DNA of 64,000 bases, taken from Candidatus Heimdallarchaeota archaeon (GTDB taxonomy: Archaea; Asgardarchaeota; Heimdallarchaeia; Hodarchaeales; Hodarchaeaceae). The stretch is taken from NCBI GenBank assembly GCA_011364965.1, contig RDOB01000001.1:32001-96000 (forward strand). Direction: 5' to 3'. Both the position numbers and the translations under genes were made by a program. The notes under the pieces are model-generated. The model was given only the letters and a program-made list of their open reading frames with translations. It ran no database searches and was not told the DNA's origin. Numbering within the stretch: position 1 is the first letter of the stretch; each line of letters opens with the position of its first letter. This document shows positions 1-64,000 of the stretch, one piece after another.

Positions 1-21
1 TTTATTTCTAAGGATACGAGG

Positions 22-633
22 ATGATGGTTGAATTCAGAGTATTAAATTGGACGGATATCGATTCTTTGGCAAGACGTCTCTACCATCAAATAAAAAAAG
101 CAAGATTTCAACCTGAAATTATACTCGGTATCAGTAGAGGAGGGTGGATCCCAGCGAGACTTTTAAGTGATATGTTTGAAGCTGAGTGCCCTTTTTTAGG
201 AAACACATCTTCAGTTTTAGCTACAATGCAGATCAAATTCTATACAGGGATAGCAGAAACACACAAAAGTCCTGTTGTGGCACAAGATGTCGGTGTAGAC
301 ATTTATCAAAAGAAAATATTGCTAGTTGATGATTTAGCGGATACTGGGGAAAGTCTTGAGTGCGCGCTGGATTACTTAAGTCTTAAAAAGCCTAAAGTGG
401 TTCAAATAGCAACATTACTCTACAAGCCTTGGAGTAAAGTGAAACCTCATTATTTTGTTGAAGAAGCAACTGAATGGGTTGTATTTCCTCATGAATATTA
501 CGAATTTATGACAGAACGAACTATTGCAGAAAATTTAGACAAAACGACAGCTTGGGCTACATTTCTAGAGCTAGGGATACCTGACTCTTCAGTTATCTTT
601 TTTGTTGAGAATTTTCTTTCTAACAAAGACTAG
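22..633 (+). CDS. Type I phosphoribosyltransferase (purine/xanthine PRT-like)
   Basis: ISRGG loop, PRPP-binding motif ILLVDDLADTGES, C-terminal WVVFPHE. Confidence 0.9.
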   Translation: MMVEFRVLNWTDIDSLARRLYHQIKKARFQPEIILGISRGGWIPARLLSDMFEAECPFLGNTSSVLATMQIKFYTGIAETHKSPVVAQDVGVDIYQKKILLVDDLADTGESLECALDYLSLKKPKVVQIATLLYKPWSKVKPHYFVEEATEWVVFPHEYYEFMTERTIAENLDKTTAWATFLELGIPDSSVIFFVENFLSNKD

Positions 634-716
634 TAATTCTTCTCCATTATGAAAACTAATTTTTAGAACCTTTAAAGGGGGTATAAATGGTATTATTTGA
701 TAAAATCTAGAACTTC

Positions 717-2624
717 GTGATTCATATGCAACTTTTACTTATTCATTCAAACGGATTCCAATATAAGGTGAATGAGAAAGCTATATCTAATCCTGAAAAA
801 TTGTCAGAGGTAATTCCAGGGGAATACAGTACCAAAGATTCAGTACTCATCATCTTTGTAGCTGTAGAGGATGATGATAGGCAAAATACATCAAATTTGA
901 TCCAATTCGCAGTAAGAGAAATTTTACAGGCCATGAAAGATATCAAGGAGAGTAATTTAATTCTATATCCATGGGTTCATTTATCGAAGTATAAACCTGC
1001 AGAACCTAAAGAGGCTTTAAAAATTCTAAATCAGTTAAATAACGCTATTATAGGGGAATCTGCTGATTTGAAAGTCATAAGGGCTCCTTTTGGTTATTAT
1101 AAAAGTTTTTCTCTTAATTGTAAAGGCCATGCACTTGCAGAACGATCAAAGGAGATATCTAGTGACTATCTTGAGACACAAACCGAAAAAAAAACAGAAA
1201 TTACTACTGCGATTTCTGCAGAAGAAGAATCAACATCCAGATTTTATATTGTTTCTCGTAATGGAGATCTTATAGATTACAAAAATTATTCATTTGAAAA
1301 AGTTAGAAATTTTGAGCTATTTGTGAAATATGAGACCGCTAAAGATAGAACAGTAAGTGAACCACCAAAACATGTTGAAACTATGAAAAATTTAGAACTA
1401 ATAGATTATGAACTCGGTAGTGACCCTGGAAACTTTAGAATTCTTCCTAGAGGTTATGTAGTAAAGCAATTGATTGAAAAGCATGTAATAAATATGGCTA
1501 TCGATTATGGGGCTTTGGTTTTAGAAACCCCGATAATGTACTCTTATGAACATCCATCTCTTAAGAAATATTTAGAACGATTTCCTGCACGACAATATGT
1601 TGTAAAATCTGGTGAGCATGATTATTTCTTACGTTTCGCGGCTTGTTTCGGTCAATTTCTAGCAATGTCTAACTCGATAATCAGCTACAAACAATTACCC
1701 CTAAAAGTATTTGAAATGGCGAAATCTTTTCGACGTGAACAAAGAGGAGAACTCGCAGGAATTAGAAGACTTCGTGCATTTACAATGCCCGATCTTCATA
1801 CTATAGCAGATAGCTTAACAATGGCTAAAGAAGAATTTGAAACCCAGTTCAATCTAGCTAAACAATACATGAAGGATATTGAAATTGAATTTGAAACAGC
1901 TTTTCGTATGACAACGGAATTTTATGAAGAGAATAAAAATTGGATTCTTTCTCTTATTAAAACTTTAGATAAACCTGTATTACTTGAGCTATTTGAAAAA
2001 CGATATGCCTATTTCATCCTCAAATTCGAATTTAATGTTGTTGATGGGCAAAACAAAGCAGCAGCGTTATCAACAGTTCAAATTGACGTTGAAAATTCTG
2101 AAAGATTTGAGATTAAATATACTAATCAACTTGGAGAAGATAGTTATCCATTCTTACTACATTGTTCCATTTCTGGCTCTTCAGAAAGAGTCATTTATGG
2201 AATCCTAGAAGAACAGCTAAGGTTAAGTAATGAAGGTGGGAAACCAACATTTCCATTATGGTTATCTCCGAGTCAAGTCCGAATCTTACCTGTATCGGAA
2301 CAATTTAATGAGGAAGCAATCACCATTTCCGATCAATTAAAAAATGCGTTAATTAGAGCGGAAATAGATGATAGGGATCTTTCATTATCCAAAAAAATTC
2401 GAGCAGCTGAAAAATTATGGACCCCTATAATCTTGGTATTGGGTAAAAAAGAAACAGAAGAAAAAAAATTGAGCGTAAGATATCGAAAGGAAAGAAAACA
2501 AGAGTTTCAATCTATTGAGGAAATAATTTCATATATTAAGGAAAATACTAAAGGTAAACCGTGGTTCCCCCAAGTCTTCCCCAATCTGGTTTCGAAACAA
2601 CCGATCTTTACAAGAACCGTTTAA
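717..2624 (+). CDS. thrS: Threonyl-tRNA synthetase, archaeal type with N-terminal editing domain
   Basis: LYPWVHLS and RAPFGYYK..CKGH editing-domain motifs; LRFAAC, FRREQRGEL, LHCSISGS catalytic motifs; C-terminal anticodon-binding domain. Confidence 0.97.
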   Translation: MIHMQLLLIHSNGFQYKVNEKAISNPEKLSEVIPGEYSTKDSVLIIFVAVEDDDRQNTSNLIQFAVREILQAMKDIKESNLILYPWVHLSKYKPAEPKEALKILNQLNNAIIGESADLKVIRAPFGYYKSFSLNCKGHALAERSKEISSDYLETQTEKKTEITTAISAEEESTSRFYIVSRNGDLIDYKNYSFEKVRNFELFVKYETAKDRTVSEPPKHVETMKNLELIDYELGSDPGNFRILPRGYVVKQLIEKHVINMAIDYGALVLETPIMYSYEHPSLKKYLERFPARQYVVKSGEHDYFLRFAACFGQFLAMSNSIISYKQLPLKVFEMAKSFRREQRGELAGIRRLRAFTMPDLHTIADSLTMAKEEFETQFNLAKQYMKDIEIEFETAFRMTTEFYEENKNWILSLIKTLDKPVLLELFEKRYAYFILKFEFNVVDGQNKAAALSTVQIDVENSERFEIKYTNQLGEDSYPFLLHCSISGSSERVIYGILEEQLRLSNEGGKPTFPLWLSPSQVRILPVSEQFNEEAITISDQLKNALIRAEIDDRDLSLSKKIRAAEKLWTPIILVLGKKETEEKKLSVRYRKERKQEFQSIEEIISYIKENTKGKPWFPQVFPNLVSKQPIFTRTV

Positions 2625-2905
2625 TGAATTTACAGGATTTAAGGAAAATAAGGATGATTTGTTCAGACATCATTTTTAAGAATCCCTACATATTATAAGA
2701 TGATGAAGAATTTACAATAATCAGCCCAATATTCACATCCCTATTGGGAATTAAAACAAAAAATCATATATATTCCTGTGTCCAAATCTATGATGGCCAA
2801 CTGATACACAATCAATTGCGATAAGGAAAAAAAGGCGAACCCTTATCTCAGGCTCAATTAGGGAAGATCTGGATTCTAAAAAATAAAACAAAGACGGGAT
2901 TTCAA

Positions 2906-3457
2906 ATGCCAACTAAACTATTTGGTCGAGAGATCGAGAATCAACTTGCTTTCGTTGGCCTTGCGAATGCAGGTAAAACTACACTAGTTAAAAGATTAAA
3001 AGGTGATGACAATCTCGAAACTGTTCCCACCATGGGTATGAATATCGAGACGTTAAAAATTGGGGAGATTGAAGTAATGGCTGTTGATTTAGGCGGTCAA
3101 GTTACATTTCCCTCAAGTCTCTGGGAGCCATTTGTTTCACAAGCTTCTGGAATAGTATTTGTTTTTGATTCAGCAGACAAACTTAAGGTCGAGGAAGCGG
3201 GTAAGTGGCTAAAAAAGGTAATTAAGTGGGCACCTGAAGATTCAGCTTTTCTTTTTCTTGCGAATAAACAAGATTTAGATGAAGCAATGAAAACAGAGGC
3301 AATAATACATACATTGGAACTAGAAAAAGAGATGTCAGAACGGCCTAGAACTTTTGGGGTTTATCCCTGTTCAGCTCTTTTAGGTCAGGGCGTAGACGAA
3401 GCATGGAACTGGATGAGTGAACGAATTCAGAGTACATTTTCACGAAAAAAGATATAG
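2906..3457 (+). CDS. Arf-family small GTPase
   Basis: G1 GLANAGKT, G2 PTMG, G3 DLGGQ, G4 NKQD, G5 CSAL. Confidence 0.93.
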   Translation: MPTKLFGREIENQLAFVGLANAGKTTLVKRLKGDDNLETVPTMGMNIETLKIGEIEVMAVDLGGQVTFPSSLWEPFVSQASGIVFVFDSADKLKVEEAGKWLKKVIKWAPEDSAFLFLANKQDLDEAMKTEAIIHTLELEKEMSERPRTFGVYPCSALLGQGVDEAWNWMSERIQSTFSRKKI

Positions 3458-3466
3458 GTGCTGGCA

Positions 3467-4030
3467 ATGAGTTTCCTTACTAAGTTACGAGCAAAGTTCG
3501 CAAAAGAAAAGCTAACAGTTAAAATTGCATGGTTAGGATTAGATCATGCAGGGAAAACGACGATAGTCAAGAGAATTACCTCAGGGGAATTTGATGATAG
3601 TACATTCAGAACTCTAGGGATGAACGTAGACGAATTCAGCTCAGGGAATGTGCGATTCATTTCTTGGGATATAGGAGGACAAGCAGCATTCAGAGAATCG
3701 CTTTGGGAAAGTTATATGGCAGGATCAATGGGAATAGTATATGTCATAGACTCTGCAGACAAATCAAGGTTCGCAGAGGCCCAAGCGGAGTTATGGAGAT
3801 ATGTACTAGACAATGATAAAGTTCAAAATATTCCCATCCTTGTATTAGCTAATAAACAAGATCTGGAAGATGCAGCCTCAGCTGGAGAGGTAGCAAGGTC
3901 TCTTAATTTGCATAAGGTTACAACCCATTCTTATGCTATTGTTCCTACTTCGGCCAAGACAGGGTTTAATGTTGAAGAAGGATTGGAATGGCTTCGACAA
4001 CGAGTAACAGAAAAACTCGAACTCCTCTAA
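3467..4030 (+). CDS. Arf-family small GTPase with amphipathic N-terminus (ORF open from GTG 3458; ATG 3467 preferred)
   Basis: GLDHAGKT, WDIGGQ, NKQD, TSAK; N-terminal MSFLTKLRAKF helix; directly abuts upstream Arf gene. Confidence 0.93.
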   Translation: MSFLTKLRAKFAKEKLTVKIAWLGLDHAGKTTIVKRITSGEFDDSTFRTLGMNVDEFSSGNVRFISWDIGGQAAFRESLWESYMAGSMGIVYVIDSADKSRFAEAQAELWRYVLDNDKVQNIPILVLANKQDLEDAASAGEVARSLNLHKVTTHSYAIVPTSAKTGFNVEEGLEWLRQRVTEKLELL

Positions 4031-4821
4031 GGTTGTTTTTTCTTCATTACTTTCTTCTCTGAAACGTCATTAATACGCCAACACAGTGCTAAGAAGAGTT
4101 CATACAACTTTTGAAGATCGAGATCTTTTTTGATTCTTGTATATACTCGTATTGATGGATCCTCAGTCGAATCAACGGATATTCTTACTAAAGCGTCCCG
4201 ATTATTATACAAATGTTTCAGTAGAGTCTTATCACCTAATAAATACATACCAGAGCGTTGAGAAGACGCTTTTATGACAAAAAAGTCATCTAACCGCGTA
4301 ACGCCAAGCTTAATATCATCCAATTGAAATAATACATTTTGATGCTTTTTAATTTGGCCTGTTTCATTTTGAGGTATTATCTCCACCTTAGTTGGTACTT
4401 TACCTTTCTTTGGATTAGCCTCCAACGCTATATAGTCATTTGCACCTGAAAACCATGAAATGATCACATTAAGCATGAGATGGCGCTCCTCTAAAGCAAA
4501 AACTACGCGGAAGTCTTTAAAGGGAATATTTTGAGCTTTATTATAAGTAGGGAATAATAATCCCCCATTTGAACTGAATTTTTCTGGTACAAGGTCAGTA
4601 AATTCTTTAGAAAAAACCTCCAAAAGAGATTCACGAGCTACATTCATAATCTTGTGATTTTTTCTTCTACCTGCCCAAAGAAGGTAAAAAGTAAAGAATA
4701 AAACCGTGCCAGGACCCAAAAAAATTATAAAATAGTCAAATAATGAATAAGAAGTGCTCTGTAGAAAAAATATCTTCAGAGAATTTATTATAGTCTGAAA
4801 TAGATAAGTAAAATTGTTCAT
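4027..4821 (-). CDS. DUF1682/CCDC47-like single-pass membrane protein (ORF open from 4887; ATG 4821 preferred)
   Basis: TM helix followed by GRRKNHKIM, and later VFALEERHLMLNVIISWF..ND, matching the remembered CCDC47 pattern (GKNKNSRLA ... LRFLKRQDLLNVLARMM..SD). Confidence 0.7.
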   Translation of the reverse strand: MNNFTYLFQTIINSLKIFFLQSTSYSLFDYFIIFLGPGTVLFFTFYLLWAGRRKNHKIMNVARESLLEVFSKEFTDLVPEKFSSNGGLLFPTYNKAQNIPFKDFRVVFALEERHLMLNVIISWFSGANDYIALEANPKKGKVPTKVEIIPQNETGQIKKHQNVLFQLDDIKLGVTRLDDFFVIKASSQRSGMYLLGDKTLLKHLYNNRDALVRISVDSTEDPSIRVYTRIKKDLDLQKLYELFLALCWRINDVSEKKVMKKKQP

Positions 4822-4852
4822 GGATCTCAAAGAAAAACCAGAAGTAGGAAAT

Positions 4853-5347
4853 TTATTTGTTTCTAGAAATAAAACTACCAATTTCACAATAATTAAATTC
4901 AGTTTTTCCCTGTTTTCCTACAACTTGATAAATTTTAAAAGGCGAGATTTCATCAGAACCTATTTTAATTGGTTCTATGACTAAGGCTACCGAATAATTA
5001 TTGTGTAATTGAAAAGAATAAATGTGGGTCTCAATATCAGTATTTGAAAGAAATAATCCGTATCCTGGATGAGAATGCCACCAACCCACAACATAATCAT
5101 CTTCATGAAGTATTTTCTCAAAAGCTTGAAAATCCTCTTCTGCAAAAGAAACAGAGGCCTCATCTCCCTCGGTGACGAAAACCATTCTTGTTATCACAAG
5201 CTCATCATTCCTCCTCATTTTCCCTCCTAATAATCCAATTGCTTCTCTAGGTATTGATTTCTTTGATATATCTGAAATTTTCTTTAAGGTGGAATATGAT
5301 ATTGTAACAGATTTGACTTGTTGGGTGAGTATAACAGGTTTTGAAAT
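4853..5347 (-). CDS. JAB/MPN+ (Rpn11-like) metalloprotease, putative deconjugase; N-terminus extended beyond ATG 5218, probable ATT start at 5347
   Basis: JAMM motif GWWHSHPGYGLFLSNTD; in-frame upstream VTISYSTLKKI..PREAIGLLGG supplies the conserved catalytic Glu. Confidence 0.88.
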   Translation of the reverse strand: MSKPVILTQQVKSVTISYSTLKKISDISKKSIPREAIGLLGGKMRRNDELVITRMVFVTEGDEASVSFAEEDFQAFEKILHEDDYVVGWWHSHPGYGLFLSNTDIETHIYSFQLHNNYSVALVIEPIKIGSDEISPFKIYQVVGKQGKTEFNYCEIGSFISRNK

Positions 5348-5362
5348 TTGAAGTCCCTCATC

Positions 5363-5905
5363 CTATTGAGCATACTTTTGGGTCCACTCGATAGCATTAT
5401 TCCAATATAGGTCAAATTTTTCTCTCATTTGCTTTCCTGCTTCTGGATTAAATGGATCATTAGGATCAACAAGATATTCAGGAAATTCACCCTCTTGTGT
5501 TACCTGATAAACATCTAACATCATCTCTATATGTTCAAAAACACTAGGAAGGGTTATGGTTTCCTTCCATCCTCCTACTTTTCCGATATTATTCCAATTA
5601 ATTAAACTCAGACAAACGTTGGAGCCCCATTTCCATTGAGTTCTCCCGATGGCGATATTCGGATGCCAAATTTGAGTTATGAAGTTTACAATCGGAGGTC
5701 TAAAGGGATATTCTGGGGGTAATTCAACTTTTATTTCCCATTTTCCATTTTCATAAGGAGTCCCAACTTTTCCTTTAATTATTGCTTTATAATGATGGAG
5801 ATTATTGTTGATTATCTGCCATTTGATAGTACTAGTCTTAGGGGGATAAGTTTTCAGCATTCGTTTGAATTCTTCTCTTAATCGGCGAGAATGGAGATCC
5901 TGCAA
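5363..5905 (-). CDS. Ubiquitin-conjugating enzyme E2
   Basis: RRLREEF, GTPYENG, YPFRPP, WHPNI and catalytic Cys in NVCLSLI, PFNPEA. Confidence 0.95.
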   Translation of the reverse strand: MQDLHSRRLREEFKRMLKTYPPKTSTIKWQIINNNLHHYKAIIKGKVGTPYENGKWEIKVELPPEYPFRPPIVNFITQIWHPNIAIGRTQWKWGSNVCLSLINWNNIGKVGGWKETITLPSVFEHIEMMLDVYQVTQEGEFPEYLVDPNDPFNPEAGKQMREKFDLYWNNAIEWTQKYAQ

Positions 5906-6139
5906 AATGTTTCAGTCCTCTTGTGATTTATTTTTAACATAATGGGTTGTTCTATTATCAGGGTGTCACTTATTAAGCAGCCGAGAAAACCTCAACTTAA
6001 TTCATCTGATAATAATTCACAGCTATAATTATTTTTAAAGCTGGCCTTTGTATGGACAATTTTTATGGCCTTATAAGCTATCTTTTTAAGCTCTGTAATC
6101 ACAATCAGAGTAACTAATCCATCCTATTTGAGTGGGTGA

Positions 6140-6940
6140 TTGTCTATCATGTCCGACAGTGATCTTAGGAGCGCTTCATGTACAGGATGTGGCGCTCCTC
6201 TTTCTACTAAGCCTTCATACAAGCTTCCTGTGAAGTGTGAATACTGTGATCTTACAAATTATCTAAAGAAAACAGTAGTAACACCCGAAGAAGCAAGAAT
6301 TCACGATGCAGAAGAAGAAGCAGAAACCTATTATCTAATTTATAAGGAAACACAAAAAATTCTTGAGAACTTTCATGGAGAAATGGTCGGAGATGAAGTA
6401 GGTAAAGTAAGAATAAAGATGCAAATCAATAGGTATGCCTTTCCCCTCTTAATTGTCTTAGATGATTTACCAGGTCGACCCTATGTGGATGGCCCTGGTA
6501 AATTGCGAGAAATCCTACAATGTGACCTTGGTGAACTTAACTCAATGAAAAACTGGATTCCAGGGACTAGCTCTATCATGGATGTCCTTGAAGAGTTATA
6601 CGAGCGAGTAAGTGCAGTTTTACCTACAGATATTGAAGAAAGCCCTCAAAGATCAAAAGAAAGTGAAGTATTAACAAAAGAAAAGGATGATTTAATCAAA
6701 CAAATTCTCACTAATTATGATACTCTAGCAACTAAAAAACAGGTAATTGTCCGATTCTATTCTCAGGATGGAGAAATAATACCATTTGTTATTAAACGCA
6801 AAAAAAATTATCCAATAGGTATAGAAGAACAGTACCTTGTAAAATTTCCTTTAATTCGAGGCCTTTTGGAAGATTATGCTAAGGGTAGAATTGATCTTCT
6901 TACTACATTAGCTGAAATTGAGAAAATGTTATATATTTAA
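6140..6940 (+). CDS. Zn-ribbon plus UEV/RWD-like (inactive E2-fold) protein
   Basis: CTGCGAPL..VKCEYC zinc ribbon; LPGRPYV...LNSMKNWIPGTSSIMDVLEEL resembles UEV C-terminal signature; sits in the Ubl operon. Confidence 0.55.
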   Translation: MSIMSDSDLRSASCTGCGAPLSTKPSYKLPVKCEYCDLTNYLKKTVVTPEEARIHDAEEEAETYYLIYKETQKILENFHGEMVGDEVGKVRIKMQINRYAFPLLIVLDDLPGRPYVDGPGKLREILQCDLGELNSMKNWIPGTSSIMDVLEELYERVSAVLPTDIEESPQRSKESEVLTKEKDDLIKQILTNYDTLATKKQVIVRFYSQDGEIIPFVIKRKKNYPIGIEEQYLVKFPLIRGLLEDYAKGRIDLLTTLAEIEKMLYI

Positions 6941-6964
6941 AACATCAATAAGGAATGACTAAAA

Positions 6965-7288
6965 ATGGCAAAAAGAGACGTTATCTGGGATTCTGAATCT
7001 CGATCAAAAACCAGTCCAGATTCTGGCATTGAAAAGATGATGAAAATCCGTTTTAAAGACCCACAACTCCCACCGGAACAAAATTTACGGGAGAAGTATA
7101 TCAATATTAATGGAACTGTTTTTCAAGCGATCACTGCTGCAAGAGATGCATTCAATATCCCTGAAGTAGTTCCCATTGCATTACTGTTTAAAGGTAGAAG
7201 GATGAATCCTTCCAATAGCCTTTCTTCTTATGGAATTGAGGAAAATGCAATTTTAATGATAGTTCCAGATCAGATCAAAGGTGGTTAA
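6965..7288 (+). CDS. Ubiquitin-like modifier with C-terminal GG and UFM1-like motifs
   Basis: Beta-grasp pattern LLFKGRRM..SLSSYGIEENAIL; terminal KGG-stop; directly upstream of E1. Confidence 0.9.
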   Translation: MAKRDVIWDSESRSKTSPDSGIEKMMKIRFKDPQLPPEQNLREKYININGTVFQAITAARDAFNIPEVVPIALLFKGRRMNPSNSLSSYGIEENAILMIVPDQIKGG

Positions 7289-7314
7289 CACAAAATCGTT
7301 AGAAGGAAAATCTA

Positions 7315-8565
7315 ATGGATTCGGATATTCCTTCTTCAAGATTTGATAGACAGGAGCGCCTATCACTCTGGGATCAAAAATTAATTGAAAAAATAACGGT
7401 TTTAGTCGTTGGTGTTGGAGGTACAGGGAGTGAAGTATGTAAGAATTTATCTTTACTAGGGATTGGTAAATTGATTCTTGTAGATGTTGATTCTATAGAA
7501 TATTCCAATTTAAATCGCCAAATGCTTTTTAGCAAAGAAGATATCGGACAAAATAAAGCTGAAGTAGCTAAAGTAAGGATACTCCATCACTTTAATCCTG
7601 AATTAGAGGTAGAAGTATTTCCTTTTTATGTCCAAGAAATACCTGATAAAACTTTTGAATCGGTGGATGTCATTGCAGGATGCGTAGATAACTATTTAGC
7701 TAGACAATTTCTGAATTCAATAGCTATTGAACATCGAATTCCTTTAATAGATTCAGCAACTGATGGCTATTTAGGCCAAGTACAATCTATTATACCATTT
7801 CAAACTGCTTGCTTAGCATGTGATAATCCTCCTCCACCACAAGAAACTCAAGTTTTAATGGAACCATGTTCAATAGTGGGCGTTCCAAGATCCCGTGAAC
7901 ATTGTGCTTGGAAAGCTCTTTACGAATTTAATACATTATTCAATCGGAAACCAAATGAGACTGAAAAAGATCTGGAAAAATTAACTCAATTGGCCAACGA
8001 ATACACAGAAAGGTATAATTTTGGAAAATTTGAGAGAAAAGAATTATTGCAATTGATTATGTTTCATGTGCCAAGCCTTATCACGGTGAACGCTGTAACC
8101 AGTGGAATTCAAACTCAAGAGATTATAAAAACGATTTTTTCGATTAAACGGAGGGAGCTAAGAAAATCAGAAAGGTTAGCCTTGCAGCAATTAGAAACCT
8201 TAACAAGATTCAAAATTCCAAGTTTGTCCATTTATTCAGCATTAACAGGAACTCTAAATACATTTGATCTTGTTCAGGATCCAGAATGTACTGTATGCGG
8301 AAATATGTCCAATTTAACCCAAAAAATTGAAAAAATAAAGATAAATAAGAAAAATTCCTTGAAAACAATAATAAATGGTTTTTCAGAGAAGTTTAATAAG
8401 GAATTTATAGCTTTTAAAGGAAATTCGGTTCTACAAGAGGATAGATCATTAGAATCGTTATTGAGGGATGGAGATCGCATTACACTTAGTTCTAAAGAGG
8501 ATGAGCAAGAATTTAGAGTACGTATAACTTTTACTCCCCCAAGAAAACAAAGAAAGAAAGAATAG
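7315..8565 (+). CDS. Ubiquitin-like-protein activating enzyme E1 (ThiF family, UBA3-like)
   Basis: RFDRQ, GVGGTG, DVDSIEYSNLNRQ, TACLAC, catalytic-Cys region PCSIVGVPRSREHC, CTVC zinc knuckle, C-terminal extra domain. Confidence 0.93.
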   Translation: MDSDIPSSRFDRQERLSLWDQKLIEKITVLVVGVGGTGSEVCKNLSLLGIGKLILVDVDSIEYSNLNRQMLFSKEDIGQNKAEVAKVRILHHFNPELEVEVFPFYVQEIPDKTFESVDVIAGCVDNYLARQFLNSIAIEHRIPLIDSATDGYLGQVQSIIPFQTACLACDNPPPPQETQVLMEPCSIVGVPRSREHCAWKALYEFNTLFNRKPNETEKDLEKLTQLANEYTERYNFGKFERKELLQLIMFHVPSLITVNAVTSGIQTQEIIKTIFSIKRRELRKSERLALQQLETLTRFKIPSLSIYSALTGTLNTFDLVQDPECTVCGNMSNLTQKIEKIKINKKNSLKTIINGFSEKFNKEFIAFKGNSVLQEDRSLESLLRDGDRITLSSKEDEQEFRVRITFTPPRKQRKKE

Positions 8566-8579
8566 GAAAAATCTAAAAG

Positions 8580-8906
8580 TTATCTTTTATAAAATACTTT
8601 GATTCGATTTCTTTTGATCGGTAATATCACAGGGATATCAGGATTCAAATATGGTTCCTTATATCCTCCATCTACTTCCTTCTCGGCCGTCAATTGTTCA
8701 TACAATTGCTTCATAACTTGGTCTCTTGACATGGAAGGTAAAATAGATTTCTTGGGATATCTTGAACCTTTCTGAGCGTAATTCCTCTCAATTTTTACAT
8801 TTCTGCGACCACATTTTGGGCAATACCAAACCCCTGATTTAGGAACTTGACGAGGATTATATCCGCAATTACTACATTTGAGATCTGGATTGGACATTAA
8901 TATCAT
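8580..8906 (-). CDS. Small zinc-ribbon protein, unknown function
   Basis: CSNCG...WYCPKCG. Confidence 0.6.
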   Translation of the reverse strand: MILMSNPDLKCSNCGYNPRQVPKSGVWYCPKCGRRNVKIERNYAQKGSRYPKKSILPSMSRDQVMKQLYEQLTAEKEVDGGYKEPYLNPDIPVILPIKRNRIKVFYKR

Positions 8907-9079
8907 AATCCATTATTGGTTTAAAATTCAGTTTATTCTTTGAGCTTTCAATATAATATTAACTTATAGATAGCTCCATTTAAAATTCTACTAATTATAT
9001 TGATAAATCACTCATTATTGCCAATCTCAGTTTAAATTAGACTTAAGAAAATCTAATCTTACTTGTAAAAGGGACTGCA

Positions 9080-10828
9080 ATGCTTAAGCGGAAATTGAAA
9101 TCATGGTTGAAACTGGCTTCTGCTTCAAATGAACCTCTTACACTCCATGATTTCTCTGAAGCTAATATTGAAATTCTTGCAGATTTTTTAAGACATAAGA
9201 TTGGATCTAAGGAACTTAATGGAATTGTTACTCCTGATAATTCGTTTTATATACCAATGAAATATATAGACGCATTAATAACGAGTAGTTTAGAATCTAA
9301 TGGTACTATAGACATTTGTGATTTAATAGATGCTACCAATTTACCAGGAGAAATTTTAGAAAGCGTTATTCGTAGAAAAGTAAGCCAAATAGATGGATTC
9401 TTTGATGTAATAAATAGAAAATTCTTCACTAAAAAAGGCGCAAGACTAGAATTACTCAAATTGATCGGTAGTACTCTTTCTTTGGATTTAAATTATCTAT
9501 TGAATAGCCTTTATTGGACACAAGATTATCTTGAAGCAGTTTTAAATATGCTAACACAAAATGGCGAGTTTATAGGTTATATTGATCCTTTAAAACAGCG
9601 ATTATACAATTTCACGATTCTCAATTTCAGTTTAAATCAAGATTTTGATAGAAATCTCGAATCGATGAGAAAATTCATACAAACAAATTTTGATCTAAAT
9701 TCAGAGGTATCATTAAAAGATTTAGCAGGATTAACACGATTATCTGAAACTGAAATCAGAGATCTATTGAGAAAACATTGCAAAAATATCACTTTTTTGT
9801 TTTCCTCTGATTTCAAAAATATCTATAACGTATTAGAAATCTTTGGGTATGTATTAAGAGACATTCATGTTTATAATGAAATTCCTATTGAATTTTGGTT
9901 ACAAAGATTAGACATTGATAAAAACGATTTTATGACTTTCCTAAGGGTAATAAATCAGAGTTTGGGAGCTGAGCTTTCAGAAAAGGAATTAAAATCGAAC
10001 CCAATTGAAAATTGGTTCAATCAGGGTATAGATATCGAAGAATTAGCCCTGAAGCTACATTTGGAACCTTTACAACTGCTAACGGAGATCAAAAAATTCT
10101 CAGATCAACTAGGGTTGATTTTAATAACAGGGGAATTTAGAGATCCTTTTTTAATTAAAGGTATAGAGGAATTTGAGATTTTTTGCCAAGTTGATACATC
10201 TATTCATCACAATCCTCAATTATATTTTGAATGTCAAAATTGTCGACGAATAATGTGCTCAAATTGCCGTTCTTCAGGAAGCACACATGTCTGTCCGTTC
10301 TGTGGGAATATTTCAGCATTTATTATCGATCTTCCAAGGCATTGCCAAACCTGTGAGTTGAACTACACCCATTCATTTAATTTAGAGAGTACCGAAGAAT
10401 GTTATTTTTGTAAAAAAGGTCCCTTAAAATCTGGATGGATTGAAAAAAAGGAAATTTTGTACCCTGAAACAGAATTGGACCGAAAATTACTTGAATGGTT
10501 AAACACCGTAAGAAATGAAAGAATTCCTCTTCGTGAAATAATTTCGAACCTTGGAGCTCCTGATCGTGTAGTTATTGAACTACTAGAAACCCATATACTC
10601 TCTAGCAAGGTTAGTGGAAAGATTGATATTAAAGATCTAACTCTTAATAGGAAGGGAGAAAAAAAAGGTGTTTTATGTAGTATATGTGAAACTATACAAC
10701 CAGAGGGAAATGAGTATTATTGTAATTTCTGTAAAACCACTATTTGCATAAATTGCTACAATAAGATGAAATCCGTTGGAATGATTTCGTGCACGGAGTG
10801 TGGAAGCGAGTTGGTGAAATTTAACTAA
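9080..10828 (+). CDS. Winged-helix-repeat (UFL1/DDRGK1/PCI-like) protein with two RING-like zinc fingers; candidate E3 ligase
   Basis: Repeated WH units (LESNGTIDICDL..NLPGEILE; LEAVLNMLTQNGEFIGYID; SSKVSGKID); Cys clusters CQVD..CQNC..CSNC..CPFC, CQTC..CYFC and CSIC..CNFC..CINC..CTEC. Confidence 0.65.
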   Translation: MLKRKLKSWLKLASASNEPLTLHDFSEANIEILADFLRHKIGSKELNGIVTPDNSFYIPMKYIDALITSSLESNGTIDICDLIDATNLPGEILESVIRRKVSQIDGFFDVINRKFFTKKGARLELLKLIGSTLSLDLNYLLNSLYWTQDYLEAVLNMLTQNGEFIGYIDPLKQRLYNFTILNFSLNQDFDRNLESMRKFIQTNFDLNSEVSLKDLAGLTRLSETEIRDLLRKHCKNITFLFSSDFKNIYNVLEIFGYVLRDIHVYNEIPIEFWLQRLDIDKNDFMTFLRVINQSLGAELSEKELKSNPIENWFNQGIDIEELALKLHLEPLQLLTEIKKFSDQLGLILITGEFRDPFLIKGIEEFEIFCQVDTSIHHNPQLYFECQNCRRIMCSNCRSSGSTHVCPFCGNISAFIIDLPRHCQTCELNYTHSFNLESTEECYFCKKGPLKSGWIEKKEILYPETELDRKLLEWLNTVRNERIPLREIISNLGAPDRVVIELLETHILSSKVSGKIDIKDLTLNRKGEKKGVLCSICETIQPEGNEYYCNFCKTTICINCYNKMKSVGMISCTECGSELVKFN

Positions 10829-10832
10829 AATA

Positions 10833-11735
10833 TTACTCAGAGGTTTTAGATTTATATTGGGCAAGCTTTTGGGCATATTTATCCGATAATTCCTTATAAC
10901 TTTCTTCAGATAATTTCCCACTTAGAAACATCTCATCAGCTTGCTCCAACATATGTTCGTACTTAGAAATTTTAGCTGAAACGTCATCGAATGATTTTCG
11001 CTCCTCATCAAGTTCTCTTTGAGTTTCTAATACTTGTTTTTCAACCTCATATGCTAGTAGTGTTTGATATTCTTCAGGGACTTTAAAACCTCCAATTTCA
11101 AGACCCACTAATTCTAATCCCCAGCGAGATGTTTCTGGTGCCAGTTCGGATCTGGTCTGTATTGTTAAACTCCTTCTCTCCCTCAAAAGATCGGAAACGG
11201 TATAACGCGACATAATGTGTTTCACAGCTGCAATAATCGTTTGCTTTATCCAATTTCTTAACTCCTCACTTGTATAGTAGTGCTTATGTGAGACAACATT
11301 CATAATAAAGTTCCTTGGATTAACAACTCGTAATCTGGATATTCCATAGCATCCAATCATTATATTATCAATTGTATATACCCCAGGTGAACCCCACTTA
11401 ACTAGAAACTCTCCCTTGGTAATCCAAATGATTTCACCTCCAGGCCGTTTAGCTGTTTTGTCTAATTCATAAATTCCACTCCCAGCAACACCAACTAAGG
11501 CTCCTGATTGCAATAGGACAGCAGCTTCAAGCTCTTTAACGATAAATCCATCAAATTTTCGAAAACTATCGTACTCATCAGATTTTAATCTTGAAATAAG
11601 CGATTCTTGTCCGAATTCAGAGGAGAGAATAGTTTTTCCTTTAAACTTTTTCGTCCCGATATGCACTGTATCTCCAATTCGTTTGAATAAACCCCCAAAT
11701 TTTTCTGTTTCCGCCATTTGAGTTCCACCTACCAA
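10833..11735 (-). CDS. SPFH/band-7 domain protein with C-terminal coiled coil and SHOCT-like helix
   Basis: IVKELEAAVLLQSG..GIY, VKWG, WGLELVGLEIGGFKVPEE, GKLSEESY. Confidence 0.8.
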   Translation of the reverse strand: MVGGTQMAETEKFGGLFKRIGDTVHIGTKKFKGKTILSSEFGQESLISRLKSDEYDSFRKFDGFIVKELEAAVLLQSGALVGVAGSGIYELDKTAKRPGGEIIWITKGEFLVKWGSPGVYTIDNIMIGCYGISRLRVVNPRNFIMNVVSHKHYYTSEELRNWIKQTIIAAVKHIMSRYTVSDLLRERRSLTIQTRSELAPETSRWGLELVGLEIGGFKVPEEYQTLLAYEVEKQVLETQRELDEERKSFDDVSAKISKYEHMLEQADEMFLSGKLSEESYKELSDKYAQKLAQYKSKTSE

Positions 11736-12715
11736 TTATCGTCTCCATATATTCCTGGAAAGTAATACTGATCCCCTGTATCTAATGAGCTCACCTTTCG
11801 TGCGATTTTTTGATTTATCAAACTCTCCAACACTCTTGTTACTCTTTGGTGATCCCATTTTGTTTTGATCATGATTTCTTCAATTGTGACATAACCCTTG
11901 TTTACAGCTAAATTGAAGATCTTACTTGCATCATTAGTCAAAGAAACTGGTGTAAATTCTATTATTTTAACACCAGAACGCTTTGATATATCTTCAATTA
12001 GACCATCATCCTTTAAATTCTTACAAGATTTTTCTAAATCTTTAATTGAGAATTCCACATCTGGAACTTGGCTTTTCAACTTGGTGTATAAATTTGCAAG
12101 GGTAATATACCCACCTGAACTAGCTGGAAGTTTTTTACCCTGTTCGAGTATTAAATCCCCAAGAAATTCCTCGAATTTCCCTTTTCCAAATAATTTGGGC
12201 TTTTTACTTGCATCAAGCGCAGTTACAGTTAAAGAAAGTCCTTCTTTGCGAATTAACTCTTCCTCTAACTGCTTTATCCGCTTCTCATATTTTTTCTGTA
12301 AATCTTTAATGTTTTTTGTTGAAACTGAGGCACCATTGGCCAGTTTTTGCTGAACTTGAATGATTTCATCAAGCTGTTGGATTTGTTCATTAAGTTCCCG
12401 GAGTTCCCCCCGAACATCCAAATTTTCTTCTCCAAAATCAATAGATTCTGATAACTGAATACACTGGTCTGCTATTCTATCACAGATGATTGATGATAGT
12501 AATTGAGCAACACGGATTTCACCACTCATTTTTAAATTAGATTTGGTATTATCTGGATGAATAATATAATCAGGAATGGATTCACTTGCGTAACGGATCT
12601 CATCAAATTTTGATATAATCTTTAAGATTAGATCAGATGCACTCCTAGCATTAGAAGAAATACTGCTATTTAATGTTATTAATGAGTCACTAGCCTTAAG
12701 AAAGAATTCTTTCAT
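11729..12715 (-). CDS. ESCRT-II Vps22/Vps36 (EAP30)-like tandem winged-helix protein with N-terminal coiled coil
   Basis: GGYITLANL, TPVSLTNDASKIFNLA..KGYVT, KWDHQRVTRVLESL, QYYFPG match the Vps22/SNF8 C-terminal consensus. Confidence 0.85.
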   Translation of the reverse strand: MKEFFLKASDSLITLNSSISSNARSASDLILKIISKFDEIRYASESIPDYIIHPDNTKSNLKMSGEIRVAQLLSSIICDRIADQCIQLSESIDFGEENLDVRGELRELNEQIQQLDEIIQVQQKLANGASVSTKNIKDLQKKYEKRIKQLEEELIRKEGLSLTVTALDASKKPKLFGKGKFEEFLGDLILEQGKKLPASSGGYITLANLYTKLKSQVPDVEFSIKDLEKSCKNLKDDGLIEDISKRSGVKIIEFTPVSLTNDASKIFNLAVNKGYVTIEEIMIKTKWDHQRVTRVLESLINQKIARKVSSLDTGDQYYFPGIYGDDNW

Positions 12716-12990
12716 TAGTAATTTCCCCAGAATGAGAAGATACTTGATTTTAGAGGAGAATTCTATGTTCTACCTCTATTTGCATTTGCTACGTTTTCTG
12801 GCTTTTTAAAGTTTTATATGCGGGACTTGTTTAATTCCTTCTTAATGGTTTTTATGCTTTTTGGATTAGACTCCTATTAAATAATATGAATTGGTGCATT
12901 TATTTTTTTATTTTTGAGATAATATAGATTTTAAATTGCTATTGAGTTCGCACAGACCCTTAATTCAACCTGTTAATACTCATATAGAGT

Positions 12991-13488
12991 TTAGAGAGGA
13001 TCTTGGGAGACTTTTTTAGCCATTAGGTAAGCAGATTCGAAATCGCGATAATAATGACGAATTTCTTTCAAAATTTCATATCCTAAGGTTTTATAAAGAT
13101 TAACTGCTGCAGAATTAGATACTCGAACCTCAAGATATAGCTCAGTTGCCCCCTGTTGAATCATCGCTTCCATAGATTTTTTCAATAAATAAGTAGCAAT
13201 TCCTCGATGTCGAAATTTTGGTTTAACAGCGATACTTACTGTATGCCCCTTTTTAGCGCGATGAAATATTGAAAAATAACTCAAACCGCTTTCTAATCTT
13301 GCCATGGTGTATCCGACGATTTCAGATCCGATTTGACAGACTATAAAGGCAGAGGGTAGTTCTGCATAGATTGTTCGAAAAAAACGTTCAGGGTAATTCT
13401 CCGGAAGAGTTTGATGATTTATTTCCATAACTTGTTCAAGATCAGCTAATTCAAATTTCCTGATTACAATTGGAGATTGTTCCGTCAT
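12991..13488 (-). CDS. ard1: N-terminal acetyltransferase Ard1/Naa10 (RimI family)
   Basis: LPENY, KGHTVSIAV..RHRGIA, LEVRVSN.AA..LY, YYRD.ESAYLM. Confidence 0.92.
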   Translation of the reverse strand: MTEQSPIVIRKFELADLEQVMEINHQTLPENYPERFFRTIYAELPSAFIVCQIGSEIVGYTMARLESGLSYFSIFHRAKKGHTVSIAVKPKFRHRGIATYLLKKSMEAMIQQGATELYLEVRVSNSAAVNLYKTLGYEILKEIRHYYRDFESAYLMAKKVSQDPL

Positions 13489-13661
13489 AATAGTCCCTTT
13501 TCTTTCGCCAATTCTTTCATTCGTCTACGATAGCCAGCATATTTATCGTGTAAAGAAAATCTTGGAGGAGAAGCGTTCATAAACCTTTCATTACATTTTT
13601 CACAGACTGTACGGTCTGGATCAATAGTGTAACTACATTCACATTTCTTTAATAGACGCAT
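13485..13661 (-). CDS. nop10: H/ACA RNP protein Nop10 (58 aa, not in ORF track)
   Basis: Hand translation MRLLKKCECSYTI..CEKC..ASPPRFSLHDKYAGYRRRMK; conserved position after eIF2-alpha. Confidence 0.92.
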   Translation of the reverse strand: MRLLKKCECSYTIDPDRTVCEKCNERFMNASPPRFSLHDKYAGYRRRMKELAKEKGLL

Positions 13662-13684
13662 GAAAACCCCTGAAAATAATGAAT

Positions 13685-14470
13685 TTATATCCTTTCAAAT
13701 GACATTTCAGCTTGAAAAGGTTTGAATTTTTTAATAATTTGATCCTGTAAATCTTTCCAAAGAGATTCGGCCTTCTTCCAATCCTCACTTTCGATCGTAC
13801 AACGGTATTCGGGAGGTGAAATGATTTGCAATCCTATTTTTGAATTCATATGCTTTTTCTGAAAGTTCTTAAAATAAGACGAAAAAAAATCCCTAATTCT
13901 TACAGCTCCATCAGGTTCATAACATGTAAGTTTAATAGTTCCATGTAATTCAACTAGAGATGGTTCCAATTCTTTAATAGCTAATTGGTGAATCTCATTT
14001 GCAGCTTCCTTTTGTACCCCCTTATCAATTAGAAGCTTAGCTTCTTCCTCTCTTGCTCTTAGTAAACCCTCATAAATTGAACCAAAATTAGAAAGAAGAA
14101 TTTTCTCAACAGATTCAGTAGAGATTCCTACTTTTTCACAAGCGACTGCAACAATTCCGCGAGCACGATTCTCTTGTTTGAACTCATTTAACTTCTGTCG
14201 ACGTTGAGGTTCAGAGACCCGCCGAATTGACATATCGATTTCTCCCCTCTTTTCATCAATACGGAGTATTTTGGCCACAGCTTTTTGCCCTTCGCGGATA
14301 TGGCTTCTAATATTTCGAACCCAAGTTCGACTTAACTCCGAAATATGAACAAATCCTGCTTCAGAACCGAGGATTTCATAGTCAAATATTTCGAAATATG
14401 CTCCATGATCAGTTAATTTAGAGCACGTTCCTATTACTAACTCTCCAACTTCGGGGAACTTTGAATCCAT
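13685..14470 (-). CDS. eif2a: Translation initiation factor 2 alpha subunit
   Basis: FPEVGELVIG, S1 domain HISELSRTWVRNIR, IDMSIRRV, SPPEY. Confidence 0.95.
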   Translation of the reverse strand: MDSKFPEVGELVIGTCSKLTDHGAYFEIFDYEILGSEAGFVHISELSRTWVRNIRSHIREGQKAVAKILRIDEKRGEIDMSIRRVSEPQRRQKLNEFKQENRARGIVAVACEKVGISTESVEKILLSNFGSIYEGLLRAREEEAKLLIDKGVQKEAANEIHQLAIKELEPSLVELHGTIKLTCYEPDGAVRIRDFFSSYFKNFQKKHMNSKIGLQIISPPEYRCTIESEDWKKAESLWKDLQDQIIKKFKPFQAEMSFERI

Positions 14471-14483
14471 AGATTATCGCCTA

Positions 14484-14675
14484 TTACTGGTCTAAAACAT
14501 CAATTACTTCAGCATTGAGTCCAGCACGTCCAGATCGGGGCTCTGCTAAAACTTTTCCGCAAACACGGCACTCAACAATAGTGGTAGCATGAGTAAAAAC
14601 CTCTTGCACATTTCCACATTCGCATGTTACTTTTAAGAAATTTGAGCGGGGTTCAGGAATATACTTCTTTTTCAT
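14484..14675 (-). CDS. rps27e: 30S ribosomal protein S27e
   Basis: PRSNFLKVTCECGN..VFTHA..CRVCG..LAEP. Confidence 0.96.
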   Translation of the reverse strand: MKKKYIPEPRSNFLKVTCECGNVQEVFTHATTIVECRVCGKVLAEPRSGRAGLNAEVIDVLDQ

Positions 14676-15343
14676 TTTTGTTCACTTAAATTTAACTTTG
14701 CCTTATCTATTTCAACTAAACGGGCAACTAATTTCGCTATTAAAGCTTTAGCGTTCTCTTGGGGTAAGAAAGTTACATCAGTCTTCTTAAAGGGCCCATA
14801 TACATTATTATCCAATCCAACAAAACTCTCAACGTCCTCAAGGAACCGAATCATTATCTTTGGGGGAGAATCTATAAAATTCTCTTCAATATCCTCATTT
14901 ATTGTCGAATGTTCTATTGAATCAATGGACAATTCTATATTTGGAGAAATTTTTTCAAGATCTAAAATGTTTTCAGAATCATGGTACGGGTTCTCCAGAC
15001 CAAGGGCTTCTATTGAACGTTTAAGATTTGTGATTAGACGCTTCTCACCCCAAGTAAGTAGATTTTCACTAATTGGATTATTCGATAGAACTAGATCGGT
15101 AATTTTCCTTAAACGTATTCGAGCTAGATCTTTTCGCAGAAATTCTATCCTTTGTATCACCAATTCAGCGATTTCGGGCCATTCATTGGATGTAGAGTCA
15201 CTGTATAGTTTTGAAAGCTTCCCATCCAGAGATATATAAAGATCAGATGGTATTTCTAGTAATGAAGGACTTTCCCATTCTTGTTTCCACAATCTATAAA
15301 GCTCTTTATACTCCAAAGTCTTAATCCCATTCAAAAGAAACAA
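14672..15343 (-). CDS. GINS subunit (Gins15/Gins51 type); likely TTG start near 15316
   Basis: L.RIRLRKI helix, LTWGEK, C-terminal B domain IRFLEDVESFVGLD..YGPFKKTD..LPQENA; conserved position upstream of rps27e. Confidence 0.88.
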   Translation of the reverse strand: MFLLNGIKTLEYKELYRLWKQEWESPSLLEIPSDLYISLDGKLSKLYSDSTSNEWPEIAELVIQRIEFLRKDLARIRLRKITDLVLSNNPISENLLTWGEKRLITNLKRSIEALGLENPYHDSENILDLEKISPNIELSIDSIEHSTINEDIEENFIDSPPKIMIRFLEDVESFVGLDNNVYGPFKKTDVTFLPQENAKALIAKLVARLVEIDKAKLNLSEQK

Positions 15344-15735
15344 TAATAAAGATATTTATATTCCATTCTTTCATATACGAAGGCAATATGTCATAGAAAT
15401 GCCAAAGAAAAACAGAAATATTAAACTATATTAGCTAAATTAGCCTGTTTCTCAGAAGCTGAAAAATTTGATAAAATAAGTTGATAGGAATCTAAAATAA
15501 AGTAAATAAAGGGGATTCAAAGAATATTTCGTATTAATTTGTACTATTCAAGATAAATTATATTCTTTTACTTGTACGAGGCTTGGAAACCAGAATTGCA
15601 AAGAAAATGACTATTTTATGACAAGCTTTTTTATGATCTAATAGAATTGGAAAAGATGATAAATATGACAGAAAACAAGTAAAAACGACGTATATCCAAG
15701 CTTTATAGACTTCTTGTTGAAGTAATTCTTAGTAA

Positions 15736-15857
15736 GCCACTGTGGCTTAGTTTTTGTTTAGATAGCTTGAAAATTGAGCATCTAGCAAATAGAGCAACTC
15801 GGTTATAGCGCCTCCTTGGTAAGGAGGATGTCGGGGGTTCAAATCCCCCCAGTGGCT
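15736..15857 (+). tRNA. tRNA-Thr(GGT) with ~47-nt non-canonical D-loop intron (about 15751-15797)
   Basis: Acceptor GCCACTG/CAGTGGC, anticodon arm CCTCC-TTGGTAA-GGAGG, T arm GGGGG-TTCAAAT-CCCCC; removing the insert restores D-loop AGCTCGGTTA. Confidence 0.88.
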
Positions 15858-16077
15858 CTTTTTATCATGCATTATCATTTTTTTAAAAATGTAGATTTGT
15901 TCAAATTAGAATTGGTTCCGATTTTCCCACTAAATAACAAAATCTTAATATAGTAGAGCACTTTCTACCGATGTGTTTATCAAAATTTTCAATTCCAAAA
16001 TACCCTTGTGATTTTCTTCCTATCTTCTGAATGATTAGCATTATAAATTAAAGTTACAATATGGAGATTTCTTTCTA

Positions 16078-16905
16078 ATGATTTCTATTGACCTTACTAG
16101 TTTTTCAATTATATTTACTCTAGCGGTTCTTTTTATAGGTTCTTGGCAAGATATCCATTCTCGTGAAGTCACTGATTTGATTTGGTATATTTTAATTCTT
16201 GGAGGGATAATAATTCATTTGTTTCAAATAAGGGTTTTTCTAATATCTGAAATCCCACCTGATAGCTATATTGCCACATGGATTTCCAATATTGGGGTAG
16301 GAATTTTCCTTGTAGTCTTTTTGACGATATTTGGCCTTGGAGGGGAAGCTGATCGCATAGCTTTTCTAGTTTTGGCAATAATTTCTCCTATTAACCTTCC
16401 TATTTTTCAAGTTAATAATCCAAATTATTCCTTAATTTCTTCTGTTATTCCAAATATTCTGGGTACATTCTTTAACGCTTATTTCATTACCTTACCAGTT
16501 CCATTGATTATTTTTCTTTTTAATTTATTCAATCAAATCGCTAATCCTAAATTTTATAACTTTTCTCATGAATCGAAGCTATCTACCTTTTTTCTAAGAT
16601 TTATTGGTTATCCCAAGTCAACTGTTAACTTGGAAACATTATTAGAAAAGAATCCATGGCATTTTGACTTTCTTGAGGATTATAAAGAAGAATCGGGATG
16701 GTTTATATCGTATCGAATTCGATTAGACACCCCTGAAGAGGATCTAAAGCGAAAAAAACGTGTATTAAAAAAGATACAGGCAACGAATAAATCAGAAGTT
16801 TGGATTCAACCTACATTCCCTTTTATTCTCCTCATAACGCTGGGATACACCTTAAATGTATTTTGGGGGAATTTGATCTTCTTATTTGTAGCTTTATTAT
16901 TCTGA
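16078..16905 (+). CDS. Prepilin/prearchaellin peptidase (A24, PibD/FlaK-like)
   Basis: Multi-TM; SWQDIHSREV and GLGGEAD aspartate motifs; C-terminal VWIQPTFPFI. Confidence 0.85.
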   Translation: MISIDLTSFSIIFTLAVLFIGSWQDIHSREVTDLIWYILILGGIIIHLFQIRVFLISEIPPDSYIATWISNIGVGIFLVVFLTIFGLGGEADRIAFLVLAIISPINLPIFQVNNPNYSLISSVIPNILGTFFNAYFITLPVPLIIFLFNLFNQIANPKFYNFSHESKLSTFFLRFIGYPKSTVNLETLLEKNPWHFDFLEDYKEESGWFISYRIRLDTPEEDLKRKKRVLKKIQATNKSEVWIQPTFPFILLITLGYTLNVFWGNLIFLFVALLF

Positions 16906-17162
16906 TGATGTTATTAATTCGAATATCCCGAATTTATACCCGTATTTCAATGAATTTGAGTAAAAAGTTAATATTCTGGAGTAAATTTAATATTAATCAC
17001 ATAATTCGGGAGATAAGAGAATTTGTGTCAATAATAAATGCATATTCTAATTCGCTAAATTTATTAATATTCACTTAATATTTGGAATTGACAAGAAGAA
17101 AGAGAACGCTTTTCTTCACTTATTGAATTATTGCATTACTTTCACCACAGGAGCAACCTAGG

Positions 17163-17657
17163 TTGATTGATCCCAGAAGATTTGACACAGTTCTTAGTAA
17201 AATCATCAAGAGCGAGCCTGGTATAAAAAAAGTGATATTAGTTGATCGTACAGGCCTAACTATAGCTCATGTCTCAAAATTTAGTTACGTTTCAGTTGAT
17301 GTCGACGGAATTGGTGCAATTGCATCTGCTGTATTCATGGCTTCCGCAGAACAAGGCAATAATCTGACTATTGGAGGTCTTGACATAGTTACCTCTGAAT
17401 TTGATACAGGTAAGATTTTTGCGAGTGCTTGTGGAAGGGGAATTCTAACTATCATTTCCGACGCAGAAGTAAATATTGGAATGATTCGCTTATTGATGAG
17501 AAAAGCGAATGAAGAACTCAGCAGCATTTTAGACGAGTTTCTTGCAGGACAGCCGACACGAACGATAGTGGGACCTTCCTCTAGTTCTCCTGAAGTTAGA
17601 TCAAGCTTGGAAAAAGATGAATTAGAAGCAGCACTACGTGAACTTGAAAAATTCTAG
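17163..17657 (+). CDS. Roadblock/LC7 domain protein (MglB-like)
   Basis: LVDRTGLTIA..IGAIASA..VNIGMIRL; directly upstream of MglA-like GTPase. Confidence 0.88.
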   Translation: MIDPRRFDTVLSKIIKSEPGIKKVILVDRTGLTIAHVSKFSYVSVDVDGIGAIASAVFMASAEQGNNLTIGGLDIVTSEFDTGKIFASACGRGILTIISDAEVNIGMIRLLMRKANEELSSILDEFLAGQPTRTIVGPSSSSPEVRSSLEKDELEAALRELEKF

Positions 17658-17701
17658 CATTTCCTGTTATTTTATTTCCATTACAAAAGGAGCTTCCCCA
17701 T

Positions 17702-18283
17702 TTGCGAAAGGATGCTGAAGGTCGCCATAGATTCAAGATTGCTTTTTATGGCCCCTCCTTATCGGGTAAAACATCTACACTTGCTTGGTTATATAATAAA
17801 GTTGATGGACTGGAGAAAGGAAAATTTACACAGCTAGCTGATCCAACAGGAAGGACTCTATTTTTCGATTTTGTACCAATGCAGGCAACAACAGGAGTGG
17901 TTTTCGATGTTTATACTACAGCGGGACAGGAGAGACATAAACATCAGCGAAAAATCGTAATTCAAGGGGTTGATGGAATCATTTTCGTTGTAGATTCTAG
18001 TGCCTCTCAAATGGAAGAGAATCTAGAATCATTAGAGGAACTACGATCTCATCTTGGAGATCAATTAGGTAATTCGATTCCTATGGTTATTACGTTAAAT
18101 AAAAGAGACGTTCCAGACGCTTTATCAAGATCTGAGTTAATAGAAAAGTTGAATATTCACAATTACCCGATTTACGAAACAGTTGCTACAACAGGGATTG
18201 GAGTGAAAAGAGCGTTTCAATCCCTAGCAAGAGAAATATTAATGATCCAACTATATGGGACTAAAGAGGCTCAAATTAAGTAA
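17702..18283 (+). CDS. MglA-family small GTPase
   Basis: KIAFYGPSLSGKT, RTLFFDF (intrinsic Arg finger), YTTAGQ, NKRD, TVAT. Confidence 0.9.
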   Translation: MRKDAEGRHRFKIAFYGPSLSGKTSTLAWLYNKVDGLEKGKFTQLADPTGRTLFFDFVPMQATTGVVFDVYTTAGQERHKHQRKIVIQGVDGIIFVVDSSASQMEENLESLEELRSHLGDQLGNSIPMVITLNKRDVPDALSRSELIEKLNIHNYPIYETVATTGIGVKRAFQSLAREILMIQLYGTKEAQIK

Positions 18284-18284
18284 T

Positions 18285-18536
18285 TCACGATTTTTCGATT
18301 ATCGCGGTCCAACCTCTTGTTTCAATCAAATGCATATTACTAGGCAATCTTTGTTCTAAATGAGACAGAGCCACTTTTCGGTTATCGAATGGAGCATTTT
18401 TTAATATTTTTACCCTTATTCTCTTATAAACCTTTAGTTGTTCCTTTAATTCATTAAAGAAAGCTTCACTCAATCCATTCTTACCAATTTGTATCGTGGG
18501 TATATTATTTTGATGAAGTGGTTTCGCTCGGGTCAA
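18285..18536 (-). CDS. YhbY/CRS1 (CRM-domain) RNA-binding protein
   Basis: PTIQIGKNGL, IRVKILKNA, ETRG. Confidence 0.85.
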   Translation of the reverse strand: MTRAKPLHQNNIPTIQIGKNGLSEAFFNELKEQLKVYKRIRVKILKNAPFDNRKVALSHLEQRLPSNMHLIETRGWTAIIEKS

Positions 18537-18942
18537 TATTTGTCACGTTTACTTTATTTTATTTTATATTTATCAAAAGACGCGGAATCTCTCCACAATT
18601 TTACATTTTTCGATTTGTTGATTTCATTTTCTCTCGATTAGTATAAGAAATAATAATAATAGAAATATGCTCTATTTGGTTTCCAAGTTTTAGTATTCTT
18701 AATGACATGAATGATCTGAGACTGAATTTCCAATTTCACGTTTAGACATACAAGATAAGGGAGCTTAGGGAGGTTTTAGTGATATAAATTAATTATAAAG
18801 GTAATTAGGTTCGTTATTTGAATAATCTGAAAATAGAATTCACAACGTTTTTAAAGTTGAAGATCGTGTTTTCAATTAAGAATCCTGTGAGGGGTGTTTT
18901 TCACCCTATAATTTTGTAAATCCAGAAAAAAAGGGCAAAATT

Positions 18943-19347
18943 ATGTATATACCAGATAGTGAAGCTGATCTCCAGATACATAAAGAGATCGTGAGCGTTC
19001 TTGAGGCTTTTGTGAGCAAATTACCAGCAATCGATTTTGCTAGCGTTGTTTCATTGGAAGGATTGCCTATTTCTTCTTTTCCAGCTACTCTCCCAGGAGG
19101 ATTAGACGATGTAAGGGTTGCTGCAATGACAGCTGCTATTTTGAGCCTCGGAGAACGAGCTGTAATGGAAACAGGGAAAGGTGAAATGACTAGGATACTT
19201 GTTGAAGGAGATAATGGATACTTAATCTCTGTACAAGCAGGAACAAAAGCGGTCCTTACAGCCTCTGCAAATCGTTCCGTAAAGCTCGGTTTAATATTTT
19301 TGGATATGAAACAAGCAGCAGAAAAAATTGGGGAAATACTTGGATAA
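18943..19347 (+). CDS. Roadblock/LC7 domain protein
   Basis: VVSLEGLPI, RVAAMTAAILSLGERA, KLGLIFLDM. Confidence 0.92.
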   Translation: MYIPDSEADLQIHKEIVSVLEAFVSKLPAIDFASVVSLEGLPISSFPATLPGGLDDVRVAAMTAAILSLGERAVMETGKGEMTRILVEGDNGYLISVQAGTKAVLTASANRSVKLGLIFLDMKQAAEKIGEILG

Positions 19348-19354
19348 GAATGAC

Positions 19355-20614
19355 TTAGAGGGAATCCATTAATCGATTTCTCATATCTTGAGCTTTTTGG
19401 TAAAAATGTTCTTGGAAGATGTGTTTATTTAAAGATTGAGCTTGTTCTGAGGCTAATTCATAATGAATTAAAGCTCCCTCAAAATTCTTTTGAGCAGCTT
19501 CAAGATCTCCAAATGATCCATGAGTCATCATCAGCCCTTTGATATCTTCCAACTGCTCGAAACGCTCTTTAGCTTCTCTTAAGTAATATTCAGCCTGATC
19601 AATGCTTTTATGAGCAATTAATACCTTGGCTAAATAAACTTGAGCTATTGCTAAGGATTGTGGTTCATTTCTTTCTTCAGCTAAAGAACGAGCTTTATCA
19701 AATTGCCTCATTGCTTCTTCGTATTGTCGAAGCCTGAAATAACACTCTCCTAGGTTGCATAAGGCATTTATAACTGCTTTATGTCTGTTGGCTTTCTTGG
19801 CATAGGTCAACGCTTCTTCAAACTTTGAGATTGCTTGATCATAGACACGACTTTCATATAAGAGAATACCTTCAGTTGATGCAACATTTTCTTCTAGCAT
19901 GGGATCTCCTAATTGACTTGCAAGGATTTGTGCTTTTGATAACAATTCTTTTGCTAAATCATAATTCTTTGTGTCAAGAGTAAGCTCTGCTTGTGCAAAA
20001 ACGGCATGGAACTGACCATTTACATCTGCTAGCACATCGAATATTTTTGAAGCTTTTGATAGGATATCCATTGCCTTTTTGGGTTCACTTTTAGTCATTC
20101 TTCTTCCTTGTTCAATTAATCCCCAGGGTTCCTCTCCAATTATGTCACCTATCACTCGCCATTCACTTTTTGGCATTGAAGCGATTATTATCTTGTTTCT
20201 CCATAAATTTGGTTTATCAAAAAGATCGGAAACTAAACCTAAAAGCAAATCTCCACCATCTACTCCAGATTTTTCAGAGAGACTTTTGGGCCCAACAGCT
20301 CGTAAACGTAAATCCCCATCAGTAAATTCGAATAAGACACCCATTGGAATATTCCTTGTTCGTGATTCTCCCCATTTTCTTCCTACAACAACAAGAAAAT
20401 TCTTGGGGGACATCTCCAAATCTCCTCTAGAAACACTTCGAAGCCCCTGGATCCATGCATACTCTGTTTTAAAGAAACTTGAGATCAATTCACCTTTAAA
20501 CTCAGGATCCCAGTCTACTAAGTTCTCAGCGTCAGATAGATCGATAACATCGGTATCTTCTGTGCCACCTAAAGCAAAAGTTACCTTCCAAGTAACCATA
20601 ATATTTCCGCTCAA
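19355..20614 (-). CDS. TPR-repeat protein with uncharacterised N-terminal domain
   Basis: Repeated TPR helices (ALCNLGECYFRLRQYEEAM, FGDLEAAQKNFEGALIHYELA). Confidence 0.8.
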   Translation of the reverse strand: MSGNIMVTWKVTFALGGTEDTDVIDLSDAENLVDWDPEFKGELISSFFKTEYAWIQGLRSVSRGDLEMSPKNFLVVVGRKWGESRTRNIPMGVLFEFTDGDLRLRAVGPKSLSEKSGVDGGDLLLGLVSDLFDKPNLWRNKIIIASMPKSEWRVIGDIIGEEPWGLIEQGRRMTKSEPKKAMDILSKASKIFDVLADVNGQFHAVFAQAELTLDTKNYDLAKELLSKAQILASQLGDPMLEENVASTEGILLYESRVYDQAISKFEEALTYAKKANRHKAVINALCNLGECYFRLRQYEEAMRQFDKARSLAEERNEPQSLAIAQVYLAKVLIAHKSIDQAEYYLREAKERFEQLEDIKGLMMTHGSFGDLEAAQKNFEGALIHYELASEQAQSLNKHIFQEHFYQKAQDMRNRLMDSL

Positions 20615-20695
20615 TTGGTATTTCCTATATAAATTGATAATTTATCCTACTTTTTAATTGCATCTTAATACAATTTTACATATTATAAACCATAG

Positions 20696-22129
20696 CTAAG
20701 GATCAGGATCGTTAAGTGTTAGTTCTTTTCTATGTCGATATTTGGGATGATATAATTTCAACATTCGTGGGGGGATTCGTTTTAGCTCATCTTCAGGAAG
20801 ATCGCTCAACAAATCCCACGCTAGTTCCAACGTTTCAAATATCCCTCGTTCCTCATAATATCCTTGACTTAAAAATTCATTCTCAAATCGATCTGCGAAT
20901 GTTAAATATTTTTTATCTACAGGAGTTAAACTTTCTTCACCGACAACAGCGACTAAATCTCGCAAATTTCTTCCCAAAGAATAACCAGCAAACATCTGAT
21001 CAGCAACTGATTTGTGACATGCATGAGTTCGACCTTTTCCAATTCCTTCCCTCATCAATCTACTCAAGCTAGGCATAGGATCAATGGGAGGGTATATCCC
21101 CCTTCTATACAGGTCTCGGTCAACGATCAGCTGCCCTTCAGTAATGTAACCCGATAAATCAGGAATAGGATGAGTAATATCATCAGAAGGCATTGATAAT
21201 ATTGGTAGCTGAGTTATGGTTCCTTTTTTCCCTTTAATCCGTCCTGCACGTTCATAGATAGTCGCTAAATCAGTATAAAGATAACCAGGATATCCTCTTC
21301 TCCCAGGTACTTCTTCTCTTGCTGCAGATATCTCTCTTAAAGCCTCTGCATAGTTTGTCATATCTGTTAAGATAACTAAACTATGATAATCATATTCAAA
21401 TGCTAGGTATTCTGCAACAGAAAGAGCAATTCGGGGAGTAATTAATCGTTCAGCTGCAGGAGAATCTGCTAAGTTAAGAAATAATATCACTCGTTCTAAT
21501 GCACCTGTTGTTTCAAAATCTGATCTAAAGAACCGAGCTTCTTCCGTAGTAATACCCATCGCTGCAAAAATAACTGCAAATTCTTCTTCTTTTCCCAGCA
21601 CACGAGCTTGCCTTGCAATTTGTGAAGCTATGTTGTTATGAGGTAATCCAGACCCAGAAAAAATTGGTAATTTCTGGCCACGAATAAGAGTATTTAGTCC
21701 ATCAATTGATGAAATCCCAGTTTGTATGAACTCTCTTGGATATTCGCGTGCATAGGGGTTTATCGGAGCTCCCGTAATATCTAATCTCTCTTCAGCAAAT
21801 ATTTGAGGTCCTGCATCTATTATCTTACCACTACCTGAAAAAACTCTTCCTAGCATATCCTGTGAGACAGAAATTTTTATATTTTCGCCTAAAAATCGAA
21901 CAGAGGTTTTTTTGGTATCTAAACCTTGTGTTCCCTCGAATACCTGAACCACAGCGATATCTTCTCCCACTTCTAACACTTGTCCAGTCCGTTTCTCTCC
22001 GTTAGGGGCTGAAATCCTTACGATCTCACCATAAGAAACTCCTTTGATGTCTTTTACAAAAATTAAAGGGCCAGCAATAGATGAAACTGTTGAATAGGTT
22101 ATTGTGGAGGAAGGTAATTCATTAGACAT
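20696..22129 (-). CDS. atpB: A/V-type ATP synthase subunit B
   Basis: [46 protein letters not shown]. Confidence 0.97.
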
Positions 22130-22279
22130 TATATGACCCCGAAAAAAAGCTAATTTATGGGATTAAGCTAGGGAAATTAGACTTTCAAATTATTTTCGTA
22201 TGAATAAGTGGTGATTTCTTTTGCTTAGTTATTTAAAAAAGGAAAGATTAGCTCTTGTTATCATTACAGAACCTATTCT

Positions 22280-23068
22280 CTATATTTTTTCCCAATATGG
22301 TATATCTCCTGCTGTAAATTCTCGCATAACCATTTTAGAAACTTCAATAATATTAGGTACGCCTCCCTTTCCGAGAAATCCTCTGTTTTGAGCGATATAT
22401 GAAAGAATCTCATCATTTGTCATATCAAGCTTTGGTAAGCCATATCTCTCTGCAATTCCTTCAGGGTGATGCGATTTAATTCTATTAAGAAAATAATGGA
22501 CAGAAGCCACAGGATCTTCCACTATGTCGATAGAAGAAGCACCCATAAACGTGTGCAGGTCTTTATCAGGATGATCAAATGGAATAATGCCAGGTGTGTC
22601 ATACATTAGAATTTTCCTTGACATTCTAATTGCTTGTGTATGTCGTGTAACACCTGGTTTTTGACCAGTACGAGCAACATGTTTACCTCTCAAAACATTG
22701 ATCAAGCTGCTCTTTCCTGTGTTTGGAATGCCAACAATCGATACTAAAGTCTCCTCCCTTTTTCTAGCATATCTATGGATTTTTTCACGTAACTTTTTTG
22801 TACCAAGTCGCTTTTGTGACGAAACGTAGACCGATGGAAATTCTTTATTGAAGGAAGATATTATAACATCACACACCTCTCTTGGAACGAGATCACATTT
22901 ATTAATCACAATAATTAAGGGAATACTAAGCTCTTTCGTAAAATTCTCTACCGTTGAAACCCTGCTTAAGAGGGGGAATCTACTATCTATTACTTCCAAT
23001 ACGATATGACTGCTTTTTATTAGCTGGAAAACTTGACGGTGTTCCTTCTTTCTTTGCATATATCTCAA
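22280..23068 (-). CDS. Circularly permuted ribosome-biogenesis GTPase (RbgA/YlqF/Nug family)
   Basis: DSRFP, NKCD (G4) before GIPNTGKSS (G1), PGVT, DTPG. Confidence 0.92.
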   Translation of the reverse strand: MRYMQRKKEHRQVFQLIKSSHIVLEVIDSRFPLLSRVSTVENFTKELSIPLIIVINKCDLVPREVCDVIISSFNKEFPSVYVSSQKRLGTKKLREKIHRYARKREETLVSIVGIPNTGKSSLINVLRGKHVARTGQKPGVTRHTQAIRMSRKILMYDTPGIIPFDHPDKDLHTFMGASSIDIVEDPVASVHYFLNRIKSHHPEGIAERYGLPKLDMTNDEILSYIAQNRGFLGKGGVPNIIEVSKMVMREFTAGDIPYWEKI

Positions 23069-23402
23069 CTAATATCAAGGTATTCTTTCTTTTTTCAAGT
23101 AAAACATGTGGAAATTTTACCATTATAAATAAGTGGTATGGTGATTATGTTTAATAACTTTTTATTCCAAATTATTCTTCCTATTCTTAAGATCATCCTT
23201 CTTATGATCCGTAAATAAAACTTTGTGCGATTATCACACAATAACAAAGGAATTTAATCATTCTCCAGTTTTATTTTTTTCATCATATCAAAGTGGTTAA
23301 AAGGTGTCAGGAATTTTCTTGATATGTGAAAGATGAGGTAATACTTCAGTAGAAATTTGTCAACTCCTCTCTCTACACCTTTTCGATAAGCCTTTCGATA
23401 TA

Positions 23403-23831
23403 ATGATGATGATTATGACTTCAGAAAATGATTATCTTACAAAGTTAAAAAGAGCACGAGAAAAACTTCCTTCACACGTTTTTGAAAAATCAAGATTTGA
23501 GATTCCTACGGCGGATGTATTTCCAGAAGGAAATAAGACTTGGATTACTGATTGGAATCGAATTTTAAAAGTTTTGAATCGAGAGGAAGATGCAGATCAT
23601 CTTGCTAAGCATTTAGCGAGGGAATTTGCGACTTCTGCCGTAGAAGAACGGGGAAGACTTGTTCTGCAAGGAAAATTTTCAAAAAAACTGATCAATCGTG
23701 AATTAGAAACATATGTGAAAGAATTTGTAGTATGTGAAGAATGTGGGAAACCAGATACAAAATTGATTAAAGAAGGCAGAATATTAATTAAAACTTGCGA
23801 AGCCTGCGGGGCTAGAGTCGCAGTGCGTTGA
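23403..23831 (+). CDS. eif2b: Translation initiation factor 2 beta subunit
   Basis: RFEIP..GNKT, YVKEFVVCEECGKPDT, CEACGA. Confidence 0.95.
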   Translation: MMMIMTSENDYLTKLKRAREKLPSHVFEKSRFEIPTADVFPEGNKTWITDWNRILKVLNREEDADHLAKHLAREFATSAVEERGRLVLQGKFSKKLINRELETYVKEFVVCEECGKPDTKLIKEGRILIKTCEACGARVAVR

Positions 23832-23863
23832 GGAATTAAGCTTCAAGTTTAGTAGAAATAAGA

Positions 23864-24214
23864 TTGGGGAAAAAAATGAATGATTCTCAACCCTCAAAAA
23901 AAGTATCTTTCAAAGTACATCAAAAGGATAAAACTGAAATCCTAGCTATTTGTGATAAAGAGTTATTTGGAAAAAGGTTGAGAGGAGAGAAAGCAGGAAT
24001 GATTGTTCCTTCCGAATTCTATGATGGAGAAGAAATCCCAACGGAAGATGCTTTACAACTTATGAAAAGGTATCAGAATGTTAACGCTCTTGGGTCTGTT
24101 CTTGAATTAGCAATTCAAAAAAGACTTTTTAATGAAGAAGCAGTCCTTTGGTTCAAAACTGAAGAGGGAAAAAAAATTCCACACCTGTTAATATTCTCTA
24201 TCCCCCCAATCTAA
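23864..24214 (+). CDS. DUF424 family protein
   Basis: ILAICDKELFGK, FYDG, VNALG, IPH; typical neighbour of eIF2-beta and NMD3. Confidence 0.85.
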   Translation: MGKKMNDSQPSKKVSFKVHQKDKTEILAICDKELFGKRLRGEKAGMIVPSEFYDGEEIPTEDALQLMKRYQNVNALGSVLELAIQKRLFNEEAVLWFKTEEGKKIPHLLIFSIPPI

Positions 24215-24237
24215 AAAGATTTCTTGGAGGAAAAAAG

Positions 24238-25326
24238 CTGAATTCAAATTGCATTGAATGTGGAGAAAATTTAGTATTTTTTCGGCATTTATGTCAAGCT
24301 TGCTTTTTAAAGCTAAATCCGATTGTAAAAAAGAAAAATATACTGAAAGCAGTAGCTTGTGACAAGTGTGAACTAATGTTTACAAGGGGTAAATGGACAA
24401 AATTCTATCTTGTAGATGTGGGTGACGCAAAATTCAATGAATTTCTTTCACAAGAAATTCTGCAAGTGTGGGATTTCAATTTTAAACCCACAACAATCAC
24501 TCTTGAAGGGATGAGCGTGTCTTTCAATGAATTTAATCATACTCCGCAGATAACTGGAGTGGTTAAAATCTTAGCTAGCCCCGATGTCTTTGTTCCTTTA
24601 ATTGAAATCTCTGAAGATCTTGAGATAGACGTTGATTGGGGAGAATGCATTGAATGCCGAACCCGATTATCGGGATCTTATAGCTCAAAGATTCAAATAC
24701 GTCGCGATCTTAAAATTGGAAAAAAAACCTTGGAAAAGTGGGTTATGGAAATTGAACAGATGAGTCTGGAATTTTTGACATCTGAACGGAAAAATCCCTT
24801 ATTCAGTATAACATACTTAAAAAATGGGATCGACGCTCTATTCCGTACAAAATCTCCAGCAAATACAATAGGTAGATTATTTGCAAAAAAATATGGAGGA
24901 TTAGTTACTGTAACTACCGAATTTGCTGGTTTTGATAAATCCAAATCTAAAGAATACCCTCGAAAACCTGTTGTATTGGTAACTCTGCCACCTTTTGAGA
25001 TCGGAGAATTAGTTGAGTATAATTCTAAAATTATTCAGATACATTCCTTTGGAGACTATGGAGTGGAATTTTGGGATTTTGAGAAAAAAGAATGGATTAA
25101 GAGTCCAGTTAAACAATTTTTCGACTCAAAACCAAATAAAATTGACTATATCGAACTAGAATTACAAATAATTGCTTTTGAGCATGATGGAACTGCTCAA
25201 TTGATGAGTTCTGATAACTATGAGATTTTTTATACTCACTCTTCAGATTTGGGAATTACAAAAGAAGGAGAATTAATTCATGGTTATTTATATAACGGAA
25301 AAATGTTTATTAAGCGAGGAAAATGA
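24238..25326 (+). CDS. nmd3: NMD3 family large-subunit maturation protein; N-terminus extended beyond ATG 24376, probable CTG start
   Basis: Upstream in-frame CIECG..LCQAC..CDKC zinc knuckles; CIECRTR..YSSKIQIR; GIDA. Confidence 0.85.
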   Translation: MNSNCIECGENLVFFRHLCQACFLKLNPIVKKKNILKAVACDKCELMFTRGKWTKFYLVDVGDAKFNEFLSQEILQVWDFNFKPTTITLEGMSVSFNEFNHTPQITGVVKILASPDVFVPLIEISEDLEIDVDWGECIECRTRLSGSYSSKIQIRRDLKIGKKTLEKWVMEIEQMSLEFLTSERKNPLFSITYLKNGIDALFRTKSPANTIGRLFAKKYGGLVTVTTEFAGFDKSKSKEYPRKPVVLVTLPPFEIGELVEYNSKIIQIHSFGDYGVEFWDFEKKEWIKSPVKQFFDSKPNKIDYIELELQIIAFEHDGTAQLMSSDNYEIFYTHSSDLGITKEGELIHGYLYNGKMFIKRGK

Positions 25327-25344
25327 TTAGGAAGGACCAATATA

Positions 25345-26727
25345 TTGAAGAGTCAAAAAGGCTCGTTGTCGCAGAAGAACATTATTGAAATATCTGCTCA
25401 AATAATTACTTATTATGAAGAGAATCAAATTTCTCTAAGAAATGCAATGAAAATTGTAGAAACACAATTTAATGTAGAAGATCCAGAATCTTATTCACGA
25501 ATTCATGCTCTAGTTTTTGAGACAGTTAGACACCAAAATGTCTTAAATCGTCTTTTTCATAATTTTTTTCAAAAATATTTGGCAAACAAGGTCGAAACTG
25601 AATTTCGGAATCTATTACGAGTAATTACATATCTTTTAACCTTTTCTGACCAAAAAAATGATGAAAATCTTTGGTTTGAGACACAAAAAATATTAGATGG
25701 TTCTAAATTTAATAATTATTCAAGAGACCTTTCTAAAAATTATATAATTCAACTAAAGAATTGGGAATTGGATCATCTTCTCAAAGAGATCGAAGATCCT
25801 GAAGAGAAGTTGGCAGTAGGGTATTCTCATCCAACTTGGTTTGTAAGAGATTTAATAAAATTCTATGGATTAGAAACAGCTGTTGAAATTTTCAAGTCAA
25901 ATAATATTATTGGCGCAGTGTACGTCCGTCTAAATCTATTGAATTATCGTAAAGAAGAGATCTTTAAACGATTACAAGAAGAAAAGGTCAATTATCAAGT
26001 TGATAGTGATTTGAATGATGTTCTAAAGATTATTTCAAGTGAGAGCCCATTACCACGTCTTCAGTCTTTTATAGATAATATGTATTATATGCAAAATAAA
26101 GGTTCAGCATTAATCTCTCATGTACTGAACCCCCAGAAGAATGATCTTATTTTGGATACCTGCGCAGCCCCAGGGGGAAAAACTTTTCATATTATGACTT
26201 TGGTTGAAGATTCAGCTAAAGTAATAGCAATAGATAATAACTTTAGAAGAATGAATGAGTTATTAAAAAAGATCCAAGCTTTCCGTGTTGAAAATATTTA
26301 TCCCATAATATTTGACCTTCGGATCTCTCTTCCCTTTAAAATGCAATTTGACAAAATATTGGTAGATGCCCCTTGTTCAGGTTCTGGAACATTTAGCTCG
26401 AGACCAGATTCCAAATGGAGAGTAGATAGACACCACGTAAAATGGTTAAGTAAATTGCAGTATAACCTTCTAGATAATGCAGCAAAATATCTAAGAAAAT
26501 CACCTGAAGCTGCTTTGGTATATTCAACGTGTTCTCTTCTTCCTCAAGAAAATGAAGAAGTTATATCGAGATTTCTCAGAAATAATAAATACTTCACCCT
26601 TAACCCACAATCCCCTTTTATTGGAGTACCAAGCCCATCTTTTCCTTTAGCTCAACGGTTATTTCCACACATCCATGAAACAGAAGGATTCTCAATATTC
26701 AAAATGGGATGGAAAGATATCAACTAG
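25345..26727 (+). CDS. RsmB/NOP2/NSUN m5C RNA methyltransferase with N-terminal NusB-like region
   Basis: YSHPTW, DTCAAPGGKT, DAPCSGSG, YSTCS..ENE. Confidence 0.93.
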   Translation: MKSQKGSLSQKNIIEISAQIITYYEENQISLRNAMKIVETQFNVEDPESYSRIHALVFETVRHQNVLNRLFHNFFQKYLANKVETEFRNLLRVITYLLTFSDQKNDENLWFETQKILDGSKFNNYSRDLSKNYIIQLKNWELDHLLKEIEDPEEKLAVGYSHPTWFVRDLIKFYGLETAVEIFKSNNIIGAVYVRLNLLNYRKEEIFKRLQEEKVNYQVDSDLNDVLKIISSESPLPRLQSFIDNMYYMQNKGSALISHVLNPQKNDLILDTCAAPGGKTFHIMTLVEDSAKVIAIDNNFRRMNELLKKIQAFRVENIYPIIFDLRISLPFKMQFDKILVDAPCSGSGTFSSRPDSKWRVDRHHVKWLSKLQYNLLDNAAKYLRKSPEAALVYSTCSLLPQENEEVISRFLRNNKYFTLNPQSPFIGVPSPSFPLAQRLFPHIHETEGFSIFKMGWKDIN

Positions 26728-26731
26728 CTTT

Positions 26732-29428
26732 TCAACCAAAAAAGTCCATGAGATTGATTTGACCAGTTGCTACTTCTGTTGTATCAATATCTAATGCTCC
26801 AAATAATTGATCGAATATCGAATCTATCATTGAACGATAGGATTTGATATCTATTTTGGTATCTTCTGTATAAAGCTCTAATGGGATAACATGTTTATCT
26901 GTTTGAGTTTTAATGTACTTTATTAATTGGCCAGCCTTAATAAAGGATTTATTGCTAGAATTTCCATCGTGTGTCTTTTTATATTGTTTTTGGAGCGAAT
27001 TTTCTAATTGTTTGGCTGCTTTAACATGTTGAGCATTCACTTTATACGCATGAAGGGGTTGCGTTAATTGCATTGTAATTGCTAAGTCCTCTCCTGTATA
27101 TTTCCCATTTTCTAATTTCTGATATATATTTTTTACCAATTCCTTAACTTTATTCTTAGCAATATCAAAATCTTCTTCTGAATGGACTTCAGAAAGTATT
27201 TTGAGTACATCTGCGAAGCCATCTTGGAGGAACATTGGTGTATTTCTTTTTTTACCCATTAAACCCTTTACATCAACACTCGAATCAGGATATACACCAA
27301 AATAATTTTTCTTCCGCTCAGATAACACCACATATCGATATATCTTTTCCATCTCCAAGCTTACTTCCAATTCAGCTGTACTCCAATTAATAATTTCCTC
27401 TATTTCTTGTTTTGAAGGATTTTCTAAGAAAACTGAATCTGTATCTCCATATAAAACCTTTATCCCTAATATTTGTGCTTTTTGTATTGTTTTCTCGATA
27501 GCGTCCCTCCCGTAAGCGGTTGTTGAGTCCGCAACGGGTAAGCAATATAATGGAAATCGATCACTTCCCAAGACTCCATATGATGCATTTATCAAAACCT
27601 TTAGACTTCTCTCCAAAATACGATTAAAAATTTGATTTGAGGACTTTCTCTTAGATTCAGGTTTTATCCAACGCACTCTAACATCCTTTATGAAACCGAT
27701 GATATCAGACATGATCCCCCTGTTTTCCTGACAAACCCAATACTTGGTTTGAGGAACGTGATTTTCCTTGCATTTTTCATGATTGCATAAAATTGTTTCA
27801 TAACTCAAATTAAACGTACCAATAATTGAAGGATATAGTGAGGCAAAATCCAACACTGCGACATTGAAATGAACTCCAGGAACAGGATCTATAACTCTAG
27901 CACCTTTATACTTCTTTCCTTTTATAATTGCTTCAGAACTAGCTTGAGTTCCTTTGATTAACAGATCTTCTGGATTAGGTATTAATAATCCGCGTCTTCG
28001 ATGTTCAAAATAAAATAAGCTTTTTACCCAAGTTGAAACGCTCGTTCTGACTAAATCATCGATGGGTGTACGAGAGACCCTTGAAAGTATAAATATTAAA
28101 TTTAGGGGGGTTTTTTCGTCAAATAATAATAAATCCAACGTGATTTTTGCATCACGGAGACAATAATTTATTAATTCCCACTCTGGTAACTCCGAAATAC
28201 CAGTACTTATCTTTAACTTTCCTATGCCAAGTAAAGCCTCTGCAATCGCATTAAGATTCTCTTCACGGTATTTATTTCCAAATGCATATGTTTTAATGGC
28301 AATATTATGATAGAAACGATACAAATCTAAATGAAGGGCACTTTTAAAGTTACAGTCCCCGCTCCTTTTATTCCAAATGATTGGATTTGTCTCACGAATT
28401 TTAAGATGTCTAGCGCGTTCATGCAGGTATGGAAAATCAAAATTATCCCCGTTGAAAGAAGTTACAACAGTATATTTAACAAGGAGTTCAAAAGCTCTTT
28501 TAATTAAGTCCTCTTCGGCGGTAAACCGTTCTATTATTAATTCTGAAGGGATAATTTCTGTTTTTTCACCTCTATCAATCTCATCCCTATTTAATACTAA
28601 AGCATATTCTTTCCCTCTATTATCAACTAAACAAATACAGATAATTCGGAATTTAGGATCACTAGGTTGAGGAATTTGCCCTTCTTCGTATTCAGTCTCA
28701 ATGTCACATGCTACAACAGGCATATCAGGAATTTCTTGAGTAAAATCATCGATAAAAACATCTATTAAACCTTCGTATTGTTTAAGATAATTTAGTGCCG
28801 TATCAGGTATATTCATACCTGAAGTTGAACTTTTAGCCTCAATAAACTTATAATTCTCTTCATCCCACCAATATTTACGTCCAGGAACCAGTTGTGTATC
28901 GTAAAGCCAGTTTTGATGGTATTTTATCTTCGATTCCCATGTATCCCCCAGAACATCTCGAACTTTGGGAACTTCGCTAGGAGTAGGAGTATAAATCTTA
29001 GTAAGGTTAACTTCCGAGCTAGCAAGTAAATCTTTTTTATTAATCGACTCAAAACGTTTGATGGTACCTTTTGGAAATTTATACTGCTCGAGCTTTTCTA
29101 TGGGTTCACGAGATAGGCAGTAGGGAACATGGCCATAAGGATCGTTGATATATAATACTCTTTGATTAGCAGTATCGTAAAGTTTGATCCCAGCTCCATT
29201 GAATTTAGCATCATAAACCGTACTCAGAATAAAATAATCAGTATAAGATTTCAACTGGTAGCTTTCAACTTGTACTTTATTCCCTACTCTCTCCTTATTG
29301 GAGACTCTGTTCAATTCATGGAATAATATATTAGTTTTAGTATTATTTTCTTGAGTTATTTTTTTAGGAATTGATGTGGATCCTTCAACAAATTCATCAA
29401 GTTTTGGTGACATAATATTTACAACCAA
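26732..29428 (-). CDS. polB: Family B DNA polymerase (PolB1 type)
   Basis: Exo motifs DIET, FNGDNFD, YCLRD; pol motifs DFASLYPS, KVLINASYG, YGDTDS; no intein. Confidence 0.96.
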   Translation of the reverse strand: MVVNIMSPKLDEFVEGSTSIPKKITQENNTKTNILFHELNRVSNKERVGNKVQVESYQLKSYTDYFILSTVYDAKFNGAGIKLYDTANQRVLYINDPYGHVPYCLSREPIEKLEQYKFPKGTIKRFESINKKDLLASSEVNLTKIYTPTPSEVPKVRDVLGDTWESKIKYHQNWLYDTQLVPGRKYWWDEENYKFIEAKSSTSGMNIPDTALNYLKQYEGLIDVFIDDFTQEIPDMPVVACDIETEYEEGQIPQPSDPKFRIICICLVDNRGKEYALVLNRDEIDRGEKTEIIPSELIIERFTAEEDLIKRAFELLVKYTVVTSFNGDNFDFPYLHERARHLKIRETNPIIWNKRSGDCNFKSALHLDLYRFYHNIAIKTYAFGNKYREENLNAIAEALLGIGKLKISTGISELPEWELINYCLRDAKITLDLLLFDEKTPLNLIFILSRVSRTPIDDLVRTSVSTWVKSLFYFEHRRRGLLIPNPEDLLIKGTQASSEAIIKGKKYKGARVIDPVPGVHFNVAVLDFASLYPSIIGTFNLSYETILCNHEKCKENHVPQTKYWVCQENRGIMSDIIGFIKDVRVRWIKPESKRKSSNQIFNRILERSLKVLINASYGVLGSDRFPLYCLPVADSTTAYGRDAIEKTIQKAQILGIKVLYGDTDSVFLENPSKQEIEEIINWSTAELEVSLEMEKIYRYVVLSERKKNYFGVYPDSSVDVKGLMGKKRNTPMFLQDGFADVLKILSEVHSEEDFDIAKNKVKELVKNIYQKLENGKYTGEDLAITMQLTQPLHAYKVNAQHVKAAKQLENSLQKQYKKTHDGNSSNKSFIKAGQLIKYIKTQTDKHVIPLELYTEDTKIDIKSYRSMIDSIFDQLFGALDIDTTEVATGQINLMDFFG

Positions 29429-29833
29429 AATATTAAATTAAGATTTTCAAAGCAAATGCATAACGATCAATCTGATACATTTAATACATACCAGAAGTTT
29501 ATTTGATTTGTTTATAATATTCTAGTATTAAAAACTTCATAACCGTATTTTCTTAATGGCAATCTCTTCTTATTGGTTTTTTTATTCTTATTATTACGCT
29601 TGGGACAAATATTCAATTTTAATTTATAAGAGAGAGCTCCTAGCAATTAAAAAACCAAAATATTGGATAAATACAAAATTAACAGATTTTAATGTTTTTC
29701 ATAATTTAAAGGAAAGAAAATTAAATAGGAAGGGGAGATATTTTTAGACAGAGCTTTTTGGATATTTTATGAAATGCAGAGTGTTGTAATTATACTCCTA
29801 TAAAACAATAAAACGTAATTCGTGTGACATGAG

Positions 29834-30169
29834 ATGAGTTCAATTGAATTAAATGCCAAAAAAATTGAAACTTTAACTAAAGTGGCGAGACTGCTTGGAG
29901 ATCAGCTTCGAGAACAGAATAATAAGATTGAACAGTTACAGATAGAATTAGAAAAATTAAAAGAATTATTTAAAAGTAAAATTGAGTCCAATTCTGCTGT
30001 TTTAACAGAGGAAAAAGATATCAAAATAGCACAACAAATTAAACCAACCTTAGCTTCAAGGCAAGCTCCTGAAGTTGCAAAATTAGCTCAACAAAAAGCT
30101 ACTGCTAGAAACATCTCATCTGAAAAAGAAGAATTAAGAAAAGCATTAAAAATCATTGAAGAATTATAA
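29834..30169 (+). CDS. Hypothetical coiled-coil protein
   Basis: 111-aa ORF with heptad-like N-half and C-terminal amphipathic helix. Confidence 0.65.
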   Translation: MSSIELNAKKIETLTKVARLLGDQLREQNNKIEQLQIELEKLKELFKSKIESNSAVLTEEKDIKIAQQIKPTLASRQAPEVAKLAQQKATARNISSEKEELRKALKIIEEL

Positions 30170-30181
30170 TAAGGATTCTTA

Positions 30182-31846
30182 CTATCTCAAAACTTGACGT
30201 ACCAGTTGTCTTATTTCTAAGGGTACAAAATCCTTATTTCCTAAAAGTGCGTCTTTATATGATCGATTTCTATCTCTCCACTCTGTTGTATCCAACTGAT
30301 ACAGCTCTTCTCCTGTAGATGATATTATAACTTTTAGAATTCGATTATCCACAAAGTCGTTAAGTTTCTTAGTCAAATTTGAAACGTTTTCAAACGAAAT
30401 GTTTAGAATTTTACGTAGTTGTTCTTTGGATAGAGAATTTTCTGCCCCTAGTATAAATAAGATCCAATTATCAGGATGTGCTAAGAAAGTTTTAACTAAA
30501 TTAGTAACTATTTGCACATTCACACTTTCTGCACCTGTTAATTGTCCTTGCTTCATTGTAAATTCCTGAGTAACTTTGTAACTTAATTCCCTCTCTGAAT
30601 TCGAATGACTAAGTTGAGCTAACCGATCTTTCAGAATATCAACTTCTTCTCTGAGCTGAGTGAGATCTTTCACGACATGAGAGTCTTGATATTCTGGAAT
30701 TTTTGATGTATCGTCCGTTAAATCTGCTTTCAGAAGCAATCGCTGTTTCATTTCTTCATATTCGCGTTTCATTTGGATTAAAATATATTCGAATTCCTCA
30801 ATTTTCTCTGCAAGATGATCTGCGATTTCTTCATCGATTCCACGAGACCAAGCTAGTTTTTCTGGAACTCCTTGAGTAGTTTTATTGAGCTCTCTTTCCA
30901 AATTAGATTTTATTGTTTCCAGTTCAATAATTCTTGACTCCTGATTTTGAATTTTATTTTTTAGACCAGATAAAATGGTAGGAGATGTAAGAATAATTTC
31001 ATTATCAGAATTTTTTGGAATTCGATATACTGGCACAAAAGCTCCTGCTCCTTCGATTATAGATCCGTCTATGATCTCCACCCCCAATTGCCTTAATAAT
31101 ACAACTAACTCCTCTGTTTCATCGTTTTTTCTAAACATAAACATATCCTCCCCATGACGGTAAATTCGCGAAAACCTTAGCCATGTGTTCACGAAATCTA
31201 AAACATCCTGCTCATCATCACAATTGGAAACCGATCGTATTATCTCTGGAAAGTTGGCTTCATATTTACTGGTAAAAACCTTTACAAGTGCTGAGCAAAT
31301 TTGAACAGGAATCTTTATATAATAACCCCTTTGATTTTGGGCAATTTCACCTTCTGGACATAATTGAATATCAAATATTGAGTCAAATGTTTCTAGTAGA
31401 GCATCTATCTTTTCTCGTTGGTCAGTTTGATAAGTTCCTGTGAGAAATACATTCTTTGAAAGCGTTAATAATCCTAACAATTTTGCTAAAGAATTATTCT
31501 TGGTTTTCACTGGAAGCTTAATCGGTAATTGGTTTTTCTTGTTACCAATACTGGTTACTGTGAAAGAAATTAAGAAAAGTTCTTGAGGATCAGTCACTAA
31601 AAGCTTAATAGTAGAAAGAGGAATTGACATCTCTGGATTTGATCGATATCGAGACCATTGCGCACGACTAACGATTGGTTCAAGATTTTTTAGAACAACA
31701 CTTTTCTGAAACACAAATCTTCTCCCTCTAGGGGTTAAATTAACGCGCGTATCATCTGCAAAATGTTCTAAGGATAACCATTCATCAATAATGTGCTCTG
31801 CATCCTGTTCGGATTCGGATTCTAAGATAGACTCGTGGATTTTCGT
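30182..31846 (-). CDS. Hypothetical protein: degenerate LAGLIDADG-like domain, coiled coil, C-terminal winged helix (track start GTG 31714; probable ACG start 31846)
   Basis: LPVK..SLAKLLGLL, FPEII..DFVNTW, EELVVLLRQLGV; long coiled coil; LSKEQLRKIL..LTKKLNDFVDNRIL. Confidence 0.6.
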   Translation of the reverse strand, partial: TKIHESILESESEQDAEHIIDEWLSLEHFADDTRVNLTPRGRRFVFQKSVVLKNLEPIVSRAQWSRYRSNPEMSIPLSTIKLLVTDPQELFLISFTVTSIGNKKNQLPIKLPVKTKNNSLAKLLGLLTLSKNVFLTGTYQTDQREKIDALLETFDSIFDIQLCPEGEIAQNQRGYYIKIPVQICSALVKVFTSKYEANFPEIIRSVSNCDDEQDVLDFVNTWLRFSRIYRHGEDMFMFRKNDETEELVVLLRQLGVEIIDGSIIEGAGAFVPVYRIPKNSDNEIILTSPTILSGLKNKIQNQESRIIELETIKSNLERELNKTTQGVPEKLAWSRGIDEEIADHLAEKIEEFEYILIQMKREYEEMKQRLLLKADLTDDTSKIPEYQDSHVVKDLTQLREEVDILKDRLAQLSHSNSERELSYKVTQEFTMKQGQLTGAESVNVQIVTNLVKTFLAHPDNWILFILGAENSLSKEQLRKILNISFENVSNLTKKLNDFVDNRILKVIISSTGEELYQLDTTEWRDRNRSYKDALLGNKDFVPLEIRQLVRQVLR

Positions 31847-31987
31847 AAATATTCCTCCATCTGTGATATTGAAACGTATTTCTTTAAGTCCATGAATTTA
31901 TTAATTAGATTAATTGGGTCTGATATAATAAATATAATGGTAACATGTAATTATTATTTTGTTTGAAAAAGAAGAAAAAAGCCTTTT

Positions 31988-32836
31988 CTATGGTTGGTTT
32001 TCAAGATGCTGCCTTTTCAAGTAAGGTATAAACACAAATTGATAAAATATGTAAGCTATGCCTAAAATAACTACTAAAAAAGTCAACATTAAGTTAAATT
32101 GATTTGAACCCGATTCGATGAACATCTGTAAAGCAGTAGGGTCATCTATTATATGATTGATATCGCCTGGACTTAAATTAGAACCTAACCATGCATAAAA
32201 AACACATCGAATAAGTGATCCCAATAAAGTAGCAAAAAAATAAGGTTTAAACTTAATCTTAAGAAAACCAGAAGCATAAGAGATTGGATCGAATGCCATG
32301 AAGGGAAAAGCTCGAGCAAAAATGATTACACCTGTACCATACTTTTTAATATAAGAATCAATCAATTCTAAAGTGTCCTGACCTAAGAACTTTTCAATCA
32401 TTGGCCTTCCTCCTAGTATAGCAATATAATATGTAATAACTCCTGCTACCATGGATCCTATTATACCTAATATTGCTCCTCCATAAACTCCCCAAACTAG
32501 TCCAGATGTTAATAAAACTAATTCAGAAGGAATAGGTATCAAAATTCCCTGGATTCCCATGAAAATTATGAATATAATCCAACCCCAATAATCAAGATTT
32601 ATGATTGGGATCACAAACCAACGGATCACTTTATCAAAAAGCCAAGTTTCATCTTGCTGCTGAATAATAAGGATAATCCCGCTAAGAATTGCTATAAGAA
32701 AGAATATAAGAATCCAAATCCATGTGATTCGATCATGTCCTGAAAAAGTTCTTTTTACGGAATCTATAATCCACACTTTAATTTGAGATAGAAAACTAGA
32801 ATCATCAGTGGAACTGGAATCATCTTTCGCAGACAT
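31988..32836 (-). CDS. DedA/VTT (TVP38/TMEM64) family membrane protein
   Basis: IPIPSELV..G, GSMVAG..YYIA..GGRP, RAFPFMAFDPISYASG. Confidence 0.92.
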   Translation of the reverse strand: MSAKDDSSSTDDSSFLSQIKVWIIDSVKRTFSGHDRITWIWILIFFLIAILSGIILIIQQQDETWLFDKVIRWFVIPIINLDYWGWIIFIIFMGIQGILIPIPSELVLLTSGLVWGVYGGAILGIIGSMVAGVITYYIAILGGRPMIEKFLGQDTLELIDSYIKKYGTGVIIFARAFPFMAFDPISYASGFLKIKFKPYFFATLLGSLIRCVFYAWLGSNLSPGDINHIIDDPTALQMFIESGSNQFNLMLTFLVVILGIAYIFYQFVFIPYLKRQHLENQP

Positions 32837-32881
32837 AATTCTGTTTCCTATTAGATAGGAGTATACTATAACAAATGAAAT

Positions 32882-33334
32882 CTAAATTAATATAGCATCA
32901 ACCGTTCCATGCTGACCCGGACGACTTGTTACCCTCGCTTCTCCCCTTTTGGTTCGGATTATTGCACCTTTAGTTATTATTTTTCTTCTGGCAAAATCAC
33001 GGTTTGCTGAATTGTCAATTACATCTTCAATTTCTACTTTCTCGGTTTTCTTGCCGCTATCATGTGAAAGATTTGCAAATGAACCTAGTTGAAGACGGAT
33101 TTTCCGATTTCCACCTCTTGTTCGAATTATCTTTTTGCGAACTCCTCCTTCGCTAGCAAGAAGTGTTTGGGCTGCAGGCCTTGCTAAATCACGTTTTTTC
33201 TTTTTAACAGCAATATGATAACGCCCACCACTTGGTTTTCTTTTTGATCTTCTCTGTGACCTTGCCAATAGTGTTTCCTCTCTTTTTCTTTTATATACAA
33301 AAGCTGGAATCTTAATTTCTTTGATATCTACCAT
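32882..33334 (-). CDS. rps8e: 30S ribosomal protein S8e
   Basis: RSKRKPSGG, RTRGGN.K, ITKGAII, VTSRPGQHG. Confidence 0.97.
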   Translation of the reverse strand: MVDIKEIKIPAFVYKRKREETLLARSQRRSKRKPSGGRYHIAVKKKKRDLARPAAQTLLASEGGVRKKIIRTRGGNRKIRLQLGSFANLSHDSGKKTEKVEIEDVIDNSANRDFARRKIITKGAIIRTKRGEARVTSRPGQHGTVDAILI

Positions 33335-33363
33335 TTAAAAGGTTATAATCTTGATTTTAAATA

Positions 33364-33687
33364 TCAGTCTCTTTTCCCACTAGGTAATTTTTTCCGACCA
33401 AACTGGGATTTTCTGCCCCCTTTTTTCTTATCATATTGAGGATCTGAAAATAGAGTTGTTTCTTCATTTAAATGAGAGATTTTGTCTTTTCTAGCTGAAA
33501 TAACAAGCCAAGGGTTTTTCGTTGAACCTATAACCTCAATAATCTCACCAATCTTGATATATTTACCTTTTTCTTGTATCAGAGCTGATGAACCTATTTT
33601 AGGAAGGTTTTCACCTATCAACTGCACAACTATCTTCCCTTGGGTAATGATTGGGGATCTTCCAATAATAGGATGTGAATTTGACAT
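33364..33687 (-). CDS. gar1: H/ACA RNP protein Gar1
   Basis: PKIGS..KIGEIIEVIGSTKNPW; basic tail; next to rps8e. Confidence 0.8.
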   Translation of the reverse strand: MSNSHPIIGRSPIITQGKIVVQLIGENLPKIGSSALIQEKGKYIKIGEIIEVIGSTKNPWLVISARKDKISHLNEETTLFSDPQYDKKKGGRKSQFGRKKLPSGKRD

Positions 33688-33775
33688 AAACTAGGAATTT
33701 TTTTTTACATATAAAAATAATGTGATTTATACGAGAACTTTTGAAACCTGAAGAAATTATTTAAGTTGTGATAAA

Positions 33776-34996
33776 ATGTTGACATATGATGTCATTATTA
33801 TTGGTGGGGGCCCTGCAGGTTTATCAGCTGCAAACACTACATCTAAATCAGGACTTAATACTATAGTTTTAGAAGAACACGGAAAAATTGGGGAACCTTT
33901 GGCATGCGGAGAAGGTATATCAATTGATAAGATTTCTACCTTAGAAAATATGCCAAATCCTGAGTTTCAACTAGATGATAATGCATTACAGCTTCAGCAA
34001 CACCATAGTTTCGTAGAAAGGATAGTTAGAGCTCAAAGATTCTTTTTTGGTAACACTGGTGTTGCCACTTCAAGCTTAAATACCGTAACCATAAACCGAC
34101 CCCTATTTGATCAACTTATGGCCAAAAATGCAGAGAAAAATGGAGCTCTAATCAAATTAAATACCGCTGTAAAAGGAATCCACCGTAATCAAGGCAAATT
34201 AGAATTAATAACCACACAAGGTAATTTCCAATCAAAAATTGTTATTGGTTGCGATGGTCCTGCTTCGCACTCTGTTAGGATGATGGGACTATCTCCTCCC
34301 TCTAAATATGTACAAGCTGTGGAATACAAAATCGATGGTGTTTTCACTGATGCACTCGATTTTTATTTTAATTTCAATATTCTAAAAATGCATTATGGTT
34401 GGGTATTCCCTAAGAAAGTACACACGAATGTGGGGGTCGTTGTTGATCCGGCCTCTAGTCCAATGAAAATATTAAATTTATTTACTGATTATTTAGAAAA
34501 TAAAGATATCAAAAATGCAAAAATCGTAAGAAAAATAGCTGGCATTATCCCTGCTGGAGGCCCAATCCCAAAATACTATACCGATAATTTTATGGCTGCG
34601 GGAGATGCTGCGGGGATGACAAACTCGATTTTTTATGGTGGAATAGCAATAAGCATCCATTCTGCTGCTTTAGCAGCCCAAATTGCTAAAGATGCATATG
34701 AGACAAACGATTTTAGCGCCAATTTCCTAAAGCAATATGCAGAATTATGTCAGCAGTTTCCTTACACCAATCCGATTATACAGCAAGCTCATGAAATATT
34801 ATATGATTATTTTACTGCAGAAGATCTTGATACTCTTGGAAAATGGTTCAATGGCTGGGATATTACTGAGTTTAGTAAAATGCAAAAAATAAAAATATTT
34901 CTTAAAGCTATGACGAAACCTAAATTATTGAGGAAATTTAATAATGCCAAGACACTTGCACATGGTTTTAGCACGAGTAGGGATTGGGGATTCTGA
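33776..34996 (+). CDS. Geranylgeranyl reductase family flavoprotein
   Basis: GGGPAG, ACGEG, RPLFD, YGWVFPK, GDAAG..GGI. Confidence 0.92.
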   Translation: MLTYDVIIIGGGPAGLSAANTTSKSGLNTIVLEEHGKIGEPLACGEGISIDKISTLENMPNPEFQLDDNALQLQQHHSFVERIVRAQRFFFGNTGVATSSLNTVTINRPLFDQLMAKNAEKNGALIKLNTAVKGIHRNQGKLELITTQGNFQSKIVIGCDGPASHSVRMMGLSPPSKYVQAVEYKIDGVFTDALDFYFNFNILKMHYGWVFPKKVHTNVGVVVDPASSPMKILNLFTDYLENKDIKNAKIVRKIAGIIPAGGPIPKYYTDNFMAAGDAAGMTNSIFYGGIAISIHSAALAAQIAKDAYETNDFSANFLKQYAELCQQFPYTNPIIQQAHEILYDYFTAEDLDTLGKWFNGWDITEFSKMQKIKIFLKAMTKPKLLRKFNNAKTLAHGFSTSRDWGF

Positions 34997-35149
34997 CTAA
35001 ATTTCTCAATTTGTGAAATCAAAAGATATTTGTCTGTTTCTTAATTTACATAGAGCTAAGTCAAGATTTAAGTAGATAACACGAGTGTACTTTTTTACGT
35101 TAGAATTACCCGTATTTCAACTAAAACCAAAAACTAAGGATTGACATAA

Positions 35150-35296
35150 ATGAGAAGCAATGCAAAAGCGTTTATTGTCTTAGGACTAGGGATTATTTGT
35201 TTAGCAATCGCTTTATCACCTGAAGAAGTTACGAGATTTATGAATATGATAATTGATTTTACTAAAAGTGCAAAAGCAGGAATTCCAAGTCCTTAG
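35150..35296 (+). CDS. Small membrane peptide (48 aa, not in ORF track) coupled to downstream Fe-S protein
   Basis: Hand translation MRSNAKAFIVLGLGIICLAIALSPEEVTRFMNMIIDFTKSAKAGIPSP; its TAG abuts the next GTG. Confidence 0.55.
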   Translation: MRSNAKAFIVLGLGIICLAIALSPEEVTRFMNMIIDFTKSAKAGIPSP

Positions 35297-36217
35297 GTGA
35301 CCACAATGGCATGGCATAAAAAACCCAAGACAAACATAACCAAACTTCGTATATTAAGAATCTTTGTTCAACTAATCATGTTCTTCTTACTAAACCTTGG
35401 TTTTTTTTCAATCGGAGCAACTTGGCTAGTATTGCCAATCAACTACCCTAAATCCCTATATTCATCTTCTGAAGACGCGTTTTTCTTATTACAACGCATG
35501 TTGACTGATTCAATCGTACCATTAATTCCTCTGGCGTCTTTTTTCATCATTGGCTCCGTTTTTGGGCGTCTTTTCTGCGCATGGGGTTGCCCATTTGGAC
35601 TGTTTCAAGATTTGATTGGTGTATTAACATCTCGAATTAAAAAGTACGAACCAACAAGCGAAACTAACAATAGCTTACGTCAAATTGGAGAATTTATAAC
35701 AGGAGCAACTATAATAGTATCCACATTTATTGGAATATCCCTTAGTCTTCAAAACGCTTCTGTGGTTGAAAATGCATTTGGGATATTTATTGATCAACCA
35801 TGGGCAGTTCTTAGTCCTTCTGTGTTCTTATTCACAGTAATTCCATTGCTTTTTTGGTGGGGAGGAATTGAGAATTTCTTTATTTGGGAGAAGTTCGTTT
35901 TAATAGATTTAGTTTTCTGGATTAGATTGCTAATTTTCATATTTGCAATTATATTGGTCATTTATATACCGAAAGGCTGGTGTAGATGGTTTTGTCCAGC
36001 TGGGATAATAATGGGACAGATTGGCAAGCATTCCATCCTAGGATTGGGAAGAAACATCTCAAAGTGCACACATTGTGGGCTATGTGAAGATGTGTGTCCA
36101 ATGGGTGTCAAGATATTAAGCCATAAACCAGAGAAAATCCGAAGTGAACTTTGTACTAATTGTTTGGACTGTATGGCAGTTTGTCCTGAAAACGCGTTAG
36201 AATTAAAATTTCTTTAA
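35297..36217 (+). CDS. Membrane 4Fe-4S binding protein (NapH/YccM-like polyferredoxin)
   Basis: GRLFCAWGCPFG, WCRWFCPAG, two CxxCxxCxxxCP ferredoxin motifs. Confidence 0.92.
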   Translation: MTTMAWHKKPKTNITKLRILRIFVQLIMFFLLNLGFFSIGATWLVLPINYPKSLYSSSEDAFFLLQRMLTDSIVPLIPLASFFIIGSVFGRLFCAWGCPFGLFQDLIGVLTSRIKKYEPTSETNNSLRQIGEFITGATIIVSTFIGISLSLQNASVVENAFGIFIDQPWAVLSPSVFLFTVIPLLFWWGGIENFFIWEKFVLIDLVFWIRLLIFIFAIILVIYIPKGWCRWFCPAGIIMGQIGKHSILGLGRNISKCTHCGLCEDVCPMGVKILSHKPEKIRSELCTNCLDCMAVCPENALELKFL

Positions 36218-36234
36218 GGAAAAAAATTAATAGA

Positions 36235-36459
36235 TTATTCCCACCGTAACCTATCTATTTCCCGATCTTTTTTTAATTTTTTCTTTATTTTTCGATAATG
36301 ATCTGAACATAAATGAATTCTTTGTACTTTATCACGGATATCAAGGCTCAATCCAGCCTCTTTAATCGCAGCACCCGCTTTCTCCCGTGAAACAGTTTTT
36401 TTACTTTCATTCCCACAATTTTCAATATTACAGGATTTCTTCGATGACATTTCCTTCAC
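36235..36459 (-). CDS. Small basic putative zinc-binding protein
   Basis: CNIENC...LCSDHY pattern, Lys-rich tail. Confidence 0.7.
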   Translation of the reverse strand: MKEMSSKKSCNIENCGNESKKTVSREKAGAAIKEAGLSLDIRDKVQRIHLCSDHYRKIKKKLKKDREIDRLRWE

Positions 36460-36471
36460 ACAGAATAGTTA

Positions 36472-37221
36472 TTATCCTAAAGGAGTTAATTCAATATGAC
36501 CAGGAGTTGGTTGGAAAGCAAAATCTGTATTTTCAACCTCTGAGAGGGTCATCCCTGGTACTTTAAGTATTTGTAATGCCGATGATGGTTCTTTATCATG
36601 CTCTTTCAAAGTACTGAGTCGAAGAACGCCATCACAATAATGTTCAACTGCTTTTACAATTTGGGGTTCGTGTACATCTCTGTGTATCGTGAGTAAACTA
36701 ACAATACCCATTTCTTTATCAGTTGCTATTTTATGTTGAAGAAAGGCCATTGGTGCTTTTAAAGTATCTGATACTAGAAGAATAGTCGTTAATGAGTCTA
36801 GTACACCTCGTACTGATTGGGAACGGACATGTAGAAGTGATCTACGTATCTGGTCTGTAACTAAACGAGGTTGAGTTATATCGCGTATAATATTTTCTCC
36901 TGTGGCAACAGGTCGGCCTTCGGAATAACCAAAGGGATTTGAAAACGCATCAAGAAAAACTAGTCTTTTCGTTTCAAAAGTAACTTCTGAAATGCTGTAG
37001 GGGACAAATAATGGAGAATAATGAGAGAAGAGATGCTCTGTAGATAAGATATACCCATATTCTCCAGTTCTCAACCCTTCTGATAAAAATTGCACAAGAA
37101 TGTGTTCAGTATTTATCCCGACTTCATCTTCAACAAGAATTATACTCCCTCGTGGAACTCCACCACCTAATGCATCATCTAAGAGAGGAATTCCGAATCT
37201 AGCTCGATCATCCATGGACAT
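36472..37221 (-). CDS. KaiC/RAD55-like RecA-fold protein with degenerate Walker A
   Basis: FGIPLLDDALGGGVPRGS, VLDSL, VEHYCDGV, LQILK; Walker A reads EDEVGINT. Confidence 0.85.
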   Translation of the reverse strand: MSMDDRARFGIPLLDDALGGGVPRGSIILVEDEVGINTEHILVQFLSEGLRTGEYGYILSTEHLFSHYSPLFVPYSISEVTFETKRLVFLDAFSNPFGYSEGRPVATGENIIRDITQPRLVTDQIRRSLLHVRSQSVRGVLDSLTTILLVSDTLKAPMAFLQHKIATDKEMGIVSLLTIHRDVHEPQIVKAVEHYCDGVLRLSTLKEHDKEPSSALQILKVPGMTLSEVENTDFAFQPTPGHIELTPLG

Positions 37222-37548
37222 ATTAGTTTCTCCGTTTAAATAAATTAAGATATAATTTAAAGGAATATTACTTAAAAATATTTTATTTCATTTGATTCAA
37301 GTTTCTTCTGTTTGAAGGAATTATGAAATTCCTACAATTTGATAAACTATCTATCAAAGCTTAAAAAATTGCCTATTAACGTGTGACTCTTAATTAGATC
37401 AGAATGAAAAAAAAGGCTTCTATACTAATATATGATTAAAAAAAAATAGATTTCTGGGTATTAAATACAACTAAAAGATGCTGATAAAAAGTTACTAATC
37501 CCTATGAAAAATGTAATTTATAAAATTCTGTAGTTGAAGGACATTTAG

Positions 37549-38343
37549 ATGAAAATTGAATTCTTTGGGATCAAAACTCCGCTCATTGACAATCCTGATA
37601 GCAAGTTCATTCATATTTTTCAAGATAATTTATTCAAAGCAAATTTGAACCTTCTAGATGGCGATATTGTTATCGTTGCCTCCAAATTAATCTCTATTTT
37701 AGAGAAATGCCAAATTTCCCTTGATGATATAAAAAATATCCGCGATGAAGCAAAAAAGACTGCTGTTACAAGCAATCTTGATCCAAAATTTGTTGAAATC
37801 GTCTATCGTGAAGCTGATGAGGTATTAGGAGCAGTTCCAGGTGCTGTTCTCACATTAAAAAATGGAACTTTACATGCTAATTCTGGAGTTGATAGTAGTA
37901 ATTCTGGGGGGAAAAATTATTTGATAACATTACCGAAGGATCCATTTGGAACTGCAGAGCGAATAAGAAGGGAGATTTTTATAAAAACAAAAAAGAAAGT
38001 CGGAGTGATTATTGCGGATTCCAAAACTCAACCTTTAAGGCGAGGAACGTCGGGATTTGCTCTGGGTGTAGCGGGGTTCATTCCAGTTATTGATGATCGA
38101 GGAAAATTAGACCTTTATGGTCGTAAAATGGTTGTTACTACCCGAGCAATTGCTGATAATCTTGTATGTGCAGCAGAAATCTTAATGGGTGAAACGGATC
38201 AAAAAATTCCTATTGTAATTGCTAGAGGGTGCTTAGATATAATTTTCGAAAACTTTTCAGATCCTACCGCAGTGGATAGGCTAATGAAAATGGATCCTGA
38301 ACATTGTATTTATATTGGTCCACTATGGGTTAATAAGCGTTAA
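37549..38343 (+). CDS. cofE: CofE-family gamma-glutamyl ligase
   Basis: DGDIVIVASKLIS, ANSGVDSSN, VIIADS..PLRRG, DLYGR, MGE..PIVIARG. Confidence 0.9.
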   Translation: MKIEFFGIKTPLIDNPDSKFIHIFQDNLFKANLNLLDGDIVIVASKLISILEKCQISLDDIKNIRDEAKKTAVTSNLDPKFVEIVYREADEVLGAVPGAVLTLKNGTLHANSGVDSSNSGGKNYLITLPKDPFGTAERIRREIFIKTKKKVGVIIADSKTQPLRRGTSGFALGVAGFIPVIDDRGKLDLYGRKMVVTTRAIADNLVCAAEILMGETDQKIPIVIARGCLDIIFENFSDPTAVDRLMKMDPEHCIYIGPLWVNKR

Positions 38344-38365
38344 AAATTACAGGAAAAACGAATAA

Positions 38366-39226
38366 ATGGTTATCACATCTGAGTTGGCAGGAATAAAGAT
38401 TGGAGATACATATCCCACTAGGATTATGGCTATCATTAATCTCTCGCCGACCTCTTACTATAAAAACAGCATTAAATCTTCAAAAGATGAAATAATAGAA
38501 CAAATTGAAATGATAGAACATGCGAAAGTAGATTTCATTGATGTAGGAGCAATTTCAAGTGCTCCCAGTTTTCTATATGGAAATCAGGAAAAATTAACTA
38601 TCAAAGAGGAGATTTCGCGCTTAACAGTATTTTTTGCAGCTAATGATGAAGTTAATTCAGATATTCCTGTGTCAATAGACACAGGTTCAGCAAAAACAGC
38701 TGAATATGCGCTTTCAAAAGGTGCCAGTGTCATTAATGACATAACAGGGTTTAAATCAGATCCTAATCTTGCTAAAGTTATTTCAAACTGGAATGCTGGG
38801 GCTGTTATTATGGCATGTAGAAATACCCCTGGTGATGTATACACTATTGAAACTATATGTCATGAACTCGGGAGAAGCATAAAATTGGGAAGAGAAGCTG
38901 GAATCAAGGAATCAAAGATGATTATAGACCCAGGGCTAGGAGGTTGGACAAATGAGAGAAAATCAATTCATGATTATACGATAATTGCCAAATTACCTGA
39001 TATACGTCATTTGAAAAAACCAATTCTTGTTGGAATTTCTAGAAAATCATTTATTGGTAAGATATTAGAAAAAGCACCTGAAGAAAGGTTATGGGGCTCA
39101 TTGGCAGCAACAACAGCAGCAATATTAAATGGAGCTCATGTCATACGTACCCATGACCCTATGGAAACTAAAGATTGTGCTATTATATCTAAATATATTG
39201 CAAAATTAGGTAGGAATCTAGATTAA
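38366..39226 (+). CDS. folP: Dihydropteroate synthase
   Basis: IMAIINLSP, IDVGA, SIDT, INDITG, DPGLG, GISRKSF, IRTHD. Confidence 0.93.
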   Translation: MVITSELAGIKIGDTYPTRIMAIINLSPTSYYKNSIKSSKDEIIEQIEMIEHAKVDFIDVGAISSAPSFLYGNQEKLTIKEEISRLTVFFAANDEVNSDIPVSIDTGSAKTAEYALSKGASVINDITGFKSDPNLAKVISNWNAGAVIMACRNTPGDVYTIETICHELGRSIKLGREAGIKESKMIIDPGLGGWTNERKSIHDYTIIAKLPDIRHLKKPILVGISRKSFIGKILEKAPEERLWGSLAATTAAILNGAHVIRTHDPMETKDCAIISKYIAKLGRNLD

Positions 39227-39574
39227 AATCCTATAAGGTTCAATTTAAACAACTATTAGAACAGGAGATTTTTGATTAGCTGAAAGGGTTCCTAACTTCA
39301 AATAATTACATTATTAAGTAAAAACTCAAATTCATTCAAATAACTCGGATAAATTCTCTATACACGACCAAGGGTAAGATGTAAGTAGAAGTTTATTAAC
39401 GAAACTTCTTAAACCTTGGATTCTTATTGGTTATATAGAAGAGTAATATAATTGTAAGAACCCTGTAATCTAAATTATGGAATCTTAAAGGTAAAAATAA
39501 ATAGAGAGATCAGTACCAATTCATCTCTCACTCTTTAGTTGAACTAAATAATTCGTGTATTGAAGGTTATTTTA

Positions 39575-40177
39575 ATGGCAAATTTAGATGATTTCTTTAG
39601 TGACGATCAGTCCCGAAATGTTGATTCATTGATAGAGGTTACAAAAAAATTCTTTATTTTTGTTTCTCAACTCGCTGAAATTGTAGATGATCTAGAAAGG
39701 AAATATTCACTTTTGAATGGGAGAATCGATGATCTTCTTCAAAAATCGATGTCACCCCCCAGACAACCGCAAATTAACCCTCCAACAGTAAGTACCCCCG
39801 CTCAACCAGTAACAACTCCAACAGCGCCTCCAGCTCCGTCTTCTTTTCCAACTCCGCCTGGATTACCAACACCACCTAGTACAGTTCAACCTGCACCTAT
39901 TCAAGCTACTACACCTCCACCTGCCCCTTCTAACCTTCCTCCATTACCTGGACAGAGTCCCCCATCTAGTCCTTCAATTTTTGGGCAACCTCCACCCCCG
40001 CCAACATTCGGTCAGCAGAACCTACCCTCATCGGGAGGATTAGCTCCTAGTCCAACTGCTGGCCTTGGTCCAAACGCTCCAGCACCTACAGCATCTCCTA
40101 TGAGTTTAAAAGCTCAAATGAACATGGAACTCAAGGAAGCATTTGCTAGAATTCGGAAAGGATGGGATGAGGATTAG
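39575..40177 (+). CDS. Proline-rich protein with N-terminal coiled coil and C-terminal helix plus acidic Trp tail (ORF open from 39560)
   Basis: ~115-aa Pro/Ser/Thr-rich tract including PPPPP; ends LKEAFARIRKGWDED. Confidence 0.8.
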   Translation: MANLDDFFSDDQSRNVDSLIEVTKKFFIFVSQLAEIVDDLERKYSLLNGRIDDLLQKSMSPPRQPQINPPTVSTPAQPVTTPTAPPAPSSFPTPPGLPTPPSTVQPAPIQATTPPPAPSNLPPLPGQSPPSSPSIFGQPPPPPTFGQQNLPSSGGLAPSPTAGLGPNAPAPTASPMSLKAQMNMELKEAFARIRKGWDED

Positions 40178-40202
40178 TTATAGATTTAATCTACTTCTAT
40201 TC

Positions 40203-41144
40203 TTATTTATAAAGCAGATTTCCAAGATCTCTGAGCTTTTGGATGCCCCGAACTTCAAATTCAAATAATGGAATTTCCTTTAGATTAAAGTCAGAATATA
40301 ACTCCTTGATTTTTTTTAAATTCTCCTGATGATTATTAAACCGAGTATGACAGTATGGACACCCTGAACTTTCAGGTTGCACTTGATTAACAAAAATTTG
40401 ATTTATGGGAAATTGAACTTCATATAATGCTCTAATTAAACGCTCTGTCTCCCATATAGCCATGATATTGGGAATAGTAACAGCTATAAACTCTGTTTCA
40501 GTAGGATTAGCTAAATGAACACGCGCAATTTCGACTTGTTCTTTTAACTCTTCGAGTTTGTCAAATGCTTCATCCTCGCTTGGAATGCCAGTACCTCCAA
40601 GGAAAGTTTTCAAACCACTCATCATACCTCCGAGTTTTCTTCTCATTTTTATCATACGAAAGAGCCAACCTTCAGTAATTTCAGGTAGTTGAAGAAGTTT
40701 AAGTGTATGTCCTGTTGGAGCTGTATCAAAAATAACTAATTCAAATTCAGGGTTTTGTATGAATTCCAAAATCTGAATGAAAGCTACAGTCTCATCAGCG
40801 CCTGGTGGTGATAGAGACGTAGGATCAAGTTCTCCTAAGAAGTCAGATAAAGCCCCAGTTGGATCTTGTGTTTTCACAATGTCAGAATAGTTTTTGATAG
40901 CTTCATCTGTGTTTAATTCAATAGCAGATAACTTAGAAACATTGTTAACATGAGTATAACTATCTCCACCTATCTGTTGATCGAGACTATCCGAAACTGA
41001 ATGTGCAGGATCAGTAGATACCAGAAGTGTCTGTATTCCAAGATCTGCAGCGTATATAGCAGTAGCAGTGGCCATAGTAGTTTTTCCAACCCCGCCTTTT
41101 CCACCAAAGAATAAAAAGTGTTTATCAAAAATCAAATTATTCAT
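40203..41144 (-). CDS. Get3/TRC40 (ArsA family) ATPase
   Basis: GGKGGVGKTT, STDPAH, PGADE, DTAPTGHT, Met-rich insert, CPYC dimerisation motif. Confidence 0.92.
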   Translation of the reverse strand: MNNLIFDKHFLFFGGKGGVGKTTMATATAIYAADLGIQTLLVSTDPAHSVSDSLDQQIGGDSYTHVNNVSKLSAIELNTDEAIKNYSDIVKTQDPTGALSDFLGELDPTSLSPPGADETVAFIQILEFIQNPEFELVIFDTAPTGHTLKLLQLPEITEGWLFRMIKMRRKLGGMMSGLKTFLGGTGIPSEDEAFDKLEELKEQVEIARVHLANPTETEFIAVTIPNIMAIWETERLIRALYEVQFPINQIFVNQVQPESSGCPYCHTRFNNHQENLKKIKELYSDFNLKEIPLFEFEVRGIQKLRDLGNLLYK

Positions 41145-41273
41145 ATTTTCCCGAGAAGTAATTATGAAGATGAATCTTTTGGAATCTGCGAGGTAGAAAA
41201 TTTTGATAATAAATAAGAATCTTTAACAAGATTTGCGAAGGGGGGTGAAACATACTTCATTGGTGACTTATTC

Positions 41274-41876
41274 ATGAATCACAGGGTAAATCGAGGTATT
41301 TACAAGGGTCTTATGATTACAGTAATTTTAGTTATATTTCTACCCTCTATTTTATCAGAGGAAACTGTTAATGCCAATATAACTACAACAAGCATAGATT
41401 TCCCGAAATTGTTTGTTATAAAATCTGTCGAAAAATCTGAAGTATATTTGGGAGATAGTTTCACTGTTACTATTACAATTAAGAATTATGGAAACCAAAC
41501 TGCTTATAATGTTACTTTTAGTGAACAATTAAATAATCCTTGGGTTTTTGAGGTCTCTGGTATTACTAAACTTTCTTATAATCAGATTGGAGAAAATGAA
41601 ACTAAGCAATTCAGTTATATTATTATAGCTAAATCTCTGGGGAGGTATCAATTAAATGCAGGCAAAGTTGATTATTACGATTCTGAAGTCAATCCAAATA
41701 AGTATATTGCATACAGTAACTCACCAGAAATCATAGTAAATGCAGAACCTGAGGATTTTTCGCTAGAAAATTTCAATGCAGCGATTTCACTTCTCTTAAT
41801 TCTGTTAATTGGAAATTTTCTTCTGATTGCGCGTTTAATCTCCCAAAAACTGAATAGACGCAAAAATGACGGTTAG
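41274..41876 (+). CDS. TRAP-beta (SSR2)/BatD-like Ig-fold membrane protein
   Basis: Signal peptide, PKLFVIKS..GDSFTVTITIKNYG..AYNV..EVSG..GRYQL..VDY, C-terminal TM plus basic tail. Confidence 0.72.
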   Translation: MNHRVNRGIYKGLMITVILVIFLPSILSEETVNANITTTSIDFPKLFVIKSVEKSEVYLGDSFTVTITIKNYGNQTAYNVTFSEQLNNPWVFEVSGITKLSYNQIGENETKQFSYIIIAKSLGRYQLNAGKVDYYDSEVNPNKYIAYSNSPEIIVNAEPEDFSLENFNAAISLLLILLIGNFLLIARLISQKLNRRKNDG

Positions 41877-41887
41877 GTGGTCTCACA

Positions 41888-42448
41888 ATTTTTATACAGG
41901 AAAAGAATATTCCTGCGCAATTAGTTGATAAACAGGTTATCATTTGGGATCCTGAATTAGGAAGTGAGGTCTATCAATTGGGATACTTTGGGAAACCAGT
42001 GGGTATAAGAAAACCTAAATCCCCAAGATTCGATCGTCCACTGGAATTAACATTACTTGAAGCATTATTCCTATTTAAGAACAAACAAATTAGAATATTT
42101 GAAGAACCAGAGAATTTTATGGATGAAAAAACATTTTTTAAAATATGCATTGAAAGATTCACTAAGTTTGAAGATTTATACGCAGTTTATTCAGATCTCA
42201 GGAGTAAACGGTACATTGTTAGACCGGGATTGAAATTTGGAACGGACTTTGCCGTATATCGAAGAGGCCCAGGAATTGATCATGCTCCATTCCTCCTATC
42301 TATCTTTCCTAGGGATTCAACAATTGGACCTATTGATTTAGTTCTTTCAGGAAGATTAGCAACTTCAGTTAGGAAAAGATATGTCATAGCAACTGTACTT
42401 TCTGACCAACAAATCAGATATTATGTTTTTCAGTGGAATAGACCTTAA
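41888..42448 (+). CDS. endA: tRNA-splicing endonuclease catalytic subunit; N-terminus extended beyond TTG 41978, probable ATT start
   Basis: LELTLLEALFL, GLKFGTDFAVY, HAPF, SVRK (Tyr/His/Lys triad); in-frame upstream AQLVDKQVIIWDPELGSEVY. Confidence 0.92.
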   Translation: MFIQEKNIPAQLVDKQVIIWDPELGSEVYQLGYFGKPVGIRKPKSPRFDRPLELTLLEALFLFKNKQIRIFEEPENFMDEKTFFKICIERFTKFEDLYAVYSDLRSKRYIVRPGLKFGTDFAVYRRGPGIDHAPFLLSIFPRDSTIGPIDLVLSGRLATSVRKRYVIATVLSDQQIRYYVFQWNRP

Positions 42449-43104
42449 GAGTCAAAAGCTGATGAATAGATCCCTGCTTTAGGTTCGAAAAATTCTCCTG
42501 ATTCAAGTAATTCGGTAATAGCTGCATCTATTTGCTCTTCATCAATTTCTGCAAAGAATTCTACTATTTGAGAAAATGAAACACCATTCCCTTCATCTAG
42601 TTCTCTAACAACCTTCAAAAGCTTGGATTTTAAATCTTCTAACGAAATAATACCTAAATCAAGGCCCGAGACTTGAGCTTCTTCTATATGAGCTGAAATT
42701 TGCTTTTTAGATAATTCTTGAAGTACCTTAAGTCTGTGAACTAAAAACCAATTATCATCAGTAACGTAATTGACAATATTGGGTCTAACAAACACATCCA
42801 ACTCCTCATCTGACTGAGAAATTTGTATAAAACCTAATACCTCAATTTTGGCCCATTGGGGATACTTGTCTAATACCCCATCCCATGATTTAATGAAAAT
42901 GCACCCACTTCCATCTTCCAATTTTAGTCCTCTATAGTTATTACTCCCAGTTTGGTTTTCAGTAATGACTCCTATTAGCCAAACACGAGAAATAACAATT
43001 CGATCAATATCAATTAGTTGCCAGCGATCTTCATCATCTTGTATGAGTTCAGCTCGGTTTAATTGCTCGATCCTCATTTTTCTATATGGGTTAGATCGTT
43101 GCAT
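42445..43104 (-). CDS. RPA32-like ssDNA-binding subunit (OB fold plus C-terminal winged helix)
   Basis: ISRVWLIGVI, LEDGSG, C-terminal IDAAITELLESGEFFEPKAG. Confidence 0.85.
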   Translation of the reverse strand: MQRSNPYRKMRIEQLNRAELIQDDEDRWQLIDIDRIVISRVWLIGVITENQTGSNNYRGLKLEDGSGCIFIKSWDGVLDKYPQWAKIEVLGFIQISQSDEELDVFVRPNIVNYVTDDNWFLVHRLKVLQELSKKQISAHIEEAQVSGLDLGIISLEDLKSKLLKVVRELDEGNGVSFSQIVEFFAEIDEEQIDAAITELLESGEFFEPKAGIYSSAFDS

Positions 43105-43127
43105 AAAAATCCCTTAGTCAAAGTATG

Positions 43128-43577
43128 TTACATAATCCATTTTTCATTAATTTGTGTATAGCTTTGGAGTTCATTCTCCTTGAATAAGATTCCTAATTCA
43201 TATTTTGCCCGATCAGGTTGATCTGACGAATGAACAATATTTTTAGTCAGATGTAGACCTAAATCTCCCCTTATTGTACCAGGTTCGGCTTCTGGGGAGT
43301 TTGTTGCTCCACAGAGTTTCCGCACTACCTTCACTGCATTGGGCCCTTGTATTGCTAATGCTACAATTGGTCCAGACATTATAAATGCTTTCAAAATAGG
43401 GAAAAAGCTTTTCTTGAGATGAATATCATACAACTGCTCAATAGTTGAATCAGTAAGAATCTCCATTTTCAAACCTATAATTTTTAAGCCTTTCTCTTCA
43501 ATTCGTGAAATTATTTTTCCTATTAGTCCTCTTTGCACAGCATCAGGTTTAATCATTAAAAGAGTTGTTTCAATCAC
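43128..43577 (-). CDS. ndk: Nucleoside-diphosphate kinase
   Basis: IKPDAVQRGLIG, PGTIRGD, NIVHSSD. Confidence 0.97.
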   Translation of the reverse strand: MIETTLLMIKPDAVQRGLIGKIISRIEEKGLKIIGLKMEILTDSTIEQLYDIHLKKSFFPILKAFIMSGPIVALAIQGPNAVKVVRKLCGATNSPEAEPGTIRGDLGLHLTKNIVHSSDQPDRAKYELGILFKENELQSYTQINEKWIM

Positions 43578-43958
43578 TTCTGTTCGCTTCCTTTTGGTGT
43601 ATAGTTTTCCATGAGCGTGATAAAGCCTATGGGATGCATGGAAAATTTGATATCTGTATTACGTGAAATAAATTGTTTTTATATTAATGAATAATCTATC
43701 CCACACGAATTGGATCTCTTTTGGTAGATTAAACCTACTCCTTATTCTCATATTAAAATTCTTTTTTGGGATTTCTAAGGTTATTTTATGTCTTTATTGT
43801 AACTCAATGTCTTATTTCTCAATTCAGAAAGAAAAAAAGATTATAAAAATTGTCTTAATTGTCGCTCTTGCTCTGTAATTTTTCTTTGATTAAAAAAAAA
43901 TCATTTGTCAAGGAATTCAAGGAAAGAAAATTATTATTAACAAAGGAAACGTGACAAT

Positions 43959-46406
43959 ATGTTTACAACGTTTATGGATTTGGGACTCTTTGAACAGTTA
44001 ACCCTAATGATAGTTATCATCGTGGCCATTATTTCTTTTATCTATTCATGGTGGTTACGAAAGGATGTACTCAGTCATGACGCGGGTACCGCGGAAATGC
44101 GGAAAGTATGGGAAGCAATCAATGAAGGAGCCAATGCTTATCTTCGGAAACAGCTCAGAACGATTCTTCCAATAGTTATTCTTTTAACTGTAGCATTATT
44201 CCTCAGTGTTTACCTTGTTCATCCCTCAGAAGCTGCGGCGGTAGAGTTTGGACGTTTTGGTGAAGAAAATGCAATTATAATCGTTGCAGTTGGTCGAACC
44301 CTTGCATTCATAATGGGTGCATCGTTTTCAACTATGGTTGGACAATTCGGAATGAGAATTGCAGTTCAAGGTAATCTGAGAGTAGCAGCAACTGCTGCAA
44401 AAAGCACAGATGCTGATGGAAATCACATTGACATAGGCAAACGATATAATAAGGCGCTTTCAGTGGCCTATCATGCAGGAACAGTAACTGGTATGCTCAC
44501 TGATGGATTCGGTCTCTTAGGAGGAACAATTATTTTTATAATATTTGGTACGGCTGCGCCTGATGCACTACTTGGCTTTGGCTTTGGTGGAACCATTCTT
44601 GCCCTCTTTATGAGGGTTGGAGGTGGAATATATACAAAAGCAGCTGATGTTGGAGCTGATCTGGTTGGAAAAGTAGAGAAAGATGTACCAGAAGACGATC
44701 CACGAAACGCAGGAGTGATAGCCGATCTTGTTGGTGATAATGTTGGCGATTGTGCAGGAATGGCTGCAGATATCTTCGAGTCATATGAAGTTACAATTGT
44801 TTCATCATTGATTCTAGGATTAGTTTTATACGGATTAGATGGACGTATAGTATGGATTATGTTTCCGCTAATTATTAGAGCTGTTGGAGTCATTAGCTCC
44901 ATGGTGGGAACATATGCAGTTGCCTTATGGAAAACACCTGATGCTGAAAAAGCAATGTTTCAGTCCTATGAGATATCTAGTGCTATTACTATCTTAACTT
45001 CTTTTACTATAGCTACATTCTATGCTGGAGATTGGAGAATGGGGCTATTAATTGCCATAGGAGTCTTACTTGCTGTTTCATTCAACCCAATTACTGCTAG
45101 ATTTACAGCTAAGAAAGGTGGACCTGTTGTAGAGGTTTATGAATCCACGAAGGGAGGCCCAGCAACAACTATTCTCAGTGGAATAGCTCTTGGATATGAA
45201 TCAAGTGTTTGGGCCCTTGTCACGATTTGTATTTCTTTTATCCTAACAATCGTTACTTTTGTTATTTTACCAGGAAACGCTCAATTACCTTTAATTGGAT
45301 CGTTCCTTTCAGGAAATGCAATCGTGATTGATCCAGCACACATTGGTGAAGCAATTTTATATGGAATCGCGTTGATTGGTATAGGTATGCTTTCCCACAC
45401 AGGTAATAATGTTGCAATGGATTCTTTTGGACCTATAAGCGATAATGCCCAAGGAATTGCAGAAATGACTGGAATGGATGAGGAATCCAGGAAAGTACTT
45501 GAAGAATTAGATGCTGTCGGAAATACTACAAAAGCTATTACAAAAGGTGTGGCAATTGCGTCTGCAGTGATTGCATCCGTAAGTCTATTCGCATCATTTG
45601 TGACCGATGTGGGAATTGTTGCTAGAAATCTAGGTTTAACTAGTCCATTAGCATACGGATTAAGGATAAATATTCCTGCAGTATTCGTAGGTTTGCTTCT
45701 TGGTGGCGCATTACCATGGATTTTCTCAGCATTTAATATAAGAGCTGTAAGTCGCGCCGCTGGGCAAACTATTGACGAGGTTCGACGACAATTCAAAATT
45801 CCAGGAATTATGGAGGGTACTAAAAAGCCAGAGTATGGACGTGTTGTTAACATTGTAACCGCGGCCGCTCAAAAAGAATTGATCAGTCTGACCATTCTAG
45901 CTGTAAGTGCACCGATTTTTATTGCGATATTTTTCACATTGTCATTGAGTATTTTTGGTGGTAATTTTGATCAACAGCTAATTGGATCAGGTGTAGAAGC
46001 TTTAGGCGGATTTCAAGCTGGTATTATTGTCAGTGGACAACTATTAGCAGTTTATATGTCGAATGCAGGAGGTGCTTGGGACAATGCTAAGAAGGCCATC
46101 GAAGATGAACCTCGAGATCTTGCTAAAAATACAGGAAAAGGCTCTGAACGGCACATGGCAAGTGTTGTTGGAGATACTGTTGGCGATCCACTCAAAGATA
46201 CAGCAGGGCCTGCATTGAATCCAATGATTAAGGTTATCAACTTGATCAGCCTTATACTTGCACCTCTCTTAGTACAATCATACCAAGATCAGAACTTGCA
46301 ATTGATCCTCGCAGTTGTAGGCATTTTTCTTTTTATTGCCTTTATATGGGCATATCGTAGAAGTTCAAGTAAATCTGCGCTATCTTTGGATAATATCACG
46401 AAATAG
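43959..46406 (+). CDS. hppA: Membrane-bound ion-translocating pyrophosphatase, probably K+-independent H+ type
   Basis: GGIYTKAADVGADLVGKVE, DNVGD, GNTTKA (Lys at the K/A determinant), GDTVGDPLKD. Confidence 0.96.
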   Translation: MFTTFMDLGLFEQLTLMIVIIVAIISFIYSWWLRKDVLSHDAGTAEMRKVWEAINEGANAYLRKQLRTILPIVILLTVALFLSVYLVHPSEAAAVEFGRFGEENAIIIVAVGRTLAFIMGASFSTMVGQFGMRIAVQGNLRVAATAAKSTDADGNHIDIGKRYNKALSVAYHAGTVTGMLTDGFGLLGGTIIFIIFGTAAPDALLGFGFGGTILALFMRVGGGIYTKAADVGADLVGKVEKDVPEDDPRNAGVIADLVGDNVGDCAGMAADIFESYEVTIVSSLILGLVLYGLDGRIVWIMFPLIIRAVGVISSMVGTYAVALWKTPDAEKAMFQSYEISSAITILTSFTIATFYAGDWRMGLLIAIGVLLAVSFNPITARFTAKKGGPVVEVYESTKGGPATTILSGIALGYESSVWALVTICISFILTIVTFVILPGNAQLPLIGSFLSGNAIVIDPAHIGEAILYGIALIGIGMLSHTGNNVAMDSFGPISDNAQGIAEMTGMDEESRKVLEELDAVGNTTKAITKGVAIASAVIASVSLFASFVTDVGIVARNLGLTSPLAYGLRINIPAVFVGLLLGGALPWIFSAFNIRAVSRAAGQTIDEVRRQFKIPGIMEGTKKPEYGRVVNIVTAAAQKELISLTILAVSAPIFIAIFFTLSLSIFGGNFDQQLIGSGVEALGGFQAGIIVSGQLLAVYMSNAGGAWDNAKKAIEDEPRDLAKNTGKGSERHMASVVGDTVGDPLKDTAGPALNPMIKVINLISLILAPLLVQSYQDQNLQLILAVVGIFLFIAFIWAYRRSSSKSALSLDNITK

Positions 46407-46448
46407 GATTGGAACTGAGTTTCAATTCCTATTCTTTTCCTTTTTTTC
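46402..46448 (+). terminator. Stem-loop plus T-tract after hppA
   Basis: AATAGGATTGGAAC-TGA-GTTTCAATTCCTATT imperfect hairpin followed by CTTTTCCTTTTTTT. Confidence 0.45.
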
Positions 46449-46555
46449 AGTTTCTAAATATCTTAGAAAAACTCAATACTAATTTCAATAAACCCCTTAT
46501 TGATCTGTTTTTAGTAGCTGGCCATCTAAATTAAGCAGATTGAGGTCCTACGAAA

Positions 46556-47098
46556 ATGTATTATCTAACGAGAATTCGTGAAACCGTACGTGTTCCACCA
46601 AACCGTTTTGGGGATCGTATTGAAGATGTTATCCTAGATCTCTCAAGAAGCAAAAATGAAACTACTATTGGGGGAGATATTGGGATGATTGTTGCCATTC
46701 TAAATGTTAATGAGATCTCTCCAGGAAGAATAGTCCCGGGAGATGGAGCTACTTTCCATGATGTCGAATATGAAGCACTTACATTTCGACCAATCGATGA
46801 TGAAATCACTGAAGGAGAAGTTGTTGAGACGACCAAATTCGGTTTTTTCATGAGGATTGGATGTACAGATGCATTAGCACATATTAGTCAGATTTCTGAT
46901 GAATATTTCCAGATGTCATCACGTGCATCAGGAGTTCTTGTGGGACGAGAATCTGGACGTACTATTAGACCAGGGGATTTGGTTCGAGGTAAAATAATAA
47001 CTGCTACAGTTGACCATGTCAGCATGAAAATCGCAGTAACAATGAAAGGGGAAGGATTGGGATTAAAAAATTGGTTAAAAGAAGAACAAAAGGCATAA
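46556..47098 (+). CDS. rpo7: RNA polymerase subunit Rpo7 (E')
   Basis: VRVPPNRFG, GRIVPGDGA, HISQISD, GLG. Confidence 0.95.
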   Translation: MYYLTRIRETVRVPPNRFGDRIEDVILDLSRSKNETTIGGDIGMIVAILNVNEISPGRIVPGDGATFHDVEYEALTFRPIDDEITEGEVVETTKFGFFMRIGCTDALAHISQISDEYFQMSSRASGVLVGRESGRTIRPGDLVRGKIITATVDHVSMKIAVTMKGEGLGLKNWLKEEQKA

Positions 47099-47110
47099 AA
47101 GGTAATAGAA

Positions 47111-47302
47111 ATGAAGAAAAAGGCATGCAAAAAATGTAATAGTATCGTTGATGGTGAACAGGTATGCCCTATTTGTAAAACACACAATCATCTCTCCAAA
47201 AGCTTCTCTGGCATGGTAATTATCAGAGATATTGATAAAAGCAAAATTGCCAGAAAATTGAACATTAAAAGGCCTGGAAAATACGCTATTAAAGTTAGGT
47301 AG
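47111..47302 (+). CDS. spt4: Transcription elongation factor Spt4 (RpoE'')
   Basis: ACKKC..CPIC, SKIA..PGKYAIKVR. Confidence 0.95.
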   Translation: MKKKACKKCNSIVDGEQVCPICKTHNHLSKSFSGMVIIRDIDKSKIARKLNIKRPGKYAIKVR

Positions 47303-47309
47303 ATGATAT

Positions 47310-47882
47310 TTGGGTTATAAACTTCCAAAATCGTTAAGATCGGAACTTCGGACTCCTATAGGTCAGCTCTTTACTGGGAGCGGGAAGTATCCTGCAAAAA
47401 GAGTAGTGAAATTCATTGAGGAAAATAATTCTATTTTAAGTATCTCAATCGGAGATTTTTGTACTAGGTCGTTATTGGATATAAAATTTTACCCTGATGT
47501 CGTTATTTATGATGGGAAAACTAAACGTCATAGTACACTCTCATTGGATCTTAACTTTTATCATAAATTCGAAACTGTTAATCCCCCAGAGTGGATTTTA
47601 TTCCAAGCAAAGAAGGTTATTGAGAATGCAATTAACTTTAATACTGTAAATAATTCCCGCGTAGCTGTCCGGATTGATGGTGAAGAAGACCTACTGATAA
47701 TTCCTACTATCACCCTTGCTCCTCTGGGCGCTACAATAATATATGGACAACCTCCAATGGTAAATACCGAGGAGGGAATTGTGGCAGTAGTAATATCACC
47801 TTCATTAAAAAACATGATGCAGAAACTATTAGAAAAATTTGAATTTCACGAGGAATGGGCAAATGGAAACAACAATCCTTGA
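47310..47882 (+). CDS. GTP-dependent dephospho-CoA kinase (DUF359)
   Basis: IGD, DGKTKR, NPP, DGEEDLL, YGQP..EG. Confidence 0.92.
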   Translation: MGYKLPKSLRSELRTPIGQLFTGSGKYPAKRVVKFIEENNSILSISIGDFCTRSLLDIKFYPDVVIYDGKTKRHSTLSLDLNFYHKFETVNPPEWILFQAKKVIENAINFNTVNNSRVAVRIDGEEDLLIIPTITLAPLGATIIYGQPPMVNTEEGIVAVVISPSLKNMMQKLLEKFEFHEEWANGNNNP

Positions 47883-48165
47883 GGAAAAGTATAATCAACT
47901 TATCGGTCGTAAAGAAGTCGATGTACTAGTAACTCACCTTGGAGAGAAAACACCAACGAGAGAGGCAGTTAGATCTAAAATTGCAGCATTATTGAATATG
48001 GATTTAGAAAATGTAGTCATTCAATCGATTATTGGACATTTTGGAGAACCAAGATCCCGTGTAACTGTGCATTGCTATGAAAATGCAGAAGATGCATCCA
48101 TTTATGAACCAATTTATAGATTAAAGCGTAATAAAATCATTGAAGACGAGAAATCAGAGAGTTGA
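47863..48165 (+). CDS. rps24e: 30S ribosomal protein S24e
   Basis: [16 protein letters not shown]. Confidence 0.93.
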
Positions 48166-48170
48166 AGGGA

Positions 48171-48332
48171 ATGCCTATCAGAAGAAAGCCAGCAAATGAA
48201 TATTACGATGTTGATTATAAGAAGGGAGCATTTAAAAGAACCCGTAAAACATGTCCAAGATGTAAAGGATCCTTTATGGCAAAACATAAAGATAGAAGTT
48301 CCTGTGGTCTCTGCGGATATACAGAATTCTAA
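48171..48332 (+). CDS. rps27ae: 30S ribosomal protein S27ae (53 aa, not in ORF track; no ubiquitin fusion)
   Basis: Hand translation [43 protein letters not shown]. Confidence 0.95.
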
Positions 48333-48353
48333 AAATTAGTAATTGATAATCTT

Positions 48354-49346
48354 ATGGACCCCCAAAAAACCCCAGTAATTCTAGGCTTGGAGGGAACTGC
48401 TCATACAGCAGGAATATCAGTCGTAAAAGGTTCTGAAATCCTGATTAATAAATCTACAACTTATTTGCCTACTCAAGGAGGAATTCATCCTCGTGAAGCT
48501 GCAGATTATCTCTCCAAGCATTATCCATTGCTTTTACAAGAGGTAATCAACGAACTCTCCATTAATCTGAAAGAAATTGATGCAATCGCATTCTCAAGAG
48601 GTCCTGGTCTTGGGCCGTGTTTACGTATCACCGCTACAATTGCTAGAGCGTTAGCATTATATCTTCAAAAACCTTTAATCGGTGTAAATCATTGTATTGC
48701 GCATGTAGAATTAGGCCGAATGATTACTCCAGCAAGGGATCCAGTAGTTCTATATGTAAGCGGCGGTAATACTCAACTGATAGCGTTCTTAAATCAAAAG
48801 TATAGAATTCTTGGCGAAACCCTTGATGTGGCTATTGGTAATGCCTTGGATGCACTTGGGCGGTCTTTAGGATTATCTCACCCTGGAGGCCCAAACATCG
48901 AAAGAGAGGCCAGTGAAGGGAAAAAATTATTACTTTTGCCATATACAGTTAAAGGAATGTCTTTTTCATTTTCTGGAGCAGTCACTGCTGCTCAAAGGTT
49001 AATAAATGTAGAATCAGTCCAAGATATTTGTTTTTCATTTCAAGAGTATACATTCTCAGCTTTAGCTGAAGCAACCGAAAGAGCACTATCCTGTACAAAA
49101 AAACCTAGTGTTCTGCTTACTGGGGGAGTCGCAGCTAATATGAGATTGAGACAAATGATACAAAATGTAGCTGACGAACAAGGAGTAGAATTTCATGTTG
49201 TTCCAAAACACCTAGCTGGGGATAACGGAGCGATGATTGCGATGGCAGGAACGCTTATGTATAAAGTTGGAGAATTCGTAGAGATAATTAAAAGCTCCGT
49301 AAGGCCTCGTTGGCGAACAGATCAAGTAAAGGTGAGTTGGTTATGA
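48354..49346 (+). CDS. kae1: KEOPS tRNA t6A threonylcarbamoyltransferase Kae1
   Basis: LGLEGTAH, GGIHPREAA, VNHCIAHVE, VSGGNT, DNGAMIA. Confidence 0.97.
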   Translation: MDPQKTPVILGLEGTAHTAGISVVKGSEILINKSTTYLPTQGGIHPREAADYLSKHYPLLLQEVINELSINLKEIDAIAFSRGPGLGPCLRITATIARALALYLQKPLIGVNHCIAHVELGRMITPARDPVVLYVSGGNTQLIAFLNQKYRILGETLDVAIGNALDALGRSLGLSHPGGPNIEREASEGKKLLLLPYTVKGMSFSFSGAVTAAQRLINVESVQDICFSFQEYTFSALAEATERALSCTKKPSVLLTGGVAANMRLRQMIQNVADEQGVEFHVVPKHLAGDNGAMIAMAGTLMYKVGEFVEIIKSSVRPRWRTDQVKVSWL

Positions 49347-49990
49347 AAAGAAATCCACATAAGGAACTCGCTAAAGGAGCTGAAGCTATAATTTACCAAG
49401 GAAGATTCCTAAATTTCAAAGTTATTCTTAAAAAGAGGGTTCCGAAATTATATAGGTTGCCTGAGATTGATTATAGAATTAGAACCCAACGTTTAAGAAG
49501 TGAAGCAAAAACCATGGTTTCAGCATGGCAATGTGGGGTCCGTGTACCAGAATTACTTGGAATCGATCTTGAGAAGACTACTTTAATCTGTAAATTTATA
49601 GAAGGGGACTTGTTATATACAGCAGTTAGAACACACGATAGTATTCAAAAAATCTTTTTTAAAGTTGGAGAAGAAATAGCCCATCTGCATGCAAATGACC
49701 TGATTCACGGAGATTTAACTGTTTTTAATGTTATAGTTACGGAGAAATTGATTCCCTACATTATCGATTTCGGTTTAGGAGGATTTTCTGGAGAATTAGA
49801 GAGGAAAGCGGATGATTTATTAACTTTTTATAGTACATTGAAAGCTATTACTCCAAAAAACAAGCAATTATTTGAAAATTTTAAACAAGGATATATAAAT
49901 GGCTATTCTGAAGGAATACAAGCCTTAGAACAAATGAGAAAAATTATGAGTAGAGCACGATACATTGCTCGTGAAAATAGATTAGAATGA
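49343..49990 (+). CDS. bud32: KEOPS kinase/ATPase Bud32
   Basis: KGAEA, KKRVPKLYR, HGDLT..N, IDFGL, RARY. Confidence 0.95.
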   Translation: MKRNPHKELAKGAEAIIYQGRFLNFKVILKKRVPKLYRLPEIDYRIRTQRLRSEAKTMVSAWQCGVRVPELLGIDLEKTTLICKFIEGDLLYTAVRTHDSIQKIFFKVGEEIAHLHANDLIHGDLTVFNVIVTEKLIPYIIDFGLGGFSGELERKADDLLTFYSTLKAITPKNKQLFENFKQGYINGYSEGIQALEQMRKIMSRARYIARENRLE

Positions 49991-50027
49991 TTTTAATATA
50001 ATCTAATTGCTTTAGGGACGTAAAAAT

Positions 50028-50783
50028 ATGAAATTCAAGGTTTATACAGAAAAAATGGAATTATTAAAGAAATGTAAGACATTTATTGGAGGTTGGCACG
50101 GCTTAGGTGAAATTGGCTATATTACAGTTTCCCATCTTGTGCAAGAGCTGAATCTAGATCGAATCGCAAGCATTCTATCCAGTGGTGCTCCCCCTTTCAT
50201 ATCAGTTCAGGATAAAATTTTACGATTGCCATTTGAAATATATGGAAAAGAAGGGTTGGATTTTGCGGTTTTTATTCCTCATCTACAACCATATCGTCAT
50301 GTTCAGATTGAATTTTCAGAAAAATTAACAGAATGGATCTTAGATAATGATAATTTTGAAGTTGCATACTTCTTAGGAGGAGTTGATAAAAGATTGAAGT
50401 CATCAGAAAATAGTTTACAGTACATTCCAACAAGAGCCTTCTTCAATTATCCTGCTCTCCCTGAAGATTTCACTGAGGAAGTGGAAGCAAACTTACTTGA
50501 CCCAGGCTTATTTGTTGCTGGACCTCTAGCTATTATGCTAGGTTATTTGGATATGAATGCTTTCCCTGCCATAGGATTGCTTGCATATGCAGAGAGAGAA
50601 CGTCCAGATCCCTTAGGAGCAGTTTCTGCAATCAAGAAGTTGAATTCTCTTCTTAATGTGGAAATAAAAACAGAGGAGCTAATTAAAAACGCTCAAACGA
50701 TAGAAGAAGAGATTAAGCGCCAGTTAGCTCCCATGGAAGAGACGGATAAAGACAAATTAACTGCTAGACGGATGTACACTTAA
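50028..50783 (+). CDS. PAC2-family proteasome assembly chaperone (PbaB-like)
   Basis: GWHGLGEIG, LGG, PDP.GA; C-terminal HbYX motif MYT. Confidence 0.88.
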   Translation: MKFKVYTEKMELLKKCKTFIGGWHGLGEIGYITVSHLVQELNLDRIASILSSGAPPFISVQDKILRLPFEIYGKEGLDFAVFIPHLQPYRHVQIEFSEKLTEWILDNDNFEVAYFLGGVDKRLKSSENSLQYIPTRAFFNYPALPEDFTEEVEANLLDPGLFVAGPLAIMLGYLDMNAFPAIGLLAYAERERPDPLGAVSAIKKLNSLLNVEIKTEELIKNAQTIEEEIKRQLAPMEETDKDKLTARRMYT

Positions 50784-50797
50784 TCTACTTTATTAAC

Positions 50798-51610
50798 CTA
50801 TTTACCATAACGACGTTGACGTGATTGATAAACGCGAATAGCTCTCCAAAGATCAATTTTCCTAAAACCTGGGAAGAATACATCTGCAAAATAAAGCTCA
50901 CTATAAGCTGATTGCCAAGTTAAAAAACCAGAAAGACGTTCTTCACCAGAAGTTCGTATAATGAGATCAGGGTCGGGTATACCATTAGTATAGAGATGCC
51001 GTTCTACCACGATTTCATTAATATCTTCGGTTTTCATTTCCCCTTTTTCAATTTTTTTCGCAATGGATCTAATTGCGTCAATCATTTCAGCCCTGCCTCC
51101 ATAACCAACGGCTATGATTAATGTAGGTCCATGTTCATCGGTTTTTGTACTTTCAACAGCATCATGAATAGCATCTTGGACATTCTTGGGTAATAGATGA
51201 GTTCTACCAATAACTTTGATCTTTACATTTCGCTTTTTAATTTCGGGATGGCCTACAATCTCCCGAAAGGTTTTTTCGAAAATTGACATTAACTGTTGTA
51301 CTTCTTCCTCATTTCGCTGAAAATTCTCTGTAGAAAACGCATAAAGTGTTAGATATTCAATTCTAAGATCCCACATCCACTTTAGTATTTCTTTCAGCTT
51401 CTCTCTTCCCAGTTGGTGGCCATAAGTAGCAGGTAGGTTTTTAGCTTTTGCATAACGGCGGTTCCCATCCATAATTAAAGCAACGTGTTGAGGATGAATA
51501 CCTTGTTCAATTCCATCTTTTATCTGAGCCCAAAGACGCCGTTCATATAATCGATATAGAATTGAATCGAAATTGAGCTTCAAGTGGTAATCACCAGAAC
51601 ATTTTAGCAA
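50798..51610 (-). CDS. uppS: cis-prenyltransferase (UppS family)
   Basis: HVALIMDGNRR, YAFSTENFQR, YGGR, DLIIRTSGEERLSGFL, RRYG. Confidence 0.96.
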   Translation of the reverse strand: MLKCSGDYHLKLNFDSILYRLYERRLWAQIKDGIEQGIHPQHVALIMDGNRRYAKAKNLPATYGHQLGREKLKEILKWMWDLRIEYLTLYAFSTENFQRNEEEVQQLMSIFEKTFREIVGHPEIKKRNVKIKVIGRTHLLPKNVQDAIHDAVESTKTDEHGPTLIIAVGYGGRAEMIDAIRSIAKKIEKGEMKTEDINEIVVERHLYTNGIPDPDLIIRTSGEERLSGFLTWQSAYSELYFADVFFPGFRKIDLWRAIRVYQSRQRRYGK

Positions 51611-51791
51611 GACTTGCTTTTAATTTTAAATTAAATGGAATGATTCCTCCGCAATTAGTATACCATCAAAGATCATATAAAAAATTAGTTCAACTCTCAT
51701 GTAGTTAAAAAAAAATTTACATTCTTGGAACAATATGCACTATCGTATTCATAAGGGAGTAATAATAACTAAAGAAATTTAGAAAAATAAA

Positions 51792-51906
51792 TGCGGGGGG
51801 TGAGATTTGAACTCACGAACACCTACGTGACTAGGATTTTGACCTATTAGTACTCACCAAACAGGACCTCAACCTAGCTCCTTTGACCTGGCTGGGAAAC
51901 CCCCGC
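51792..51906 (-). tRNA. tRNA-Leu(GAG) with 30-nt canonical 37/38 intron (51837-51866)
   Basis: Acceptor GCGGGGG/CCCCCGC-A, long variable arm, GTGAG-TTCAAAT-CTCAC; clean BHB (TTGA/TCAA helix with GGT and AAT bulges). Confidence 0.95.
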
Positions 51907-52042
51907 ACAGTTATGAATTTCATTTTTATGATTTATTTTCATGTATTTTATACAAAATGCTTTTTCAACCGATTTTATTAATTTTTTTTGTTTCGGAGTT
52001 CTATTTCAACATTTTTTTTGAAAGATATGATTTAGGGAGTAA

Positions 52043-52405
52043 TTATTTTACAACTATCACATATTCTCTTAAAGCTACTTTAAACTCTGATATAGCTTTT
52101 GTTGAGAAAAGTCGCAACATTAAACCACCGGCTGAAAATGAATAAACTTGTTCATCATCTTGATCACGTGTTCTAAAGGAAGTTGCGTTATACACGATTT
52201 TAGCATTGGAATATGTGGAAGATGCTGGTGCCTTTTCACGAGGGAATATATCTATTTCAAACTCCTTAATATCCTCCATTGGTACAACTTTTGATGGTAT
52301 TTCAATTTTTCCACGAATGGCCTTTTCTTCATCTCTAAAATCGATAAGCCAAAGATCATTGTCCGTATCTTCTTCGATTCGCATTCGCTCAGCTTTTATA
52401 TTCAT
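52043..52405 (-). CDS. rpo8: RNA polymerase subunit Rpo8 (RpoG/RPB8)
   Basis: OB-fold size with SFSAGGLMLRL (GGLL-type signature); follows the SmAP3 gene. Confidence 0.8.
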   Translation of the reverse strand: MNIKAERMRIEEDTDNDLWLIDFRDEEKAIRGKIEIPSKVVPMEDIKEFEIDIFPREKAPASSTYSNAKIVYNATSFRTRDQDDEQVYSFSAGGLMLRLFSTKAISEFKVALREYVIVVK

Positions 52406-52420
52406 TAAATTGTCCCCGTT

Positions 52421-52879
52421 TTATGTTTCTGGAGCCTGTGTTTTTGCATAACGATCAAATATAGCCCGAACACGATCAGCAACGGGTCCAGAACCTTCAA
52501 CACCAGTTTCAGAGACTTTTACTCTTTCCAAGACCACAATAAGCCCTGCTTCATCATAAACCTTAACATCACCAGGCCGTCGGAAAATTTGTTCAAGTTC
52601 TTCCTTCAAACCAGAAAGATCAAATGGAGCTTCTTCCAAATAAATTTCAGAAACTTGATCTCCATTTATACATATTCTGTGAAGTTCTGTAAGTTCTCCC
52701 TCTCGTTTTGCTTTGACAAGGACACATGTAAGAGTTTCAGGATTAACTCCTTTTAATTCCCCAACATATTTCTTTGCATTTTTTAGAATAACAGCAACCC
52801 GTTTATTTGTAAATGCGGTGATTTCTTTCTGATAACCTCGTTTAGCTGCACCTAGCATACTCAAACCTAATGCCTCCAA
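52421..52879 (-). CDS. Sm-like protein with C-terminal domain (SmAP3 type)
   Basis: Sm1 V.VIL..KKYVGELKG, Sm2 INGDQVSEI, C-terminal domain VKVSETGVEGSGP. Confidence 0.9.
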   Translation of the reverse strand: MEALGLSMLGAAKRGYQKEITAFTNKRVAVILKNAKKYVGELKGVNPETLTCVLVKAKREGELTELHRICINGDQVSEIYLEEAPFDLSGLKEELEQIFRRPGDVKVYDEAGLIVVLERVKVSETGVEGSGPVADRVRAIFDRYAKTQAPET

Positions 52880-52895
52880 TCTTGAAGATTATCCA

Positions 52896-53067
52896 CTATA
52901 AGCGGTATAGAGTCAAATATTGGCAAGAATACCAAAATAATAAGATCTAATTGCCCAGATATCATAGACTGGGCATATTATAATCAGATTAGACGCCCTT
53001 TGCTTGGTTTAAATTCTTTACCAGAAAAGGTAGGAATTAAGCAGGATTAGCTTAATTCCCCCTATAG
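52896..53067. other. Multi-hairpin structured intergenic element (possible ncRNA or leader)
   Basis: Stems GGAATTAAGC/GCTTAATTCC (53033-53059), TGCCCAG/CTGGGCA (52952-52975) with outer TCTAAT/ATTAGA, CTATA/TATAG (52896-52910). Confidence 0.45.
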
Positions 53068-53079
53068 CTACATAAGGAG

Positions 53080-53388
53080 CTATCGAGATTCTAATTCACG
53101 TGTTTTTTTATACAATTCCCAATCAATGTTCGTTTTTAGAATCCTCTCAATTTGAACACCTGAATCGACTTTATAGCCAAAAATTAATACCATTTCTTCA
53201 GGAAACGTCTCAATTAGAATATCAGGGGTTAGAGTAAATTTAAATTCCGCAAACTCATCCGAAACAAGAATTGAATCACTGCCAACAGATTTAACCTTAC
53301 CATATAGCTGAAATTTGGTACCAGATGTTAAATTAGCAAGAGAAAGTATTGTAACTTCTCCATAGGGCATAATGGATCTTCTTCTCAC
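53080..53388 (-). CDS. RPA14/RPA3-like small OB-fold protein
   Basis: FQLYGKVKSV, MVLIFG, C-terminal IDWELYKK helix typical of the RPA trimerisation core. Confidence 0.7.
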   Translation of the reverse strand: MRRRSIMPYGEVTILSLANLTSGTKFQLYGKVKSVGSDSILVSDEFAEFKFTLTPDILIETFPEEMVLIFGYKVDSGVQIERILKTNIDWELYKKTRELESR

Positions 53389-53633
53389 ATAAAAACCTTC
53401 TCAATATCAATGATAGTATACAATACTGAATTATTTCAAGGTAATGCTCAATTGCAATTCAAAGATTAAGCTTCAATTTAATATTATTAAAATATTAAGC
53501 TTAGCAATTTTTTAAATTTCTCTAACAGTCATTAATCAATAATAGTTTAAAGTTGAAATTATTAATTTTTTCCAATATTATAATCCTCTTACTATCAACC
53601 TCCTTAAAAAATGTGAAGAAAAGAGCTTTTAAT

Positions 53634-53966
53634 ATGCAGTTCTGTGAATGTGGGACTCTATTAGTCCCTAATAGACTGGAAGACGGTACAATTATGATGA
53701 AATGCCCCGCATGCGGAAATACTGTGAATTCCGAATCAAATGCGGAAGCTTTCGAGATTAAACAGGTAATTCGGCACTCTGAAAACGAAAAGATGGTAGT
53801 AGTTGACGAAGAAGTTAATACAATGCCAATTGCTACCGTAAAATGTACTAAATGTGGAAATAATGAAGCTGTTTATTGGCAATTGCAGACTAGAAGCGCC
53901 GATGAAGCATCCACTACGTTTTATAGATGTAAAAAGTGTAAGTTTACATGGCGTGACTACGGATAA
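53634..53966 (+). CDS. tfs: Transcription factor S (TFS, RpoM/RPC11-like)
   Basis: MQFCECG..CPACG; CTKCG..QTRSADE..FYRCKKC. Confidence 0.95.
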   Translation: MQFCECGTLLVPNRLEDGTIMMKCPACGNTVNSESNAEAFEIKQVIRHSENEKMVVVDEEVNTMPIATVKCTKCGNNEAVYWQLQTRSADEASTTFYRCKKCKFTWRDYG

Positions 53967-53980
53967 AGATTAGTATTAGA

Positions 53981-54667
53981 TTACGCTTTTTCTATAACTA
54001 TTATTGCATGCTTTTTTTCAAACGTATCAATTGTAGAAAATTCAAGAATTGATAAAGAAAATTTATCCTCTAATTCTTTCATTTGGTTTGAAAAAACTTC
54101 CTCAGGCTCTAATGACACATCTATACTTTGAGATTTGATAGCTAATACCCCTTTACCCCCCTGTTTCAAAAATTCATTCGCGTTTCTTCCAAAAATAGTC
54201 GCTTGATCCGGCTGCGCAACATCTTGATAAATTAAATCAACAGAAAAGATAAATTTTGAATATTCTTCGGGTTTTCTAGCATCTGCTAGGATAGGTACTA
54301 AATTTGTGCGCTGCTCAGATAATCTAAAAAACTTTCTCATTACTTTGGGGGAGAATTCAATGCCATAAATAAGCCCTTTATCTAAAATATCAGAGAAATG
54401 AGAAGCAGTAGTCCCTGTCGACACCCCTAAATATAATATTTTTTCATCAAAAATTTGTGGAAGTTGTTTCATTCCAGATAAATATGCTGCTGCAAATTTT
54501 GATCTATAAGGATCCCATGTTCGGTATTCTACTCCTTCAACATTAATAAGCTGTTCGCCATAAACAGCTTTTCCAGGAGTCTTATTTTGTGTAACTAAAC
54601 GCGGCTTCTCATCTTTCAATATGTACATTCCTTCGATATATGTTTTTGAAAGCTTCATCATAATCAT
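53981..54667 (-). CDS. flpA: Fibrillarin-like 2'-O-methyltransferase
   Basis: VYGE, WDPYRSK, LYLG..GTT.SH, DVAQPDQ. Confidence 0.96.
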   Translation of the reverse strand: MIMMKLSKTYIEGMYILKDEKPRLVTQNKTPGKAVYGEQLINVEGVEYRTWDPYRSKFAAAYLSGMKQLPQIFDEKILYLGVSTGTTASHFSDILDKGLIYGIEFSPKVMRKFFRLSEQRTNLVPILADARKPEEYSKFIFSVDLIYQDVAQPDQATIFGRNANEFLKQGGKGVLAIKSQSIDVSLEPEEVFSNQMKELEDKFSLSILEFSTIDTFEKKHAIIVIEKA

Positions 54668-55923
54668 CCCTTTTTTTTAAAGTCCTTTGATTTCCCAGAT
54701 TTCTTTCCATAAGGCCTTTTTCGATCTTGTTTTCCTCTCTTTTTAGGCTTTTGTCGCTTTTGTCGCTTTTGCTCAAGTTGGCGCTCAGATGGTTCTGGAA
54801 ATGTAGCTTTAATCTCATTGACTCTTTTTTCTAGGTCTTGAAGGAGAGTAGGACCAATAAATTCTCCACTAAAGAAATCTACACGAGCAGCAATACTAAG
54901 TTTTCCCGCTAAAGCTCGTGCGATCTTTCCTCTTTGATGTTTTTTAGCAGAGTGCAAAAATGGGGACTGAAAAATCACACCATGTTTTGGAGGATCCTCT
55001 CCCGATTTCAAATGCCTGAATAAAGCTTTTTCTGCTCCCAAAACTTGTATTGTTCCGGAAGATGATTTCGCTAGGTTTTCTAAGCTTCCTACTAAAGCTA
55101 TTAACCTAGCACCCAACAAGCTACCTACCAAACACTGAATATTGGGTGCCACCTCTTTCATACTTTCATCTATATATTTTTCCAAACTATCTTTTATCCT
55201 AAGAATTTCGACGCCAAACGTGGCTAGCTCGGATATTGGTTTCATGTCGAAATGAGAAATACTGGCGCCTAGTGAATGTTGTGCAGCTTCTAGTATCAAG
55301 GACCTTCTTTTCTCTGAAATATGGGATAATAAATCCTCTTGTATCTCTTCTCGTGTTTGACCTTTAGTTTTAGCTAAAAGCGTGATATATTGAGAGTTAT
55401 CTCTTACTAAATCCTGAAGCTCAGGAAAATGAATACTATACCATTCTGATAATCTAGCGTATATTAAATTGAGAATTGAATTAACATCATCAATACTATT
55501 GATAGCTTGGGCTATATATATATCTCGTGCTTCAACTTGGTCTCTTAGGAGCGATCTAGTATATTCTAGAGCTTTTAACCGCATAATGGAATCATATTTC
55601 TGAGTAGGATATTTTTTCTCGCAATAATCAAGAATTGTTTTACGAAATGTAGCAAATTCACCCGTATTTGTGAATCTGACATTTTTATAGCCTATTTTCC
55701 TTAGGTAAGTGTTTAATACTTGATTATCAGATACTATCTCCTCGTTGAGGTCTGTAATCAATTCAAGTAACTTTTGATTATTATTTATAAGAAACTGCTC
55801 TAGGTTTTCGTCTTTTATTTCATCTTCCTCAAGAAATGAAATTGAACCAATGATATCAGTTTCGCTATCGTTGTTTACTTCACCAATGAAAAGCTTAGTG
55901 GCTGTTATCAGAATATATTTCAA
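54664..55923 (-). CDS. nop5: C/D box RNP protein Nop5/Nop56
   Basis: EWYSIHFPEL, APN, IQVLGAEKALF, PKHG, RGKIAR; basic tail. Confidence 0.96.
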   Translation of the reverse strand: MKYILITATKLFIGEVNNDSETDIIGSISFLEEDEIKDENLEQFLINNNQKLLELITDLNEEIVSDNQVLNTYLRKIGYKNVRFTNTGEFATFRKTILDYCEKKYPTQKYDSIMRLKALEYTRSLLRDQVEARDIYIAQAINSIDDVNSILNLIYARLSEWYSIHFPELQDLVRDNSQYITLLAKTKGQTREEIQEDLLSHISEKRRSLILEAAQHSLGASISHFDMKPISELATFGVEILRIKDSLEKYIDESMKEVAPNIQCLVGSLLGARLIALVGSLENLAKSSSGTIQVLGAEKALFRHLKSGEDPPKHGVIFQSPFLHSAKKHQRGKIARALAGKLSIAARVDFFSGEFIGPTLLQDLEKRVNEIKATFPEPSERQLEQKRQKRQKPKKRGKQDRKRPYGKKSGKSKDFKKKG

Positions 55924-56049
55924 GTTTTAACACCTTTTTCTGAGGATCAAGCGGAATCTTGTAACCATAAAATTGTTTCTTTTTCACTTTTTATTAAAGA
56001 TAACAAATAAAAAAAAGCTTAAATTCCAAATCATTAAATTGAATTTTTA

Positions 56050-56301
56050 ATGAGTTGTTCAGAAAAGAAAAGAGGATTATTCTTGAGCAAGATTGAAGAT
56101 AACAACGGCATAGAAGGTATGAATTCGCGTCAAAAACCTATTAGTATTAAAATTCCGGATCAAATCCTAATACTTATTGATAATTTTGTACGATTAGAGA
56201 GATATGAGTCGCGATCACATTTCCTTAGAATTGCCATTGAAGAATTGCTGAAACAAGAATTGGGAACGTGGGAAAAGCTCGTGAACCAAATATCAGAATG
56301 A
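56050..56301 (+). CDS. Ribbon-helix-helix (CopG-like) regulator
   Basis: ISIKIP..ID..V..YESRSHFLRIAIEELL; true start may be ATG 56119. Confidence 0.8.
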   Translation: MSCSEKKRGLFLSKIEDNNGIEGMNSRQKPISIKIPDQILILIDNFVRLERYESRSHFLRIAIEELLKQELGTWEKLVNQISE

Positions 56302-56306
56302 TCTAA

Positions 56307-56933
56307 ATGGGATTCTACATGTTTTCGTTTTCTAAGACAGAAAGACAAGATCTACTCCTAGGAACCTTAATTTTCACCTTAGTTGAGTTATCAGTGATTG
56401 TTTATCAGTTTAATATTTTCTCCAATGTAAATATTGAATTCTTTGGATTTTTAGCACTTGTTGGAATCTCATGTATCCCTTTATTCCTATTCCATGAAAT
56501 AGCGCACAAATTGACAGCTCAGGGATATGGTTTATACTCAGAATTCAGATTAAACAAACAGTGGGCGATTTATTCTCTGTTAACAGTTTTAATCCCTTTT
56601 AAAATTATTGCACCAGGCGCAGTAATAACAACTGGAACTTTAGATAGAGATATCAATGCCCGTATCGCGATGGCTGGACCCTTAGTTAATCTACTATTAG
56701 GAGGAGTCTTTTTTATCTTGATATTTATTACAAATAGCGAGTGGAGGTTAATTTTCTTATTTACGAGTAAATTTACATTCGATATTGCCCTCTTCAACCT
56801 CCTTCCCTTTTCAATTTTAGATGGTTCAAAAATAATCATCTGGAATAAATACGTTTATTACCTTCTTATCTTCATTAGTGTTTCAATGTGGCTTTTTCAT
56901 CCATTTGGATTATTTGGGATGGTATTATTGTGA
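56307..56933 (+). CDS. Site-2 protease (M50) family intramembrane metalloprotease
   Basis: HEIAH, AGPLVN, FNLLPFSILDG. Confidence 0.92.
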   Translation: MGFYMFSFSKTERQDLLLGTLIFTLVELSVIVYQFNIFSNVNIEFFGFLALVGISCIPLFLFHEIAHKLTAQGYGLYSEFRLNKQWAIYSLLTVLIPFKIIAPGAVITTGTLDRDINARIAMAGPLVNLLLGGVFFILIFITNSEWRLIFLFTSKFTFDIALFNLLPFSILDGSKIIIWNKYVYYLLIFISVSMWLFHPFGLFGMVLL

Positions 56934-57340
56934 TAAATTTAACTGGACGTGAACGGAATGTACTCTTATTTTGTACTTTAATAACCATCGGTGCAATATT
57001 AACCAGTTTTATCCTCAGCTTCGCAGAGATAAAATTTCTCATAATTGGTACGTCCTTAACTGCTGAAATGGCCTTAATTGGATATATTTATGTCATATCT
57101 CCTATGAAATATCAATCCACATCTACAAGGTATTATAATAAAAGAATAATAAATAGAAATTCGACATTTGCTCCTAATATTACACCTCCACCTCCTGTAT
57201 CCAAAAAAACTGTTTTAAAGGGAAAATGTGATCAATGTAGTGAGCTTGTACTAATGGGATTTACCTGCTCTTATTGCCATGGTTATTTTTGCACCTTGCA
57301 TCGTCTGCCTGAAAAACATTCCTGTCCAGCACTCAGATAA
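56930..57340 (+). CDS. Membrane-anchored AN1-type zinc-finger protein (GTG start overlapping the S2P stop)
   Basis: Two TM segments, PPPP linker, CDQC..FTCSYC..FCTLHRLPEKHSC. Confidence 0.85.
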   Translation: MINLTGRERNVLLFCTLITIGAILTSFILSFAEIKFLIIGTSLTAEMALIGYIYVISPMKYQSTSTRYYNKRIINRNSTFAPNITPPPPVSKKTVLKGKCDQCSELVLMGFTCSYCHGYFCTLHRLPEKHSCPALR

Positions 57341-58813
57341 TTATTGAGAAAAAAAAGCATGTAGTATCTCTGATATTAACAAGTTTAATATACTGAAGAT
57401 CAGGAAAACATAATAAAGAGATTGAGAGAGAAATGAACCTCCTAATCCTAGGCTACGTATAAATCCGATCAGTAAAATGAATAAATAGACTATCTCAATA
57501 AAAAATATTTTGTCTAAGGGGATTTCTTCGCGAATTTTGATCGATTGGATGGTTTTATTATCCAGTAAATGAAATTTTGGAGTTCGTACGAACTCTCCAC
57601 CTTGAAAAAAAAGACCAGTAATTGTACCGAAACCCATTCTAACAATTAAACCTGCGCCCCAAAATAGGAATAAGGGTATCAATAGTATATGCCATAGTGG
57701 TCTATTAGCTCTTACAATAGTTATCATATAAGTGATTATACCGCAAATTGTGGCTATCGAGAAAAAGATACCAAATACAAATACTGAATCAGCGCGATAT
57801 TGCGAGAAGTACAATAGAAATGAACCAGTTATTGTATTAATAAGGATCATTAAGGGAACCATATATGTAGTTAAATGTAGAATCCCTTGTACTCGTGATT
57901 TATCGTGATTTCCTGATAGAAAAAGCTTTAAGTTCTTAATAATGTTTTGGGAAAAGCCTTTAGACCATCTACTTTGCTGTATTATCCAGCATCGCAACGT
58001 TGGAGGAATCTCTTGACGGTTCGTTGCATCTCTAATGTACAGAATATCGAACCCTAACATTTGTGCCCTATAAGCAAGATCTAAATCTTCTGCTAATGTG
58101 CGTGAAGACCATCCTCCACTTTGTTCTATAACAGATTTTCTCCAGACACCTCCAGTCCCATTGAAATTCATAAAAGCATTTCTTTGTTTCCTGCCAGGTT
58201 TTTCAACAAGGAAATGTTGATCCAAACCAATAGACATTGCTTTTGTAAAGAGTGAAAAGTCCAAATTAGAGTGATCCCAACGTGCATTAACAGCTCCAAT
58301 TCTCTCATTACTCTTGAAATAATGTATGATTTGCTCCAAGAATAGTGGATTTACCTGAAAATCAGCATCAAATATCGCTATAAATTCGGAGGTGATACTT
58401 TTGATTCCATTTTCCAATGCTCCTGCTTTATATCCATCTCGATTTTCACGGTGGATAATTTCAAAATTAAATCCTTTATTTGTCAACTTAGCGACCTCAG
58501 AGGATATAATGCTAGAGGTATGATCAGTAGAATCATCAAGAACTTGAAACTTCAATAAATTTTTCGGATAAAGAAGTTTGGTTATCTCTGTAAGGGTTGA
58601 TTTTATAACTTTGGATTCATTATATACGGGAAGCTGTATAGTAACGCTGGGAAGCTCATTATCCTTGTAATGAGATTTGGCGACTGGATCTACCCAATTT
58701 CTTGACGAAATTGCTAGTAAAAGCATATTTATAGGATATGGAATAAGAATCAATCCAGAAATTATATTTAAGGATAGTAATAGATAGAAAGAACAAATAA
58801 TAATAGTTTCCAC
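57341..58813 (-). CDS. GT2 processive glycosyltransferase (cellulose-synthase-like, CslA/C type); ORF open from 58897
   Basis: QLPVYNE, DDS, GYKAGAL, FDADF, LAEDLD, QQSRW; C-terminal TMs. Confidence 0.92.
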   Translation of the reverse strand: METIIICSFYLLLSLNIISGLILIPYPINMLLLAISSRNWVDPVAKSHYKDNELPSVTIQLPVYNESKVIKSTLTEITKLLYPKNLLKFQVLDDSTDHTSSIISSEVAKLTNKGFNFEIIHRENRDGYKAGALENGIKSITSEFIAIFDADFQVNPLFLEQIIHYFKSNERIGAVNARWDHSNLDFSLFTKAMSIGLDQHFLVEKPGRKQRNAFMNFNGTGGVWRKSVIEQSGGWSSRTLAEDLDLAYRAQMLGFDILYIRDATNRQEIPPTLRCWIIQQSRWSKGFSQNIIKNLKLFLSGNHDKSRVQGILHLTTYMVPLMILINTITGSFLLYFSQYRADSVFVFGIFFSIATICGIITYMITIVRANRPLWHILLIPLFLFWGAGLIVRMGFGTITGLFFQGGEFVRTPKFHLLDNKTIQSIKIREEIPLDKIFFIEIVYLFILLIGFIRSLGLGGSFLSQSLYYVFLIFSILNLLISEILHAFFSQ

Positions 58814-58953
58814 TTCATTCCTTCCATTTGAGCATGAATGGTAGCAGATTATCTCGAAGGACTCTTTCTTAAACGAAAGAATTAGGGGATTTTTCAATAT
58901 TTGTTAATACCTTTTTTAAAGATAAAACGCATCCTCTTTTCTAAAAGCAAAAG

Positions 58954-60486
58954 GTGTGGATCATGAACTCAGAGAAAATTACTTCTTTAGATATGGCAAT
59001 TACTGATGTTAATTCAGAATTTTTAGGAATCAATAGACGTCTTTTAATGGAAAACGCGGGTTCAGGACTTGTACATTTAATATTAAAAATAGTTAAAGAA
59101 CAAAAAACCGAAATGAAAGATTTTAATGTTGTAATATTTGCAGGAAAAGGGGGAAATGGAGGAGATGGAATGGTAGTAGCACGTCACATTTCTAGGTATT
59201 ATTCAGTGGCTTTATATTTATTGGGGATCGCCAAAGAAATAGAAAAGCAATCAACTTTAGAGAATTGGAAAATATTAGAAAATATACAAGAATCTGTCTC
59301 TGTTCATCAGATTACTCAAGTAGAACAGGTTAAAAATTTGAATATAAAACCTAATTCCTTGATAATTGACGCTTTACTGGGAACTGGATTAAGGGGTGAA
59401 ATTCGGGAACCTTTAGCTTCGTTAATAAAAGCAATCAATGCATCAAAACGTCAAGGATCTATTGTATTGAGTATTGATACACCTTCTGGGATTGATCCAG
59501 ATTCAGGGAAATCAGCGAAAATTTTTGTGAAAGCAGATTATACAGGAGTTCTCCATAAACAAAAAATTGGATTAAAACCGGAAAACTCAGGGAAAATTCA
59601 TATTATTCCCATTGGAATTCCAAAAGAAGCTGAATTCGTAGTAGGACCAGGTGATTTGAAAGCACTAAAAAATAGATCTAATTGGTCAAAAAAAGGAGAC
59701 AATGGTAAAATTTTGGTAATTGGGGGGAATGAATTATATACTGGGGCTCCAGCATTATCTGGATTAGCAGCGATCTGTGCTGGTGCTGATCTCGTGACTT
59801 TATTTGTTCCTTCAAAGATAAGTGGTGTAATTCGTTCTTATTCTCCAGAATTGATTGTTAAAGAATTTAATGGAAATCATCTTGCACCCGAATTTATTCC
59901 TGAGAAAGAAATTACTGAAAATGACGTAATTGTTATTGGACCTGGCCTAGGCCGACAAGAAACCACGAAACAAGCGATTCATGAGATCCTAAATCTAGAA
60001 GGTATAAATGATCATACAATTATTATTGACGCGGATGCCTTAAAACTAATTAATCTATCTGAAATATCTTCCAACACTATACTCACACCTCATGCGGGAG
60101 AATTTGCATTGATGACGGGAATAAAACTTCCTCAGTCTCAAGATAGTTTTAACCATCGTTTAAAACTATTCTTGGAAATTTCTAAAGAAAATAAAGGAAT
60201 CTGGGTTTTAAAGGGACATTGGGATGTTATAACAAATGGAGTACGATTTAAAATTAATAAATCAGGAACTCCTTGGATGACACGTGGGGGAACAGGAGAC
60301 GTTTTAGCTGGATTGATTGCAGGATTAGTTTCACAATCTATCTCTCCCTTTCATGCATCATGTATAGGAACCTACATTAATGGAAGAGCTGGAGAACTAT
60401 CTGGGGAAAGATTTGGTATTAATGATTTACTAAAAAATATCCCAATTGCCATTAGAGAGAGTTTAGATTTCATTAGGAAGGATTGA
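58954..60486 (+). CDS. nnr: Bifunctional NAD(P)H-hydrate epimerase/dehydratase
   Basis: LMENAG, GNGGDG, DALLGTG, KGDNG, DADAL, TPHAGEF, GGTGD. Confidence 0.95.
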   Translation: MWIMNSEKITSLDMAITDVNSEFLGINRRLLMENAGSGLVHLILKIVKEQKTEMKDFNVVIFAGKGGNGGDGMVVARHISRYYSVALYLLGIAKEIEKQSTLENWKILENIQESVSVHQITQVEQVKNLNIKPNSLIIDALLGTGLRGEIREPLASLIKAINASKRQGSIVLSIDTPSGIDPDSGKSAKIFVKADYTGVLHKQKIGLKPENSGKIHIIPIGIPKEAEFVVGPGDLKALKNRSNWSKKGDNGKILVIGGNELYTGAPALSGLAAICAGADLVTLFVPSKISGVIRSYSPELIVKEFNGNHLAPEFIPEKEITENDVIVIGPGLGRQETTKQAIHEILNLEGINDHTIIIDADALKLINLSEISSNTILTPHAGEFALMTGIKLPQSQDSFNHRLKLFLEISKENKGIWVLKGHWDVITNGVRFKINKSGTPWMTRGGTGDVLAGLIAGLVSQSISPFHASCIGTYINGRAGELSGERFGINDLLKNIPIAIRESLDFIRKD

Positions 60487-60503
60487 AATCATATAAAGAC
60501 GGA

Positions 60504-61109
60504 TTAATACTGAATACCAGTTACCTCAAAAGCATCGATCTCTTCCAAGATCGAATAAATTTTCTCAATCGACTGGTAAACGTACTCTTCTTTCTTTGCT
60601 CCAGTGCAAACTAACTTTCCTGATTGAAAAAGTAGTAAAACAACTTTAGGATCCTGCATACGATAGATTAATCCTGGAAATTGCTCTGGTTCGTACATTG
60701 AATGTTCTAAAAGTAGAGCAGCAAGCTCTAAGTTGATTCGTTTTCCCAACGTCCCCGATGCTACAATATTTTGGACGGTAATTGTCGCTTCATGCTTTAC
60801 ATTGTGACCTGCTTGCCTAAGTAATTCAGAAATTACCTCAACTGCTTCCTCAATCATAGGAACTGATTTAGCTCCCGTGACAACTAATTTTCCAGATGAA
60901 AATACTAAAATCGACACTTTAGGCTTTTTAATTTTCACAACTACCCCAGGAAATTGTTCGGGTATATAAGAAACTTGCACATCTCCCGGTAACCTACTTG
61001 CGGCCCTTTCTAATTTTATTTTGCATCTTAGATCAACTGAAGCTACAACATTTTGAACTTCTGCAAATAAATCTTCTCTCTCTGAATCTGTTGACATAAA
61101 TACCACCAC
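60504..61109 (-). CDS. tbp: TATA-box binding protein
   Basis: Two repeats: QNVVAS..YIPEQFPG..FSSGKLVVTGAK and QNIVAS..YEPEQFPG..FQSGKLVCTGAK. Confidence 0.98.
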   Translation of the reverse strand: MVVFMSTDSEREDLFAEVQNVVASVDLRCKIKLERAASRLPGDVQVSYIPEQFPGVVVKIKKPKVSILVFSSGKLVVTGAKSVPMIEEAVEVISELLRQAGHNVKHEATITVQNIVASGTLGKRINLELAALLLEHSMYEPEQFPGLIYRMQDPKVVLLLFQSGKLVCTGAKKEEYVYQSIEKIYSILEEIDAFEVTGIQY

Positions 61110-61640
61110 GGCCTGATCTAGATTTCTTAATAATAATTAAATAATACATGGGAAGTGATTTTGGATTTTGGAACCCAGAAAACTTTAAACTCTCTATATT
61201 TTCCGTGTATTTTTATAAGTTTATAAAGTCGTTTATAAAGGATTTAAAATCTTTATTAAAAAAATTGCATTAAATGCCTTTTCTCATCATATTTTTCACT
61301 AGAGTCTACTCTTAGAGTAACGACTAAGATATTTTGATAATATTTCTGTAGTGCTATCAAAATATTGCAGGAATAAGAAAACTTATAATTTCAGTTTTTT
61401 AATAAAACTCTGAATTAGCTTTAATGCCTTCTTTCTTATCAAAGAAACTGAAATTCTAAATATTTCTCTATATAATAGGTAAAAATTGCTATTTCGAATT
61501 TTATTGAATTAGATATCTTTAGTAAGAAAGCAAATAGATTATCAAGTTCATTACATATTGAAAAGCTCCAATATACCTCCCATAAATACTTAAAAGCTTT
61601 TTCACAGAATAATTTATGAGTTCTGGAGGGCCGTTTTTCT

Positions 61641-62576
61641 TTGCCACAAGAACCTAAATGTCCCGAATGCGGTAGTGTAGATATAGTTAGTGATTTTACT
61701 AAAGGTACCTCTGTTTGCGCTTCATGTGGATTGGTTCTTGACTTTACACTTGATACTGGACCTGAATGGAGAGCTTATGATTCAAGTGAACTTCAAGAAA
61801 GGTCAAGGACTGGAAGCCCTATTACTCCTCTTAAGGCTGAAATGGGCCTTAGAACTCAAATTGGAAACATCAGAAAAGATATTTCGGGAAAAACGTTACC
61901 TTTTACGTCTCAAACAAAATATAGAAGACTTTCACGTATTGATAATAGGACAAGAAAGTCTGAAATCCGCAATCTACGATTTGCATTAAAAGAATTGAAA
62001 AGAATTAAGAGTCAACTTGAATTACCAGACGATGTTGCTGAAATGGGAGCGATGATTTATAGAAAAGCACTCAAGAAGAACCTAATCCGTGGTAGATCTA
62101 TTGATGGAATGATTGCAGCTAGTTTATATCTTGCCTGTAGGAAGAAAAAACTACCTCAAACTCTCAAAGATATTGCATCAGTTTCTAATATTTCCGCTAA
62201 AGAATTAGGACGATGTATTAGAATTATATTACAAAAATTAGACCTAAAAGTCTCACCAAGTGACTATTCTGCTCTTGTTTATCGTTTAGGTATCAACTTG
62301 CGAGTTACAATGAAAGCTCGACGTCAAGCAGTTAAAATATTAAATATAGCTCGTTCACGAGGGGCTACTGTTGGAAAAAATCCCATGAGTCTTGCTGCTG
62401 CTGCTTTATATATCTCAACTATCCAGACAGGGGAACGTAGAACTCAACAAGAAATAGCTAGTATAGCAAAAATTACTCCAGTAACAATTCGAAATCGTTT
62501 CAAAGAACTAGTTAAAATCTTAGATGCTGAATCGAAAAGAACAGGTAATGATACTTTTAGAACGTTGCTGATTTAA
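61641..62576 (+). CDS. tfb: Transcription initiation factor IIB
   Basis: CPECG..CASCG, GPEWR, two cyclin folds, VTIRNRFKEL. Confidence 0.97.
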   Translation: MPQEPKCPECGSVDIVSDFTKGTSVCASCGLVLDFTLDTGPEWRAYDSSELQERSRTGSPITPLKAEMGLRTQIGNIRKDISGKTLPFTSQTKYRRLSRIDNRTRKSEIRNLRFALKELKRIKSQLELPDDVAEMGAMIYRKALKKNLIRGRSIDGMIAASLYLACRKKKLPQTLKDIASVSNISAKELGRCIRIILQKLDLKVSPSDYSALVYRLGINLRVTMKARRQAVKILNIARSRGATVGKNPMSLAAAALYISTIQTGERRTQQEIASIAKITPVTIRNRFKELVKILDAESKRTGNDTFRTLLI

Positions 62577-62586
62577 TGATTAAATT

Positions 62587-63318
62587 CTAGGTTTCTTCGA
62601 TGGAAGCAATTCTACCATCTCTAATGTGAAATATACGACTAGATTGCCTTGCTATATTCGGATCGTGCGTTACCAAGACCAATGTCTGATTTTCAGTCCG
62701 ATTTACCTCTCTAAGTAATTTAAGAACGGATTGTCCAGTTTCTGTGTCCAAATCTCCAGTAGGTTCGTCTGCAAGTAAAATAGATGGTCGATTTGCCAAG
62801 GATCTAGCAATAGCGACTCTTTGTCTTTCTCCTCCACTCAACTCATCTGGTTTATGATCTTTCCGGTTTAACAAATCAACTTTCTCTAAAAGCTCCAATG
62901 CTCGACTAGTACGCTCATCTTTCGCTACCCCAGCAATTAACATTGGTAATTCAACATTTTCTACAGCGGTAAGAACAGGTAATAGATTATAGAATTGGAA
63001 AATGAAACCAACACTTTTTCTTCGGATTTCGGTTAATTCTTTCTCGTTCGCATTCGAAACATCGCGCCCTTCGATGAAGATTTTCCCTGAGCTTGGATAG
63101 TCGAGAGAACCAATGATATTCAAAAGAGTTGTTTTGCCACAACCAGAGGGTCCCATGATACTTACCATTTCCCCACGATTAATTGTCATATTGATACCTC
63201 TTAGGGCTTCTACTCTCACTTCACCCAAAATGTAGATTTTACGTAGGTCTACACATCTTAAAACAGCATCAGATCCACTGGTATTGGTGTTTGTCATTAT
63301 TTGATCCTCTAAGCTCAA
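62587..63318 (-). CDS. ABC transporter ATP-binding protein (LolD/MacB family)
   Basis: GPSGCGKT, LSGGERQR, LADEPTGDLD, VTHD. Confidence 0.95.
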   Translation of the reverse strand: MSLEDQIMTNTNTSGSDAVLRCVDLRKIYILGEVRVEALRGINMTINRGEMVSIMGPSGCGKTTLLNIIGSLDYPSSGKIFIEGRDVSNANEKELTEIRRKSVGFIFQFYNLLPVLTAVENVELPMLIAGVAKDERTSRALELLEKVDLLNRKDHKPDELSGGERQRVAIARSLANRPSILLADEPTGDLDTETGQSVLKLLREVNRTENQTLVLVTHDPNIARQSSRIFHIRDGRIASIEET

Positions 63319-63397
63319 TCCAGCATATCTAAGATAGTATTTATAAATAATTAGATAGAAGTTATTCTACTGGATTAATGGTGGTGCCAAATCAAGT

Positions 63398-63850
63398 ATG
63401 TTAAATAAACTCCTAGAGAATCCTAATGTGCTTGAAATATTATCTCTACTCTGCGAACGTAATATGACATTACCAGAAATTATTTCTGTTAAAAAGGAAA
63501 TAGAAGGACAAAAAATTCTTGCTTTCCTAGGAGAATTGTCATATTACGGAATAATTTCAGTAGAAAAAGAACAGGGGAAGAAGAAGAAAGATAATGATAG
63601 TCAAAACCCGAACTCTCCTCTATTGGGAGAAAATTTCACCCCAATGTCTATATTGGAAATAAATTCTCCTTTTTTTGGGTTATCTGCGATTGAATTCACT
63701 ACTATTTGGGAAGAAGTTAATAAAGATTCTGATAAAGTAGAATTTTTAACCTCTAATCAGATAAATTTTTCTCTTTCACATGAAATTAAAGCGAAATTGA
63801 AAAATTGTGATGTTAAAGAAATTAAAGAGATTTTCACACTATCTGCATAA
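63398..63850 (+). CDS. Hypothetical protein, possible N-terminal winged helix
   Basis: LEILSLL..MTLPEI..LGELSYYGII pattern. Confidence 0.55.
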   Translation: MLNKLLENPNVLEILSLLCERNMTLPEIISVKKEIEGQKILAFLGELSYYGIISVEKEQGKKKKDNDSQNPNSPLLGENFTPMSILEINSPFFGLSAIEFTTIWEEVNKDSDKVEFLTSNQINFSLSHEIKAKLKNCDVKEIKEIFTLSA

Positions 63851-64000
63851 GATTTTTGAAGGTGATGTCTCCTAAAATTAAACAAAACTTAAAATAAAGG
63901 GAGATTTAACTTAAGAATAACCTCAATGCCCAAAATTACCAGAATAAAGACAATTAAAGCCATTAAATAACGAAAAAGTTTTTCAAGACGATTCAAAGTA

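Follow-up and report, generated by a model that had tools for sequence, protein, structure and literature searches.

UFL1 is the eukaryotic ligase for UFM1, and UFM1, UFL1 and DDRGK1 act at the ER to modify uL24 of the large ribosomal subunit. Eukaryotic CCDC47 (PF07946) is a subunit of the PAT complex and of the multipass translocon. One study traced UFL1 and DDRGK1 to the Asgard archaea (PMC10183829), and another, by structural modelling, reported homologues of Ufm1 from nine Asgard clades (PMC12962969). Known archaeal ubiquitin-type gene sets include the Caldiarchaeum Ub-E1-E2-RING-Rpn11 operon and the Asgard ubiquitin-ESCRT clusters (PMC6043591, PMC9192718). The locus described here is from a Candidatus Hodarchaeum metagenome-assembled genome (MAG), and in this close Asgard relative of eukaryotes what looks like a complete ubiquitin-type tagging system lies beside a UFL1-related candidate ligase and a CCDC47 relative, with the tag appearing ubiquitin-like and not UFM1-like. 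The ubiquitin-fold modifier, small ThiF E1, UBC E2, JAB/Rpn11-like protease and RING-type E3 are features in common with the archaeal and Asgard ubiquitin operons. The differences lie in the candidate E3, which has a UFL1-type winged-helix (WH) array instead of being a small RING protein, in the Ubl, which is divergent and has a narrow distribution, in the presence of a canonical ubiquitin-ESCRT cluster in addition to this system, and in the adjoining genes for a CCDC47 homologue, an SPFH protein and a Vps22 paralogue.

Organization of the Locus and Its Ubiquitin-type Enzymes

The window is the whole 64,000-nucleotide stretch of DNA analysed, and the locus occupies positions 2906-12715. All 10 ORFs listed in an initial annotation lie where it had placed them, and nine of its 10 labels were verified. 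None of the ubiquitin-type catalytic parts is missing or disrupted: the locus has a Ubl ending in GG, a ThiF E1, an E2 with its HPN motif and catalytic Cys, and a JAB protease with the motif HxHx7SxxD. The canonical-type E1 (7315-8565, plus strand; Pfam ThiF 8.5e-54) matches UBA1 (7e-35), SAE2 (3e-32), UBA3 (9e-28) and UBA5 (1e-18) in the PDB, and on this ranking it appears to resemble UBA1/SAE2/UBA3 and not UBA5. The canonical E2 (5363-5905, minus strand; UQ_con 5.1e-24) has the HPN motif and a catalytic Cys within NVCLSL, both invariant across the E2 family, with a 10-residue insert between them. The gene for the JAB/MPN+ isopeptidase (4853-5362, minus strand; Pfam JAB 9.4e-8) gives an ORF of 4853-5218 when read from its ATG, but its true extent reaches to about 5362; a further 48 N-terminal codons (5219-5362) are in frame and include the catalytic Glu. 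These codons are upstream of the first ATG/GTG/TTG with no canonical start in the window MAG, and the gene has an ATG start in relatives. The initial annotation had the E1, E2, RING and JAB parts as ubiquitin-type in place of UBA5, UFC1 and UFSP, and this is borne out by the Pfam families, the PDB ranking of the E1 and a search of the window genome (87% complete) that gave no matches to UFC1, UFSP, Ufm1 or DDRGK. The E1 is laid out as a ThiF adenylation domain, a Cys-containing segment and a C-terminal domain; judged by eye, the Cys-containing segment has a likeness to the catalytic-Cys region of UBA3.

The first gene of the X-Ubl-E1 operon (protein X, 6140-6940, plus strand) encodes a conserved protein with an N-terminal Zn ribbon. 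Its earlier label, UEV-like, fails every sequence test, with no match in Pfam or among the PDB sequences and an hhalign probability of 0.4% against the local E2 family. Elsewhere in the window genome, contig C16 holds a separate canonical Ub, E1, E2, UEV-like and Vps22 cluster (Ub-ESCRT) and contig C1 a further Ubl, E1 and E2 set. The gene content suggests that the window system is a separate ubiquitin-type conjugation system and at least the third ubiquitin-type gene set in this genome.

The minus strand genes for an SPFH/Band-7 protein (10833-11735; Band_7 7.1e-16) and a Vps22/EAP30 paralogue with an N-terminal coiled-coil extension of ~100 amino acids (11729-12715; EAP30 3.1e-11) overlap by 7 nt. 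This translational coupling of the EAP30 paralogue to SPFH, and in a sister-family genome (G022) to the E3 gene, would fit a second sorting pathway, a variant form of the ubiquitin-ESCRT pathway known from Asgard archaea, in which the Ubl marks membrane cargo read by the Vps22 paralogue, SPFH microdomains and Arf GTPases have an organizing role and there is no link to translation. In Asgard archaea, ubiquitin and ESCRT genes are known to be syntenic (PMC9192718), and the locus is flanked by two Arf-like small GTPases on the plus strand, GTPase 1 (2906-3457; Pfam Arf 1.4e-38, SRPRB 52 bits), the position of which is syntenic in the genus, and GTPase 2 (3458-4030; Pfam Arf 1.4e-47), which is convergent with the CCDC47 homologue. 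We nevertheless regard this pathway as unlikely, since the HMMs used, which did not include a specific search for Vps25, ESCRT-III or Vps4, detected no other ESCRT component at the locus, the supposed UEV protein has no UEV/E2 similarity, and the C16 cluster, with an EAP30 gene that scores better than the window paralogue, is equipped with Ub, E1, E2 and UEV-like genes of its own.

Sequence Relationships of the Modifier

The Ubl modifier (6965-7288, plus strand) consists of a variable N-terminal tail of ~22 amino acids and a β-grasp core and ends in IVPDQIKGG directly before the stop codon, with extra residues beyond the GG in some relatives. It had been likened to UFM1, a preference that is not seen in the profile searches. 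The Rad60-SLD and ubiquitin Pfam models (2e-6 and 5e-5 for the window protein) match 20/20 family members, compared with 0/20 for the Pfam Ufm1 model. When the family profile is searched against the PDB, the best 60 matches listed consist almost exclusively of ubiquitin-family proteins and their variants, with UFM1 not among them, and the nearest named Atlas clusters are ubiquitin-type. In a single-sequence comparison the entire core of the Ubl, residues 21-103, aligns with residues 4-87 of UFM1 at 12.7 bits, which equals the score of ubiquitin.

The level scores are consistent with a primordial form of UFMylation, in which the Ubl would be an ancestor or orthologue of UFM1 and, together with the UFL1-like E3 and the CCDC47 homologue, would modify the large subunit (uL24) at the SecY translocon. 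The homology of the E3 to UFL1, the membership of the adjoining gene in the CCDC47 family and the adjacent, co-directional placement of these two genes in a divergent metagenomic contig (L035), all described below, argue in the same direction, as do the published Asgard UFL1/DDRGK1 (PMC10183829) and Ufm1 (PMC12962969) assignments. The window Ubl and the reported Ufm1 homologues are both Asgard ubiquitin-fold proteins tied by argument to the UFM1 pathway, but the window Ubl has no Ufm1-model match and its family is present in only 22/301 Asgard genomes compared with the nine-clade spread reported for the Ufm1 homologues (PMC12962969). With the profile results, the GG end in place of a single Gly, an E1 that is not UBA5-like and the missing UFC1, UFSP, Ufm1 and DDRGK also counting against it, primordial UFMylation is a decidedly improbable account of the locus.

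The WH/RING Protein Is Related to UFL1

The candidate E3 is a WH/RING protein (9080-10828, plus strand; E3_UFM1_ligase, PF09743, 24 bits with a cut-off of 23.2) composed of a UFL1-homologous WH array (residues ~30-362), a Cys-rich Zn module (366-460), a WH domain (465-524) and a C-terminal RING-like finger (530-582). The top four matches in a PDB sequence-profile search are UFL1 (8b9x 5.6e-8, 8c0d 9e-7, 8qfc 1.5e-6 and 8ohd 2.5e-6), and RING domains, for example MAT1 (4.7e-3), come next, with no PCI protein among the matches listed. A Foldseek search with the AF2 model (pLDDT 87.5) places UFL1 in the top five positions (1.6e-11 to 4.4e-7 over 262-365 columns) ahead of SelB (3.5e-4) and the ESCRT-II, CSN and lid proteins (1e-2 or worse), a margin of 7 orders of magnitude over generic WH/PCI folds. 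Both rankings uphold the proposal that the putative E3 is preferentially UFL1-like and not generic, and sequence profile and predicted model together firmly indicate that the WH array is a true UFL1 homologue.

The N-terminal arrays are homologous, with UFL1 the top match by both sequence profile and fold over ~360 residues, whereas the archaeal protein has 582 amino acids compared with 794 in UFL1, the C-terminal part of UFL1 has no detectable archaeal counterpart and the two Cys-rich RING-like modules are absent from UFL1. A RING function is suggested by weak matches (E 0.005-0.4) and the Cys spacing, and the later WH domain (461-521) weakly resembles that of DDRGK1 (E 0.12-0.5). The partners also differ: the E2 is of the HPN type, the E1 is canonical and the Ubl has a GG end, compared with UFC1, UBA5 and UFM1 in the eukaryotic system. 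The WH/RING gene is the sole UFL1-like gene found in the window genome, and the full-length architecture and the Ubl family are confined to the Hodarchaeales with the exception of one stray genome.

The CCDC47-family Membrane Protein

The most likely start codon of the gene at 4027-4821 (minus strand; ORF open to 4887) is the ATG at 4821, which gives a protein of 264 amino acids (251-270 in relatives). In this protein a TM helix at the N-terminus precedes a GRRKN motif and a cytosolic α/β domain, and the C-terminal tail is short and basic. Alone it scores 13.4 bits with PF07946, and the CCDC47-like call made initially holds at the level of the Asgard family, members of which exceed the Pfam CCDC47 threshold in 13 genomes. 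The members from other Heimdallarchaeia that exceed the cut-off cover positions 8-320 of the 326 in the HMM and have a long K/E/R-rich coiled coil at the C-terminal end. The best structural matches, which also support the call, come from the rabbit and Chaetomium translocon structures, in each case the chain that is inferred to represent CCDC47. The family profile did not retrieve eukaryotic CCDC47 from the PDB sequences or from 1.8 billion representatives, some family members also match the bacterial DUF3137, and a search for an Asterix homologue found none. The window protein agrees with eukaryotic CCDC47 in the succession of TM helix, G(K/R)xKN motif and cytosolic α/β domain, whereas the window protein is short and has only the basic tail, without the luminal acidic domain or the long coiled coil. 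The family is present in 104/301 genomes, a far wider distribution than that of the Ubl family.

Conservation of Gene Order

Seventeen Hodarchaeum loci were fetched, and the CCDC47-like gene stays linked to the system in each of the 15 with full coverage of both genes. The GNAT, eIF2α and GINS housekeeping flanks are equally syntenic across Hodarchaeum, and identical gene order within the genus is therefore uninformative. A small Zn-ribbon gene (8580-8906, minus strand; CxxC...CxxC, with Zn-ribbon Pfam matches only sub-threshold) adjoins the WH/RING gene in the genus. In G022 the X-Ubl-E1 operon is kept and the Vps22, SPFH, WH/RING and Zn-ribbon genes form a tight run, the first three co-directional, the Zn ribbon being a 99-aa ORF at the equivalent position with no tblastn match to that of the window at 1e-3. 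The Ubl operon, this E3 module and the CCDC47 homologue are located on three different G022 contigs. In L035 the WH/RING gene lies directly upstream of the CCDC47 homologue with a gap of 15-18 nt, a pair that looks like an operon, and a convergent Arf2 orthologue 70% identical to GTPase 2 adjoins the CCDC47 homologue. A compact Ubl-E1-E2-JAB operon that is orthologous occurs in a genome of another class (G102). Searches within 10 kb of the CCDC47 homologues in 17 genomes outside the genus and of the window genome's own paralogue gave no cascade or E3-module gene, and the immediate neighbours of four of these 17 and of the paralogue, assigned by Pfam, include none related to ubiquitin. The CCDC47 linkage noted in the initial annotation thus stands within Hodarchaeum and, as the WH/RING pair, in L035, but is lost in G022 and unseen in the 17 other genomes.

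The separate G022 contigs, the CCDC47 homologues outside the genus with no such gene detected within 10 kb and the equally syntenic flanks are in keeping with a chance juxtaposition, in which three independent modules (Ubl operon, E2 and JAB; Vps22-SPFH-WH/RING-ZnR; CCDC47 homologue and Arf GTPases) were united by rearrangement in the Hodarchaeum ancestor and have no joint function. Asgard genomes contain many small GTPases, and adjacency to one is therefore weak evidence. A RING E3 requires a Ubl and an E2, however, and the nearest such set adjoins the WH/RING gene; three divergent lineages each have another part of the set beside this gene. The operon-like pair in L035 and the retention of canonical ubiquitin-ESCRT genes elsewhere in the genome also weigh against juxtaposition by chance, which we consider conceivable but doubtful.

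Proposed Pathway

The locus probably encodes a separate Ca. Hodarchaeum pathway of the ubiquitin type whose RING ligase is UFL1-like and would act at the membrane, an interpretation held with moderate confidence. We infer the enzymatic steps, the role of the E3 and the membrane location from knowledge of the protein families. The E1 would adenylate the ready-made GG end of the divergent Ubl and then load its own catalytic Cys, from which the Ubl would be handed to the HPN E2. The dedicated E3 would recruit the charged E2 via its RING-like fingers and position it by the N-terminal WH array homologous to UFL1. The tagged proteins would most likely be those on the cytoplasmic side of the membrane, because the E3 gene travels with the Vps22 paralogue, SPFH, the Zn ribbon, the CCDC47-family TM protein and the Arf-like GTPases; the ribosome or the SecY translocon as target is put forward only as a hypothesis. 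The MPN+ JAB protease would take the tag off and would also mature the precursor where the Ubl has residues after the GG.

Gene Content of the Cluster

The window lies in a metagenome-assembled genome of 2.97 Mb (87% complete) from the genus Ca. Hodarchaeum (Hodarchaeales, Heimdallarchaeia), which also takes in B3_Heim and Ca. Hodarchaeum mangrovi; the order Hodarchaeales is currently seen as the nearest archaeal kin of eukaryotes. ORF listing and Pfam assignment bear out the genes described between 4027 and 12715 in the initial annotation, with the exception of a "UEV-like" protein. On the reverse strand are a CCDC47-like TM protein with a sub-threshold CCDC47 match (4027-4821), a JAB protease with its HxHx7SxxD motif intact (4853-5362), and an E2 of the UQ_con family with HPN and the catalytic Cys (5363-5905). 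On the forward strand an operon encodes protein X (6140-6940), a Ubl of 107 aa with a ubiquitin fold and the C terminus IVPDQIKGG-stop (6965-7288), and a ThiF-type E1. A small Zn ribbon protein (8580-8906, reverse strand) is followed by a 582-aa winged-helix (WH)/RING protein lying just over the Pfam E3_UFM1_ligase cut-off (9080-10828, forward strand), an SPFH protein, and an EAP30 (Vps22) protein scoring 43.8 bits against a cut-off of 26.8 (PF04157). Two Arf-like GTPases (2906-4030) are members of the same conserved block. The proteins of the locus are all small, and soluble or single-pass, which puts their reconstitution in vitro and assays of ribosome binding within reach.

Protein X (266 aa) carries a Zn ribbon at the N terminus. 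A UEV is a UBC-like fold devoid of the catalytic Cys, and this label is unconfirmed for protein X: Pfam and the PDB sequences give no match, an Atlas feature search gives no usable one, and a profile comparison with the local E2 family reveals no similarity (hhalign probability 0.4%).

The Candidate E3 Is Related to UFL1

UFL1 is an E3 of the scaffold type: it has neither a RING nor a HECT domain and partners with UFC1 and UFM1. Its partial WH domain is completed by DDRGK1, which is also the membrane anchor, and UFL1 binds the 60S subunit, of which uL24 is modified. It is an unusual E3, not known to have a catalytic domain of any established type.

The WH/RING protein matches PF09743 with 24 bits (cut-off 23.2). 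A profile built from 16 orthologues and searched against all PDB sequences places UFL1 first to fourth (8b9x at 5.6e-8, then 8c0d, 8qfc, and 8ohd, to 2.5e-6), followed by weak matches to the RING domains of MAT1 (4.7e-3) and of TRIM32, UHRF1, BRE1, and NOT4 (0.05-0.4). DDRGK1 is a weak match to the internal WH domain at residues 461-521 (E 0.12-0.5), and no PCI protein is found in this search. In the AF2 model (pLDDT 87.5, pTM 0.74) an N-terminal helix precedes about six winged helices, which reach residue 362; beyond them lie a Cys-rich Zn module (366-460), a further WH domain (465-524), and a C-terminal RING-like finger. The protein has two Cys-rich RING-like modules. Foldseek against the PDB returns UFL1 in places 1-5 (1.6e-11 to 4.4e-7 over 262-365 aligned columns), with SelB next at 3.5e-4 and the WH/PCI proteins of ESCRT-II, CSN, and the proteasome lid at 1e-2 or worse. 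Because UFL1 heads both the profile and the Foldseek lists with the WH/PCI proteins far behind, the likeness is specific to UFL1, and the earlier proposal of a UFL1-like E3 stands. The N-terminal tandem winged-helix array is shared with eukaryotic UFL1, whereas the WH/RING protein is shorter and has RING-like fingers.

Apart from the WH/RING gene, no UFL1-like gene was detected in the genome. A 794-aa ORF on contig C11 with a weak PF09743 match was considered as a second and rejected, being a HEAT-repeat protein. A word-based homologue search with the WH array and a genome contig scan gave nothing beyond the same genus. In another Asgard family, 17 of the 68 genomes have ORFs of ~790-830 aa that match the WH/RING profile over approximately positions 6-196, the N-terminal WH region (for example G183:C188:11049-11495 and G057:C272:11007-11447); since their size equals that of eukaryotic UFL1, they are probably the Asgard UFL1 homologues reported before. 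UFL1-domain proteins in Asgard archaea are already known (bioRxiv 10.1101/2020.10.19.343400; PMC10183829), and Picchianti et al. proposed that both UFL1 and DDRGK1 originated in these archaea and had a UFM1-independent function (PMC10183829).

The Modifier and Its Enzymes Are Predicted to Be of Ubiquitin Type

The suggested resemblance of the Ubl to UFM1 is not supported. In a set of 20 diverse Ubl family members, every one is matched by the ubiquitin and Rad60-SLD models and none by the Ufm1 model (PF03671), and the best 60 rows from a family profile search of the PDB are ubiquitin-family proteins or variants, save one unrelated row, with UFM1 absent among them. For the single sequence UFM1 and ubiquitin are level at ~12.7 bits, the UFM1 alignment being the longer, and the closest named clusters in the Atlas are ubiquitin-type. 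The IVPDQIKGG terminus is invariant across the family and ends GG-stop in the window, in contrast to UFM1, which has a single C-terminal Gly exposed by UFSP and is activated through UBA5/UFC1.

Among PDB entries the E1 is closest to UBA1 (7e-35), SAE2 (3e-32), and UBA3 (9e-28), compared with 1e-18 for UBA5, and its catalytic-Cys segment, judged by eye against UBA3, is presumably of UBA3 type. A six-frame search of the genome (87% complete) with the Ufm1, DDRGK, UFC1, and UFSP models gave zero matches; Ufm1 homologues have been reported in Asgard archaea (PMC12962969). The locus agrees instead with a canonical ubiquitin-type cascade in having a GG-ended β-grasp modifier, a UBA1/2/3-type E1, an HPN/Cys E2, and an MPN+ protease, as the initial annotation had stated for the enzymes in place of UBA5, UFC1, and UFSP. 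By sequence relationship both the enzymology and the modifier are assigned to the ubiquitin type, and the sole warrant for the term "UFMylation-like" is the E3.

The CCDC47-like Protein and Its Family

CCDC47 has a TM helix, a juxtamembrane GKxKN motif, a cytosolic globular domain, a luminal acidic N terminus, and C-terminal coiled coil/latch helices. It associates with the ribosome exit site, Sec61/SecY, and Asterix, and is a subunit of the PAT complex and the multipass translocon. The 264-aa window protein alone scores 13.4 bits with PF07946 (gathering threshold 27.7). The model matches 21 of 33 near relatives (best 8.8e-6) and 8 of 24 diverse relatives (best 7.1e-7), the latter collinearly over up to 240 model positions. 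Searched with a profile built from the diverse members, 104 of 301 sampled Asgard genomes have CCDC47-like proteins, in nearly every Heimdallarchaeia family. As the decisive test, these 301 genomes and 14 controls were scanned in six frames with the Pfam CCDC47 model: 26 genomes match at E <= 1e-3 and 13 exceed the curated cut-off (up to 36.8 bits), none of the 14 controls matches, and all of the above-threshold loci are already among those of the family profile. The window protein falls below the threshold and members of its family above it, so that membership is transitive; on these alignments it very probably belongs to the CCDC47 family. The CCDC47-like designation stands at the level of the family and not on the score of the window protein itself.

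Homologues in family f3 align to positions 8-320 of the 326-position CCDC47 model and end in a long K/E/R-rich coiled coil as CCDC47 does, whereas the window protein closes with a short helix plus the tail KKVMKKKQP and, compared with the luminal acidic N-terminal domain of CCDC47, is almost without an extracytoplasmic part. A Foldseek search of the PDB with the window protein model (pLDDT 63) gives nothing at E <= 0.001, and two family profiles (A1 and A3) searched against PDB sequences retrieve only spurious designed repeats and no CCDC47. Among 1.8 billion representatives, searched exhaustively by profile, there are 26 relatives of 58-281 aa (full-length members ~200-280 aa), none having the length of eukaryotic CCDC47. 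In the genome no match to Asterix (PF03669) rises above the noise.

The ESM Atlas shape search with the window protein returns weak bacterial rows only, DUF3137 among them, and two distant family members (P0119 and P0121) match bacterial DUF3137 (PF11335) at 31.7 bits, over the cut-off. Since some members match DUF3137, the CCDC47 globular domain and DUF3137 may be related within a wider superfamily. A second, divergent CCDC47-like copy (27% identity) is present in the window genome at G000:C9:623701-624426 (9687-10481 of the fetched stretch L069), and many genomes of the genus have one too; in the window genome it is without ubiquitin-related neighbours. In one other Heimdallarchaeia family a CCDC47 homologue directly follows a same-strand Arf-like GTPase (L073 9398-10964, L074 9441-11027, and L075 9136-10703); these homologues are ~300-315 aa long, and both of those translated (L073 and L074) end in a long K/E/R-rich coiled coil.

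Conservation of Gene Order

Seventeen other Hodarchaeum loci were fetched, and the 15 with full coverage share one identical gene order from Arf1 to Vps22 (Arf1-Arf2-CCDC47L-JAB-E2 | X-Ubl-E1 | ZnR | WH/RING | SPFH-Vps22, where CCDC47L is the CCDC47-like gene and ZnR the Zn ribbon gene); the remaining two run off the contig end. Conservation within the genus weighs little, because the GNAT, eIF2alpha, and GINS genes outside the cluster are as syntenic as the cluster itself.

In the sister-family genome G022 the Vps22, SPFH, WH/RING, and ZnR genes are packed closely together in one direction, and next to them come an unrelated GTPase and a Roadblock gene; X-Ubl-E1 is on a second contig and the CCDC47 homologue on a third. 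The G022 pair, directly after WH/RING and ZnR (L029 6999-8130), has the same Pfam pattern as a Roadblock/LC7 gene adjoining a Rag/Arf-like GTPase at 17163-18283 of the window, and by this pattern these are probably the same genes. In G102, of another class, an orthologous Ubl-E1-E2-JAB operon stands by itself. It is followed there by a 946-aa protein with TRAP_beta (52 bits), CARDB/DUF11, and a C-terminal Zn ribbon (L089 3578-6415), and the G102 JAB protein has an N-terminal Zn ribbon. In the divergent metagenomic contig L035, about as divergent as G022, the WH/RING gene ends 15-18 nt before a CCDC47 homologue, and beyond that homologue lies a convergent Arf2; identities to the window are 37, 34, and 70%, respectively. 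This contig is the one positive linkage signal.

The E3 together with Vps22, SPFH, and ZnR thus makes up the stable core; two lineages have the E3 beside the CCDC47 homologue, and one genus has it beside the Ubl operon. Around the CCDC47 homologues of 17 genomes outside the genus, HMMs find no cascade or E3-module gene within 10 kb, and the same is true of the paralogue in the window genome; at five loci assigned with Pfam, none of the immediate neighbours of the CCDC47 homologues is ubiquitin-related. The linkage to CCDC47 put forward initially is thus present in all 15 covered Hodarchaeum loci and, for the E3, in L035, but is split in G022 and was not detected within 10 kb of the homologues of the 17 outside genomes.

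In genome G023 and a matching metagenome contig (L036 3-6323 and L070 14-6277) a CCDC47 homologue lies amid an M48 (HtpX/Ste24-type) peptidase, a zf-AN1 TM protein, a protein with a weak HBS1_N match, a TFIIS/RPB9-type Zn ribbon, and an M50-like protein; this may be a gene neighbourhood for the quality control of membrane proteins.

Other Ubiquitin-type Sets in the Genome

Contig C16 (G000:C16:72970-87183; L091, L093, L097, and L100) encodes a 77-aa ubiquitin (...RTTGG) with an E1 directly after it and, within ~14 kb, an E2, a 263-aa protein that is possibly a UEV from its partial UQ_con match, and a Vps22 scoring better than that of the window. An ESCRT-II Vps22 would be expected in the company of Vps25, ESCRT-III, and Vps4; the ORFs checked with Pfam around the Vps22-like gene of the window are assigned to other families. 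The C16 set looks like the published Asgard ubiquitin-ESCRT cluster, such clusters being known (PMC9192718). Contig C1 (G000:C1:56904-59423; L094, L095, and L098) carries two Ubls ending ...STAG(Y), a 416-aa E1, and an E2. As C16 and C1 carry these other sets, the window locus is a separate, specialised pathway and not the main ubiquitin system of the organism.

Functional Interpretation

The best-supported reading is a specialised ubiquitin-type pathway acting on something at the membrane, with a candidate E3 that combines RING-like fingers and a UFL1-type scaffold; each enzymatic step would proceed as expected from knowledge of its family. The assignments to UFL1 and CCDC47 lend support to a forerunner of ribosome-translocon UFMylation, as initially envisaged, but that proposal draws on the gene neighbourhood of a narrow clade, the modifier itself contradicts it, and we consider it quite unlikely. 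A more specific version, in which the UFL1-homologous RING E3, HPN E2, and GG Ubl would act with the CCDC47 homologue at SecY to tag membrane-bound ribosomes or stalled clients, is likewise doubtful. If it were true, the UFM1 pathway would be an older ubiquitin-type, UFL1-scaffolded membrane/ribosome quality control after a swap of modifier, E1, and E2.

The specialised ubiquitin-type locus gives a concrete, testable form to the idea of Picchianti et al. (PMC10183829), in that a UFL1-type scaffold is fused to RING-like fingers and adjoins a complete ubiquitin-type set of E1, E2, Ubl, and deconjugase. So far as the searchable literature shows, the UFL1/RING fusion next to a full canonical cascade is new, as are the Asgard CCDC47 family and its adjacency to a UFL1/RING ligase; no mention of CCDC47 together with Asgard was found there. 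If the Asgard CCDC47 family holds, one component of the PAT complex and multipass translocon of eukaryotes would be of archaeal origin.

Start of the JAB Gene

Over 5219-5365 (reverse strand) the JAB gene is without an ATG, GTG, or TTG ahead of its conserved N-terminal 48 codons, which contain the catalytic Glu (REAIGLL) and are in frame straight after the E2 TAG stop. An ATG overlapping the E2 stop (5361-5359) is in a frame different from that of JAB. In relatives, JAB has an ordinary ATG start and the E2 and JAB frames differ. The anomaly in the window could be a 1-nt assembly error, a genuine frameshift, or an unusual start.

Follow-up and report, generated by a model that had tools for sequence, protein, structure and literature searches.

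The protein of 582 amino acids described here, from a member of the Hodarchaeales, is distantly related to UFL1, the UFM1 ligase of eukaryotes. As a candidate, it is likely the ligase of the ubiquitin-type E1/E2/tag/protease cluster to which its gene belongs. Table 1 lists the modules of the gene and its neighbours in the window, which is the whole stretch of 64,000 nucleotides that was analysed.

The protein belongs to a family of about 65 clusters at 90% identity, nearly all named Hodarchaeales or Heimdallarchaeota, to which it shows 38-52% identity. Nearly all of these relatives are 582-591 amino acids long, and they share a common N-terminus with the protein. Two open reading frames on the opposite strand (9247-9459 and 10673-10921) are taken as shadows of this conserved plus-strand gene. 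In the confident AlphaFold2 (AF2) model of the protein (pLDDT 87.7, pTM 0.75), an N-terminal helix is followed by a first winged helix (WH) with no helix 2 and by five WH units. The C-terminal half begins with one RING-like finger and ends with another; between them lie a zinc ribbon and then a PCI-type WH.

Table 1. Positions in the window of the candidate E3 gene, its modules and the neighbouring genes.
Feature	Position	Strand	Residues and basis
Candidate E3 gene	9080..10828	+	582 aa; UFL1-like WH array plus two RING-like fingers; position includes the stop codon
N-terminal helix and first WH without helix 2	9080..9256	+	residues 1-59; DSSP of model, UFL1 alignments
WH1 and WH2, stretch most like UFL1	9257..9610	+	residues 60-177; PF09743 match and profile alignment
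WH3, WH4, WH5	9635..10165	+	residues 186-362; DSSP, Foldseek, VIA
RING-like finger 1	10175..10315	+	residues 366-412; C-x2-D-x12-C-x2-C-x4-C-x2-C-x8-C-x2-C
Single-zinc ribbon	10334..10417	+	residues 419-446; C422, C425, C441, C444
PCI-type winged helix (WH6)	10466..10657	+	residues 463-526; VIA, Pfam PCI
C4C4 RING-like finger 2	10667..10825	+	residues 530-582; helix 557-565 after ligand 6 (DSSP)
JAB/MPN protease	4853..5218	-	Pfam JAB 9.4e-8
Canonical E2, UBC fold, HPN motif, catalytic C98	5363..5905	-	Pfam UQ_con 5.1e-24
Ubiquitin-like tag, natural C-terminus GG	6965..7288	+	Pfam Rad60-SLD 2e-6, ubiquitin 5.4e-5
ThiF-type E1	7315..8565	+	Pfam ThiF 8.5e-54; NCBIfam Ube1 9.3e-32
SPFH/Band-7 gene and Vps22/36-like (EAP30) gene	10833..12715	-	SPFH at 10833-11735, Vps22/36-like at 11729-12715; Pfam Band_7 7.1e-16, EAP30 3.1e-11

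A UFL1-like array of winged helices

The initial annotation had proposed that the N-terminal WH repeats are of the UFL1 type, and the sequence searches bear this out. Residues 67-168 matched positions 121-225 of the 272 in the Pfam model PF09743 (E 3.7e-5). The score of 24.0 bits lies above the cut-off of 23.2 by a margin of only 0.8 bits, and 25 of the 55 family members match the model at E <= 0.01 while the other 30 do not. When the family profile was run with HMMER against the sequences of 177,635 solved chains, the four best matches were all human UFL1 (E 1.6e-6 to 7e-6). With this profile, residues 64-168 aligned to residues 123-233 of human UFL1, and residues 22-103 to UFL1 residues 20-102. 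The stretches ..G.vdi.dl..t.lpG..l.....idGffd..rk and YW..d.le.iL.l....g.f.G each paired with a UFL1 counterpart in these alignments, which recovered the motif parallels suggested earlier.

Fold comparisons gave the same relative. In the PDB, each of the best five Foldseek matches was a UFL1 chain (E 2.2e-11 to 9.2e-8); SelB followed as the next fold, at 2.6e-4. The UFL1 alignments covered 366 columns for 8ohd_A and up to 372 columns overall, at an identity of only 14-16%. With VIA, UFL1 was matched at Z 10.6 (8b9x), at Z 10.1 with 281 residues aligned (8ohd_A) and at Z 9.2 (8c0d_D), where model residues 27-161 lay in register on UFL1 residues 26-163. The repeat register relative to UFL1 is ambiguous, as both in-register and one-repeat-shifted alignments were found. 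Matches to generic PCI/WH domains alone would have counted against the initial annotation. UFL1, however, outranks all PCI and other WH proteins by sequence as well as by fold, and the array is specifically UFL1-like.

In a library of 1.84 billion proteins, the family profile also matched the bridging Asgard proteins P0121 (E 6.2e-5, over residues 8-172) and P0136 (E 2.1e-4, over residues 8-143), whose own matches to PF09743 are at 4.1e-14 and 7.8e-10, respectively. Profile searches were needed to establish the kinship: pairwise BLASTP of P0001 and P0121 gave E 3e-4 over 98 residues. A second weak PF09743 locus, L002, which encodes a HEAT-repeat protein, had no significant BLASTP match to P0136.

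The first winged helix and DDRGK1

Residues 1-59 correspond to the N-terminal helix and partial WH of UFL1. According to DSSP, they comprise a helix (2-15) and a first WH made of a strand (20-21), a helix (30-42) and a hairpin (48-59). W9, P19, G48 and P59 are invariant in the family alignment, and K5 is nearly so. Judging from this order of secondary-structure elements in the model, the N-terminal helix appears to take the helix-1 position of the first WH. The first WH thus appears to gain its helix 1 in cis, so that a DDRGK1-like partner would not be needed.

The stretch LNGIVTPDNSFYIP had been likened to the hairpin of DDRGK1, and this claim has to be dropped. With the family profile, HMMER aligned LNGIVTPDNSFYIP to the first wing hairpin of UFL1 itself, LEVVHTLDGKEYITP, and the wing motif G-x-[IF]-D...[FY] is present in every WH of the protein; the hairpin is a generic WH wing. 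The DDRGK model (PF09756) had no match in the protein at E <= 1 and none in the genome, which is 87% complete, at E <= 0.1. We therefore reject the DDRGK1 part. UFM1 (PF03671) and UFC1 (PF08694) likewise had no match in the genome. A UFMylation reading of the cluster is rejected for this 87%-complete genome, given the lack of a UFM1 or UFC1 match and a cascade of the ubiquitin type.

RING-like fingers and zinc ribbon

Both fingers have eight predicted zinc ligands in four pairs, with a RING-like spacing. The ligands of finger 1 (C369, D372, C385, C388, C393, C396, C405 and C408) are all invariant in the family alignment, and the ligand-2 position, here D372, is a Cys in more distant relatives. 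Finger 2 reads C533-x2-C536-x11-C548-x2-C551-x4-C556-x2-C559-x11-C571-x2-C574, with seven invariant ligands and a nearly invariant C536. The four Cys of the ribbon are the only ones that are invariant across all six divergent family members, and the ribbon residues align to the part of PolD DP2 that holds its zinc ribbon (E 0.0025). Hence, the two Cys clusters and the zinc ribbon predicted earlier are confirmed, with an Asp in place of one finger-1 Cys. Comparison of the two finger families by hhalign (probability 98.4%, E 5.8e-15) shows that the fingers are homologous to each other.

A broad profile of finger 2 (34 sequences) matched solved RINGs over the full length of the finger, across all eight ligand positions. 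The E-values were 1.6e-5 for CesA (1weo), 4.1e-5 for BRE1, 4.1e-5 for TRIM32 and 2.6e-4 for Ring1B. Finger 1 gave weak matches to the RINGs of TRIM32, CesA and p44. RING families were the class most frequently matched in Pfam among the 34 finger sequences; none of these sequences reached the curated cut-off of a Pfam RING family, and the models of Siva, B-box, FYVE, C1 and double zinc ribbons matched the fingers about as well as the RING models. Foldseek with the C-terminal half found no match at E <= 0.001, and the best match was the WH-RING protein Nse1 (E 2.7e-3, probability 0.98, 157 columns, TM 0.22). In the wide VIA search of this half, the matches were filled by the WH at model residues 99-165.

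The ligand spacing of the fingers is also compatible with sequential, LIM-like zinc binding. The only signs of a cross-brace topology (pairs 1+3 and 2+4) are indirect, namely the helix directly after ligand 6 and the homology to cross-brace families.

The finger family has motifs of its own, namely F-x-C-Q before ligand 2, R-x-x-C at ligand 5 and V-G before ligand 7. Several positions are judged to be E2-contacting from what is generally known of RING-E2 complexes. The second residue past ligand 1 is hydrophobic throughout (I535 in this protein; I, V or L in the finger family), M563 lies on the finger-2 helix four residues past ligand 6, and ligands 7-8 form CP-x-C in most members and C-T-E-C in this copy. 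The residue after the last ligand of a RING, the 'linchpin', is usually Arg, Lys or Asn. In finger 2 this residue is Gly (consensus C-G-G-x-L), which is not of the linchpin type. Finger 1 may lack E2 binding, since it has Asp at ligand 2 and only eight residues between ligands 6 and 7.

Linkage to a ubiquitin-type cascade

The neighbouring E2 is canonical, as had been proposed: H81, N83 and C98 are invariant and P82 is nearly invariant in 26 homologues. The JAB ORF as listed encodes 121 amino acids, compared to 188-194 in its orthologues. The Zn protein P0002 (6140-6940) had no Pfam or NCBIfam match and no usable Atlas match. Among the Pfam-scanned genes of the window, E1, E2, tag and protease were all found, and there was no other E3 candidate.

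The gene order around the E3 candidate is the same in two other Hodarchaeales. The convergent SPFH/EAP30 pair also keeps its linkage to the gene in the Hodarchaeales. In more distant relatives, the gene occurs in similar company. A relative at 27% identity adjoins JAB, E2 and E1, and on the contig with P0079 (NCBI label: Thorarchaeota) two paralogues of the E3 candidate adjoin JAB, E2 and Ubl. Another relative, at 26% identity, is part of a co-directional EAP30-SPFH-E3 run, in which the start of the E3 gene overlaps the end of the SPFH gene. The E3 candidate is thus linked across lineages both to E1/E2/Ubl/JAB genes and to the pair of SPFH and Vps22/36-like genes.

A candidate E3 ligase

On balance, the gene probably encodes an E3 ligase of the adjoining ubiquitin-type conjugation system. 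The initial annotation had proposed an E3 that combines a UFL1-type scaffold with RING-type activation of the E2. The architecture behind this proposal stands (WH scaffold, two RING-like fingers, ribbon, PCI-like WH and adjoining E2), and the ligase function keeps the status of a candidate. Co-folding of the full E3 with the E2 gave an ipSAE of 0.42 (runs 0.32, 0.45 and 0.42) against 0.00 for the best control, which lends weak support. The runs share at least 50% of their contacts, and the pLDDT of the partner is at least 78. In the calibration, 58 of 80 solved complexes passed the mark, and so did 2 of 110 mismatched pairs; both of these mismatches, and only 7 of the 80 solved complexes, passed at scores <= 0.60. 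Moreover, RING-E2 pairs may pass through memory of solved structures.

In the mechanism that we propose, the ThiF-type E1 would activate the GG-ended tag and hand it to the HPN-type E2, at C98. The E2~tag would then dock on the usual RING surface of finger 2, possibly with the help of finger 1, while the rigid WH array would hold the substrate or position the enzyme; SPFH/ESCRT-II-like membrane assemblies are a plausible site for this. The N-terminal helix would act in cis as helix 1 for the first WH, without a DDRGK1-like partner, and the mark would be reversed by the JAB protease.

Alternative functions

The PCI-like WH that had been suggested for the C-terminal half was recovered as WH6. 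In VIA, the closest PCI WH domains are those of CSN2 and Rpn subunits (Z 10.7-10.1), with CSN2 9efq_B at the upper end (rmsd 1.8 A over 63 residues). The Pfam PCI model (PF01399) is matched by 40 of the 55 family members (best E 1.6e-8), and this copy scores 19 bits against a cut-off of 22. The AF2 model contains no TPR-like helical repeat before WH6. To the WH of DDRGK1, WH6 aligns only weakly, at Z 8.0-8.4 in VIA and with a single-stretch sequence E of 11.

The kinship of WH6 to CSN2 and Rpn subunits would suit a non-catalytic scaffold or adaptor, which would not stimulate the E2. Its WH array and zinc fingers would assemble the JAB, SPFH and Vps22/36-like proteins, all partners of the WH or MPN type like those in the CSN, proteasome-lid and ESCRT-II complexes, or it would read ubiquitin-type marks. 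This role would also agree with the ESCRT-II chains among the Foldseek matches (3cuq_A 9.4e-3), with the gene linkage to JAB and the EAP30/SPFH pair in several lineages and with the failure of the fingers to reach a curated RING cut-off in Pfam. We nevertheless consider it unlikely. Bona fide E3 RINGs come first, and full-length, in the finger-2 profile search. Furthermore, the Pfam-scanned genes of the window offer no second E3 candidate even though E1, E2, tag and protease are present, and UFL1, the closest relative of the protein, is an E3 in its own right.

Alternatively, the protein could be an E3 that works in the manner of UFL1, with the N-terminal helix and first WH units binding and activating the E2 and the zinc fingers serving only for substrate or ubiquitin binding or for stability. 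The non-linchpin residue after the last ligand of finger 2 would be consistent with this, as would the retention of the first WH units and of an N-terminal helix with the invariant W9. The N-terminal helix, composite WH and WH1 of UFL1 are by themselves enough to bind the E2 and promote discharge (PMC9627666, PMC10702826). However, no family-profile search of solved chains aligned the N-terminal helix to that of UFL1. In addition, the UFL1 helix binds the atypical E2 UFC1, whereas the E2 here is of the canonical HPN type. The order of DSSP elements and the pLDDT of 81-91 also suggest that the N-terminal helix of the model serves as helix 1 in the first WH and is not a free arm. An E3 of this kind therefore seems improbable to us.

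Very improbable is a nucleic-acid-binding regulator with multiple WH domains and zinc fingers, similar to SelB, TFIIIC tauB or Fur-type proteins. PCI-type WH domains bind protein (PMC9627666). Although the WH repeats of SelB (2.6e-4) and TFIIIC tauB (4.1e-4) come after UFL1 in Foldseek, and Fur/Zur regulators are among the weak Foldseek matches of the C-terminal half, the SelB and tauB matches are 4 to 7 orders of magnitude below UFL1, and the conserved neighbours are ubiquitin-system and membrane genes rather than a regulon.

We reject, as the least probable reading of all, an RBR-like ligase in which finger 1, ribbon and finger 2 would mimic RING1-IBR-RING2 with a thioester on a finger Cys: the module order of the AF2 model is the one point in its favour, but all invariant Cys of the zinc modules count as ligands (4 + 4 + 4 + 4 + 4, D372 replacing one) and thus leave no spare catalytic Cys, the ribbon has one zinc site where the IBR pattern has two, an inserted WH domain separates ribbon and finger 2, the two fingers, unlike RING1 and Rcat, are homologues, and no RBR protein is among the best profile matches except RNF31 RING1 at E 0.1-4.

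Origin and significance

A candidate E3 that joins RING-like fingers to a UFL1-like array also bears on the history of UFL1. To our knowledge, UFL1 is an E3 without a RING, HECT or RBR module, and the mechanism by which it activates its E2 is still under study. Recent phylogenomics places the Hodarchaeales, an Asgard lineage, near the eukaryotic root. UFL1 and DDRGK1 trace to Asgard archaea and may predate UFM1 in function (PMC10183829). Speculatively, and with a small probability, the protein could be close to what UFL1 was ancestrally: one chain that bore a RING and served a ubiquitin-type cascade as its E3, at membranes or ESCRT-II/SPFH assemblies of the archaea related to eukaryotes. In the line to eukaryotes, the fingers would then have disappeared from the WH array, its first WH would have been divided between the array and DDRGK1, and UFM1 and UFC1 would have taken the array over. 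If true, this history would explain why UFL1 is a ligase without a recognisable catalytic module.

A UFL1-like array combined with RING-like fingers in a ubiquitin-type cascade offers a clonable system. It raises the questions what role the WH scaffold had before UFMylation, whether a RING and a WH scaffold work together to activate the E2 and, given the SPFH/ESCRT-II-like linkage, which archaeal proteins are marked. If the fingers are inactive, the protein would still be a conserved adaptor between the ubiquitin and ESCRT-type machineries of archaea.

Comparison with known systems

Eukaryotic UFL1 (PF09743; PDB 8ohd, 8qfc, 8c0d, 8b9x) is the best match of the candidate E3 by sequence profile and by fold. 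The domain plan of UFL1 consists of an N-terminal helix, a partial WH and five PCI-like WH domains (PMC9627666). The protein described here follows a similar plan, in which the N-terminal helix leads into an incomplete first WH and then into five more PCI-like WH domains, and in both proteins the helix 1s of the repeats stand in a row. The two differ after WH5, where UFL1 has no zinc finger and continues in a helical C-terminal region that binds CDK5RAP3 and the ribosome, whereas residues 366-582 of the present protein form two RING-like fingers with a zinc ribbon and a WH between them. Furthermore, the first WH of UFL1 is completed by DDRGK1/UFBP1, and UFL1 works with UFM1, UFC1 and UBA5. In contrast, this genome (87% complete) has no match to DDRGK, UFM1 or UFC1, and the neighbouring genes are of the ubiquitin type.

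UFL1-domain proteins of Asgard archaea have already been published. Proteins with the 'E3 UFM1-protein ligase 1' domain (IPR018611) serve as an Asgard E3 marker and occur fused to Vps28/Vps23 and adaptin-like domains (PMC9192718; bioRxiv 10.1101/2020.10.19.343400; PMC10183829). They share the type of WH array and the ubiquitin/ESCRT contexts with the candidate E3. However, their matches to PF09743 are far stronger, as seen in P0121 and P0136, and one of these two, P0121 (DDRGK-UFL1-Vps28 type), also carries DDRGK and VPS28 domains. Conversely, the C-terminal half with two fingers is absent from all those examined. In the literature searched, we found no description of a RING fused to a UFL1-like array.

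The fingers resemble the C4C4 RINGs of CNOT4 (1e4u/1ur6), CesA (N-terminal, 1weo) and TFIIH p44 in their eight Cys ligands and the helix after ligand 6. Their spacing is near that of CNOT4, and the CesA RING is the best solved-chain match of the finger profile; p44 is also among the matches, and NOT4 reaches an E of only 0.027-0.2. They differ from these RINGs in that they pass no Pfam RING model, have their own motifs and exchange Cys and Asp at ligand 2. Nse1, a subunit of SMC5/6 (PDB 7dg2, 5hvq), likewise carries a WH directly before a RING-type finger in one chain. Yet, the fold match is weak, and Nse1 combines a tandem of two WH domains with a single finger, a variant RING, works on chromatin together with a MAGE partner and gave no match at the level of sequence.

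Compact clusters of Ubl, E1, E2, JAB/Rpn11 and RING-E3 genes, similar to the one described here, occur in Caldiarchaeum subterraneum (PMC5654768) and Helarchaeia (bioRxiv 10.1101/2023.07.25.550441), and both of these cascades are active in vitro. Their E3s are small RING-only proteins, in contrast to the 360-residue UFL1-like WH array with two fingers of the candidate E3 in this cluster.

The UFL1-like winged-helix array

P0001, the candidate E3 encoded by the open reading frame at 9080–10828 (+), is a 582-aa chain that combines a UFL1-like array of winged-helix (WH) domains with zinc-finger-like modules, and its gene is linked to the genes of a ubiquitin-type cascade (see table). From 55 homologues, AlphaFold2 gave a confident model (mean pLDDT 87.7, pTM 0.75).

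Features of P0001 and genes around it
Feature	Location	Details
First WH, without helix 2	P0001 helix 2–15, strand 20–21, helix 30–42, hairpin 48–59	Model secondary structure
Five complete WH units	P0001 60–117, 118–177, 186–250, 251–306, 309–362	Model secondary structure
Cys-rich region	P0001 366–446	Model secondary structure
Finger 1 unit	P0001 366–412	Invariant C369, D372, C385, C388, C393, C396, C405, C408
Ribbon unit	P0001 419–446	Invariant C422, C425, C441, C444
Further WH (WH6)	P0001 463–526	Model secondary structure
Final Cys-rich unit (finger 2)	P0001 530–582	Model secondary structure, helix at 557–565; invariant C533, C548, C551, C556, C559, C571, C574, nearly invariant C536
JAB protease	window 4853–5218 (−)	Neighbour of P0001
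Canonical E2		Neighbour of P0001; UQ_con 5.1e-24; H81, N83, C98 invariant, P82 nearly invariant
P0002, Zn protein	window 6140–6940 (+)	Between E2 and Ubl
GG-ended ubiquitin-like tag	window 6965–7288	Neighbour of P0001
ThiF-type E1		Neighbour of P0001
Small zinc-ribbon protein, 108 aa, basic tail	window 8580–8906 (−)	Divergently transcribed from E3 gene
SPFH and Vps22/36-like protein		Other side of P0001 gene
Two Arf-family GTPases and ThrRS		Upstream

Our results show that the WH array is UFL1-like and not merely generic. The Pfam UFL1 model PF09743 matches P0001 residues 67–168 with 24.0 bits, 0.8 bits above its cut-off of 23.2. When the family profile was compared with all solved-chain sequences, the first four matches were UFL1 (8b9x, 8qfc, 8ohd, 8c0d; E 1.6e-6 to 7e-6), with no PCI protein among the N-terminal matches, and the printed alignments to UFL1 reproduced the motif parallels drawn in the initial annotation. 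Foldseek likewise placed UFL1 first with five chains (2.2e-11 to 9.2e-8), followed by SelB (2.6e-4) and by CSN and lid subunits (~1e-2). This ranking bears out the proposed UFL1-type repeats and argues against the alternative of a match to generic PCI/WH domains only. VIA-align superposed the model on UFL1 with Z of 10.6 (8b9x), 10.1 (8ohd) and 9.2 (8c0d_D), the last placing model residues 27–161 on UFL1 26–163 at an rmsd of 4.1 Å. The register of the repeats is ambiguous, as in-register and one-repeat-shifted alignments were both found. Two other Asgard proteins, P0121 and P0136, which themselves carry PF09743 (4.1e-14 and 7.8e-10), match the P0001 family profile significantly in a library of 1.84 billion proteins and so add transitive support.

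The segment initially annotated as a DDRGK1-like hairpin pairs in the alignment with the first wing of UFL1 itself and represents the wing motif seen in all repeats; the DDRGK model PF09756 matches neither P0001 nor the genome (87% complete). In the C-terminal half, the suggested PCI-like WH was recovered as WH6, a PCI-type WH that fits CSN2 (Z 10.7, rmsd 1.8 Å) better than it fits the DDRGK1 WH (Z 8.0–8.4).

Two RING-like fingers

The description of the fingers as RING-like is supported at the level of profiles; no single sequence passes a Pfam RING cut-off. A finger 2 profile, gathered from the C-terminal fingers of 34 diverse proteins, matches solved RINGs over its full length (cellulose-synthase C4C4 RING, 1.6e-5; BRE1 and TRIM32, 4.1e-5; Ring1B, 2.6e-4), and FYVE fingers match it only partially. 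Scored on the fingers, Siva, B-box, FYVE, C1 and double-ribbon models are about equal to RING models. Aligned with its own distant relatives, the middle Cys cluster starts with the same kind of finger as the C-terminal one; at the position of C-Q-V-D in the Hodarchaeales proteins, C-Q-x-C is present in several relatives. The two finger families match each other in hhalign with all ligand positions covered (probability 98.4%, E 5.8e-15). Hence, P0001 contains a pair of mutually homologous fingers that probably belong to the RING superfamily; a WH stands before each of them, and a ribbon with one predicted zinc site comes after the first. The ribbon is the sole predicted metal site retained in all six divergent family members.

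Distribution and gene linkage

The window has a G+C content of ~34%, and homologues of its proteins bear the names Hodarchaeales, Heimdallarchaeota or Promethearchaeota, which assigns it to an Asgard archaeon of this group. Word-indexed searching of 5.8 billion proteins yielded 65 clusters homologous to P0001, nearly all of 582–591 aa and 38–52% identity; the start codon is right, because they share its N-terminus. When 1.84 billion representatives were searched exhaustively with the profile, the more distant full-length relatives P0071 (27% identity) and P0073 (26%) were added, as were many shorter proteins with only one module in common. Of 151 genomes sampled from the phylum, only those of the window's own family yielded full-length orthologues (6/6 genomes, plus the window's genome); the others gave one weak, partial match. 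The WH-finger module also occurs in further proteins of these genomes. In the window's genome, open frames of 775 and 562 aa carry WH plus C4C4 finger modules (C11:311998–312342, E 6e-11; C9:366983–367150, E 9e-9), and therefore the finger family has expanded there.

The gene order of the window is identical in two other Hodarchaeales genomes, and the neighbouring E2 is canonical, as annotated. Since the genome (87% complete) yielded no match to UFM1 or UFC1, the cascade is of the ubiquitin type. Read from its ATG, the JAB frame has 121 aa and lies 145 nt from the E2 stop, and its orthologues in two syntenic Hodarchaeales loci (L004, L003) have 188 and 194 aa; the frame probably begins further upstream, with a non-standard start codon or in another way. 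P0002, which is conserved and 266 aa long (261–262 aa in the corresponding position of other Hodarchaeales), carries a CxxC...CxxC motif at its N-terminus and has no assignment in Pfam, NCBIfam or Atlas. The small zinc-ribbon protein has counterparts of 105–110 aa at the equivalent locus of other Hodarchaeales, and a 104-aa gene adjoins P0071.

The linkage extends to more distant relatives. P0071 adjoins JAB, E2 and E1. On a contig whose P0079 gene is labelled Thorarchaeota by NCBI (L005, 1653–5242), two adjacent, divergently oriented paralogues neighbour JAB, E2 and a 92-aa Ubl: one is 618 aa long and has the full architecture (hhalign E 9.6e-60), and P0079, of 548 aa, lacks finger 2. P0073 belongs to a co-directional EAP30-SPFH-E3 run in which the start of the E3 gene overlaps the end of the SPFH gene (L007, 6124–9767). 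The SPFH/Vps22 pair of the window is convergent on the E3 gene, so the EAP30/SPFH/E3 linkage has been kept through rearrangement.

A candidate ligase for the adjacent cascade

The best-supported reading is that P0001 is a candidate E3 ligase of this cascade. In this model, finger 2, or perhaps both fingers, would bind zinc and dock the E2~tag conjugate, and the WH array may serve as a scaffold that binds or positions a putative substrate. The action may take place at membrane assemblies, as the conserved linkage to SPFH and ESCRT-II-like genes hints. The analysis thus establishes the architecture, the kinships and the gene linkage, and predicts zinc binding, E2 docking, ligase activity and a substrate. 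The observation made in the initial annotation stands, and its interpretation has partial support. Co-folding of the full E3 with the E2 lends weak support (ipSAE 0.42 against 0.00 for the best control); at least 50% of contacts are common to its runs, and partner pLDDT is at least 78. In calibration, 58/80 solved complexes and 2/110 mismatched pairs reached the mark; at scores of 0.60 or lower it was reached by only 7 of the 80 solved complexes and by both of the passing mismatches.

Comparison with known systems

The Asgard 'E3' is by convention marked by the InterPro UFL1 entry IPR018611 (PMC9192718), and fusions of this domain with Vps28/23 and adaptin-like parts have been described (bioRxiv 10.1101/2020.10.19.343400). 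The second, weak PF09743 match in the window's genome (15.5 bits) is a 794-aa HEAT-repeat protein (L002 334–2718; C11, 156949–159333), which may represent the Asgard type that joins adaptin-like and UFL1-like parts; BLASTP found no significant match between it and P0136. One study places the origin of both UFL1 and DDRGK1 in Asgard archaea, before that of UFM1 (PMC10183829). Caldiarchaeum and Helarchaeia have small RING E3s with active cascades (PMC5654768; bioRxiv 10.1101/2023.07.25.550441). None of the papers searched here describes RING-type fingers joined to a UFL1-like array.

P0001 shares the published plan of UFL1, namely an N-helix, a partial WH and five WH domains (PMC9627666; PMC10702826). 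In P0121 (787 aa, JGI metagenome), domains of DDRGK (2.4e-11), UFL1 (4.1e-14) and VPS28 (8.5e-7) are naturally fused in one chain with a Cys-rich N-terminus, much as in the DDRGK1-UFL1 fusion that was engineered for crystallography (8b9x). The family member P0076 (L006, 121–1779) lacks finger 1, keeps the ribbon, WH6 and finger 2, and has a hydrophobic, transmembrane-looking N-terminal extension. Such a putative membrane anchor on a UFL1-like chain recalls the anchor supplied by DDRGK1 in eukaryotes.
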